Shown: positions 1 to 64,000, counted from the stretch's first letter. The stretch: DNA of 64,000 bases from Bugula neritina (GCA_964035545.1 OZ037767.1:27234628-27298627), one strand, 5' to 3'. Numbers and translations are program-made. The notes: generated by a model not told the origin, from the letters alone.

Positions 1-203
1 AATTATTTTATTACATTTGATAGAGTGTAACGTTACAAAACATATGCTTCAGCTTGCTTTTTTGCTCCAGATGGTCACAACTTCTACCAGTGACATTATA
101 ATTTATTAATTTGATATGCACAGTGTTTACTTTGATCTAGTAACCTGTTTATTTTGAAATATTTATTTTAGAAAATATCTCATTAGCCACAAAACTACAC
201 AGC

Positions 204-2936
204 ATGAATGTTGAAGCAAACTTCACTATGAATCCATGTAATGGTATATCTGATAGGAAAGGAAAAAGCAGAAAAGCTCTGCCAAGGCATGCTGGTATGT
301 ATTATTCTAGTACATATCACTCACCAAAATTCATACCATTTGTCTCTCATCTGCTCTATGGCTTACAGTGCTTCTTAAAATAGTAAAAACCCCCCACCTT
401 AAAATAGTAACACTTCTCATTGATATAATTTCTATTTATAATGTAAAGTTTATTAAGTTTTTAATTAGTATGAAAATATTCTTGCTTGGTTTTAACTTTT
501 AGCTATTATTTTATATGTCTAAGTTGGTAAATTAAATTCTTTATTTCTATATGGTTATTTTGACTTTATTATTTCTGGTTTACAAAAAGTTGGAAATAAG
601 TTTAGTTTTTAGCTTTGGCGCAATTCTAAAAGCATTTCCTGACATTGAAGAAGGTATACGGGGCTGATGTGTTGCCCCACCCACTTCATACTCATTGTGG
701 TGGTTACTTTGCTATGTTTAGATACAAGTCTGTCGGAGCCAAAGTTTACTTGTGAGAAATGTGGGTATCAAACTAAGAGGAAGGATCACTATAAGAGGCA
801 CTGTCTAACTCACACTGGAGACCGGCCCTTCAAGTGTCATCTTTGTACTTTCTCCTCTGTTGATAAATACCATCTTGTCCGCCATCTCAAGTCCTCCATG
901 CATAGCAATGGTGGAAATGTGAGTATCTAGTATGTCTTTTGCTACCTGAAATCTTATTTGTTAATCTTTTCTGAATTGGTTAATGATTGAAGAACAGCCA
1001 CAGAGTGGGTGGGCCCTTCACCAATCAACAGGTTAGGTTAGCTGGCCAGAGGTGTCATCTCTTGTTACTTAGACTAGAGTATGTAGACTACTGCGAATAT
1101 TCTGTAGAGATCTCGGAGCAGCCAGTTGGAGTGCGGGTCATGTGACTACAAGACACACCAGCTGGGCAGAATGGAGAGACATAAGAGAACACACAGCGGA
1201 GAGAAGCCATTCGCCTGTAGTTACTGTGCATATAAAGCTGCTCAAAGAGCTACACTAGACAGACATCTACTAACCCACACAGGTCAGCCTGAAGTATTCC
1301 TGTGTCAGCATCTTTATAGAGGGTTCTGCAGTGTGTCTCTGTACCTAAATATCATTGTTTTGGAGTTTGATCTTGGGCTCAGGTTGGGAGGGAAACTATC
1401 TGTACCAGTAAACAGTCGTAACTTAGCCCTTAATTGTAAGTCAAGATTTGTAGAAGGTTGCCCCTTCTCATGTTTGGAAAGGGAAGCCCTCTACAACTAT
1501 TGTGAATACACGCATTATACGAGATAGTTTTGGTTCAAGCCTATCATGAACTCAATGTATCACCATCACTGTGTGGCCCTCATTCTATGTTGAGCAATAT
1601 TACTTGATTTGTAGGTGAAAAGCCCTTTAGCTGTGATAAATGTGATTATTCTGCAGCTGACACTAAAAGCCTTAGGTTCCACACTTTACAAAAACATGGT
1701 GATGGCGAAGTGCTACACAAATGCCCTGAATGTGAATACTCGACCCCTGTTCTACGGTATTACAAGGTCAGTAGATGTGAACTCCTTAGTTTTATATTCA
1801 ATATCTCATGTCAAACAATTCCCTTCCTTGTCATGTATGCTCCCACCTAATAAATTGTTGAGTGTGCTTCAACTTTGCTACTATTTCAGCTACATTTACG
1901 AACGCATTCAGAAGCACGCCCTTACCTCTGTGATATGTGTGGCTACTCGGCTAAGCGACCTCACGGGCTAACTAAACATTACAGGTACTAATGAATGCTG
2001 ACGCTCTTTGTTTAAAAGAGTTATTGTGAAATGAAAATAGTCTGCTATGCGATAATTTATACTGATTCTATTAGATGTTAAAGCCACCTGCTGGCAAGTT
2101 TTATTTTGTTAGTTATCTTCTCTTGAATGAAATAGACCAAGTTAAATGCCTAAGGCTTTTATTAGGTGAGAGGAGTTCAACATCTGTTCAGCCAATGTAT
2201 AGCTATGAGATGCAAATCTTTGTTATGTATTATCTAATGGAGAGCTCTGCGGTGTGGAGATAAAATCTCCTGACACAATATTGTTACTAAACTGAAGCAC
2301 TGAAGTAAATTATAATTGAATGAATTATTTTAGAGCAATGCATGGTTTTACAATGGCAGAAACAGACGGCAAAACATACAGAAGGGAGACAAACCCATCG
2401 GAACATTTTCAAGCTGCTGATAGTAAACCAGTAGATGGAGTAGTGGAACCTCTTCATGAGCCCAGTGTCTCTACAACCAAAGTGTCTGCACCAGCCCCAT
2501 CTGCACCATATACTTCTGATCAAAAGCTAGTGGAGGGCCACCATCTATCTCTTACACCCGCTGACCAGCAGCAAACAGCGAGCCACACATCTGAACAGCG
2601 ACGACCAATCATATCTCTGCCCTCCAACTTTCCACCAATTACCCCGTTAACATCTACTCACAGTTCACAAGTTTTGGAGAGTTGTGCTGTGGAAAGCTAC
2701 CTTAACTCAATGATGTCCAACAGCCAAACAACCTCGCATAGTGGTAAATATAATTACTAATGTGTAATATTCGCAAAATTACTATTTGAATTCGATTAAC
2801 TTCAATTTGTGTTTGAAATGGGTTAATACTGTAAATTCTAAAATGAAATGTTGTATTTAAATGTCAATGTGCCGATCCAATACAATTCTCTTATAAGTCT
2901 CATCGTGGTTTATTAGATGTTGTTGAAGTCTATTAA
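204..2936 (+). CDS. Multi-exon C2H2 zinc-finger transcription factor (7 fingers plus a Ser/Pro/Thr-rich tail); 5' structure uncertain and may begin upstream of the window
   Basis: GT-AG exons at ~172/204-294, ~606-653 (acceptor uncertain), 722-919, 1108-1281, 1615-1766, 1890-1984, 2334-2743 and 2917-2936. Spliced, they give fingers CEKC..H..H, CHLC, CGSC, CSYC, CDKC, CPEC and CDMC with TGDRPF/SGEKPF/TGEKPF/SEARPY linkers. Confidence 0.85.
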
Positions 2937-4836
2937 CTCAGCAAAGGAAGTTGTTTTATTATTTGATGATGGGATTTTATTAGAATACTTTCACCTTTTC
3001 AAACCCCTTCTTACTTGTAGGAATCACTGCGCAAGACAACACTCAACCCAGCTTTCCTTTCTACATGTAGTAGTCCTTCTTCAAAGTGCAAGATATATAT
3101 GTATGCATATCATTTGTAATACATATACAATTTACAAAATGCAGCATGTTCTAATATCTATAATTTTATGTATACATCTATATGAATATATATAATGTTG
3201 CTATAACTTATTTCAACTTTTGAATGGTGTTTATTATTTTACCTATCATTGAATTAGCCATTACTTGACCTGGCAAAAATTCAAACTAATGGATTTATAA
3301 CGCCTTTTTGTATTCTACCTATATATAATTTTTTTATTTGAATGTAGACATGTTATTACACTAAAACTAATTACTTTATAAAAATTGATAATTATTGTAT
3401 AGTAAAGTCTTCTTTTATTCATGTTAAAAAATATTAAAGTAATTGAAGCATAGAATTCTTGACGCAGGTATAATGCTCAGCTACCGGTATATTATCAACA
3501 AAACTAGTTTTATGGAATAATAGTATTAATGTTCAGTATTAGAAATTGAATTTTTTACTTCCTTTTCATTTTATCTGTTTTTCAACAGCGAAAAGCAATC
3601 ATAGTAATTTGTTATTAGAATAAGCAGCACAAACAATCCTATTTTTCCCAGGATAATGTAAAAATAAGAGTTATCTAATCCTTTGCTATCTGACGAAGCC
3701 AGTCTGAGACTTTCAACAATTAATACTATACTTAATAGATTACTTTCCAGCTCATGTTTGTGTACTGCCGGCAGAGCAAGTCACTGTGTGTGGTTCATGT
3801 TTAACACAGATTGGGGGAGGTCTTTATGAAGTTCCTCGATGGTGCCAGATTTTTGGGTTTATTTTCTAAAGCTTAAAATTCACCTCCAGGTGATTTATCA
3901 TTATAGGTGTATAAGTATTTTACACACCAGTGCGCATAAATATTACTGGGTAACATATTAAAAAGGAAATGAAGTAGCCTAAGACACAAATGATAAGTTA
4001 GGTAAAAACTAAAAATAATTTACAAATAATTATATTAAGAGCTAGTGTTGGGCGAAAATATAAAAAATTGAAAAGAGCACCATAAATAAGAGCTTTAGTT
4101 ATCAATTATTAGCATACAATATTGTCATGACTGTAAGATTGTTTCCGGTAAATAGCAAAGGATTGTAAAGAAACTGAAACCATTCTCTGAGTAACTAAAT
4201 GATACTTGTACATATAAGAGTGTGACATAAGGGTAGCTTGAACTTCGCTGCCTACAACAGAAAATAGAGAATAAGCTGATCACATGACATGGTAACAGGT
4301 GAAACAATCAAGAGAAACATACAAGTAATGTCCTTGCCACATTTTATAAGGATCAGTTGTTTGCAATGTGAAGAAGTTAAATAACACCACATGGACGATC
4401 AAACAAACCAGTTTAGCTAATGTAAAATGTAAATGTTATGTTAAAACAAGAAATTTTCTAAAAAATACAAGCTAGCAAAATTCAGAGCATATGAAGTAAA
4501 CGAGAAAGAGCAGTTATTTGCTAAATTGTTAGTGAAATGTTCATAAAAAATCAAAATACTATCTAAGTTTGGACATTAAACCTATAAAAATAAGCAAGGC
4601 TTCTTTATTTTGAAAACAGGAATTTACACACACAAACTTATTGTTTCCATCAAGAAACAAAACCTGCTTAACTTGATTTTAAAATAATAAGTTATAACCT
4701 TTAGTTTTCTTTCGAAGTTAGTTATTGTCAACCACAATTGAGAGAATGTTAAAAACAATATAAACTTTTAGACAATCATTAATAAAACTATGAATAGTAA
4801 AATACTCTAAGAGAACAAGAAATCACCTGTAAGAAT

Positions 4837-7154
4837 CTAGGATCCAGCCTCTTGCTCCTGCCCCAAAGATTCCAATATCACACCCATAGGTGTCCTTTTC
4901 AGGCCAACATATTCTTTAAATCGGGCTAATTTGTTGTTGATGTTTCTCATTCGCAAAGATGCGTGGATTATGGTTACTAAAAATGAGAAACAGACCAATT
5001 ATATGAATACTAAATTACCATAATCAATAGCAGACAACTCCGAAAATATATAAGTAACCAAATTGAAGTATTCAATGAATTATAACTAGTTATAATATTT
5101 TAATGGTAGTACTTACATGCTATCGGCAGAAGCAGTCCAAATAAAAAGACAAAGATAGCTCCTATAGCCCGAGTGAGGACATAAGTAACAAATAAGATAG
5201 TCAGCACAGATATAATTGGATGTTTTGCTTTCAGTCTTCTCCATTCACTTGTGTTGTTAGTGAAATATACGAATGCCAGGAATGCTAAAGTAATGATGAC
5301 AATCCCTGTTACCATCTGCACGGGATGATAAAATCTGGAAAAATATATACACTTTAGCCATTTCGCACAAAAGAAGAAAAACAAATGCATCACCAAAGAG
5401 ACTTAAAAAAACTTATACTAAGAAAATAAAAGTATTACTGTAAATTATAAACCCAGAAATAGAACTAATATTTATTATCTTAAAACTATATTGTTGATAT
5501 ATGATAATAATAGGTCAGGTAGTGGTGAGCTTAAGGACTTGAAACCTTGTGAGTTAAGTCAACTTGACAATGGCTTACTTCAATTGCCTGCTATTAATTG
5601 CATTAAATTTCCCATGCTGAAAACTTAAAAATGTTAGGCTTTTGCATGACTCTTTTTAGCTAAAACTTAATAAGTGCAGGCCTAATATTATTTAAAAACT
5701 GCAGATATTAACATTTATGTACTAAGTATATTGTTAGTGCAAATGAAAAGTATTTGAATTGAAGAGACATGTTTTTATTCCATTATAAAGTAATGATAAA
5801 ACGATAATAATCTATTCAACAGTTATAGTAATGAAACAATATAGCTATAGCCTCAATATTGATAAGAATTATAGGGAACAATATTGTAAGCGGTTTATTT
5901 TAAAATATTTTTATATAAACAAGTTTTTATTATATGCTTATTAAAAAAGAGATGAAAAACAAATAATTGCATTCACTTCTCAGCTTTATTCACTAGTTTT
6001 AAAACTTTATACCCAATTTTATTATTTATTCACTTGTTTTTTACTTAATGAAGTAAACTGACCCAACTTATATGTTTATATTAGTCTTAGACTAGATAAA
6101 TATAATAGTAATTATTAGTAATATTATTCAAACTACTACTAGAAATAAATCAATGGTTAATACTTAATATTCAACGTATTAGTATTAATACTATTAGTAT
6201 TATATTAAATTTAATTATTAATATTGTACTGTTACTCTTACAGTTCTGTATGTCTAATAAATATAATAAATTGATAGCCAATCACCCTATCACTATCACT
6301 ATGACTATCACTATTACTATTAGTCTATAAGTATAAGAGCAAATTTATTAAAGTAAATAAATGTAATATTAAGTCTAATAGTAGTATTAGTATAAGTAGC
6401 ATTACATTCAGTTAAAGTTTTACTGTAAGTATAACTATCACTATTAGTATTAGTACGTATTACTATTACTATTGTATTAGTAGTATATTTACTTTTAGTA
6501 TTACTAATACTAATAGTAATACTTATAATATCAGTTTGAGTTTCACTTCTGTTAGAGTGTTACTGTTACTTAGTCTTACACTACACAGTTACTGTTTTGT
6601 TTGAGTTGCATCTTAGTCTACAGTTAGTGAATCGTATTATACAATCTATACTTAGAGTTAGTATTGGCTATTGCAATTAACTAAGTATAAGAGTTGAACT
6701 TGATAAGCATAGCTAAAAGTTCAAGTTGAGCACAAGTATTAGTAAATTAATAAATTACTATTACTATTGTCTATTAGTATTAGTATAAATATAACATTAT
6801 TATTATAAGACTAACACTAACAGTAACTCAAAGACAGTGTGAGTGTCACTAACTCTAAGTCAACTCAAACTGTCAAAGTCTTAGTTGATTGTGGTTTTAC
6901 TATAACTACAACAATTTCACTTGAGCCTCGACTAAAAACAACTTAATTAGTAATTTTAACTTTTGTTCTGCTTACCCCACACAAAGAAATAACAAAATAG
7001 TCGAGAGAAAATAGTTGGTTTGGTAATATAACAGGTTATTGATTATTCTGTTTGAATACCGTTCAAGCTCATTAAAATTTGGAACCTGAAACCTAGCTCC
7101 TTCTAGTAGGAAATCGTTCAAAGGTCTAAGAGGTGCCAGTTCTACACCGTCCAT
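4837..7154 (-). CDS. ARL6IP5: PRA1 family protein 3 (ARL6IP5/JWA/GTRAP3-18), 3 exons
   Basis: Exons 7154-6976, 5334-5117, 4976-4837. Translation contains LAPLRPLNDF..NNLLYYQTNY, hydrophobic helices, IHASLRMRNINNKL and GLKRTPMG, all typical PRAF2/PRAF3 motifs. Confidence 0.92.
6080..6900. repeat. Degenerate tri/hexamer-periodic low-complexity tract (AGTATT/ACTATC/AGTTAC-like) in ARL6IP5 intron 1
   Basis: Recurrent ACTATT, ACTATC, AGTATT and AGTATA words with 6-bp phasing; no exact repeat unit. Confidence 0.6.
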
Positions 7155-7746
7155 TTTTGCTTTCTAAAACGTTGTGAGAGGTAAACTACTGCACTGAGAC
7201 AAAACATGTATTACTTATGACAGTTATTAGTGTTTATTACACCTGGAAAGTGAACGTGTGTAACTCGATGTCACTAGTGATCACTCGGAGTCCCAAGTCG
7301 AAGACCGCAGTTGCACGAGTGAAAGAGAAGACAACACCAAGCCAACTGCACATGCAGTTGGGCCCTGCAATGTATTTTGTTGGAACAGAAATAATGGGGA
7401 GCTTAAAAGCAATAAACATTAATTCCACTGTAATAGCAGCCCTCAGGTAATTTCTCAACTCAAAACCTCCAAACTGGCTCTATTCGAGAAGTTTAGGCAC
7501 ACACTATAAAACTGTAAGAAGACACTTCACTAAAGAAATTCAACAATACTTGAATTCACACGAAGTGGGCAATTGTAATTTATAATTCAATTTGTCAGTT
7601 ATTGTTTCATCACTGTTTTGTCATATTCAGCACTTCAGTTTCTAAACATTGAAGAAAAAATTGCATCTTTTGTTAGTCAATCAAACTGTAGTGTTTACTG
7701 TACATCAACATTTTATTGCATAAAATAATGATTAACAGCAAACATT

Positions 7747-9526
<1,780 letters not shown>

Positions 9527-9540
9527 TTTGACAGTAGGCT

Positions 9541-9554
9541 TAAGAGGACTTCCG
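9541..9554 (-). promoter_or_regulatory. TCT/5'TOP-like pyrimidine initiator (CCTCTT) preceded by an ETS-type CGGAAGT site, RPL36A promoter
   Basis: Minus strand reads CGGAAGTCCTCTTAAGCCTACTGTCAAAATG|GTGAGT, as expected for an animal ribosomal-protein gene start. Confidence 0.55.
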
Positions 9555-10966
9555 CTACGTTAGTGTCCGCAACGTAGTTACCAAAATATTGCCAAAAATA
9601 TATTATATCATAATGATTGTTTTTAATTAATATAGAAACATTTAAATTTTTAGTTTATAAAATTATTATGTATATTTTTAAAAAAAATTAACCAATGAAG
9701 AATTTCAAATATTTGTACATCCGTTCTCATTTAGAGAGATAACTACCAGTAAATTTGGAAACTAGCTGGAATTGCATTTCCATGGCACCATATATGAGGT
9801 GTAACTAATGTAACCTTTGACCGCAAACACACCCGCACGGAGGCACGCACGCACATCCACACAAAATAATATTCTAATCTAATTTTACATTATTTTCTAC
9901 ATACACTCTAAGAGCTAACCTAAATACTAACTTTTTAGTAAAATGAGATAAAGTGCATAATCATGGTTACAAGTTCTGAATAATAACTGTAAAAGTCATG
10001 TAAAAGTTATCATGACAATGGGCTTTTCGTTTCCAAATACTAATAGTCTGCATTTAAAATTGCCCACATTGTAATCAGCTATTTTGAACTCAACCAAAGT
10101 ATAGGTGGCTCACTTTCTGACAATTTTAAATAATCCCTATACTCCTAATCTGTCCACATCTAAGTGTCCTATTTTTAAAGAGTTCATTTGTGGAGGTTCT
10201 TTTGAGACGAAACATTTCTATGGTCATTTAACCAAATTATAGCATTATAAAATCAAGTTATCTTTAGAAAAAAACTCACATAGCAATAAATAAAAATGGC
10301 AAGATATACTCTAAGAGTGCAAAATACGTGAAAACCTAATAATATGCAACTCCATATAATGAATATTATTGTGAAAATCTGAAAAATTATTAGAAATGCT
10401 CAGCAAAAGTTATCCGCTAAAGTGAGAGTTTTGTTGAACTGGACATAGTTGTAACTTGTAGGCTAGTAACAGCCAACTATGTCATGATAAATGTAGCTGC
10501 CTATCATCACCATGCAGCCGAAGTCAGCTATTTCCTGTCACAGATGGTTAGATTTACCTCGCATTTGCAACTGCCTTAACCACTTAAACCAGAGGTATAT
10601 CTGTTTTCTAACTCAGAAACTATTCTTTGTCTACTAAACTTCTATTTTAACTAGCTATGAGTATTTATAAGATTAGCCTTTTAATTTCTTTGTGAACCAA
10701 CTTAGTACTGTAGCCATTGTTTTCAGTTGTATTTAATGGTATATGCAAACAGTCCCAAGTTTATGTAATTACAGACTACCATCAAATAATGGGAGCCTTA
10801 GTTGGACACCTTCAAATGCACCAACTTACATAACTTTGATGAGCCAATGGTCGAGAACTAAGATACAGTACAGGTAGAAAATAGTTCTGCTCACTCTCTA
10901 GTTTCTCATCCCTCAAGAAAGATTCAAGATTTATGAAGCTCCAAGCTGGTTGAAGTCTGTATTAGA

Positions 10967-11732
10967 ATGAAATCTGCTGAGTTGTGTCTCTATTGTCTAA
11001 CTACCATCTATTTGGTAAATGTGAGTTAATCTACTATTTTATTTTTATAATTTTGAAAGAGTCTTGTATTTAATTAAAGATTTGAGGCTATGCACCATAC
11101 AGATTCACCCAGTCACTATTATTGTAAAAATTGAATTTGATACTATTTTACAAAAGCATGTCCATGCTTCATAGCAGTAGTTGCATGAACTTTTGAAGTG
11201 CTTTTAGCTGGGGAGACCAGAATAGGGCTCTTGGTAAAATTTTACAATTAAAATTTATTAAGTGAACCATCTGGTCAAAATAACATGTATATGTACCAAG
11301 GGAAGAGGGTGGAGATACCGTTATACTAAGTTAGCTCTTTGCTTGTACTATCAATATTTTTGTGACTGCTACAGTTCATAATCAGTATTACACACTATAT
11401 TACAGATATTTGGTAGTGTGACATGCCGAGAAAGTTTTGATGTCAAACTGAAAGAAAACCACAAAACTACAAAGGTCAGCGGTGATATGCTGCCTACAAT
11501 GTCTCAGCTGACACTCAATAAAAGTGCTGAAATTTCACAAAGCAACAATTCCGTTAATTCAACAGCTTCTGTCACACCCTCCAGTCCTCTATCTGGATCT
11601 ACCAAATCTGTTCTTATTCTCTGTATTTTACAAGTAATAAGTTTTATGGGTTATATGTTTGTATGTATGTGCTCTGTCTCTCCTACTCGTGTAAACAATA
11701 GACAAAATATATATGTTGTTTTTTGGGTTTAG
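10967..11732 (+). CDS. Orphan small secreted Ser/Thr-rich protein with C-terminal hydrophobic anchor, paralog A (2 exons, ~124 aa)
   Basis: Exon 1 10967-11014 (MKSAELCLYCLTTIYL|gtaaat) joins in phase 0 to exon 2 from 11406 (tacag|IFGSVTCRESFDVKLKENHKTTKVSGDMLPTMSQL...). It has N-glycosylation sequons NKS, NNS and NST and a hydrophobic C-terminal segment. The structure is mirrored by paralog B. Confidence 0.7.
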
Positions 11733-12804
11733 CATGTACTCTATAACTGTGGCTTTACTGGCAGCTTTCAATTATTATTATGTTAATTACGTTAAATATC
11801 ACGATGCAACACTTGACATAATAAAAACATGACTGAAATGGTTTTCAATAAAACTTTCCATATATGCTATAATACAAAAAAAGTACATCTAGAGCCATTA
11901 CCTATGCAATGCTGACTATATATAATGTTTCACTACCTGATGCACTGTGCTACACAAATATCAACCAAGTATTAGTATCATCAATTTTTTATAAATTGCA
12001 ACTATATTATGTATTTTTTAATGCTCAATGAATACAATGTAGTACACAACAATGCCAACAAAATTTGTTGTGAGATTGGTAAAATCAGTTTCGTTTAAAA
12101 CTCAATTAGCTGGTATGGCTAATGCTTTTGTTTTTTGTTGTTGATAAAATCGTTTTAAATTACTTTATATAATAAGCAACCACATAAGGCCTACCAAATT
12201 TTCTGTAAGCTATAAACCATTACTTAGCATAAAACAAATTGCCATTTTGCGATTTGCTGTGAGGAATTTTCTCAGCTCCTAAACATAGTTCAGCTTAAAT
12301 TATTTTCTTTTAGAAATGAACTCTCAACTTATAAAGTATGTTTATTTTAGAGTTTGACAAAAGTAACATACAGACCCGAAATTTCAATGCAAATAAATTG
12401 ACTTAGATTCATCATTTTAGTGGTATACTTGGAGTGAGCATTAATTTAATTATAATATGCATTTAGATAAGACATTTTTATTTTTCTCTGTTTCTCCAGT
12501 GTCTTGTTCTACCCTTCAACTGAGCAGCTGGCTATTGTGATAACCATTGAAAGAAGTTTAGTACTCCCCTTGTTGGTTGTAGTTCAACATAATAGTTAAT
12601 TCAAACAGTCTGGTAAATTACTATGAAGTCTAGGAATTACAGACTCAAGACAACTTGAAAGAATGCAAACCTTACATAATCATTGGACCCAGTAGGTACT
12701 TTCCTGGTTGCACTCCCAGTACTAAATAATCCTTCACTGAAGAAAGAAACAATTCTCAGTTCTCTCTAAGCACTCAAGATTTTCTAAGTTTTAGTCGAAA
12801 AGTC

Positions 12805-13297
12805 ATGAAGTCTTCAGGAATGCTTCTGCTTTACTTGTTCTCTATCTACCTGGTAAATTTCAATATTTTATAACTCTAACTTTGCACCAGTTGGTGATTC
12901 TAATAGTGAAATGTATAGAATTAGATATAACACTAAAGGATAGATTATTTTACTGTATTTTACTTTTTAAATAATTACTATAACTGTATTACAGGTATTT
13001 GGTAGTGTGACATGCCAAACACGTTTTGATGTCAAACTGAAAGATAACTCCAAAACTACAAAAGTCAGCGGTGATTTACTGCCTACAATGTCTCAGCTGA
13101 TACCCAAAAGGAGTGCCGAAACTTCACATAGCAACAATTCCAGAAATTCAGCAGCAACACCCTCAGCCTTAACATTCACCTTTGAACTCATGCATATCAT
13201 ATATTTCATCATTTCAGTTATAATACCATCAATAATGTTTTTGAAAGACTATTTTATGTATACCATACTTCCTCCTTTGATCTTATTTGAGCTATAA
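12805..13297 (+). CDS. Orphan small secreted protein with C-terminal hydrophobic anchor, paralog B (2 exons, ~116 aa)
   Basis: Exon 1 12805-12852 (MKSSGMLLLYLFSIYL|gtaaat, also 48 nt) and exon 2 from 12995 (tacag|VFGSVTCQTRFDVKLKDNSKTTKVSGDLLPTMSQL...), ending in a hydrophobic tail. Confidence 0.7.
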
Positions 13298-13322
13298 TAG
13301 AGATTTGGATAGATTTTTTTAT

Positions 13323-14384
<1,062 letters not shown>

Positions 14385-15188
14385 CTGTAACTATTTCTTA
14401 CCTATTAATGTTCACAACAGTTAATATGTAATATAGCGAATTCTTTTTCTACAGTACAAAATTTTTTTTGACAACTTTGCTTTCATCAGTTAGTAATGGG
14501 ACACAACAGATCTTAACTAATTAAGCTACATTTTTCTAGCAATTTACATAACAGTAAACACAATTATATTCACTAAAACTCACAATATAAAGCAGCTGTT
14601 TAAGCATTACTGCGTTACTTACTACTAAATTATTCAATTCGTTCGAAGTTCCTTTAATACTAAAAACTAGAGTTGAGGAAATAAAGCACTGGTTGAGAGT
14701 TGTCTTCCCAAAAGTAACTATAGCTTGGAATTTTTAAATACAATTGGTTTTTTGAATAAAAAGTTTTATAATATCCAATACTTTATATTAAATTAAGAAA
14801 CTGTAGAGAAATACAAACAATCTACAATTACTATGATTTCCATATTATGCAGTCTTCGCATTGCAAAAAATATCCAAGACTTGAGTCCACATAAATAAAG
14901 CTGTTAATAAAATTGGAGAAAAGTTAAACAAGTACAACTGCAAATATTTTGAGGTAGAGTCAGTTGAAACAATAAATTTCAGTTCATTAAAACCTAAAAC
15001 AGCTTGATATATGTATGCCCTCTAACCCTTAGACCTAAAACATCTGTACCTTATCAAAATGATAATATCGACTCATTTTTATAAAAACATAAAAATTAAA
15101 GCAATAAAAGAAACAGGCTTGACTGGTAACCTATCAAATTTAATTTAGAATAAAATACATTGTTCGAAAATATAATAAAAATATAGTT

Positions 15189-18100
15189 TTAGGAAGCAAC
15201 TCTAGTTTCACCACAGCTCAAGTTTTCAGCATATGTGACATCACCAATAGGCGGCCATGTTGGATCCTTCCGCATATCCATAGCAACACGCTTATATTTA
15301 TTATTAGGTAGCCTCTTTCGCCTAACATATCTACTAAGGGTCTGGAATGCTTCAGTGTCAGATACAAACACCTAAAAAAATAGAGTTTATGTAACTTGTA
15401 GCAGAGCTCGTCCAGGCATTTCATAAATCGTTATAATGTACAATCAGTATTTATTATTTATGACCACTCTCAGTCAGAAACACCACTACCAATACTTTTA
15501 TCATACTTTTATAAATTGAAGGGTTACACAAGTTGGCTTTGAAAGGAAATTTATAAATAGTAAGAAATTAATTTTCGAACTAGTCCACAAGAAAAATATT
15601 AAAATAAAAATGAACCGGTCTTAAAAATGGTTGTTAAAAAGAGCCGGGTAAAACTATGATACATTTGTTAACTCAGTTCACAGCTGAGTTAACAAATGTC
15701 AAGCGATAGCATGTAGAACAGATGGGCAGTTGCAGGTTCTTGTTATAGGATGTCATGAAATATTCACATCATTTACAAAATCCCATAAGCCACAGCCTAC
15801 CTCTATGATAAAGCTTCCCAAGAAGTGTATGGTGACAGCCAGTAGCAAAATGATCTTAAAACCATAATGCTCAATACCAATATGCACCATCTAAAATATA
15901 CATCAGGTGTGTACATTCTCAAATATATTGTTGGATAGAAAATACCAAACTAAGCAAAATGTATTAAGACCATACTTACTGTAAGAAAAGTCTCCAGAAA
16001 AGTGGGTGGATAAAACAATAGCAAGAGTGAGAGCAGAGTCAACAGTATAGCTGAGATAAAGAATGGCTCTAAAACAAGTTGAAATAAACTAATATAGTGA
16101 TATATCACACCATGAAACATAATATGCTATATGCTATATGCTATACGCATTTCATAACAATTTACTAAAAGCATAACAATAAATTTTTAGCAAATATTTC
16201 AGGTGAATGTGCTAATTGCTGAGAGAGGTACAAGACAGTGAAAAAGTAGTCATAAAGTAGGGGTGTTACAGGACCTGCCAACCATAAAACTATATAAACT
16301 CCCACAACTAAATATACATTGTAGTACAGCAATGGGGGCCCGTGTAGCAGTTGTGGTGTAGGATCAGGTATAGCAGTGTTGACAAATCACTTACTATTGG
16401 TCCATATACGTTTCCTATAGGGAGGCCCAGTGCTGTAGTTGACAGCCAGAGTTATATATTGAAAGCTGGACACTATAAACACCACAGTTGTCTCATAAGT
16501 CACTGTATCAAAGTCACCACCTGGCTTGGGTATATTCTTAACAAACCTATAAAATAGTCCGTACTGACGTGACATCTTGTATTAATTATACATGAATATA
16601 AAATAATATATATGAACTTTTTTGATTTGTTACTTATGCAGTGCACTAACCAGTATTGCTTCTGTAGATACAAATAGGTCGCCACTTGCACTGCAGTCAT
16701 GAGAATAATTTGAGCAAAGAGAGCAAACATGGAGGAGAAGGAAAGAAGACCTCCACGGGGTCGTTGAGCAACTAGTTTATGGTAGGCGTGTGTGTGTCCC
16801 ATAAGAATGGCCACAGTGGTCGTGATCAATAAGTCTATATACAGGAACTGCGTGTCCCCGAGATTACTTCCCGCCTAGAAGGTCAAATGAAGGTTACACC
16901 AATCAAAGGAACACAGCGTTGAAAAAATATTTGAAAAATATTAAAAAAATTTAAAAAGGTGCTGAAAATACAGAAAAAGCAGAACCAAATAACGTAAAGT
17001 AATATAAACTCACTGAGTAAAGTAATATAAACTCATTGAGTAGAGTAATATACACTCACTGAGTATAGTAGTATAAACTCACCCAGTAAAGTAGAATGAC
17101 AGAAACAAACTGTATCAGACTGTATAGCGCCATGTATTTGAAACATCCAAAGGAAGTAGTCAAAGCGGCCCGCCCCTCTCTACAATAGAAGCAAAACTGC
17201 AGAATATATAAACCATGACATACACATCTCGATAGTATCAAAATACAAAGTTAATTCTAAAATATGGAACTTGAAAAGACATTATATTTTACAAATATTT
17301 ATTAACCAATAGCTTTACATTACAGGCTTATTGCTGAATGAAGGAAATATTGTATCTACTCACCTGATGACGGTGGGCACGCAGCTGATGTTAGGTATTT
17401 TAGATGTGAAGGGACTCGCAACACTAGCTTCAGCTTCACTGAGAGATATACCAGCATGAGCAGCTTTAAGGGCAGAGCAATCATTCGCCCCGTCTCCACA
17501 CATTCCTACGCCATAGCCTAAGGCTTGGAGTTGTTCTACCAGCTGAGCCTTTTGCTCAGGGCCCATTCTGGCAAACACTACAGCAGAGTTAACCACACAT
17601 GAGACACCAGATAGAACTACAGACAGAACTGCAAGGAGAAGTAATGACTGACACCTACCGGCTCCTTTCAGACAGATCCTAGGCATCAGAGACGAGAAGT
17701 GATCCATGAGTACAGCAAATGATTTGCCATCCACAGTGAGACAGAAGTCCTGAGCTGCGCCACCACCTGGATCTTGGTAGGGACTCTGGAAAGAGAGCAC
17801 AACTCTAAAGCTTAGCCAATAGAAACCACCAACACATCTGATATCTCTCAGCATTGACCTCTAGACATACTAGATATACTCACATCATGAAACTCGTAAT
17901 CTGTGGTCTCTGACTCCACGTGGGGGACTTCATGAGACACCCACTCTATCTGAGCTGGTCTGTTTGCTGTCGGTGGTGACGCCTGCACTTGAATCACACG
18001 CTGACGTCTGCCTATGATGCTACACTCTCTGGCCACAGAGACAGCTGTTAGAATATTATCTCCTGCAAACAAGAGGCATATTAGAGATATTATAAAGTCT

Positions 18101-21100
18101 ATATTATTTTAAATACGTCGCTAAGCATAATGATTGCAGTAACAGAAATTGATTAACATAGCATACAAATTTGTAAAAAAAATGCACGAGTTTATGTTTT
18201 GTCTAGTTCAACATCTGACGACAAAACAATAATTCAATTAATTCAGTGTGCTACATAAAGACTAGCTACCAACATCTCATGTAAAACAGGCTACTTCATA
18301 AATATCAGATATAATAAGATGAAACTTTTTGAACTGACCTGTCACCATAACAGTCCTAATGTTGGCTTCATTCAGCAGCTTTATAATAGGAGTTGTCTCT
18401 GGTTTCAGACTATTTTGCATGATGAGCAGTCCGGTGAAGGTCATATCTACTTCTACTTGATCTCTAGTCACACGCTGGGCTTGAATCCATGAGAGATCAT
18501 GAAGAGGTTTGTGCGCTAAAGCAATGACTCTGAAACCTTGCATAGTGTAGCCTTTCAGCACTTCAGCGAAATCGGAAGGAACTGAAATATGAATTTGGCT
18601 TTTGAAGACGTGACCCAATACATTACATGTAGTGAACTGTCAATGTCTGTATATATATATTCAGCGGTTATACAGTTTGTGTCCACAGCACTTTCTAGTT
18701 CACCGTATTCAACATGTTACACAAACCATTTACATTTACTATAGCTCTTAATACTAATCATTTATTATAAAATTAAAACTACTCTCCATATTGTCAACAG
18801 TAGCTGGTGCCTGGTGTGAAACATTAAATTCTGAGATATAGTCCACTTTATCAGAGTATAGGTAGCCATTTGTGATACAACACAGGTTCAAATCAAAACA
18901 ATATTTCAGGTTTACAAATAAGATTAAAAAGATGTGTACTTATATTAGAGTTGAACACTGTTGGTGGTTCAAGGAGAATTACTTACTTGTTTGGGGAAGA
19001 CAAAGAGAAGTTATCTTCTCAGGAGCACCCTTAGCATAGAGTTCCATGAAATCTTTACCCAGCGTCCTGGTGATGACACTCATTCTCTGTAGACTAGAGG
19101 AAAACGTGAACTGCTTTACTATGCCTATCTCGTACGGACTCTACAATACACAGGGCAACCTTCACCGTATGGAGAGAAACAACTTTACATTTATGAGACA
19201 AAAATATTTCAGGGACTTAGTTATAGCATGTGGGACTTAGCTATAGCATGTGGGATTTAGCTATAGCAGGTGAGATTTAGCTATAGCATGTGGGACTTAG
19301 CTATAGCATGTGGGACTTAGCTATAGCATGTGGGACTTAGCTATAGCATGTGGGATTTAGCTTTAGCGCTATAGCATGTGGGATTTAGCTATAGCAGGTG
19401 AGATTTAGCTATAGCATGTGGGACTTAGCTATAGCATGTGGGACTTAGCCATAGCTTCCTGAAAATATTGACGTCCCCAACTTTCCAAGAACTATTACAA
19501 GAAACAATGGCTTTGCTACTACAAAAGCATACAAGGAGTAAGAAACATTCTAACATAAGCTAACATAAAATACAACAACTAAGACTTTGCATGCAGGCAT
19601 CTAACCTGAGGGCTAAAGTCACCAGGAAATGTGGTTGGTGAATAAAGAAATATGTATACCAGAGTAACCAAACCAGAAGCCTGTATTGCACTAGTGGGAA
19701 GGGAAGCAACTATGAGGGGAAGTTGTTCGTATAAAGCAGTATTGATGTCAGGGAAACAGTCACACCTGGTTCTGAGGATAGGGCAGCAAAAATATAGAAT
19801 AGTTAAGACTCTTAGAATCACAAAGACTACAGAAGGGGAGAAACTATTGGAGCTAGAGATGAATGAAGAGTGACTAATAAATAATTATGCCCACCTGCAT
19901 ATATTGAGAGATAACGTACTTTAAAGAAGTATAGAGGGACTATTCTAAGCAACTTTGTGATTTACTTTAAAAGTGTTTTAAGTTAGGAACAGACAACTTC
20001 AAAGTACGACTGAAGCAAGCATATTATTGCTAGCTGTAAAGTAGGGAGCGGCTAGCCTGCCTCTCTCAAACACCTCAAAAACACAAAATTTCCAATACTT
20101 AGAAATGTTAGTTGGTGTCACTTTTACTCTCAAAAGCTGACCGAGTATAAGCAGCAGAAGTACTATTGTAAAACTCAGGTCAAGTGGTGGGCACATTCAT
20201 TCATGTGGGAACCTACTTAGCTTAGCGCAAATCCTAAGATTAAATCAAAATATCAAGAAGAAAGTAAAGCTATTGACAAACACGTGCAGACTTTCGCTTA
20301 CAGAACTTTATAGAACTATGCATGTACCAAGTTGCCAATATTTTATAGTATATGGTCAATCAGACATGGTTCCATAACATGAAGGGTATTCATATTGTAA
20401 GGGTAATTTATATCCACCCCTATTAACACGACCTAATTCCTGTACGTTATATGGTAAATATACACTACTTTACATAAAATGGGTCATGCTTACAGATGCT
20501 AAAAATTATATATGATTTACAGAAGATGAAACAAAAGTTTCCAAATATGTATTGAGATTGTTCTATTATCTACAGCAAGCACCTTGACAGCACTACACAC
20601 ACCTGAGAACTAGCGCCAGGTGACACAGGTGTCAGATGTGAGGCTAGAGAAGAAACAAAGGTAATGACATAGCAAAGCGCACACCAAAATATAAGCTAAG
20701 TGTTAATGAAAAGGTGAGAACAATACAGATCACATCACAAATGAATGAAGAAGCACCTGCTGTGACTGTAACCTTGACATGGGTATATGCTCGGCATTCT
20801 ACAAGAACATCATGACCAAATAAACAGCAACGGGGTGAAACAACCGCTAGTGTGCAGGAAGAAAAGGTTAGAGTATTACAGATAAAGGCAGTAAAACATT
20901 CAACCAACATTCAGTCCGTGCCACAGTACAACAAATAAGGAATAAATACATGAGACAATGATGTGCCTTGCATCTTTCTGATGAAATCCAACGACATAAA
21001 TGAGAAGAAAATTCTAAGCACAATATAGCAAAGCAAAGATAAACATACGAAAATACATGCTTATTAAAACAGCATAGCTCATGAGGCCATGCTTATTAAA

Positions 21101-24100
21101 ACAGCATAGCTCATGAGGCAGCATATCTACAGAGCAGCTGACTGAGCTCACCTCAATGCCAGGGAACATTTCTACAGTCGGCTCTCTGCCTTCCGGAGGT
21201 CTCACCACTGTAGGCATGATGGTGTCAAACCTGGATGTGTCTTCCCCTGGCTCCTCTAAGGTCTGCGATATATAATATAAAGTATATAATATACAATATG
21301 CAATACACAATATATAATATACAGTATATAATACACAATATATAATACACAATATATAATATACAATATATGTATAATACACAATATATAACAAATATAT
21401 AATATACAACAGAGAGTATTAATGTTGGAAAGAAAGTTCAGTACTTCTAAATACGTGTATTCCGTGTAGTTGCTTAACAAAATATAGGCATAGACAGCTG
21501 CAGCATTGAATAAAAATAATGATTGACTTTATTTAATAAAAATCTAGCAAAAACAAATACTATGTATACAAACTCCCTATCTAATAAACAAATTTGGAAA
21601 AATTGGACAATTAAGGTGTGTCCTACTAGCACCATTACAATATTAACAAATACCCACAACAGCATACTATAGAATTTACAACAGTATACTACAATATTCA
21701 CACACTAACAGCACCCTACCACAGTATTCACACCATTATCTTACAATACTTTTGCATACCCAATGAGTAGCTTCAAACATCTTGAGGTCTAGAGGGTCCC
21801 CATTGAGCTCTCCACCCATGCGTGTCAAAGAATGACACGTGGCCATGGCTGAAATGAAAGGGCCACGAGGTAGCTGACCTGAATCATGGTACACCTGGTG
21901 TAACCTGAAATATCATATTTTTATATTCATAAATCACATCAAATTTTCAACCAGATACTATTAGCTTACTGTATCGGTTTTGTGTCAGTGTCTGGGTGAA
22001 TAATAAACTTTAACTATTAGCCAACTTGGCAACAGGTTTTCAAGTTTATTTACTCTCAAATCGTACCAATATTGATGCATAGATAAACTTCTTAGCCATC
22101 ACAATGCCAAAACCAATGGTCTATTCTCACAAAGAGTGTAAATATTGGAATCTAACTGTGTGCTCCTATAATGTTAAAAATCCTCCTCTTTGGCTGTTTG
22201 ATTATAACACACTGACTTGTGCTGTGTAGTGAATTATAGCACTAGCCCTGCCAGCTAATAATAGCTTTTAGTGAATGTGTTAAAGCCTGAAAGCTTTAAT
22301 GATTGGTGGCATACCAATACACTTACTAACAGCTAGTTGCGATTTTTAAATTAAAATTAAACATATTCTTCGCGCAGGCTAAATTATTTTTTCTGAATAG
22401 TTACAACTTGCCATAATGGCAGATATGAGAGTGAAATATATTACATCTGTATATAGGTGAGTGTTTGGTCACATGATCACATCAAGTACATTCATGAAAC
22501 TTCACTTCAATCAATCAATCAATCATTATCTAATCACAGGTGAGTCGACTGGGTCAAGATTTACAAGAGTTAAATTTGTAAGCAGCTTTGAAAAATGAAC
22601 CATTTGCTGGTAGAGAAACCCTGACTCTTACTAATGGCATTGAAATGTAGCCTGAAAACTTAGATACTTAAGAATTGGTTCAATAGAGAGCAAGTTCGCA
22701 AGCCACAAAGCTAAATAAATAGATGATGTAGAACTTAAACTACACACAATATTTTTCAGTATAACAGAACAGCTGCTCACCCTTCACCTAATGCTGGAAC
22801 CATGCCCCACAGATCTAGCCCATCTTCTGTGAGAGTTCCAGTCTACAGAGGAATAAATGTCAAGGTTATACAACTCCTTCATACTTAACACCTGAGAGGA
22901 GTAATTAAATATAACCAGTAAATTGTCTTCAGAACACAGTATTAATTTCAAATGGCTTCTTCAAACACTCTTGCAAGAAGCTTCTGTTACATAACTTAGT
23001 ACAATAAAGTGCATACCACGCGATCAATAACTATATGTACAGGTTTATTACTTTGTCAAAGCAGAATAGTTTGAGTTTTCCACATAGATTTATTCTTGGC
23101 GGGCTGATACAGAAGATGCCCGCAGTTTTCAGTCTACGTTGGGCGTACACCATGCCGACAGTCATAGCGGCGGGTAGAGCAGGGGGGACAACTATTGTTA
23201 CAATGTCCAGCACTCTCTTGATGACCACCGACATGGGTTGCTACAGAAATAAACACTACTCTGCTAACAGTCAGTAATTTTATAACTTGATGGTTTACAG
23301 GAAGAAAGATTATATGACCCAGACAAACATTACAGCTGCTTTTATATTAAATACACTATATTAAACATTGTACAATAATACAGTGTTATTCTAATTTATA
23401 TCATAATACAACGTTGTTCTATGTTATATTATAATGCAATTATAATGCAATGTTGTTATGTTATATTATAATACAACTATAATACAATGTTATTCTACAT
23501 TATATGACATCATATACTAATACTAGAACTACTAAAATAACTCTTACATGATATTTGGTCATAATATAGATGGTGAATGACATTCCAACCAGAGCAATGG
23601 CGGCCAGCACCAGGATAAACCGGATGGACTCCTGGTAGAACTTGAAGTCCATGGGTTTAGGAAACATAATAGAACGTATGAGCTCCCCTTTAGCAGTCTG
23701 GAAACCTGTAACAGTATATGATGACGTAACACATACAATAACGACTGTAGCACTGCTGAAGTAGCACTAGTATCAGGCCCAAATATTGAACAAGTACGAC
23801 GCAACTAAATATCTTCCACCCTGTCATTCTTTAGTCTGAAAGGTAAGAGAATAAATCTAAGACTAGAATAGATAAATTTATATACCGGTTGGTGTAAATA
23901 AATTATTACACAGTATTTGGACTCTAAGTATTGACATTTGAATATTAATCTTTAGACATTCCTGGCCAACAAGTCATAGTTTTGGCAACAGTCTTCTCTC
24001 TTAACTATAAAGACTAATAACTATTAACTAGCAGCAAGTACTAAGTAACCAGTAATATACAGGCGCACAGAGTCTCTAGTACAGAGAATTATTTAAGAGA

Positions 24101-27100
24101 AACCTGTGCGGATAACAGTGGCTTTCACTGTGGCATTTCCATAGTATCTAGTCTGTAAGACTTGAGTGCCACAGAAGAGAACGTGTCTTTTATACTCATT
24201 AGGACAGAACTTTTCTTCAGCTCTCGTGTGAGGAAGGGGGGTTTTGGTCACTGGCACGCTTTCACCTGATGAATAAAAATAACACAAGCTATTAAATAAT
24301 TATAATGGCAGTTGTTATGGACAATCACAGCTCAATGACAAACCCATGTCCAGAAAAAGCTATATGAAACAAGGTAGTTATACAAATTGAAATAACTACA
24401 ATAATTTAAATAGGCACTGCAACACTGAAATATAATTTTATATTTTTAAAAACAATATTCATAATTTCAAAGCAGATATTTAGTTTTTTTTTTCTAAAAC
24501 AAGGAAATTTGAATTTTGCAAATTCAACTAAATTAATTTGGAGAGACACGGATTAGCACCATCAATGTGAGCTGAATGGGTTAGAAGATCAGTATAAATT
24601 ATGATATAAATTGACCAACAAGAGGAAACAACTCCATTACCTGTGAGCATAGCTTCATTGACTATACAGTTTCCTGACATCAGCACGGCATCACAGAGCA
24701 TCATACAGCCATTGGCTGGAATCTCGATGACATCACCAGGGACTAGCTCATAGTTGGTGATGGTTTTCTTTACTGTGAAATATTATATATATAATCCAAT
24801 GTGTGCCAATAGAGGAAATATTAGGTATCTTATAAGTTTATACCAAAAACAAAGGTTTTAATAAAATAACTAATAGTGAAAATGAACACATTACAACTAG
24901 CCTAAAATAAAAAAGTATAAGTATCCATAGCTGTATTGGTATGCCACCCAAATGTATTGGCAGGCAGCCAATCATTAAAGCTTTCAGGCTTTAAAGCTTT
25001 CACCAAAGCTATTATTAGCTGGCAGGGCTAGTGCTAATTCACTGTACTGCATGAGTCAGTGTGTCATGATCAAACCGCCAGAGAGGAGCATTTTTAGCAT
25101 TATACGCACACACAGTTAGACTCCAATATTTACACTCTTTGTGAAAATAGACTATCGGTTTTGGCATTGTGATGGCAAAGAAGTTTATCTATGCATCAAT
25201 ATTGTAAGTTTTATTAGAATTATAATAGATCATGTCAATTTGTTTGGTTCTGTGATGTTCATAGTGTTTCTCTGACTTTTGATTTATATTGTTACTACTT
25301 ACTTACACAATTTCTATTTTTTCCCATTTTTCTAGGGTACGATTTGAGAGTAAATAAACTTGAAAACCTGTTGCCAAGTTGGCTAGTAGTTAAAGTATAT
25401 CATTCAACCAGACACTAACACAAAACCGATACAATAGCACCTATAACTCACCATTGTCCTTTGAGACAGTGTTGGTTGGTTCAACAGGAGTCTTCACCAT
25501 GTCATGTAAAGTAATAGCTTGCTGAAAGAGAAAATAACTAATAAAATGCTCTGCAGTTCAATATGAAAGGTCAAGTACATTGAAAACAGTGAATAATATA
25601 ATACATTAATGATTAAAGCATTAAAATACTAAAACATAGTATAACATAATACAATACAATGCAACATAGTATAATAAAATAGATCGTAACATTATATAAT
25701 ACAATATAATATTACATAGTCCAGGGAAAGAGAACTCTATTATACTGCTCTCAATGTGAGGTAGAAATTGTTTTTACAATTTTCATTAAAACTGGTTTAT
25801 AATAGAGAACAGCCAAATTCACAAGTATAAAAGTTAACATTAAACATTTAGCCTAACGGAAAAAATTAATATTACTTAAGCCTGATATTTACCAATTAAA
25901 ACACTTCATTGTTTTGTTATAAACAAATTACATGTATTGTTTTGGCCATGTATGATTATAAAGTGACAAATAATCATTAATATATAAAAATAATACTGCT
26001 GCCCACCTTCTTTGTTTCATATAAAGATATAGCAATAGAAATCAGAGATATGAAAGCAATGGTGGCAGCATAATAGTAATAGTTATCTGACATCCATAAA
26101 CCTATGCTGGCAATCTGGAAGATGTAGAATGGATTGAGTACCTACAATAACATAATAAAATAATACAATAATATAATAAAACAATACAATGATATAATAA
26201 AACAATACAATCATATAATATACACAACTTCAGTACTCACTAGTCACCAATACGTGTGAGGAAATATAACACTCAATTATATACTGCAATTATATTGAGA
26301 ATGAAATGATGACTACAGCTTGGCAGAACTAAAGTTTTCACTTTTATAGCAAATAAAATGTTCAATTACAAAAACTTTACATTATAAACAATAAACAATA
26401 AATAAATACATAAAAATTAAGACATAATCACCTCCTCAACAAACAATTTCCCATAAGATTTCACTTCTACATCAATCTCATTCTTTCCATAAACAACTTC
26501 TCTAAAATTAAGTAAACATTGTCGCATGTGATGAATGGTAACTTAAAATGCAGCATTTGGACTGTTACTTGAAAATTGAAATGAAAGAGTAATTTATAAC
26601 CTCTGTCTTTAATTAATTGTTTAAAGATATTATGCCATATAGTACTTTGTGACTGACTAAATTTAAGCAGCTTCGTGTTCTGTACAATACGAAACTAGAT
26701 ACATAGATATATAGGACGATTACCATGTATAAGAAATCATTAGAACACACATACAACACAATGGAACTTATTTCTCTAATCCACAAGTATTTATGCTGGT
26801 AAGCATTAGCTAATCTCAGGGGTTCTGCTGACACAGGAGAATACTAAAAAGGCAGAAGACAAGATATTTCTAGAACTGAGTCTATAAATCTCGCAAGTCA
26901 AACTTACAGAGCAACTCTCTGGCTCTCGTCATTTCCTTCAAACTTCTCATGAAAATCCATACATTTGACTCCAGTATCCAGACCATGAAGTCTTTCATAG
27001 TTTGAAGTTGAGGGTGTCCATATATACCTCACATTATGATGGTCTAGGTATCTAAAGATCTTAGCCTACAAACATTCTCCAACAAATGGAATGGGATGCT

Positions 27101-30064
27101 TAAATATATTAGTACATAAACAATTTCTTTATAGAAAGCTGGTGGTAGAGGTAACATGCAGGCAACTCATAAGGGTTGAGTAGAAAGGAAAAACAATGCG
27201 CTCAGTGTAAGAAGGTTTAAAAAATACCTAAAGAGAGCTAATTTAAATAAATGTGTTGATTAAATCAGAAAAGTGAGTTGGCAACTATATTATTTACAAT
27301 ATAGCCAGAGGAAAGTAAATAAGAGGGGGGGGGAATAGCCCGACACTTTGAACATCGTTTGAATTCAAAGTGATGCCGTTCAACGCATTTTGACAACATT
27401 ACTCTGATGATAGAGCCAATGCTGGGTTCTAGAACTTGCTGTCTTCAGTCAAAATGCTTCTAAATAAACTATCAGTAGCCACTCTACACACTGGCTAGAA
27501 ACAACTTGGCGGATCAAACAGAGTACAGCAACACATTTCAATAACCTACATTTTCACTAAAAAAAACTCCAGCAAAAGCACACAATTTTTCACAAGAATT
27601 ATAATTCAGGCCCAATATTAAAGCTTGTGAGAAACAAGGCTAATGAAAGCTTGCCATTGCTGTAGCTAAACAACCAAGTGACATAGCAGTTAGTGGATAG
27701 TGAGGAGGTGCATGCAATGCCAACAACACACAAGAAATGATGAGAGAAAGGCAAGCATACTGTTCAGTGAACTAGGGAGATAAATGCTTACGTTGGCAAG
27801 GTCCAAGTCTGAGTCCATGTAAATCTATAGAAAACAGAGGTGTGAATTAAATCTAAGTATTGAAAATTGTTTAGTAGAGGTTGTGGATAATATAAAGTAA
27901 TAAAAGATGTACAACTATGTTACTTCCATTAACCATTACTATTATTATTAGCCCAGCTTTCTACTAGTTACCATTACTATTATCTATCATTAGGTTACTA
28001 GTTACTACCACTGCAACTAATTACTAATATCACTAGAGTTTACTGTTCATGGAGTAACTACAACTAACTACTCAAATTACTACTAGAATAATTTCACTAT
28101 AATATACTATTACCAATAACCCGTACTAAATACTGGTACTAGCTATTACTAACTAAGAGCTACTAATATTTGCACTAGGTCAATAGTTACATCAGTACTA
28201 CTTGTTGAACTTGCATCATGATAAAACTTGGTGGGTGTTGATAGAACAAGATAGAAATCTAATCTACCAGACAATAACAGCTCATTCAAGTGTCAACAGA
28301 CAAACAAAACAATAGTGCAATGAGAAAAGTTAACACTGAGATAAGTTAACACTGGGGTCACTGTAGATAAATCATTGCATGTCTAGTAATTTTAGTATAT
28401 TGGATAGTTGAAACACTCCTAGCAATGATAAGCAGCCAAAAGGCTGCCTCAAAACATTCATCCAGCACAATTGCATCATATGACTGTGTGTAGCTTATAT
28501 AAAAATGTCTGACATAATTTAACAAACAGCTGCGACCACCATGCTGCATCAGTTTATTAGTATGACCATTGAACTATAGTTTCAGTTCAGTGAGTATGAC
28601 ATACTAGCCAATCCCTTGCTCGGCATTTTAACAAATTACCATATCGGCGTGAAAAGCAATGGTATTATTGTTACAAAACCAAACTATTCTCTCTGAACGT
28701 GTAAACTAGTTTGGGTTGAAAAAAAACAGTATTAATAATAACATTAACAGAGTGCTTAAAGGTAAGACTATAACTTGTGTATATGAGAAAGAACAGTCCT
28801 AGTGACCAAGAATCCCAAACAAGGTACAGTAACATTGCCTTGAATCTAAACTCCATTCTCATTGGTTAGGAGATTAGATTCTCTCCAACTGCAGCTAGCA
28901 TAACTATGGGTTTGACCAATTGAACAGATGCAGAAGGGATATGAAAACTCAATGAACCAACTGCCAAACAGCAACAATGAAAGTGTACTTGTAGCTGCAG
29001 TGTGAATGAGGTATATACTTCTGTACATAGCAACAACTTACAGTACTTACAGTAACATTGTCCTCTGTGTCAGATATGAGAGCTTGTCTATCATCTGACA
29101 CATCTGAGTTGAAGAACTCATTGGTCTTAGATCTTGATCTGTTGAGCTTACCATTTGGTTGTACAGGCTGCGAATTCGGCCAGTGAAAATATGGGCCTTC
29201 TCTGCAACAACACAAACAGTCTTGATATTGATGCGTGAATTTCTTACCAATATATATTATCATTATATATAGTCACGGCATAAATATATAGGATACACAC
29301 AGTACCCAAATGAAGTAAAAGTAAAATGTAGTTATAAAGAGTTGAAAACCAATAGTAAAGAATTGTTATAAACTTACAGTTCAGAATCAACCTGCTGTTT
29401 AATGACCCAGACTACAAAGTTTTGGTGGTATTTGTCCTATAAAAGAAAGTAGAAAGCTTAGAAACAGTTTTATTTTCTACATTGATATGTGTACCAGTGT
29501 TTACACATACAACAGCTAAAAAGACTCAACCTTAAACATTACTACACAAAAAGCAGTTAAGAAAAATGAGTGACCAAAATATATTTTATATGTTTCAAAC
29601 TTTCATAACTTATTCTCACAGTATAAAATTATAACTATTGTATATCAACACCAAGATGATACGCTGTCATATTAAACAACATATAGAATCTAAAATAAAT
29701 TTAATAAGTTTGTACCTCAAGAATAAACAGATCCGCATCTTGTACAGAACACTTGCTATAGAACAGTCTAACTTTCCAGTTAGGTTTCCAATAGAACACT
29801 AGTATACTAAGAGCAGCAGTAACAATAGCCAACACATAGCTCATTATTGTACCAACAGATGACAGCCGGTACCCAGTTCCCACCTGAAATTATCCAAGTC
29901 AGCGACTTGATTTATTAGTAAGAATACATCTAAGAGTACAGGATGCCGGAGTGAAATAACATAATTATGCAAATAGTTATGTTACTTGACCCTCAGAGAA
30001 TATGGAAGGTACACACCAACTGATCGTCAGTCCCAAAGTTGAGCAGGAGCTTCTTGTGTGGCAT
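15189..30064 (-). CDS. ATP13A3: P5B-type (polyamine-transporting) P-type ATPase of the ATP13A2/3 family, ~26 exons
   Basis: Starts [16 protein letters not shown] (30064-30017). Spliced exons give [36 protein letters not shown] (P5B M4 motif), DK|TGTLT (phosphorylation site split by the intron between ~23053 and ~22842), [38 protein letters not shown] and [11 protein letters not shown]. Last exon is 15371-15189. The symbol marks the closest family; invertebrates are probably co-orthologous to ATP13A2-5. Confidence 0.93.
15661..15699. repeat. Perfect 16-bp inverted repeat (hairpin) in the last ATP13A3 intron
   Basis: ACATTTGTTAACTCAG-ttcacag-CTGAGTTAACAAATGT. Confidence 0.85.
16994..17093 (-). 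repeat. 23-bp tandem repeat (4 copies) duplicating an exon/intron donor boundary
   Basis: GTGAGT at 17082, 17059 and 17013, and ATGAGT at 17036 (minus strand), spaced 23 bp apart. Confidence 0.85.
19203..19469. repeat. 20-bp minisatellite (GGGACTTAGCTATAGCATGT, ~12 copies) bracketed by short inverted repeats
   Basis: Array spans 19212-19455; flanks are AATATTTCAGG and CCTGAAAATATT. Confidence 0.9.
21057..21119. repeat. ~31-bp exact tandem duplication
   Basis: ATGCTTATTAAAACAGCATAGCTCATGAGGC occurs twice in tandem. Confidence 0.85.
21268..21410. repeat. Degenerate (ATATA/TACAA) AT-rich microsatellite; similar tracts at ~23375-23500, ~25640-25715 and ~26145-26225
   Basis: Repeated TATATAATACACAA-like units next to splice acceptors. 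Confidence 0.75.
21970..22321 (-). mobile_element. Solo LTR of family X, intronless copy, 352 bp
   Basis: TGTATCGGT...ACCAATACA termini (TG..CA with short IR) and 5-bp TSD CTTAC (21965-21969 / 22322-22326). It is an inverted homolog of 24932-25433. Confidence 0.88.
24932..25433 (+). mobile_element. Solo LTR of family X, intron-containing copy, 502 bp
   Basis: TGTATTGGT...ACCGATACA termini, 5-bp TSD ATAGC (24927-24931 / 25434-25438), AATAAA at ~25353, and an internal 132-nt GTAAGT...TTTTTCTAG segment at 25204-25335. Confidence 0.88.
27792..27824 (-). CDS. Candidate 33-nt in-frame microexon of ATP13A3 ([11 protein letters not shown])
   Basis: ctgttttctatag|ATTTAC...GCCAAC|gtaagc; phase 0-0 matches the flanking exons and there is no stop codon. 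Confidence 0.65.
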
Positions 30065-30719
30065 ATTTATGTATTTATTGACTGGTGTTAAAGTTTATTG
30101 CACTAAGGTGGATACAACTCCAAATAGAGTAGTTGTCAGCTAATCTTGTCAAACCACATTTTCTACAGCATCTAACAAAAAATAACGTTTTAGAAACTAA
30201 TACAATATTAAAAACAATATGTATTACAATTATCTATATAGCATGTTTTTCATAAAATATCACAGAATAAGTGGTGAAATCCAATGTTGATAACAACACA
30301 AAGATGGCATAGTTAATGGTATATCATTATTAATGTACAAAACTTATACTTGTGACAGAATAATCTTTTTGCAATCAAAAATGGAAACACCAAAATGAGA
30401 AATAGCAAAAATAGATCTAAAAACGTATGAATTTACAACAAAAACAAGATTAAACAATAATGAGAATAATATAAATATTATACTGAAAATTATTAATTGG
30501 AGCTAAAGTTAATATCATAATTTTTTTTACTAGTGGACTATCTCCATTACATTGTAATTATTATTATACAACTTACTATTGATATAAAATAACAAAAATC
30601 ATAATAGCTATATGGCAGAAATTTAACACTAATGCTAATACTAATAGGAGTGTTGCAAACGTACAGTTATTGTGAAATGTTTTTACTTTTAGTTTTTAAA
30701 TTCATTCAATTTTATACAA

Positions 30720-31570
30720 TCACAATGATACTGATAGTAATGATAGTCCTACCTATAGAAAATAAGAATATAGTGATATTCATAGGATGACTCTACTCAC
30801 ACTCATAGTCAACACCATAGTCATACTCAAAGCGATACTGACAGTGAACGGGATAGTCATACTCGTAATGACACCCATTGACATTTACTTTTAGTGATTT
30901 ATTCATCGTGGTCATCGTCATGGTACTCGCACTGTTACTAACGAAAGTAAGTAATAGTAATACTAATAACAATACTAATTGTAATGGTCATACTTGATAC
31001 TGATACTCATAGTGATAGACTGATAGACGATAGTGATAATCGTCATAATAATTATTAGTATTACAGTATTACAGTAATACAGTAATACTATTAGTATTAG
31101 TATTACTATTAGCAGTATTACTATAAGTATAAGTATAACTATAAGTATAAGCATAACATTAACTATTAGTATTAGTTTTACATAGTGAGACTAATAGTAA
31201 TACTAATACTAATAGTAATAGTAATACTAGTACCAGTAGTACTAGTAGTAGTACTCTACTAGTTTAAGTTTAGTAACAAATTTAATGTTTAAAGTTAAAG
31301 TTAATAAATATAATAATTCATATTAAATTTAATTATATTAATAATAATTAATATAATTATTAATTAAATTTAATATGAATTATTATTATTATATTATTAA
31401 TATTTAATATTTACATTTATTCTTATTGATATTCCTAGTCATAGCCATAGACTATAACTATAAGTATAGTAAAAGTATAACTATTATTTCAACTATAACT
31501 CAAACTGTGGTCTGTAACTCACTAACCGTTACTGTAAGCATAACTATAAGTAATAGTTATAGTATTACTA
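30720..31570. repeat. Degenerate hexamer-periodic tract in the ATP13A3 5' intron, including a perfect 26-bp AT-rich inverted repeat (31310-31335 / 31361-31386)
   Basis: CATAGT, AGTAAT, AGTATT and AGTATA words; ATAATAATTCATATTAAATTTAATTA and its reverse complement. Confidence 0.65.
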
Positions 31571-32485
31571 AGTAATGCAGAGTCTATCAACACCATAAAT
31601 GATTATTTTTCCAACTAATGATGACCAAGTGTAATAGTTGTAGTGTCTAAAACAATATTGTTTACTTAACGGGCTACTATAGCTGGAAAAGCTAGAGCGA
31701 TGTAATACATTATTTTCATAAATTAGCGTACAGCACCGATTCAACTTTGCGCTTTTTTGTCCGAGGGACAATAACTCTCTACAAGTTTGTATAAAAGAAT
31801 TTATTCTATTCGTATGTCATTAAGATTATATGACCACACCGTGCGCGTTACAAAGAACCAACAATATAATTGAGGCGTTTATAAGCACTATATAATAGTA
31901 TCATATAACAATTTGTTTATTTATATTCAACGTCTCACCCATTTAGTACGCCAACAAACTAAAAACTAAAAAGATTATTCTTGCTAAGTATAATTCTTTA
32001 TTTCATATAATTACACAAATTTTATATAAGAGTATAGTGAAAAAAATATAACTTCTATATACAAAATATTCTTTCAACTTTATCAGGACAAAACTTAATA
32101 TCAATGCTAAGTCAAATATCAGCACCATTGCATGAGCAATCAAGTATATTGCTGTACTACTAGTGTTAGTAAATATAGGCCTAGAGGTAATTAATGCCAA
32201 TCTATGGCAACAGCGCAAACATAATTCCTTCATATCATTGGCTAGTAAAGTAGACTAGACACTGGAATGTACAAAATGAATCAAAAAATATCAAAAGCTT
32301 ATGCTAACTACATAAATTGATAAAATAGTAGCTCAGTGTGGTTGTAATCATTGTAATAAAAGTAGTTTAAAATAACAACACTAAATACTGTGTTGGTGGT
32401 CGGCCACCAAGCAAGCATCGCTCACTTAGATCCTGTTTTAAAAATTTATAAATACCAAAGTAACTTTCATTAGAACTTGATTTGT

Positions 32486-35400
32486 TTAATACATGGAGCT
32501 TTGACGACGATGTTTTTCACTTTTAACTGAGAGGAATTGTCCACCCCTGTCAATGATTTTATTGATGGCTGCAACAACTTCTCTAGCTCGTGACTCTGTC
32601 GTCTCAAATGTATGTTGCCGAACACTGGTCGAACTGCTGTCTGACCCAGTGTAGTGAACTCCAAAGGTGGTCTTTCCTGGCAATATTCCAAACAAATACT
32701 ATCATTATGTTGCACTGCAAAAAGTAATCCTTTACCAACATGAGATTTTGCATCAGTTAAAGATTAACAGCAGATTGGCCAAATATTACAGTAGCTGGTA
32801 TAGCACTTTTTAGCACTAAGGTAAAACAAAGTTTTGATCCTATTTAGTTCACCATAAAAATTAATACAGTTGAAGGTTTTCTGCAATCTAGTGCCTTTTT
32901 CATCCATCAAAAGTGTGAGATGTACTGAATTTACTTTGAATAAAATATAAATAATCGATTTTAGAGGGGAAAGTGTCATTTGAAAGCATTATGTAATGGC
33001 AACTAATACCGATGATATCATTTTTGGACATGTTAGTCAGCCTATATTATAGAATAAAACACACACTAGCTATATTCAGAAAATATCATACTTTTTAATG
33101 ATAGAAAGTAGTGTCAGGCAGCATAAAACATCTTAAAATATATCTGATCCATAGACTGAATCATAAAAGAGAGGAATTTCATAAATACAGGAATACATTA
33201 CCACTTGTCCTGGTCTTGATAATATTGCAGGCTAGTATAGAACTTGTATCTATTTCAAATGCTTTATTTAGCAACATTTTGCTTAAACCATTCTTGGTGT
33301 TTATAGGGCTTATTTCAATGCCGCCAGCATTAATAGCTAAAACATAAAAAATCAGGCCAATATTTTCAAGAAGATACTTATGTGAAATGCTATAACTAAC
33401 AACAAAAGCATAAAAAGGTTTGCTAAATATAGCACAATACAAAAATTTTTTCGAAAATTAAAGAAAAATTCAGTGAAATATGTGCATGAATTAGATGTTT
33501 TTATAGTCGGTGGAAAACATTGAAGTTGAAACAAGGAAAATAGATTACAAAAATTATTCTTAAGAGTCATGATAAGTTAGTACACACAAGAACTTACTTA
33601 AGTCGACTGGAATACTTGAGAAAAGTCGAGCCATCATGTTGACTTGATAAGAATTAGCAGACGAAGAAGAGAAAGAACTGGAATCACTGACTAGCAGACT
33701 AGTATCTGTGTCGTCCTCAGTACTAACTGACTCTATGTCTGGGAACATGGTGTCTGCAGCCGTTGAATGGTCAATCATTGATGAGGGAGTTGTCCCTGCA
33801 GCAACACACTAGCATATAAACTATCACGGGCATGTAGAATAGCTAGTTTATATTATACTTTCCTGATATCATCTTACATTTAGTGTACAGTGACAACATT
33901 CATTCAGCTGAAATATGATACAAGATGTACATTGAAATTTTAAAAGCAAAACATTAGCACATAAAGTCACCATAAGTATAATTTCTTAAAAAAATATTTT
34001 GCACAATATTACAATGTAGGGACAATATTTTGCCTCCCACAGGCGAGTTACAAAGAGAAAGAGTATTAATTCAAACTATAGCCGGTTGACCCAGATATAC
34101 AGCAAGCAACATTCACTCTCTTGGAGAACTCACCCACAACTGTGCGAGAGCAAGTCATATAGAATTCTCTAGATAAAGTGTCATCTATTAACATATCTTC
34201 ATCCAATTTTTGATTAAACTCATTTCCGAGTTGAAATTTCTCATTGGCCACAGAAAATAACTGTAATGTACAAAATAACTATATTATAGGTCTTGAATGT
34301 TATGCATTAGAATACACAGTTATATATGGCGAAGTGCTATGCTATATTATAAACAGGGGCAAACTAACAGAAATATCAAGCCCTTGTTGTAAATCATATA
34401 TTGTTACTAAACATGCACTGAATTGCTAACATAAACATAAACTTGGTATATTTACAGAATATATACCCATCGCAGAAATGCTGTTCAAATAACTCAGACA
34501 AAAGCATATTCAGCATGCTAAAACCCAGGCAATAGCTTGAGAATTCTGAGATTAGAAAAGGAGATGAGTATATCACACTGGTTTCCAAGCCGTCATCATT
34601 TTTATTTTCATAGAGGAATTGTGCTCTTTCTACACTCAAGATGTGCACAAATGATTTAGACAGTAAAAAGCTAGTGAAAGCTTAAACCATCATCTTTAAT
34701 CATTTTGTAACACAAGATATTGTTAGTAAAATACTATCATTACGTACTAGATATAGTTATGCTATGTAAAAGCTTCAACACAGTCTTCCAGTCATAATGT
34801 TGTAAGTCAACACATATTATTAATTTACTACGTATAGCTGCTAGCCATTTCTGCTTTTTATTATAATAACATTATAATGTTACTATTTTTGGTATTTAAA
34901 TCTTTTAAAACATAGAAATGTGTTGCCAGCTCAAAAATTGTTCGTTATAAATTAGCAGAATTTTCCTAACAATTCACGTAATGCTTACATTTCGTCTCTC
35001 TTGAACCATCTGTAACAGCTGGCCAACTGTAATAGCACCAACATCCACCAGTAGCTTCGTAGATCCATGATCAGGAATGTTTCTGACAGAAACGAAAGCA
35101 AATTAAATAACAACTTTTTGATAAAATATATAAATTTCGGTACCCTGTCATTTTAACAGAGCACAAATGTATCACAGCAACCCATTTATTAAAATTAATT
35201 TTAAAAAATCTTGGACTAAATTTTTAAAAACCGACCCACCAAGTGTGAAACTAAATAAAATTATGGCAGCTTGAGAAAATGCCCTGTACCAAATCAAGAG
35301 AGGCCTTTAATATCAAAAAAATGTACTCAATAAACTGTTAAAGTAGAATACAATAGTGGATATCAAGAAACAAACCTTTTAAAAAGTCTCCACCTACTAA

Positions 35401-38400
35401 GTCAACACACAACCACAAAGCAACACATTTCATACTATTTGGCAAGTTATAAAAAATAAAACCTATCAAAATTTTAATGTAAAATACAATCACTTGCTGA
35501 TTTAGTTTACATTGAAATAAGGGCGACATGAAGTTTGTATTTAATTACCAGTCTTTAATAGTAACTCAATACTATCCTTAAAAATTCAAAACTTATGTAT
35601 TGTTTAAAAGTAAGAACAAAAACATATCAGCAAAAGTTACAAGACAAGCAAGGCAAGAATATTTGCAAGCCTACAGGCTTGCATCTTTAAAATTGCATTT
35701 AAGCTTGTTCACTAAATATAAAATTTCTATGAATATATCTACTTTCATTTGAAGGTCCTAATTTTTGGTAACTTATAACTTTTTCATTGTTTGATTATCA
35801 GTCAATATTAAGCCATCTTGACAAAAACTCAGATTACATTTATACAACCTCTTTTATTATTATATACTCGTTTTACGATGATTCATTTTTAAAGCAATTA
35901 TATACATGTCTTGCTAGACTATCTCTAAAAATGAAATAAATTCTTCTTCTTGTTCGTAATTGATGTGGTTAAGTTTTAAATCATACAAATGTAAATTTTA
36001 TAAACGGCTCTTTAAAAAAAACAACTTTTCAAACCACTACAGTGATTAAAATACTGAGTAAAATATAAATAGAATAGAACAAGCATGACATGCAAATTTT
36101 ATACTGTATCTGCAAGTAACATTATAATAAAGAGTTGTGTGAATAATTTAAAATGTATGCAATGATTTCAAATAGTGCTAAAACTTGTGTAGTACAGTTT
36201 GTGCAGGAGAAGCATTGACCCACTAATCACAGTGCCAACTGCTAATACAACACAATCTAAAATTTATAATTAGAATCCATAGTTACTAAGTCGAGTCTTT
36301 CAACTGCACTCTACAAATAATGGAGCACCACATGCTTTGCAAATATATCGACAGAAATGCATTAAACTAATCCAAGTAAAATGCAATATTGCTAACAGCA
36401 ATGTCTAACTATAATAAAAATGCCGCACTGCTACTGACCGTGACTCTGTAATAAAAACTTCCATCATGACATAGGCAATACAATTATAAGTAGTAGCAAT
36501 AATGAGAGTACTTTACTTGGTAAATATTAATAGAAACATTTAATGTGTATAGCAAAAAGTTGAGATAACTTCATGAAAAATTGCCAGTAGTACCACAAAG
36601 GAAAGGAAAGTATAAAATAAGGTAAATAGCAGAGCAAACCCAGGTGATATTCTGACTAACCTAAGAGCCCATAGAGCTTGCAGATAAATACTTGCATTAA
36701 TGACAAGTGAATACAAATCTGATACAGCCCAATTCCTAGCCATACTTACATAGTGACCAATTGTGTGTTTCTATCCAGCGCAGAGGCAGCTGCCCGACGC
36801 TGCCTCATCAATACATTTGGATCAACAGATCTGGTTGGACGCAACTGAGGTTTAGCCGGTGTGTTTGTAGGAGGGGGTGTCTGCATTACTAGCGCCAACC
36901 TCACAAACCCAAACTTTGAAATTGGCTCCTAAGAGAAATAACAAAAAAGCATATTAAGAGAAACCAGTTAAGTGATATGAAACAATTACACCAACTGTTT
37001 ATAGGTGGAGCCATTTTCTTGTAATCAACACCAATAAATATATTATTATATATTATAATATTTTCTTGTAACTAACACAACTCTATATAATATAATATAT
37101 TAGTGAACTGCATAGCCTAACTACCTTATGTGCGAGAGCAGGGAAATCTTGGTCCACTTCTCCATCATCCTCTGTCATATGGAGAGAGTAAAGCTTGAGA
37201 TCTTTGCTAATCATATCAATAAATTGCAACATTACCTCATAATATGAACTCAGTAAACGGTTTTAAACATACAAAAACACTCAAACTTTAGAAGAAACAA
37301 AACATCAAGTTTAGCTTTGAAATTTGAAACTTATGAGTTGTAGACATAAAAGTATAGATTTGGTATTCAAACTTACTTGAGTGGTGGTTTTCTATCTTCA
37401 CGAGTATATTTCCAGCAAATTAAACCAATAGTTTGCTCCACGGAAGCTGTAGTTACCACTGCTATCGGTAAGACACCTTTAGAAGTAGTTTTATCTTCCA
37501 TAGTCATGTAAATGTCAATATGCTTCTTATTCACATGATTCTAGAAAGCCAAGTTGTTTACAATACTGTACATGAGGAAAACAATTTTGACATCTTTGAA
37601 AGAAGAAGAGACTTAATAATAATTAATATGATTTTTAAAGACTTGTTTCATATGTTAGTGAGTTGATACCATCACAAAGGAGAAAACTACATGTATAAAT
37701 TTTACCTCTCCATTAAATTTTATATATTCTTCAAAGGGATTGGCAGTCTTTGGGTCCATTGACTGACTGATTTTCAGCAGAGTAGTGAGTGCAGACGGTC
37801 CTGCCTTCTTTGGTTTGATTTCTCTTCGACCAAACATTTCTTCTAAGGTATTTTCATCTGACATTGAAATTGGAAAACCACAGTATTATATTCCATTCCA
37901 AAAAAATCGAAGACAAATAGTTTCATCAAAACGCTAATAAAATCACCCTAGTAAACAAATAAGATTTTTGGATTTTATCTATATGATGAGTGAGGAATAT
38001 TAAATATTATGAGTTATATACCTATTTGAATGTTTGAATCATTTTGCTTCCATTTAATGGACTTTACTTTTGATCTTTGCATCTTTTCTTGTTTCAATTT
38101 ATCAATTCTCATTGCTGTATTGGATCGAATTCTACCACTGCCTGCAAATTTGCTTATAAGACTGAAACTTCACAAATATGCATTCCAGTCAATATATAAT
38201 CATGCCTGTTATATGCATATGTGTGTTGTACCAGAAAAATTATTAATATATAGTAAGTAATTACCATGCTCCATTTCAGGTTGTATATCTGGAGATACGC
38301 CCAAGTCTGGTTCACTACCAGAGTGAGAATTGCTAAAAAAATAGTTCATAAAATAACAAAAACAATGTATATTTTTGTAAATAAAACAGCTTTATTAACC

Positions 38401-38730
38401 TTCAATATCGTAGAAGTCAACAAATATGACTTTGAAAAACCAGCAATAGATAAAGAATGTATAAGTTTGTAGGCATACATTTAAACATGTTTCATGTCGA
38501 CAAGAATTATTTTTTGTAATTACACAGTAAACTGCAATTAGGAAGAAACTAGCACGCCAGTGGCAAAAAATATTGAAATACCTGCTCAAACGCGAATTGG
38601 ATCGTTTTCGCTGATCATCACGAATTAGATCTGGTTCAACTAACTGCTCACATAGCCCAGAGTCATCACTTGTTATAAAACAGGTTCTTAAATGACGCAA
38701 TAAAAACTGAGGGTCATCTACAGTGCTCAT
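32486..38730 (-). CDS. MAPKAP1: TORC2 subunit SIN1 (N-terminal, CRIM, RBD and PH domains), ~12 coding exons
   Basis: MSTVDDPQFLLRHLRTCFITSDDSGLCE N-terminus; RIRSNT (T86-like AKT-site motif); NPFEEYIKFNGE; VEQTIGLICWKY, MTEDDGEVDQDFPAL and EPISKFGF (CRIM). Later exons at ~35082-34989, 34260-34133, 33795-33598, 33337-33202 and 32676-32486 (HTFETTESRAREVVAAINKII, PH-domain end). Confidence 0.92.
34487..34607 (-). ncRNA. Weak candidate intronic box C/D snoRNA
   Basis: Sense to the host gene: box C ATGATGA (34599-34593), box D CTGA (34497-34494), terminal stem AAATAA/TTATTT. No convincing target identified. Confidence 0.25.
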
Positions 38731-39129
38731 GATGACAATCTAGATCATCTTAATCTGAAAAAAATACATTACTATCTGCTAGTACAGACCAGGTACTAAT
38801 CCAGCGACTCATGAAACTGTAAGAGTCAAGAGTGAGTGTGATTATCTCTAAAATCAAATCTGAAATTATTACAAAACACCAAAACTACTTTTATAAAAAA
38901 TTTTACGTCTAGACTCTTAATCGTTATCATTATGATTACAAAAAGGCTCAACATAATAATTATTATATGTATACTGTTAAAGTGAGTAAAATAATAATGA
39001 TTTAACTACTTAGAGTTACTGTTGGTCTTAACTTATTTTTAAGCCTTTAATTATCATTACGTTGTAGCCAAGATACTGATGGGAATCATTGTAAAACTGA
39101 ATATAGTACTTTAACTTATAAACAATATT

Positions 39130-39730
39130 ATTGTCATACTCATAATGATGCAGTGATACTGATTATTATGTTCATTGTAAAAGTGTTACTAATACCAAGT
39201 CTAATAGTTATAATAACATCTGTACACTTACAAGTTACAGCGTACTGAATCTCAATAATAATTATTAGTATAATATCATAATCATAATGATTATAATAGA
39301 CGGTAGACTGCTACTGATAGTCATGCTGATACTTGTAGTGATAGTAAAAGTAATACTTTCAGTATCACGAACAATAATACTAATAGCAATAGCTACAGTG
39401 ATGTTCATGCAGGCAATACACTGACTCTAAGTCACTGGTCAGGCTGAATCTGATTATCAAAATCATGATGATAGACGCCGACGGTAGACTGGTGGTCATA
39501 CAGATACTCATAGTCATACTCATAGTGATAGTGATACAGATAGTCACACTGATACTTATAGAGATAATCCATCATTCACTTCAAATCCAACTCTAAGGTC
39601 ACATGAATGTCAATTACCGAACCAGTCAAAGCCAAAATCAAACTCAAACTGAGTTACACTAAAGTTACAGCTACTGTTAGTTTTATTCTCATTCTGATTT
39701 AGTCATTTAGTTTTACAATTACTATTAGAA
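39130..39730. repeat. Degenerate hexamer-periodic tract in the MAPKAP1 5' intron
   Basis: GATAGT, CATAGT, CATACT and GATACT words with 6-bp phasing. Confidence 0.6.
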
Positions 39731-40087
39731 TTACTCCATCTATTTATATTTAATAATATATGGTCATGCACTCATGAAATGTGAAAATATTTATCCGAAT
39801 AAATGTAGATGTTTAACTATTAAATGCTTAACTATTTGGGTATTATATGTACATCCAATGATAATTATTATTATTCATATTGACTACTGAGATTGGTATA
39901 GCAAACCGTAGCAGGACGTGTTGCGAAATGATTGAGCGGAAACGATTTAAATTTTAAACCGTTTAAAGTGGAATTCTCTTTTAGACTCAGTTCTAATCTT
40001 TACTCAGAAGTTCGCGCTGAAGCTCTCAAACTAAATGTCACTTGCATAATTGGTTCGCCGCAAATGCAACCAACACAAATTCAAATT

Positions 40088-40218
40088 GTTTTATAAGCAG
40101 CTCCGAGTTGAGGGTGACGGAAGGCAGCAGTTTGCGGTTTGAATAAACCCCATCTCCAAACTCGAGAACCGCAAACTACTGCACTCAGTCACTCAAAACT
40201 TGGAGCTGCTTATAAAAC
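40088..40218. repeat. Long imperfect inverted repeat (~52-bp arms); MITE-like or hairpin RNA
   Basis: GTTTTATAAGCAGCTCC..AGTTTGCGGTT pairs with AACCGCAAACT..GGAGCTGCTTATAAAAC. Confidence 0.8.
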
Positions 40219-40959
40219 CATTCTGACCCATGGGGCAGACAACTTTGTTTACATATTTTTCGTGATGGCTGTTGGGGAGGATATCAAAAATATAACATTG
40301 TTTTATATTGACATACTATAAGTCTTTCTCGACGAACTTTTCTACGAAGTATCATTATTGAATTTGTGTATACAAGTACACTATAAATAATCAAGCCATA
40401 TTTTGTACCAAGATATTTCATATTTGAGATGCTGTTATGATTTTTGTGGATATGAACTCATCCAAATGCTTGCTGGTTATCCATCAGATGCAAAAACTTC
40501 ACTGATAATGTTGCTTCGCTACCAAAGAGTCATATATAGAATTTTGGCCCTCCAAGTTAAGAAAATTATTTCCAGCAGGTGTGTTAAGTTATAGCTGCAT
40601 GTATATGTATATTTTTGAGCATTTTATTCATGCAATCTATCTCATGATATGAAAATTGTAGTGTTTTCATGATAATCCTTACAAAATTAAAAACTTTATT
40701 TTGTGCATTCTGTAGTTATATAAATAAAGACAATCCAAATGAATTTTGATTATCACAAGCCAATGATCACCACATTTTTGGTTAACATTTCACTTCAATT
40801 TTTTATATATAATAATATTTTATTATATATATATTAAATATACTAGACAAAAATTGACCTTCCATTTTATATTTACATCAACGCTATCTGAAATGCATTT
40901 ATGTGTTTTTCAACATACTTACCATAAAAGTAACAAAAACAAATCAACTAGCTGCAATT

Positions 40960-43900
40960 CTATATTAGAATGTCATGAGCTTTGTTTTCTACAAGCAGTT
41001 CCATTTGTTTGACATCATCGCACCACTGAGTGAGTCGCTTCTGCATGGTGCTGATCTGAGAGAGGTCTAGCACTCGTGGTTGCACCCATGTCATTGTGAC
41101 GTGTTGCTCAACCTGGTCTATTGTACCACGCACCAATCCTAAACTCAGTGCCTTCATCGTTAATAGTTCAACCTAAATAAAATGGAAAAAGATTACTGTC
41201 ACAAAACTGTTGGTAGCAGTGTGACGAGTTCGAAAAGTCTGGTAGTCAGAAGTGTACAGACAAGTAGCATACAGCTTGCCAATCCAGTTGAGAGTAAATA
41301 GAGTTGTGAATATAAGTAGACTTTATTTCTCTAGTAAGATATGCACAGATGAACTTACAAAAATGAACTCCGAGAATGAACTGATTCGTAAACACAACTG
41401 CCTCAGTATTTATAGTAAACAAAAAAACTCTAGAACATTCTCAAGCATTCCAGTATAGAAGATTCTACTAGAAAACATTCTCCACATGCCAATACTATTT
41501 ATAGAAAATGAAACAAAACAAAACATTGGAATTTCCATGGTTATTTCGCAATTATTGCGCAACACCTTGTTTACATTGTTGGGCAGTAGTTAACGTGACT
41601 AATGAAAACAATAACAATGAACAATGACCCATCTCTTTGATCAGTCTAGAATATTTACGAACATTCGTGTATAATCATTAGGAAAAACCCATTAAGTCTA
41701 TAGGTATATGTACACTCAGAATTTGTGACAATTACTGTAGAATACTAGACATGGATAAATCACACTTGAACGAAGTGTGTAATTTTAGCCATAAGATAGT
41801 TATTTGGAGAACCCAAAAAATTAGTCTTAACCTTTGAATAATAAATAATAACATGATAATAAGTAATAATATGGCAAGCTACGCCTAGGCAACAAGAGTG
41901 GATAAATGGAACACATATCGTTTATTAACCAACCTCATTTATTGGCAGCCTAGTCTCCTTAGCGATCTCAGCAAAGCTAATACATCTGTTGTTTGAAGGT
42001 CTGTTAAAGGTCATCTCCATCAAACATAGCAAGCTGATTTTCATCTTGAGTTTGTCAATAGCTTTGGCCAAATCAGGCTAAAAAACAACATTAAGGAGTA
42101 TACTAGATGATATTTAGATGCACTACATCACATCACTAATTTGAGTGGGCAAAAGAAATTTATATAACTACAAAAACATTTGAAGTGGAGCAGACAGCAG
42201 CTAGGAGCATAGCAAACTATTGCTAATACTATTTATTTACACTTGGAGCTGAAATATTATGGCCCCAAAAGATGTATATCAACTATATTAAGAGCTGGTA
42301 CATTGTATTAAAATTTACCTGCTTCTGTAACATAGGTTGGCTATTCTCAAACTTGCCAATATCTCCAGAGTTAAAGGCGTACATCAAGTCTATAATCCAT
42401 TGCTTATCAGTATTCCTAAGAGAGTCTAGTATAGGGTGAGCAAGCAACTCCCCAAAATTATATACACCATCTCCTGCACGCATATAAAACAAAGTATTAT
42501 AAGCTATTAACATACTTGCATTTTATAAGTTACATACACTTAAACCCTTTCATGCATCAATTTTCATGAGTCACTTGGCACCATATTAGTGGTGTCCGCA
42601 TGAAAATTCCATTTTTATAACAGAGGCGTTAACTTTTTGCAATACAAATAGACTGAGAACCTTACCAAGCAAGGCTGCCAGACTCAAACTATATGCACGT
42701 TCATGTTGTCTGTCATTGGGTAGTTGTGATAGGTCAATGCAGCCAAGAAATCTAAGAGCCTCCCTGTAGTAGTTGGCATGGTCTCCTTGTAGCTTATAGT
42801 AATCACTAGACAACTCATAGAAACGGCTGTGTACAGCAGTCACCCCATCCAGTTCTTCCAAACTTGCTTGAGTAGCCTCCACTATTTTCTATACATAATA
42901 GAAAAAGTCGAGCAATCAGCCGGGTAAATACATGATTTAAAATTGACAAGGTTAAAATCAACTCATTGAAAGGTATAAAACCTGAGTACTAATAAGCACG
43001 TGTGAGGCTATACGTAGCCTATACTGAAAAGGTTTAATTGGACATGAAAAGAAATAGAAAGAAAATAAGATAACTCCAGCAACGAGCCTGTCTAATACAT
43101 GAGGTACAGTTGACATGATCTACAGTTATTAATTAAAATCAAATCATTGAAAGAGATAAACTATTCAGTGACTATGAACATGTGTGTACTAAGCTATACA
43201 TTGCCTATACTAGGAAGGTTGAATTGGGTATAAAAACAGGTAGAAAATTACCTTGACCTCAGGTAACTCCCTGGTTCGGATGTAAATGTTACCTAAAGCC
43301 GTCTCAGCTAAGATACTGGCCTCCTTGTGATCTTTGATCTACAAGGTCAACATGTGTGTTTAGCAACATTAACAACACTAAAAGCCAATAGATGAAAACA
43401 ATGTGTTAACATTATAATTCAACAGACAAAAAGTGAATTCACATACCCTCAACTTGAGTTTCTCAATAAACTTTATAGCCTCGTCTTTATCTAAACGTAA
43501 CAAAATTCAAATCATGATGCATTCAACATAAGCTAAATACCGGATGCAAGTTAAAGAAATAATTCACAATTTTGATCATAATTTTCGCTATAAAAATAAT
43601 TTATATTGCAGTAAAATGATAACAAATGACAGGCAATATAAGAAAATTTTTTGATAAAAAAGACTAAAGATAAATTCACATATTTAGGCATTTTTCTTAC
43701 AAGTAATATATACTAAGATGTACTATGTCCTAATTTAAACTTAATAAAAAGTTATGAGTTTTGGTGACAACTGTTTGATCCAATATTAGTAATAAAAGTA
43801 AATACAGAAAGAAAGTCCTACTAGTGCAAACAGCATCTAGCTTCACAATTTCTACTCTTTCTCCACAAAGTAACATGTAGCAGTAAATTACCCTTCATGT

Positions 43901-45585
43901 CCAGAAGGCAGTACATAGCGATTTCCATGAGCGCCAAAGGATTTATTCTGTGCTCAAAGTCGCATACAAAGTTATCATACAATTCTTTCATCCTTCCACC
44001 TTGCTCGGTGAAATAGGGAAGTTTGATGGCTTCCGCTGTAGCTAATGTCAGCTGATGCCATAACCTTTTAATAAACATAAAATAGTTTTTCTACCGTAGA
44101 ACAGCACTATCAATCAAATGTAGTAAACAAGAAACATAAACAAGAAAAATGACATGCAGGGATACTAAAAAGTAGATAGATAGAAAATTACTGCTGGAAA
44201 GAAAACAGGTGTTACAAACTCTTGAATAAGTCTTTACGCGATTTAATGAAATTTTATACTTAATGAAATAAAAAATAGCTTTTGCAGGTTCAACAAGCCA
44301 CTGGAGACTGAGACGTAGATATTTGGTATCTTTTTACATTAAAACAAAAAACCGGCAAACATTGAAAATTGATGGCTACAGTACAAATAAGTCACAATAA
44401 CCAAGTTACAGAGCGAGCAACAAGTTGGCTATTTGCCAAACCATAAGCTAAACTTTTAAACAACATAGGTAATCATTTGAAAGCAAAAGCATTAGTATCT
44501 TAACTTAGGAAGCTAAATTATTTATTATCTAAATGCAAATTACAGTGTTGAAAAAGCATAGATATTGTTGATTTTGGTTTAATTACAAATAGAGTTTAAA
44601 GGATTGCTCTATCTTGTCTAATAAATGGCCATTTAGGTCAAACACACATAATATTGTGTTTTTCTAAGCATGCATTGACAAAAAGCATTTGACCAAAGGT
44701 AGAAAAAGTTAGTTGAAGTTGAGGGTGTAGACTGGTAACAGCCAAAACGCCGATTTTGAAATGAGCTGGGAACTGTGACGTAACAGCGCCAGCATTCCTG
44801 CTGGTCACGTGACTATACAAATGAATAACTATAGAAATATGACTGTGAGATGTAATTTTTTAGCTTGCAATTTGTATATTTATAGAAGTGCAAATGTGAA
44901 TTATCTCAATCTATAGCTTTTTGACATTTTAAATAACATGTATGTGATAACATTAGGCTATATTTTGTTTGTAAACATTAGAAAAAAGCCTTGCAAAAAC
45001 ATGCATTCTTTAGGATGAATGCCTGCGATCGATCTAAACTAAGTCAGATCGTGCAATATTACGGGCACACCAAAGCTGACCTATATAGCGCACTGTAACT
45101 GCTTGAGCGTAATTGGTTGATGTTGTGCCCAGCAACCTTGAATACTAGCGTTATAGTTAGCACGTGCAGCATAGTTACTGGCGTTCACACGTCACGTATT
45201 AGGCTATTCTTTTTCATGGCTGAAAATTTTACCTCCCTCAAAATTGGAATTTTGAAAAGCTGTTTTCTAGGCACATATCCCTTTGCAAAGCCACAATTGT
45301 TTGCATACACATTAGATTATAGTTCATAATTATAATGTGATTGTAATAAACTAAGATTGAGCAATCCTTTAAAAGTACAATAAAATGACTTTAAATTACA
45401 GTTTATATGAAAGAAAAGAACAAATTGAATACAAAATTCAAGATAATAACTAAAGTTCAACTATTTCAGCAGAGTACTTACTTTTTGTTATATAACTCTT
45501 CTAGCTTACTGAACACTGCCGCCACAGACTCATCTGAAGAGCCTTTCTGCGAGGTTAAATAGGATGCTACTCTAGCTGCAGCCAT
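40960..45585 (-). CDS. PSMD13: 26S proteasome non-ATPase regulatory subunit 13 (Rpn9), 8 exons
   Basis: Exons ~45585-45482, 44066-43892, 43491-43448, 43338-43252, 42888-42666, 42473-42319, 42078-41934, 41172-40960. Motifs [42 protein letters not shown] and [24 protein letters not shown]. Confidence 0.96.
41197..41730 (-). mobile_element. Solo LTR of the same Gypsy (Gmr1-like) family as 53702-59311, in the last PSMD13 intron
   Basis: TGTCACAAA...TTTGTGACA termini, 5-bp TSD ATTAC (41192-41196 / 41731-41735), colinear with the 526-bp LTRs apart from scattered substitutions and small indels. Confidence 0.96.
42953..43247. repeat. Diverged ~110-bp direct duplication within a PSMD13 intron
   Basis: TAAAATCAA.TCATTGAAAG...GCTATAC.T.GCCTATACT...AAGGTT.AATTGG occurs at ~42953 and ~43134. 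Confidence 0.6.
44600..45368. mobile_element. Non-autonomous TTAA-targeting DNA transposon (Kolobok/piggyBac-like MITE), 769 bp
   Basis: TTAA|AGGATTGCTCTATCTT ... AAGATTGAGCAATCCT|TTAA (16-bp TIR, 1 mismatch), with an internal GTCACGTGAC palindrome. AGG termini after TTAA fit Kolobok better than piggyBac. Confidence 0.75.
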
Positions 45586-46229
45586 TTTTGTTGTTTAATT
45601 TTAGTTTGAGCTCGTGGCAAAAGTAAACCAACAAGCCTAAAAAAGTCAAATGCTTACATAAATTAAACTTTTTAATAACAAAGTTAAATTTCAATAGCAA
45701 ATCACTAAAGCCTTCGTTCAATCAGTCTCAGACTTACCCTCGGTTTTAGTACTACCAGCATAAGGTGAGTTCAACAACCCTGTTCACTATTACTATAAAA
45801 ATGAACTCATTAACAGTACTATCACTAAATTAATCTTCCGAGCCACTTTAAATACAGCATTTGCAATAACAATGATTACAAGGACCAAAAAGTGGAAATG
45901 AAATTATTTTAAAATCTCATATAAAAACTTTAAAGATTTCATGAAAAATTAGTACCACAGTGTATTGGTGTTGCAAAAAATCAAGTAAAGCTAAAATATG
46001 ATTAATGCAAACACGACACACAGTAAAACAGTCATGCACAATTACTTAGTCATTGCCAATATACATAAAAAATTCTGAATCAATAATTATTAAATTTTCA
46101 ATAAAACAGTGAGAATTTATGCTATCATTCTGAATATTTTTTAATTTTATACTGTATGAATATTAAATATTCCTACTATTATTAATATAATCATAATTAT
46201 TTCATTAATCATAACAAGTGTAATACAAA

Positions 46230-46990
46230 CACAGTACCAGTAAGTGAGTATCAGCAAAAGGTTGAGCCTCAGTCTTGGTATGACTCACTATCAGTATCAG
46301 TATGAACATGAACTTCAGTACCGGTAACTGCTGTGTGCAACTTTAAAGTCTTGAAGGTAATTATAAGTATAAGGCTAAGTAAGCTTAAAATTTAGTGTGT
46401 AACCTAAAAACAGTAACATTTAATTTTATTGTAGGTGTAAGACTAAGAGTAAGAGTATGTGCAACACTAAAATATGCATTTAGTTATACGTTTAGCAATT
46501 AATTGCTCGTCCTACTAATAACTGCTGCTGCTAGTGCAAGTCCCTGCAGGTACAGTTACACTATGGTCAAGTCTGACAGCTACTAGTGCTATTAGCGTTA
46601 AAGTTAGATTAAGAGACAAGTTTTATCACTTTTATCAACTTGAGTAAGTTTTAGTGCTACTCATACTGGTAGTGGTAGTATCACTATCAGTATCACTATT
46701 AGTATTACTATTAGTATCAGCGAATCACTGTCAGTGTCACTAAACTGAAAGTCAAAAGATAAAATTGAATACGGCTGATACCGATAGTGATACTGATACT
46801 CAAACTTTGAGTCAAAGTCAATCTCATACTCATACTGCCATAGTCATAGTGATAGTCATACTCATAGTCATAGTGATTGTGATAGTCTAACTCTAAGTCA
46901 TAGTATGACATTGACTATGAATACCACTATCAGTATGAGTATATAATAGCTATAAAGCGATAACTATAAACATTACATTTACTGTCGGTG
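46230..46990. repeat. Degenerate hexamer-periodic tract next to the PSMD13/SLC16 divergent promoter
   Basis: CATAGT, GATAGT, CACTAT and CAGTAT words with 6-bp phasing. Confidence 0.6.
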
Positions 46991-49747
46991 TGGTAAGAAA
47001 TATAATACCAATAGCCACAGACTCGTTTTAACGAAAGAGAACCGATAAGGTTGATAAAGAATTGAATTTGATAGAATGAGAATGAATGAGCAACAATGAA
47101 AATTGTAGTTGAAAGTTTGTCTCGTTAAGCACGAGATTCTAAACGCTCTGGTGATGAACGGACACGTTACGTAGAGCCCTACTTGAACTTTTGTCAGATT
47201 TTTAACTAAAGGTTCAAGGCTAAACTATAGAGTTATGTTTTCTTTAACGAAGTATCCTGGAACCATTTAGATAACTCCAATATCTGAATTAAACAATTCC
47301 TGACATAGCATTTATTATTCTACACAGTGTTGAAACATGCATCTTAGCTATCATCTACAGACTGCTTGAGGGTTGTAACTTCCCAGAACTCTAAGTGACA
47401 GAGAAATAGCTACTCTTTAGAACTAGAGTGATTTCAAGCTACCTAACTTTTATTTTTATATTTTTAAGCAGTCTAATTTACTGATCAAGCCATTTATATG
47501 GACGATAAATAAAACAAAAGAAACATTGGTAAAGGTAGCTGTAAATACTAGATGTCACAAGTTCACTATTATTTAGATAACTACAGCAAATAAGTTGCTA
47601 CTATGAAATAAATAGGGGAATCAATTTATTGCATGCTTTCTATGATGTGATTCAGTGATTTCCAGAGGGAGTTATTCTCTCCAGCACTTCGGCTACAATT
47701 GCTACCTAAACTTTATATACACAATAATATACCAATATTTACCATATGATAATTTTATAATATTATAGAAACATTGTTATATCGATCAAATAATATTTTA
47801 AACTTACCTTGTGCCACATATACAGTGTAAGTCCTATATTAGCGCAATTATTACTACGATTAAATTTTCTGCATACAGCAATGATAAGAGAACTCTCTTT
47901 TAACACATTATATTTCATAGAGTGATAAAGTTTCTATAAAAAAAGGCAAGATTTTAGTAGCCGATTGCCTTATATAGGCATACAGGAACCTCTTTGTATA
48001 CTGTATTAAATACCTATATTCATATAGGAAATGGAGTAATGCTGCAAATCAAATGAAAATATAAACAATATAATATAATAATCATTTTAATATAAGCATA
48101 ATTATTATAATTAATAAGCTTTTCCGGAAGCAGGAATGATACAGAATATTTGTAAAGAAATTTGTATACTTGAAACATTGACATGTTATTTAGATACTTC
48201 ATGTGATAGACATTGGCTATATTAGCTAATTACAATATCCACAGACACTAAAAATCATGTCAACAACATTGTGGATAGAACTTAGTACTCGTATATACTG
48301 CCCACTAAATTGTATATCATATTGAAAGATCATATATGTTGTTGCATAACAAAAATGGTGAATAAATAAAAAAATATATTTAGATTCTGGTATATAGTAA
48401 AAATTACATATGATTTAATCTATTTAAAAGTAAAAAAAGTTATATATTCAAATAAAAACACATCCAGGCAAAAAGACATTTTTAGCTTTTACTATAAGCT
48501 GATAAACGATTTTAGAAAAATATGTGGATTAATATTTCAATACAGAGTCATGCTATTTTCTAAAGTCATCAGGGTGTTTTGGTTTCTACAAACGGCATAA
48601 GTCCATTTTGAAATATTAGCTGATGCATTTTTATGAATCTATTATCTGCTTTTAATGAAATGTATTATATTTTTAGAAATGCTTAATAAGCAGTATATAA
48701 GTCAGAAAAACTCCATTGACATATATAAACACTTCCCATTTGTATTTCTTCAAATTTAAGGCCCACCATCATGAATATTTTGACTTTCTAAATGAAAGCT
48801 TCAGTTTTGGGATATATACAAATTTATAATAATTCACAAAATATTAGCTGTGTCATAATATACTATGTTCTAATGCAGCTGGTAGCATCAGCAAACTGTC
48901 CTAGGCATTAACTTACAGGATGTGGAAGTTGTATTCAACAATATTTTATTGATTAAACAGCTTTTTTCATGATTGTTAATGAGAAAAAAGTGTTACATAA
49001 TTACATGCCACACTAATTTTCTGATCCTCATAGAATGCTCTGATGCTCTGGCTAAGAAAAAAGTATCTACATGCTCTTGCACGCTGTTTTTGCATTACAC
49101 TCGGTTTTTTTTCATGCCAGAGTGTATTGGTGCAGAAGCAATGACACATAAGCTGCTAATCGTAAGTTAAGGTTGCATGGTATATAATTTGCAATTTCTA
49201 TCACCTCTGTAACTAAGTAGTGACATATTGCAATACTAGTTTGTAGTCTCTAAGGACAACATTGCATTACATGCAGTAGAAATTTTATTAAAATATTGTT
49301 TAGATAAGATAATAATATCATAAACAAATCATATTATAAAAATAAACACCAGCAACCTGTTAGACAAAACATGTATTATAATTTAATAAAATAAAATCTG
49401 CAGATGTGATGCATAAATGTGAAAACTTGGCACAATTTCAAAAAAGGGTGAGCCAGTAGCAGATAAATCTTAACCTGATAAGCCGAAAGTTTTAGATCTC
49501 CACCCACTACAGCTCACCTTTTATCAAAACACCTGAATATAAGGATTACATGACGACGTGTATACTCAAACTGGTAGCTGATTGGCTTGTATTGTGTAAG
49601 ACTGCTGTTCTATGAGTTTTATCATAAACTTATTTGATGTGTATAGAAAAGATTCAACTTATTCAACATCATGCTACCACATAGTACTGAAGTAGAAATA
49701 TTGGAGACATTGAATTAGCATGTTGGGTCATTCATCCGACTGTAAAT

Positions 49748-52700
49748 ATGTCTGAAAGTTCATTCTCAGGAAGTGATCTAGAAAAGCAGCCCCCGAGTGA
49801 CTCAACCGGGACGGAGGTTGAGGAGATCTCTCAAAACAGCGACGAAGAAAATGAGAGTGAAAAAGTAACACCTGATAACACTTTACTGACTCCTAAGTTG
49901 GCAGCAGCCAAAAAACTTGCTTCACAAAACGAAGCGATTGATGGAGGTAAGATATTTTGTAATGTTTAATTCGCAACCTTTTTAGCTGGTATGTCTTGTA
50001 AAATGCTTCGATCATTTTGTGTATACAGAAAATAAATAATGGCAGTTCAAATACATGCATGTAAACATAGCAAGCATATTTATGGCTTTTGGTGATTTAT
50101 ATATTCATGCCCCTGAATATAGTATAGTATGATAATAGACTAATGATAAAAAACAATTAAAAAACAAAATTTTTGTTGTGAAAAATTGTCAATGCAAAAC
50201 TGGGTTGGTATACAATTATGTAAAAACATTTATATGAGGCATCAGGTTTTTTTCTGTGAAACACGTTTTATGTTCACACAGTTTTGAAACTGTAGAAAAG
50301 TATATTTAATTAATGATAAGGAGTTTGCATATTGACTATTCTAAGCAGCGCTCAGTGATAAGTCACACCTTGTATGTCATATTCAATTTGCTAAGAGACA
50401 GCTTGAGTAAACAAGATTTATTATGATGTGTTATTTTTATCTTAGGGTATGACGATCAATTTTGATTAAATTCCATTCCATGTTGCTGCAATGTACAGTT
50501 ATCTCTCATGTAATATAATTGAAATCAGGTTATTCATAGGTGAAGCAAAGCACTGAGAACGTTTAGCTGTCTCACAAAATAAAATCTTATATTATATGGT
50601 ATATTATATTAAATTATATATATGAAAAATAAAACAAAGTTATACATAAGATATTCAATAGTTTTCAATAATGTTGAAACATTATATAAGACATCAAGGC
50701 ATTATTCCCAGGTATTAGATCAATTATCATAATATATCAGATGTGTGCTGTGCATTGAACTGAGCCTACACATCATATAGAACTGATAATATTAGTCTGA
50801 GGTGAAGTTATAAACTTGAGTATATGTAATGTAGAATGTTAACAAATATTTGCTTCACAGTGTTTATATAATTTTAACAAACAACATTATACATCTTCCC
50901 TGGGAGCTAATTATTGCAAGTTAATATAAGTTTATCTTAGATTGGAAAAACAAAGTTTCTTAAAATACCATAAAATGCCTACAACTACACTTTATAGAAA
51001 TAAATAATGGACCATCTCTTACAAGTTAGCAATTAAACAGTAATTTCCTATGATAATTAATTTTATCAAAGCAATATTGGTGTCATGCTTTATAACAGAC
51101 AACTGTATGTGTTAGTTTTATGTTCCTGTTATAAAACATGCATAAAATATTATGTACTGTAGTGTGAAGCAAATGTAATGTGTAATTATAGGAATTTGTA
51201 ATAATAAGAAATTTGCAGTATTTTAGATCAGTTTCTAAAAAAGTCCTTAATTAATTTACAAAACAATTCAAAATAGTTTTAAACTCTAATTAATAATAAA
51301 TATAAATAGTGAGTTTAAATTATATGGTAATTATCAAATAGATAATTGACACTACATGATTTATCAGTGCAAGAATTTGTAGTTAATTGTTATTCTTCAT
51401 TAGCTGCCCTTTTAAGGAATAAACAACTTCCCATAAAGAGTATTTATTTATTTATGTTAAATTACACTATGATTGTTATATGATAGCAGGCTGTACTGTG
51501 TACTGAGACTGGCATACTCTATCTTATACAATCAATCATTCATTATTCCTATAGTTCTAATTATATATATTGTAAACTCCTACTTTAGTCGAATTTCATT
51601 GGCCATAGACATTTTGTAAAATAGGTCAGGGATGGTAGTTAGATGCCCCCATGACATCATAGAATTTAAGCTATAGTTTCGGCATATACTAAGTCACCGT
51701 CTGGAAACGCTACAAAATTAAGTGTAACTAAAATATTGGTAATAACGTTTAAATGTCAGTATAATAACTGTGATGGAATCATATGCTACTTTCTTTGACC
51801 TCTAATAGCTTACCATTTTTATGTAGTAAGTTTTACTCTTGAGTATAACATTGTTTTATGAACCTTGCAAAGCAATTGATGTTGGTACAGGAGACTAAAC
51901 TTTGTAACAAATACTTCAACATGCAGCCTTGCTCCTGAGCCAAGAAAGATGGTTGTCATTGAGGGAAATATTCTAGTTAAACTGATTAGTTGCAGCTTTA
52001 TTATTTTTAGCAATTCCTACGTTGTAAGCTAAAGCTTTATGCAGGTAAAAGCCTGTAATTTAATGTGATGGTTGCCTTTTGAGATATCAAAATATCTTCT
52101 AGGCTATAGACTTAAATTCCCATTGGATTGTTGTAAATTTGGTATGTATCTGCATTAAATTTAGGAACTATTCATAGAATTTTAACTGTCGAATAAACTT
52201 CAAAAAGTTTTCATTTTATTATCTGTGTAAGATACACAAGTTTTCAATTTGAAACAGTTGTGTGAATAGTAATAAAAAACATTAGTTCAAGTTGTTATGC
52301 TAGTACGTAGTTTAGACTGAAATCCATATTATGTCATTTATATGTTAGACATTGCTAGATGCAGCACAAAGTTTGTGGTCACTGAGTTGTCCAGTTGTTG
52401 GGGTCTCAGGTTTGGGGTTTGGAATATGTATACATGAATATGTATTCAAATACTGCACTCAATGACCCCAAACCTTGTGCTGCATCTAGCGATCCCCTTA
52501 TCTGTTATCCCATAGTTTACAATATTAATTACGTCTGCATGTCTCTGATGTAGGCATAGGCTGGCTGGTGGTGTTTAGCAGCTTCTTTCAGAATCTTATT
52601 GTGGATGGAACTCTCTGCTCATTTGGCACCATCTTAGTCTACCTTAAAGAAGATTACAACGCCACAAATATGCAAATATCTTGGATTCTATCTGCACAAC

Positions 52701-55700
52701 TTTCTTTGCAAGCTCTTTTCAGTAAGGCCTCTACTAAAACTACACTTGGGGATATTTCATAAGTAATACTGTGTGAAGTTTAGGATGTGCAAACTGATTT
52801 ACAAAGTCTGATTTTTGAAAGACCATTAAATATTGATATTTTCAACTTTATGGTAAGAGTTACATTATAAGAAGCCAATGATGCCATGTGTATTATTTAA
52901 ATATTCAGTACTAGTTATCGTCTTATTAACGATGAGAAAAACAGTCAGTTGCATACAGAAAAGTGAGCTAAAGGCAACCGAAACACAGTTTCAGTACCAC
53001 CCATATTTTAAACTATTAAAACTAAGGCCTTTACAAAAGCATTGTGTTAGAATTATTTTATAGACCAAAGTTGAAACTAGCAACATTTTAATGAGATAAA
53101 AACATTACCTCCAGTAACTCTAGCTAGCAGTAAAGTTATATATTTAGATATTGAATCATTCATGTTTAATAGAAAGCCAGCATGAAGTTCTTGTGCCATT
53201 ATAAACAATTGAAAGTTAATGTGAAATAATTCTTTTTGTTGGAACATGTTGTATGAATTTGGGAAGCCACAAAATATTTATATTTTGCCTTAATTTTTTT
53301 ACAAAGTTTGAAAATTGTGGTATTGATATATGATATAGGCAGTTGCAGAAATTAAAAACTTTTAATAGCCTACATTGTTTTAATTTTCTTTATGAATTTT
53401 AATTTATGTAGCTCTTCTTGCTAACTTTCTTATCTAGGTCACAAGTTTTTTCTCCATTTCTTAATCACTGCATCTAATTCAGTTCTTCCCAAACCACAGT
53501 TTACAACGGTGCTTGTCATACTGCAGGTCCCCTGGCTAGTGCACTTATCATAAACTTTGGAACAAGAGCCGTAATGATGATGGGAGCAGCTCTCATGTCT
53601 GCTGGAACGCTAGTCAGTGCCTTTGTACCCAACATATATTTCCTATACATCACGATGGGCATCGTGACAGGTAAGGCAGGTGAAACACGGGCCATACACT
53701 GTGTCACAAAACTGTAGGTAGCAGTGTGACGAGTTCGAAAAGTCTGGTAGTCGGAAGTGTATAGACAAGTAGCATACAGCTTGCTAATCCAGTTGTGAGT
53801 AAATAGAGTTGTGAATAAAAGTAGACTTTATTTCTCTAGTAAGATATGCACATATGAACTTATAAAAATGAACTGATTCGTAAACACAACTGCCTCAGTA
53901 TTTATAGTAAACAGAAAAACTCTAGAACATTCTCAAGCATTCCAGTATAGAAGATTCTAGTAGGAAACATTCCCCACATGCCAATACTATTTATAGAAAC
54001 TCAAAACAAAACAAAACATTGGAATTTCCATGGTTATTTCGCAATTATTGCGCAATACCTTGTTTACATTGCTGGGCAGTAGTTAACATGACCAACCAAA
54101 ACAGTAACAATGAACAATGACCCATCTCTTTGATTAGTCTAGAATATTTATGAACATTCCTGTATAATCATTAGGAAAAACCCGATAAGTCTATTTATAG
54201 GTATATGTACACTCAGAATTTGTGACAACCCCCCATTCTAAGAGAAATTATCTTGATCATTTCTCCTAACTACTTAAAATTCTGAGTCAATTCGGCTTAG
54301 ATAATCGGCTCCAACATTGTCCTTTCCTTTGATTGACTCCACCTTGATTCTGAAGTTCTGTAAATACATAGCCCATCTCATCACTCTGCTGTTCTCAAAT
54401 TTGGCCTGGTTGATGTACACCAGCGGTTGGTGATCAGTCTGCAGCACGAACTCCACACCATATAAATATTGTAGATATTTCTTGACCGCCCATACCACAG
54501 CTAAGCATTCCTTCTCTATGGCTGAGTAGTTTCTCTCTCGGTCTAGTAATTTCCTACTTGCGTAGCTCACAGGGAACAGCTTTCCATCCTGAGGCTGCAT
54601 CAGCACTGCCCCTAGCCCAACATCTGATGCATCCGTCCTTAGCACAAACGGTTTGTGTACATCTGGCAATTTTAAAATTGGTGCACTTGTCAGCATTGTT
54701 TTTAAGGTGGTATACGCCTTCTCTTGTGGTTCCTGCCATTTGACTTTCTTTGGTTCTCCCTTCTTTGTTAAATCCGTTAGTGGACTCGCTATGGTTGAAT
54801 AATGAGGGATATATTCTCTGTAGTAACTAGTAAGTCCAATGAACGATCTCACTTGCGTCTTATTGGTTGGCCTTGGCGTAGCCCTAATTTTCTCAATGTT
54901 GTCATCCATTGGTTTAATTTCACCCCTGTAAAGTTTATGTCCAATGAACTCCATGTTTGTTCCTCCTACTCTACATTTACTTGGTCTAACGGTAAGTCCA
55001 GCTGTGGCAAGTCGGCTGAAAACTTCTGTTAGCATTTTAACGTGTTCTTCCCAACTTTCCGTGTGCACTAGAATGTCATCAATGTAGTTGTCCACTCCTT
55101 TCAGGTTTACAAAAAGTTTTCTCAACCCTCTCACCAGTGTCGCTCCAGAGTTAACCATCCCAAATGGCATCTTGATGAATTCATAATGTCCATCGGGCGT
55201 CACAAATGCAGTTTTAGGAATATCTTCTTTCTTCACTGGTATTTGCCAGTATCCCTTGGATAAATCAAGTTTAGTAAAGTATTTATCTTTACTGAGTTTT
55301 CTGAAAACGTCATCTGTTTTCACCATTGGTTCGGGATCGAATACTGTGACTCGGTTTAGTTTGCGATAGTCTATACAAATCCTGTTGCTTCCATCTGGCT
55401 TCTTTACTATCACCGTTGGTGAGGCGTAGGGAGAGGTAGATGGCTGAATAACACCCATCTTCAACATATCCTCGATGTCCGCCTTGAGAGTTTCTCTTAC
55501 CCTGTAGGGCAATCCATATGGTTTGGATTTCACTGGCTCATCAGTCGTGAGCTCGATAGAATGTTCTATTCCCGTTGCATTTCCTGGCAAGTCACTGAAG
55601 ATACCTTCAAACTTTCTTAGTAACTCCTCCAGCTGTCTTCTTTGCTGATTCTCCAGCTCTTCACTCAGAATGACATCTTTACTTGTTTCTGTCTGCTGTT

Positions 55701-58700
55701 TCTTACCGTACAGGTCCAACAAATCATCTTGGCCTTCTTCTCTTTCCTCATCATGATCAATAATTCCAGTACCAGCAGCATCTAAAGTCATCACAGCTCC
55801 AACAGTCATAGGGTCGGTAGGCGCCTCCCGCTCAAAATATTTCTTCAGCATGTTGGCATGGTATGTTCTCCTCTTGCCTCTAATGTTGATAATGTAGTCA
55901 TTCAGTCTGACTTTCTCCTCAATATTGAATGGTCCTTGCCAATGCATCAGCAATTTATTTCCATCCGTAGGTAGAAGAATGAGCACTTTGTCACCAGGTC
56001 TGAAGTCTCTCTGCTTAGCTTTCTTGTCAAAATAGTGTTTGTATCTTTTTTGACTGTCTTTTAGCGAAGCTAGTGCCATTTCCATCATGTCATCTAAACG
56101 CTCTCTCAATTCAAAAACATGTTGATAGCAGGTCTTGACTTCATCGGCGGTGTCTTCTTTTGTCCAAAGTTGTCGCAGGATGTACATTGGTCCACGTACA
56201 GTTCTTCCATAGAGTAACTCGAATGGGGCGAAGCCTGTTGATTCCTGTGGGACTTCTCTATATGCAAATAGAGCCGCATTGATGAACCGATGCCACTGTC
56301 TTGGCTCTTTAGCACAGAACTTTTTTAACATACTCTTGAGGGTTCCGTTGAACTTTTCCACAAGTCCATTGGCCATTGCATGGTATGGTGAGGTAGGAAG
56401 TTGTCGCATGTCAAGTAATCTGGTAAACTCTTTCATGTAATCCGAGATGAATTGAGTTCCTTGGTCGCTTATCACCTCCTCTGGTATCCCAACACGACTG
56501 TATATGTCAAGCAGCGCTTCAGCTACAGTAGCTGAGTCAATATTCTTCAATGGTGTAGCTTCAGGGTATCTTGTAGCATAGTCAACTAAAGTTAGGATGT
56601 AGCGGTGTCCTTTCTCACTTGGAGGGTTAATTGGTCCGATTAGGTCTATTGCACATCTCTTGAATGGGGTGTCAATTAGTGGAGTTTCCTGTACTGGAAC
56701 TTTCATGACTGAGCCTTTTTTCACCGTCTTCTGGCAAATGTCACATGATTGACAGAAACGTACGACATCTCCGTTTAGTCCTGGCCAGAAGAAGTTGGAA
56801 AGCACTCTATCAGTGGTTTTCTTTACTCCTAGGTGTCCGCTCATTATGCAGTCATGAGCTTTCTGTAGAACTTCCTTCCTCAGTGAACTGGGTACCATGA
56901 GTTGTTTAACTGGTTTTACACTGACAGACTTCGAGTCGGTGTACTCACGGTACAGAATCCTATTCCTCACCACAAACCTAGTGGTGCATCCTTTTTTCTC
57001 CTTCACTTCTTTTGCATCGAAGAAACGTTCCAATGTGGGGTCATCCCTCTGCAGTCTGGTTATTTCATCTTTCCCTATACTTAATGGGTTAGCATTTGAA
57101 TCAATCATCAGTGGTTTGTCTCCTGACTTTTCCTTGACAGCTTGAGCTCTTGTGGTTACGGCGCAGTTCTTCCAGTTTTCCAGCGGCTGGTCAGCTGATC
57201 TCGCTCCGTCCACATTCCCAATAAGCAGGTCACAAATAGTCTTGTCCATTACTGCAGCTTTGACGACACCATTGTAAAATGGTGAGCGCACTGAGATAAG
57301 TGCCCATTGGGCCTCCCTAACACTTGCATCAGCCATATTCAGATAAACTGATTCTCCAGTTAAGTGTTGAGGTTGCACATACTTTGCATTGACTACAATG
57401 CAACCACAGCCGGTGTCGCGCATTACAGTAGCTCGTTGGCCATTAACTTCCGCATCAAATATCGCTGTGCCCCCATCTTTGAATTTAGGTCCATTCTTGC
57501 AGACAGCAGCGTTGACAAACTTTTTACCATTAACTGTGATTTCCGTAGGTTCTTCCACTTTAGATGAGATTCCTGGATCTGTGACCACAGTCTTATTCGG
57601 AGTAGTCGCTATTGCAGCAGCAGCATGCACTGACCTTCCACCATACTTTCTGCAGTCTGAAGTATTGTGGTTGTTCATCTTGCAATGCGAACAGTACTTC
57701 TTCCCTCGCCGTGGGCAATTACGAGCAATGTGTGACTTATCTTTGCAGATGAAGCATGCACCATTGCTTTTACTTCCTTGTTCAGCATTCATGCTATCGG
57801 CAGGTGTGTTTTCCATCCTTTTTGTATTAGTTTTCTTTGTCTTTGCTAGTTTCCTTCCACGAGCGTGCAAGAACAGTGACGCTGCATCACACATATCCTC
57901 ACTACTGTTGTAGGAACTTTGCTTTAAATGCACAGCTAGGTCGTCTGGGCATGATGATATAAATTGTTCAGTCGCCACTAGTTTGGCTATGTCCATGCCC
58001 CCTGAAAGCTCCACCCACTTGTGCACATAACTTTCTATCCTAGTGAATAGTTGGGCAGGAGTTTCATCCTCGTAAGCTTCTGCCTCTCTGAGCTTTTTTC
58101 TGTAGCCCTCTTGAGTCAAGTTAAAGCGCTCCAACAAGGCTTCTTTGACTTTTTTATAATCTCTACGATCGGTAGGTGACAATCGGATGTAAGCTTCTGT
58201 TGCTGTACCCCTTAGGTACTGACTGAGATGGTAGGGCCAATCTCCCTTGTCCCAGTTACATCCTTCGGCAACCCACTCGAACCGCTCTAAATAGCTATCC
58301 ATTTCATCCACCTTCTCATCAAAGAATGGTATCTTTGGTTTTGGTTTGTTAGCTATTTCTAACCTGGTGCTCTCATGTCTTGAGTGCTCCAAACTTGTGT
58401 TAGCTTTCAGCTTTTCCATATCTAATTCATGTTGTTGTCTTCTCTCTTCTGCCTCCTGGTCAGCTTTTATCTTCATCTCCATTAAGGCTTTCTCATTTTC
58501 TTGCTTGATCCTTTCCGCCTCACGCTCTAATCTCCGCTCCTCTCGGTCCTTTTCTTTTTCCTCTCGGTCCTTTTCTTTTTCTTCTTGTGCAGCAACAATG
58601 GGTAGGTTCTTCTCAACAAAAGCTACGAGCTTGTCATCCACCAGTCCAAGATTTTTACCCATCTGTGTCACTCTCTCCAACAACGCCATAATGTCTCAAC

Positions 58701-61700
58701 AACTGTTAATTAATCCTGTGTATACTCACGTTGTAACTAATAACTTCCCTGTGTGCGACTGAGACTTCCCGGAGCAGCCCCCAATTGTCACAAAACTGTA
58801 GGTAGCAGTGTGACGAGTTCGAAAAGTCTGGTAGTCGGAAGTGTATAGACAAGTAGCATACAGCTTGCTAATCCAGTTGTGAGTAAATAGAGTTGTGAAT
58901 AAAAGTAGACTTTATTTCTCTAGTAAGATATGCACATATGAACTTATAAAAATGAACTGATTCGTAAACACAACTGCCTCAGTATTTATAGTAAACAGAA
59001 AAACTCTAGAACATTCTCAAGCATTCCAGTATAGAAGATTCTAGTAGGAAACATTCCCCACATGCCAATACTATTTATAGAAACTCAAAACAAAACAAAA
59101 CATTGGAATTTCCATGGTTATTTCGCAATTATTGCGCAATACCTTGTTTACATTGCTGGGCAGTAGTTAACATGACCAACCAAAACAGTAACAATGAACA
59201 ATGACCCATCTCTTTGATTAGTCTAGAATATTTATGAACATTCCTGTATAATCATTAGGAAAAACCCGATAAGTCTATTTATAGGTATATGTACACTCAG
59301 AATTTGTGACACACTGATCACCACGTTGTGCAACGCAGTAGACACTGCAAAACATTGGTGTCAAGAGGGCAAGCATGCCCTACAATTTTTCTTGAGGCAT
59401 TTATTTGTCTTGCAGTAGACTATTCTTATATTCAATTATTGATAATGTGGCCAGATTAAGTAATAATTTCGTGCTTGTAGAGTATATTCAGTTCATTGCA
59501 GAAATACTGGGTGCCAGAATTAGTAAATTTGAACTTTGCAACAGTAGTTAATTCTAGAATGAACTTCAAAGTACAATGAACTTTTCATTACCAACTAAAA
59601 GTAAATTTGCCCAGCATTGGTGCTATAACCCAGAGCTATATTTCGTCATGCCGCCCTCTGCTACTTCAGTACAGGTTTTCCAAAGAGTTAATAAATCACA
59701 CTGAGATTCTCAAGTTTGTAGTTTGCATATGCAGGCTTGCTCCAGGCAGTTATAACTCTTTACAATAGATGTATTAATAAACTGTTACGTGACCTAAATA
59801 ACGCTCTCTCAAGGGTGCAATAACCAATTACCATTAACGAAATTGACAATATTTTGCAAATTAATGTCACCATAAATTCTGGCACTAATCCAGACTTTTC
59901 ATGATATGTGACTCATCAAAATTATAAATTAATCTTGTTTTCTAATCATACTAAAGATACCTCAATAATTTCATTTTTTCAGGTGTTTTTGAAATTTTTA
60001 TAATTATATAGCTAAATTTAGCCTCAGGCAATTGTATAAGTCTGCTTGTACAAAATGAAACATTAAGATTTCTCAATGCTATTAATTTAGTGTTCCAAGG
60101 CATCATAAGCTAGTAGTGGGAGTGATAAGGTACATGTCCTGTTTAACAAAATAATATTACACATGAGGTACAGGGCATGGCAAAGTACATTGTATAATTT
60201 GCTTATATAGTAGTATTGTAGATAGCACAATAATGTCAGTCTTGCAAAACTGAATTTCACAGCAGGATAAAGAAATCTTACACTCTGTGACATGACAATG
60301 ATTATATTTATGCTGCCATAAATCGGTACTTGAGAGCCTAAACCTGGCTTCAGGGCAGAATTGTCATATTCACCACATCACTTAGATATGTAACTTCAAC
60401 TGCTATCTTATTAGTCTAGTTTAAACATAGTAGAATGCTTGTATAATATTTTGTTCTGTCACTTATATTGACACTTAACTTGAAATAAAATATGACTTTG
60501 AGAAGAGTTATCTACATGTATACAAGTCATGAACATAGAGTGGAACGCATTTTTTATAAAACCAGAGAATTAATGCAACTGCTAATAAAAATTTTTCTAG
60601 AAAAGTGAAAGTCTTAATGATCTAGAAAATATACGGATATGATTATAAGTTTATGTTTTTATGTAACAGCAAATCTAATAAAACGTTGCACAGTATTGTT
60701 ATATATAATACTATAGCCCTATAATGCAAAACAACATATACTTTCCTAATTACGGGCAGTAGTTAGTATTTACTAAAAGACACTCATTCAATGCAATATT
60801 TTGCCGAACATCTTACGAAATGGTGCTGTTATCAGTACAAATAGATTAGATAGCACATATACAAGAAACTGCGCTACATATACGTATAAGTTATAGTGTT
60901 GAGATAATGGAGGAGGATTCTAATCCTAAGCTTTGGTTTTTAAACAAAAGTGACGGAAGTCATATTCTTTGCAGCTTATGCTATCAATATGAAGTAGGAC
61001 GTATAATATGCAGAATGGGTTATCTGTTGTATTTTATGTCAGTTTCATATATTAATTATTATTCAAAATGTTTTGATGTAAAACAGTAAAACATTCATGA
61101 AAGCTTAGAAGGGGCTGTTTGCAGTGTAAAGCATGAAATTTCTGCTTTCAGCTTTTAATAAAATATAAGATGTGAATTTTATTTACTCAAAGCAAAGCGT
61201 AAATTACCATAGAAATATGACCTATAATCGCAACTGATCGAGCTCATCCTTAGAAAAAATTTAAAGTGAATGGGAATACAACTCCAACCTGTCGAGGATT
61301 TTCATGCAATATAATATATTAAAGTTATGCAAAAGTAAGATAAAGGGTAACTAGCTAAAGACAAATGCTAACCATGCACTTAGTGCAGGCTCTCCTGATT
61401 GCATAGTAATATTGTGATTGTGACTAGCCCTAGATTTTTCAGTCTATAATATTTTCTTACGATATACTTCAATATCATTCTTTAAATGCCATAGATTATA
61501 GTATTGTACTGTAAGTAGCATTTTTGAACATTTATGTCTCTGTTTCAGGTGTGGGTATGAGCATGCTCAGTCAAACAGCTTCTATCTCTATTAGTTTCTA
61601 CTTCAACAAGAAGAGAGGATTAGCCAATGGTATTTCTACCACCGGATCAGGGTTGGGCTTCTTCATTTTCCCTCCTCTGCTTACATACTTATTAGAAGAA

Positions 61701-63593
61701 TTTGGGCTTAAAGGAACATGTATTATATTAGCAGGAATAATGATGCAAGGAATTGTATGTGGAGCATTGGTCATACCCCTCAAACATCAACTATCCAACA
61801 GCGATAAGGCTAAAATGCGGAATCGCCAAAGAATTGCCTCTTTGGTGCAATGGGCTCGGCAACAAAGTACAATAGTCATATGCGCTCATGCAGACCAAAG
61901 CAGTATTTATTCGTCTAACATACACTTCGTACAAGCACAGTATGATCTCTACAATAGTTCCTTGGGAGCCGCCACCAATGGTTGCGGCCGGTTTTATAAT
62001 CTCCTTAAGCTCATTGCTAAGGCCTCATTCGACTCAAAACTGCTAAAGGATGGAGCGTTTATGTTGTACTTATTGGGTACAGTCTTGAGACAATTGGTTG
62101 GCTATGTTCCACCCATGTTCATTGTTAGTCGAGCTATTGACTTTGGAATAGCACAGGAGAGCACAGGCTTCCTAATGTCAGCGTATGGTGTAACTAACAT
62201 CGTAGGCAGACTACTGATCAGTTTTCTGGCTGACGTATCATTTGTTAAGCCTAGAAGATGCTACTTGTATGGACTGGTTTCCATCTGTGCTGGAGCAGTG
62301 ACAGTGGTTAACTTTGGAAGTCAACTTTCTCATCAAATGACTTTCTGTGCTTTTTATGGTCTCTTTTACGGTAGGCGTTAAATTAGCAATCCTCATCTAA
62401 ATGAACTAGTTTCTATATATCAGTTACTCGTTTAGGATTCATTTAGGTACAGCAGTGAAGAAACTGAGATAGCCTAGGTTCTGTAATTTTCTTAATAAAA
62501 TATTTTGGTTTGAGGCGCAGGTTGAAATTCTCGTACCAGAACTAAATTTCTCTTGCTAAATTTCTGTTTTAGAATGTACAGGGTTTTCTTCATTACTGTA
62601 TCTACTTCCAAAGAGTCATGTGCAATTTTTTGTAAAATTTTATTGGTTTGTATTTTATTGAACAAAGGAAAAATATTGTTTTACTTGCAGGTTGTGCAAT
62701 AAGTATGAAGTGCACTGTGTTGGCCGATGTTATTGGTAATCAAAAACTGTGCACTGGATTCGGAATGATTATGTTTGCCGCAGGCTTTACTGTATTTCTT
62801 GGACCATCCTTAGCAGGTGGTTTGTCTTTACTGATGTTAATTAATATGGCCTTGCCCAATAAATGTTTATTGCATAGCAGCTATTGTACACACTATTTTC
62901 AAAAATTTACCATATCTTGTAATGATTACTTATTTCTTGCGTCATAACATTGCTTGTAGGCATTGAAGTTCACTAGTGGGATAATTTGAAACTAAGTCAA
63001 AATATTGGAATTGAACTAAGAAAACAAATTCTATTAAGCACATTTCTGCAGCATCACACTAATTGCTAAAGTTTGCATCCCACTATGGCAGTTCCAGTCA
63101 AGCAAATCTTATAGTCTGAAAAGTAAACTACCCACCCAACTATCTAGTCAAACTAAAGCATTGCCAACCCCACCCCCCCCCCCCCCCCCACTAACTAGTA
63201 TTAGATAATCTGGGCAACTACAGGCAATGTAGTGCTTTGCTCAAAAACTGTTAGTTGGCTGCGAGATAATTATATATTACAGAAAGTACAATTTTTTTAT
63301 TTTTCATAATTCTGATTCCTACCTACATAAATAGAAATTATACTTTCTTATGTGGGCTTATAGTCAATAGCAACAATTTTATTTTTAACAAAGCAATTTC
63401 ATGTATTGTAATTATATTGTTAGGCTGGATATATGATGCAACAAGAAGTTATGACATCGTCTTTGGAATCTGTGGGGGAATATTCATCATGAGTGGAGTA
63501 GTTGTCCTCCCTATCTTATATGTTTTGAAATACCGAAAGAGAGTTAAAGAGATGAAAACGAGTATGACGATGACCAGTTTACTAAAAAACTGA
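49748..63593 (+). CDS. SLC16 monocarboxylate transporter (MCT12/14-like MFS protein), 6 coding exons
   Basis: Exons 49748-49946, 52554-52721, 53527-53670, 61549-62371, 62691-62816, 63424-63593. Motifs DGG|GIGWLVVFSSF (MCT DGGxGW-type), GPLASALIINFGTR, YFNKKRGLANGISTTGSG, NIVGRL and GPSLAGWIYDATRSY. Confidence 0.93.
52354..52490. mobile_element. 137-bp MITE-like element with 34-bp terminal inverted repeats
   Basis: GCTAGATGCAGCACAAAGTTTGTGGTCACTGAGT versus the reverse complement of the right end, GCTAGATGCAGCACAAGGTTTGGGGTCATTGAGT (3 mismatches). Confidence 0.7.
54228..54244 (-). promoter_or_regulatory. Polypurine tract of the Gypsy element
   Basis: Minus strand ...TTAGAATGGGGGGT immediately precedes the 3' LTR. 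Confidence 0.7.
54274..58689 (-). CDS. Gag-Pol polyprotein: coiled coil, SCAN-like capsid, CCHC knuckles, protease, integrase, RT, RNase H
   Basis: CFICKDKSHIARNC and CSHCKMNNHNTSDC knuckles; RDTGC protease site; H..H..C..C plus IDLIGP / SDQG / NGLVEKFN integrase; LDLSKGYWQ, MPFG and YIDD RT; TDAS..E..TDH..ADYLSR RNase H. Confidence 0.98.
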   Translation of the reverse strand: MALLERVTQMGKNLGLVDDKLVAFVEKNLPIVAAQEEKEKDREEKEKDREERRLEREAERIKQENEKALMEMKIKADQEAEERRQQHELDMEKLKANTSLEHSRHESTRLEIANKPKPKIPFFDEKVDEMDSYLERFEWVAEGCNWDKGDWPYHLSQYLRGTATEAYIRLSPTDRRDYKKVKEALLERFNLTQEGYRKKLREAEAYEDETPAQLFTRIESYVHKWVELSGGMDIAKLVATEQFISSCPDDLAVHLKQSSYNSSEDMCDAASLFLHARGRKLAKTKKTNTKRMENTPADSMNAEQGSKSNGACFICKDKSHIARNCPRRGKKYCSHCKMNNHNTSDCRKYGGRSVHAAAAIATTPNKTVVTDPGISSKVEEPTEITVNGKKFVNAAVCKNGPKFKDGGTAIFDAEVNGQRATVMRDTGCGCIVVNAKYVQPQHLTGESVYLNMADASVREAQWALISVRSPFYNGVVKAAVMDKTICDLLIGNVDGARSADQPLENWKNCAVTTRAQAVKEKSGDKPLMIDSNANPLSIGKDEITRLQRDDPTLERFFDAKEVKEKKGCTTRFVVRNRILYREYTDSKSVSVKPVKQLMVPSSLRKEVLQKAHDCIMSGHLGVKKTTDRVLSNFFWPGLNGDVVRFCQSCDICQKTVKKGSVMKVPVQETPLIDTPFKRCAIDLIGPINPPSEKGHRYILTLVDYATRYPEATPLKNIDSATVAEALLDIYSRVGIPEEVISDQGTQFISDYMKEFTRLLDMRQLPTSPYHAMANGLVEKFNGTLKSMLKKFCAKEPRQWHRFINAALFAYREVPQESTGFAPFELLYGRTVRGPMYILRQLWTKEDTADEVKTCYQHVFELRERLDDMMEMALASLKDSQKRYKHYFDKKAKQRDFRPGDKVLILLPTDGNKLLMHWQGPFNIEEKVRLNDYIINIRGKRRTYHANMLKKYFEREAPTDPMTVGAVMTLDAAGTGIIDHDEEREEGQDDLLDLYGKKQQTETSKDVILSEELENQQRRQLEELLRKFEGIFSDLPGNATGIEHSIELTTDEPVKSKPYGLPYRVRETLKADIEDMLKMGVIQPSTSPYASPTVIVKKPDGSNRICIDYRKLNRVTVFDPEPMVKTDDVFRKLSKDKYFTKLDLSKGYWQIPVKKEDIPKTAFVTPDGHYEFIKMPFGMVNSGATLVRGLRKLFVNLKGVDNYIDDILVHTESWEEHVKMLTEVFSRLATAGLTVRPSKCRVGGTNMEFIGHKLYRGEIKPMDDNIEKIRATPRPTNKTQVRSFIGLTSYYREYIPHYSTIASPLTDLTKKGEPKKVKWQEPQEKAYTTLKTMLTSAPILKLPDVHKPFVLRTDASDVGLGAVLMQPQDGKLFPVSYASRKLLDRERNYSAIEKECLAVVWAVKKYLQYLYGVEFVLQTDHQPLVYINQAKFENSRVMRWAMYLQNFRIKVESIKGKDNVGADYLSRIDSEF
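58767..58783 (-). promoter_or_regulatory. Primer-binding site, tRNA-Pro-like
   Basis: TGGGGGCTGCTCCGGGA lies 2 nt after the 5' LTR; the canonical tRNA-Pro PBS is TGGGGGCTCGTCCGGGA. Confidence 0.85.
63168..63189. repeat. Poly-C tract (G-run on the minus strand) in an SLC16 intron
   Basis: CCCCA followed by ~17 C residues. Confidence 0.8.
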
Positions 63594-64000
63594 GTTTTGC
63601 ACAATGTTGATTTTCACTGGATTGTTTATATACTATACAGCAGAGCTTCTAATAGACTTGTGTTTGTAAATATATTTGATAGATTGCATTGATATAGGTT
63701 ATATTGTTTGCAGCTAAATGACACAATTATTTATATGCATATGTACAATTTATCATTTGGGTAATTGATCTTTTTAAAAAGTGGGTTAAGCTATTGCCGA
63801 ACAATTATTTCAACTAAAAATTTTTAAATAATAGGATTGCATAAAAAGCTGGTAAAAACAGCTAATTGTGAAACAGTGAGGAAGTAAAGTATTCTCATAT
63901 GTACTAATGAAATCAGCATGCTGAGAGTAACGACCTTTGTCAACCTTGTAAACTGCACATTATTTGCTGAAACTTTGAGGCAGTTCTATTTATAAAAAAC

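Follow-up and report, generated by a model that had tools for sequence, protein, structure and literature searches.

A BEL/Pao retrotransposon family of the bryozoan Bugula neritina very probably carries a real intron within its LTR, and its short LTRs would have arisen through many independent reverse transcriptions of spliced RNA. One long and one short solo LTR of the family lie in the window, a stretch of 64,000 nucleotides (GCA_964035545.1 OZ037767.1:27234628-27298627), where both are housed in introns of a host P-type ATPase gene. Introns are usually said to be scarce in LTR retrotransposons, whose LTRs are regarded as modules for promotion and termination of transcription; the bryozoan family suggests that a conserved intron is possible inside an LTR, and this intron interrupts an apparent self-primer.

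The features of the two solo LTRs are collected in Table 1. An earlier note on this DNA had described them as independent insertions, each bounded by TG..CA and by a separate 5-bp TSD, which differ by one intron-like segment, and both statements were confirmed by reading and alignment. Outside that segment the copies are ~88-95% identical. Within it copy 2 has 132 extra nt, which begin with GTAAGT and end with a pyrimidine tract and TAG, whereas copy 1 is contiguous across the exact junction at 22067/22068, where the sole ambiguity is one base (G). The AATAAA of the LTR is on the same strand as the GT..AG ends, also as claimed. In a genome search copy 2 matched itself at 100% and full-length LTR copies at other loci at 94-98%, while the nearest relatives of the short copy 1 were intron-containing copies (92%), other short copies being less close. 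We considered whether 21970-25433 could be a single DNA transposon with the two copies as its terminal inverted repeats, and rejected this reading: each arm has a separate TSD, the interval between them holds host exons, and arms are found singly and as direct pairs elsewhere.

Table 1. Features of the two solo LTRs and their surroundings (positions counted from the first letter of the window).
Feature	Position	Strand	Basis
Solo LTR copy 2, long (intron-containing), 502 nt, TG...CA	24932-25433	+	read directly, aligned
TSD ATAGC of copy 2	24927-24931 and 25434-25438		read directly
TATA-like AATATTTA, conserved	25126-25133	+	conservation profile
Exon-1-like conserved block, ends CAATATT at donor	25152-25203	+	conservation
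LTR intron (inferred), 132 nt: GTAAGT donor, pyrimidine tract, TAG acceptor	25204-25335	+	conserved in long copies
Candidate branch region of LTR intron, CTTAC repeats	~25296-25307	+	sequence
Exon-2 part of LTR: starts GGTAC, AATAAA at 25353-25358, ends ...CCGATACA	25336-25433	+	read directly
Solo LTR copy 1, short (intron-less), 352 nt, TG...CA	21970-22321	-	read directly, aligned
TSD CTTAC of copy 1	21965-21969 and 22322-22326		read directly
Spliced-type junction CAATATT/GGTAC of copy 1, junction 22067/22068	22063-22074	-	alignment, census
Host P-type ATPase exons between both LTRs, approximate span	23031-24781	-	3 exons, weak collinear E1-E2_ATPase matches

The segment sits at the identical spot in every subfamily, and homologous introns occupy the same site in both deep clades. 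Across 40 long copies its length ranges from 106 to 292 nt, the GTAAGT donor is present in 35 and the AG acceptor in 39, and the pyrimidine tract is conserved. Conservation is 85% in the intron, 82-90% in the flanking R/U5-like parts and 61% in the U3-like part, and the AATAAA is unchanged in 12/12 leaders. From these signals we infer that the segment is a spliceosomal intron on the sense strand, with the spliceosome as its remover. It probably lies between the ~50-nt conserved block, where the transcript would start, and the GGTAC...AATAAA...U5 part, a position that would place it in R. The TATA-like box is ~28 nt upstream of the conserved block, and it is by this spacing that exon 1 may be taken to start with the block, whose initial 11 nt (TATCGGTTTTG) are reverse-complementary to the end of U5. 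A search of the intron and leader against Rfam gave 0 matches to known RNA families, and no unusual structure was found in either (fold z-score -1.1).

Paired LTRs elsewhere in the genome enclose coding regions by which the family can be classified. The earlier note had left the superfamily between BEL/Pao, Copia and Gypsy on the basis of the 5-bp TSD; the Pfam domains settle it as BEL/Pao (Semotivirus-like). DUF1759 (E 1.7e-7), Peptidase_A17 (1.8e-5) and DUF5641 (1.9e-19) scored above the cut-off, DUF1758 and Integrase_H2C2 below it, in the order gag, protease, integrase; Pfam reported no RT domain at E <= 0.01. Canonical BEL/Pao elements (Semotivirus) have a DUF1759 Gag, a Pao peptidase A17, an integrase with a DUF5641 tail and a 5-bp TSD (PMC3601003), and the bryozoan family has the same domains and TSD length, as well as TG..CA LTRs and a metazoan host. 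It differs from them in the tract before the 3' LTR, which is not purine-rich. This tract led us to check the opposite coding strand, which is incompatible with the splicing model; gag-pol was found to be coded on the strand of the intron. A protein search with the gag N-terminus returned one relative only, and a related-locus search and an 18-mer scan for relatives or transcripts in metagenomes gave chance matches only.

A genome census counted ~92-97 LTRs with the segment and 24 without it. The donor junction occurs at 97 genomic sites, against 2 in the control, and the spliced-type junction at 24, against 0 for the reversed control pattern, counts well beyond those expected by chance. Variable deletion endpoints were not seen, the junction being identical in 24/24 short copies. 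Among ~17 further solo copies with perfect 5-bp TSDs there are copies of both forms. More than 25 direct LTR pairs stand 4.7-6.8 kb apart, and the open frames between them reach 1,696 codons; pairs are matched, either short/short (n=5) or long/long (n>20), and 0 mixed pairs were seen. The sample of 64 LTRs is biased, as its loci were picked partly by junction pattern. Full-length parents are present for both forms, with a BEL/Pao internal region coded on the intron's strand. LTRs within short pairs differ by 0-5.9%, and some short-LTR elements combine identical LTRs with open frames. The family looks young in the genome, judged by identical LTR pairs and open frames.

When the intron columns were left out of the alignment and intron state was scored on the resulting tree, short copies proved strongly polyphyletic. 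The tree has 15 long/short state changes, at least 10 of them forced by well-supported branches, and an AU test rejected a single short clade (p = 1.4e-39). As the trees are unrooted, counts of changes alone cannot separate gain from loss. The upstream columns by themselves (U3 and exon-1) gave 14 changes, at least 7 forced, with p = 1.1e-43. Three junction-flank haplotypes are common to long and short copies, and short LTRs are present also in the most divergent clade. In pol, one short-LTR element is closest to long-LTR elements (94%), with the other short ones at 87-92%. Recombination is active in the family, two elements having identical LTRs but pol 91% identical, so part of the 14-15 inferred changes could reflect recombinational spread instead of fresh splicing. 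The trees give strong support to clean removal of the intron at least 7-10 separate times in new copies. As read from these trees, the polyphyly of the short form is consistent with repeated reverse transcription of spliced RNA, whereas neither a single deletion nor a single insertion accounts for it. The proposal of the earlier note that spliced and unspliced RNAs have both been reverse-transcribed and integrated is supported by the polyphyly, the identical endpoints and the parents of both forms.

Three other histories of the short form were weighed against repeated loss by splicing. The short form might be ancestral and the 132 nt a mobile insertion, introner-like or MITE, which landed once in the LTR and resembles an intron by chance. 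The unrooted trees and the short LTRs of the most divergent clade are compatible with such a gain, but the segment does not behave as a mobile element. When the 132 nt were used alone as a query, 39 of 40 scored matches were inside LTRs of the family, the remaining one being unverified; free-standing copies of the segment, with or without a TSD or terminal repeats of their own, were not found, and the segment's own ends in window copy 2 have neither. Homologous introns at the identical site in both deep clades, and three flank haplotypes that each occur in both states, also oppose an insertion, and the supported changes (at least 7-10) would mean repeated re-insertion at one nucleotide. We consider this explanation largely refuted and very improbable.

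A single precise loss, through splicing or deletion, after which gene conversion or template switching between RNAs packaged together spread the short junction, is very unlikely, though somewhat less so than an insertion. It draws on the recombination seen in the two elements with identical LTRs, and strand transfer naturally yields chimeric LTRs. However, the polyphyly remains on the U3 and exon-1 columns, which are copied together with the intron site, and diagnostic differences (of the T, C and deep groups) lie within 8-12 nt either side of the junction. With differences that near, every transfer needs two crossovers inside ~20 nt, and at least 7 such double-crossover events would be required. 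We give the least credence of all to recurrent deletions at the DNA level, by replication slippage or microhomology-mediated repair with no RNA step. The one-base (G) microhomology at the junction could assist them, but a single shared base is too little to guide seven or more identical deletions, and the endpoints fall exactly at GT...AG even for introns of 106 or 292 nt. Moreover, both LTRs of each short element are in the same state, as expected from reverse transcription and not from local deletion.

Under repeated loss by splicing, the intron copy that templates the new LTRs would be spliced from the RNA before reverse transcription, and the daughter element would then have two short LTRs with an exact exon-exon junction. 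Short-LTR elements would propagate in turn, and later LTR-LTR recombination would reduce elements of both kinds to solo LTRs like the long and the short one in the window. Each short lineage would be a datable record of a reverse-transcribed spliced RNA, the classic intron-loss experiment repeated in nature.

Directly 3' of the 5' LTR stand 12 nt that are perfectly reverse-complementary to the spliced exon junction. This 12-mer, GTACCAATATTG, adjoins the LTR end with zero spacing in ~33 elements, and it matches the junction at 12/12 positions in 9/12 leaders, the other three being single decayed copies. No tRNA-type (TGG) primer site was found within 24 nt of the 5' LTR end. The only variant, AAGATTG, occurs with the junction CAATCTT, a compensating A-U to C-G change, so that covariation for self-priming consists of one compensated copy; among 7 natural spliced-type leaders there was no two-sided covariation. 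The helix is 96.5% paired, against 19-58% in slid controls, and the chance expectation is 3e-5 for the complementarity and 1e-6 for a junction-spanning match. For natural spliced-type leaders the MFE, centroid and consensus predictions all include the helix, which is absent from the predicted fold of the unspliced leader; overall leader fold z-scores are unremarkable. The gag AUG is 12 nt downstream of the 12-mer, and the extended helix is predicted to take it in. For a second helix, of the exon-1 start with the U5 end or with the region after the PBS, complementarity is conserved. We treat this second helix as a side observation; its variation is mostly CpG decay in single copies, and no two-sided covariation was seen.

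Such complementarity would allow the leader to act as the element's own minus-strand primer, but only once the 5' intron is removed: Tf1-like self-priming dependent on LTR splicing. It would then be the 3' intron copy that decides whether daughter LTRs keep the intron. We hold this tentatively and would accept it about as readily as doubt it. In this scheme the intron splits the primer sequence, and the 12-bp duplex next to the LTR could form only in RNA from which the 5' LTR intron has been removed; extended by a second helix up to the gag AUG, the duplex would start minus-strand synthesis. The intron would then work as a switch within the element that ties retrotransposition to splicing in the nucleus, and short-LTR lineages would be escapees with a ready-made primer. 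To this scheme as a whole we lend slightly less than even confidence. The earlier note had suggested that splicing may regulate LTR activity, and the complementarity of the primer site to the spliced junction offers a concrete candidate mechanism for this.

A rather unlikely alternative, but one that deserves more weight than the other histories of the short form, accepts the intron and its loss and gives the 12-nt complementarity a part in dimerisation or cyclisation, or in controlling translation or packaging around the gag AUG, with a host RNA as the primer. Long-range leader pairings exist in other retroelements, such as Ty1 CYC5/CYC3 and HIV-1 U5:AUG. The 12-mer is built of two palindromes, CAATATTG and GTAC, and could serve dimerisation or another pairing, and the nearby gag AUG falls within the predicted extended helix. 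Against this, the 12-mer stands with zero spacing to the LTR end, exactly where the 3' end of a primer must anneal, and a TGG-type site is missing from the 24 nt examined. A genome search for a host RNA with the 12-mer showed no excess of the 12-mer beyond the family and three small tandem clusters (33 genomic matches versus 29 for the control). The variant copy is complementary and not directly repeated, as predicted if a primer is copied into the PBS.

Self-priming would differ from that of Tf1 in the position of the primer. The Tf1 primer is the first 11 nt of the unspliced transcript. The bryozoan 12-mer exists only after intron removal, and, to judge from where the TATA-like box lies, transcription may start ~50 nt upstream of the junction, so that the complementary stretch probably lies ~45 nt from the RNA 5' end and not at the very end as in Tf1. 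Self-priming has been predicted from such complementarity in Tf1/sushi, Tcn1 and TAR elements (PMC6317226). These elements and the bryozoan family alike have no tRNA-type site and a post-5'-LTR sequence complementary to their own leader RNA, but the former are Ty3/gypsy or Ty1/copia elements whereas the latter is BEL/Pao. If self-priming is true, BEL/Pao would gain its first self-priming system and splicing its first case of creating a reverse-transcription primer, with RNA processing tied to the control of transposition and to whether a transcript serves as mRNA or as genomic RNA. As the family looks young, the question is directly testable in a bryozoan by ordinary RNA and cDNA sequencing.

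Functional sense-strand spliceosomal introns are known from the LTR retrotransposons Ogre and EVADE (PMC12786077), where they lie in the internal region and yield subgenomic mRNAs; the bryozoan intron is in the LTR, and its intron-less daughters are common in the genome. In the Ty intron experiment (Boeke 1985) and his3AI-type cassettes, as described in PMC12786077, precise loss shows that a new copy went through a spliced RNA. The introns used there are artificial and internal, while the bryozoan one is natural, lies in the LTR and would have been lost repeatedly over evolutionary time. The bel1/tas case (1993), as cited in PMC3814592, is an intron-less retroelement genome derived from reverse-transcribed and integrated spliced RNA. 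There the intron is in the bel1/tas gene, and its loss makes the virus defective; the bryozoan intron, by contrast, is non-coding and located in the LTR, and elements without it retain open frames and multiply. A 2026 preprint on maize LTR retrotransposons claims from long-read transcripts that LTRs can contain introns (PMC13192763). It concerns long multi-intron non-coding transcripts of a plant and reports neither intron-less LTR daughters nor a link to priming, and its evidence is from transcripts, in contrast to the genomic and phylogenetic evidence for the bryozoan LTR intron. In a limited literature search neither an LTR intron nor self-priming turned up for the BEL/Pao superfamily. Other BEL/Pao families of the B. 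neritina genome are 27-31% identical in pol.

The two solo LTRs in the window, one with and one without an intron, are listed in the table. In a pairwise alignment with copy 2, copy 1 reads CAATATT/GGTAC without interruption, with the junction at 22067/22068. The earlier note had described the ends and TSDs of both copies, the junction and the shared strand of the intron and AATAAA, and reading and aligning the copies showed it to be right in all these details. Neither a third LTR copy nor internal element sequence was found in a search of the 64-kb window, and both copies lie within introns of a P-type ATPase gene encoded on the minus strand.

Table. LTR features in the window
Feature	Window position	Strand	Description
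Copy 2, solo LTR	24932-25433	+	502 nt; TG...CA ends; TSD ATAGC on both sides
Extra segment of copy 2 (intron)	25204-25335	+	132 nt; GTAAGT at start, long pyrimidine tract and TAG at end
AATAAA in copy 2	25353-25358	same as GT..AG	
Copy 1, solo LTR	21970-22321	-	352 nt; TG...CA ends; TSD CTTAC on both sides

We searched the 216-Mb assembly, in which the window corresponds to C3:27234628-27298627, for further copies, confining sequence-level analyses to the extracted loci L001-L100, and refer to LTRs with and without an intron of this type as long and short. The donor junction pattern returned 97 sites versus 2 for a reversed-pattern control (about 5 three-mismatch matches look spurious), and the spliced-type junction 24 versus 0. 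With the 132 nt alone as query, 93 candidates were obtained and 40 scored; 39 of these 40 coincided with LTRs of the family already found (the remaining one is C2:30855369), so that the segment is no mobile element in its own right, an alternative raised in the earlier note. Direct LTR pairs 4.7-6.8 kb apart comprised more than 20 long and 5 short pairs, with no mixed pair among those seen, and perfect 5-bp TSDs flank solo LTRs of either form.

The open frames of the internal regions run on the same strand as GT..AG and give Pfam matches, in order, to DUF1759 (BEL/Pao gag), Peptidase_A17 (Pao peptidase), DUF1758, an integrase zinc domain and DUF5641. These predicted domains assign the element to BEL/Pao, settling the superfamily that had been left open. 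In a six-frame search, uninterrupted frames of 1,440-1,696 codons turned up in more than 20 copies, some with long and some with short LTRs. Divergence between paired LTRs was 0, 0, 1.2, 3.0 and 5.9% for short pairs, a spread indicating that intron loss is both old and very recent, and 0.9 and 1.6% for long pairs. In a longer variant of the family (C5:1940163-1946977, C2:26279496-26285902 and C8:38275-44751) the paired LTRs lie 6.4-6.8 kb apart and the frames span 1,898-2,058 codons; the pol match falls into two parts (query 1-187 and 324-634), separated by about 1.5 kb of other coding sequence. The gag N-terminus of the family (query P0001) had a single relative, from JGI at 83% identity, in a search of 5.8 billion proteins within its length window.

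Comparison of 66 extracted LTR copies showed that the junction is identical in all 24 short copies, and the variable deletion endpoints that the earlier note had named as a contrary outcome were not seen. The insert occupies the same nucleotide position in all long copies and measures 129-137 nt in the main clade versus 106-292 nt in a divergent one. Its donor is GTAAGT in 35 of 40 long copies (the others being GTAAAT in three, GCAAGT and TTAAGT), and the acceptor AG, preceded by a conserved pyrimidine tract, is present in 39 of 40. In a comparison of the two main subfamilies the intron has 85% identity, near the values for the exon-1-like (84%), exon-2 (90%) and U5-like (82%) parts, versus 61% for the U3-like part, which places it in the conserved and presumably transcribed portion of the LTR.

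A tree of 64 LTRs built without the intron columns requires at least 15 changes between long and short states, at least 10 of them forced by well-supported branches, and an AU test of the short copies as one clade gave p = 1.4e-39. Recombination is evident in this family, and strand transfer can combine the U3 of one RNA with the U5/R of a second. For these reasons we added a test restricted to the U3 and exon-1 columns, which are copied in one piece with the intron site; this tree has 14 state changes, at least seven of them forced by well-supported branches, and the AU test gave p = 1.1e-43. The sign of recombination comes from two short-LTR elements, C6:1024887-1030783 and C2:24646470-24652390, whose LTRs are identical over the tree columns and whose pol regions are only 91% identical, which indicates recombination between co-packaged RNAs of different lineages. 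Both forms are present in each of two deep clades, three 50-nt haplotypes flanking the junction each occur in long and short copies, one short-LTR element has its closest pol relatives among long-LTR elements (94% identity, versus 87-92% to the other short ones), and the nearest relatives of copy 1 are intron-containing copies. A single deletion giving rise to the short form, a single insertion giving rise to the long form, and removal of the segment by microhomology deletion are each excluded or very unlikely. Loss that recurs at exactly GT/AG, in introns of any length, is the hallmark of spliceosomal removal and subsequent reverse transcription, and the polyphyly of the short form supports the earlier proposal that spliced RNAs have been retrotransposed.

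In full-length elements the 5' LTR ends in ...GATACA and is followed directly by GTACCAATATTG, with the gag ATG 12 nt later; no TGG-type tRNA site was found within 24 nt after the 5' LTR. We call these 12 nt, which adjoin the LTR in about 33 elements, the putative primer-binding site (PBS). Their reverse complement is CAATATT/GGTAC, the junction that exists only after splicing, and complementarity to the unspliced RNA is at most 8 nt. The match is 12/12 in 9 of the 12 leaders examined, the other three having private mutations, against a chance expectation of 3e-5 anywhere in the LTR and 1e-6 spanning the junction. The sole genomic variant of the 12-mer, GTACCAAGATTG, goes with the one LTR that has the junction CAATCTT/GGTAC; with this A-U to C-G change the palindrome CAATATTG is lost as well, and the compensation shows that the relation is one of complementarity rather than direct repetition. 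In the established retroviral mechanism, plus-strand strong-stop synthesis copies the primer 3' end into the PBS, so that primer copying predicts such a compensated change. Pairing in the helix amounts to 96.5% across the 12 leaders, versus 19-58% for slid controls, and its covariation score was reached by 5 of 500 shuffles.

Once family sites and three small tandem clusters are set aside, the genome shows no excess of the 12-mer (33 versus 29 for the reversed control), a count that gives no hint of a host RNA present in many copies and carrying it. Two short tandem arrays (C5:16123243-16124046 and C6:994965-995108) carry the 12-mer CAATATTGGTAC with a 132-bp period, equal to the intron length; since their flanks match neither the LTR junction nor the PBS patterns, this is probably coincidence.

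The spliced state was studied through natural short-LTR copies. In these leaders the MFE, centroid and consensus predictions all contain the junction-PBS helix. A second predicted helix, on which it stacks, pairs the first ~15 nt of the exon-1 block with the post-PBS sequence up to the AUG. The predicted fold of a natural unspliced leader leaves the PBS almost unpaired, the U5 end being the partner of the exon-1 start there. Overall fold z-scores were unremarkable, and no two-sided covariation was found among seven spliced-type leaders. The start of the exon-1 block, TATCGGTTTTG (window 25152-25164), and the U5 end, CAAAACCGATA (25420-25433), are reverse complements of each other in all LTR copies, with variation that is mostly CpG decay; this pairing, used in the MFE fold of the unspliced leader and absent from the spliced one, could be an alternative conformation.

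We propose that transcription would start ~28 nt past a conserved TATA-like box, near window 25150, and that the 5' intron copy would then be spliced. The leader would fold onto the PBS and be cut after GGUAC, as in Tf1; minus-strand synthesis would copy U5 and a short part of R, transfer to the 3' R, and continue through the 3' LTR region with its intron kept or gone. Daughters would be long if the 3' intron is retained and short if it is spliced; short elements, their primer ready-made, would remain mobile. We give this scheme, self-priming that requires splicing of the 5' LTR intron, an even chance or slightly less. The polypurine-tract position before the 3' LTR (extracted locus L078:1260-1287) reads ...CAATTCGACCCCACCGA, which is not purine-rich, is conserved among copies and recurs at other 3' LTR flanks; the plus-strand primer may be unusual too.

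A review (PMC12786077) describes LTR retrotransposons as lacking introns in general, names Ogre and EVADE, with introns in the internal region, as exceptions, and treats the Ty intron experiment as the classic demonstration of an RNA intermediate. Splicing of the pregenome gave rise to a defective foamy provirus, according to a passage in PMC3814592 citing Saib 1993. First evidence that LTRs can contain introns, based on transcripts only, is claimed in a 2026 preprint on maize (PMC13192763), and self-priming has been described or predicted in Tf1/sushi, Tcn1 and TAR (PMC6317226). Our literature search found no report of self-priming or of an LTR intron in BEL/Pao, an absence that is no proof. 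The conserved splice signals, identical endpoints and polyphyletic short form support the reading of an intron within the LTR; the finding is real, joining intron-bearing LTR retrotransposons and natural intron loss through retrotransposition, and is possibly akin to self-priming elements.

Within the host gene, copy 2 lies antisense, ~14 nt downstream of a host-exon donor (GTGAGT, minus strand, ~25448-25453; window 25434-25453), and copy 1, which bears AATAAA, lies in sense orientation. A 21-nt duplication opens copy 2 and part of its subfamily, TGTATTGG... occurring twice (24932-24973), and the unit is single in copy 1 (22300-22321) and several other copies, so that many matches start at query position 22. 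AT-rich, minisatellite-like tandem repeats with ATAATACAAT-type units and periods of 8-37 nt occupy introns of the host gene at 21255-21385, 23372-23505, 25622-25721 and 26143-26220.
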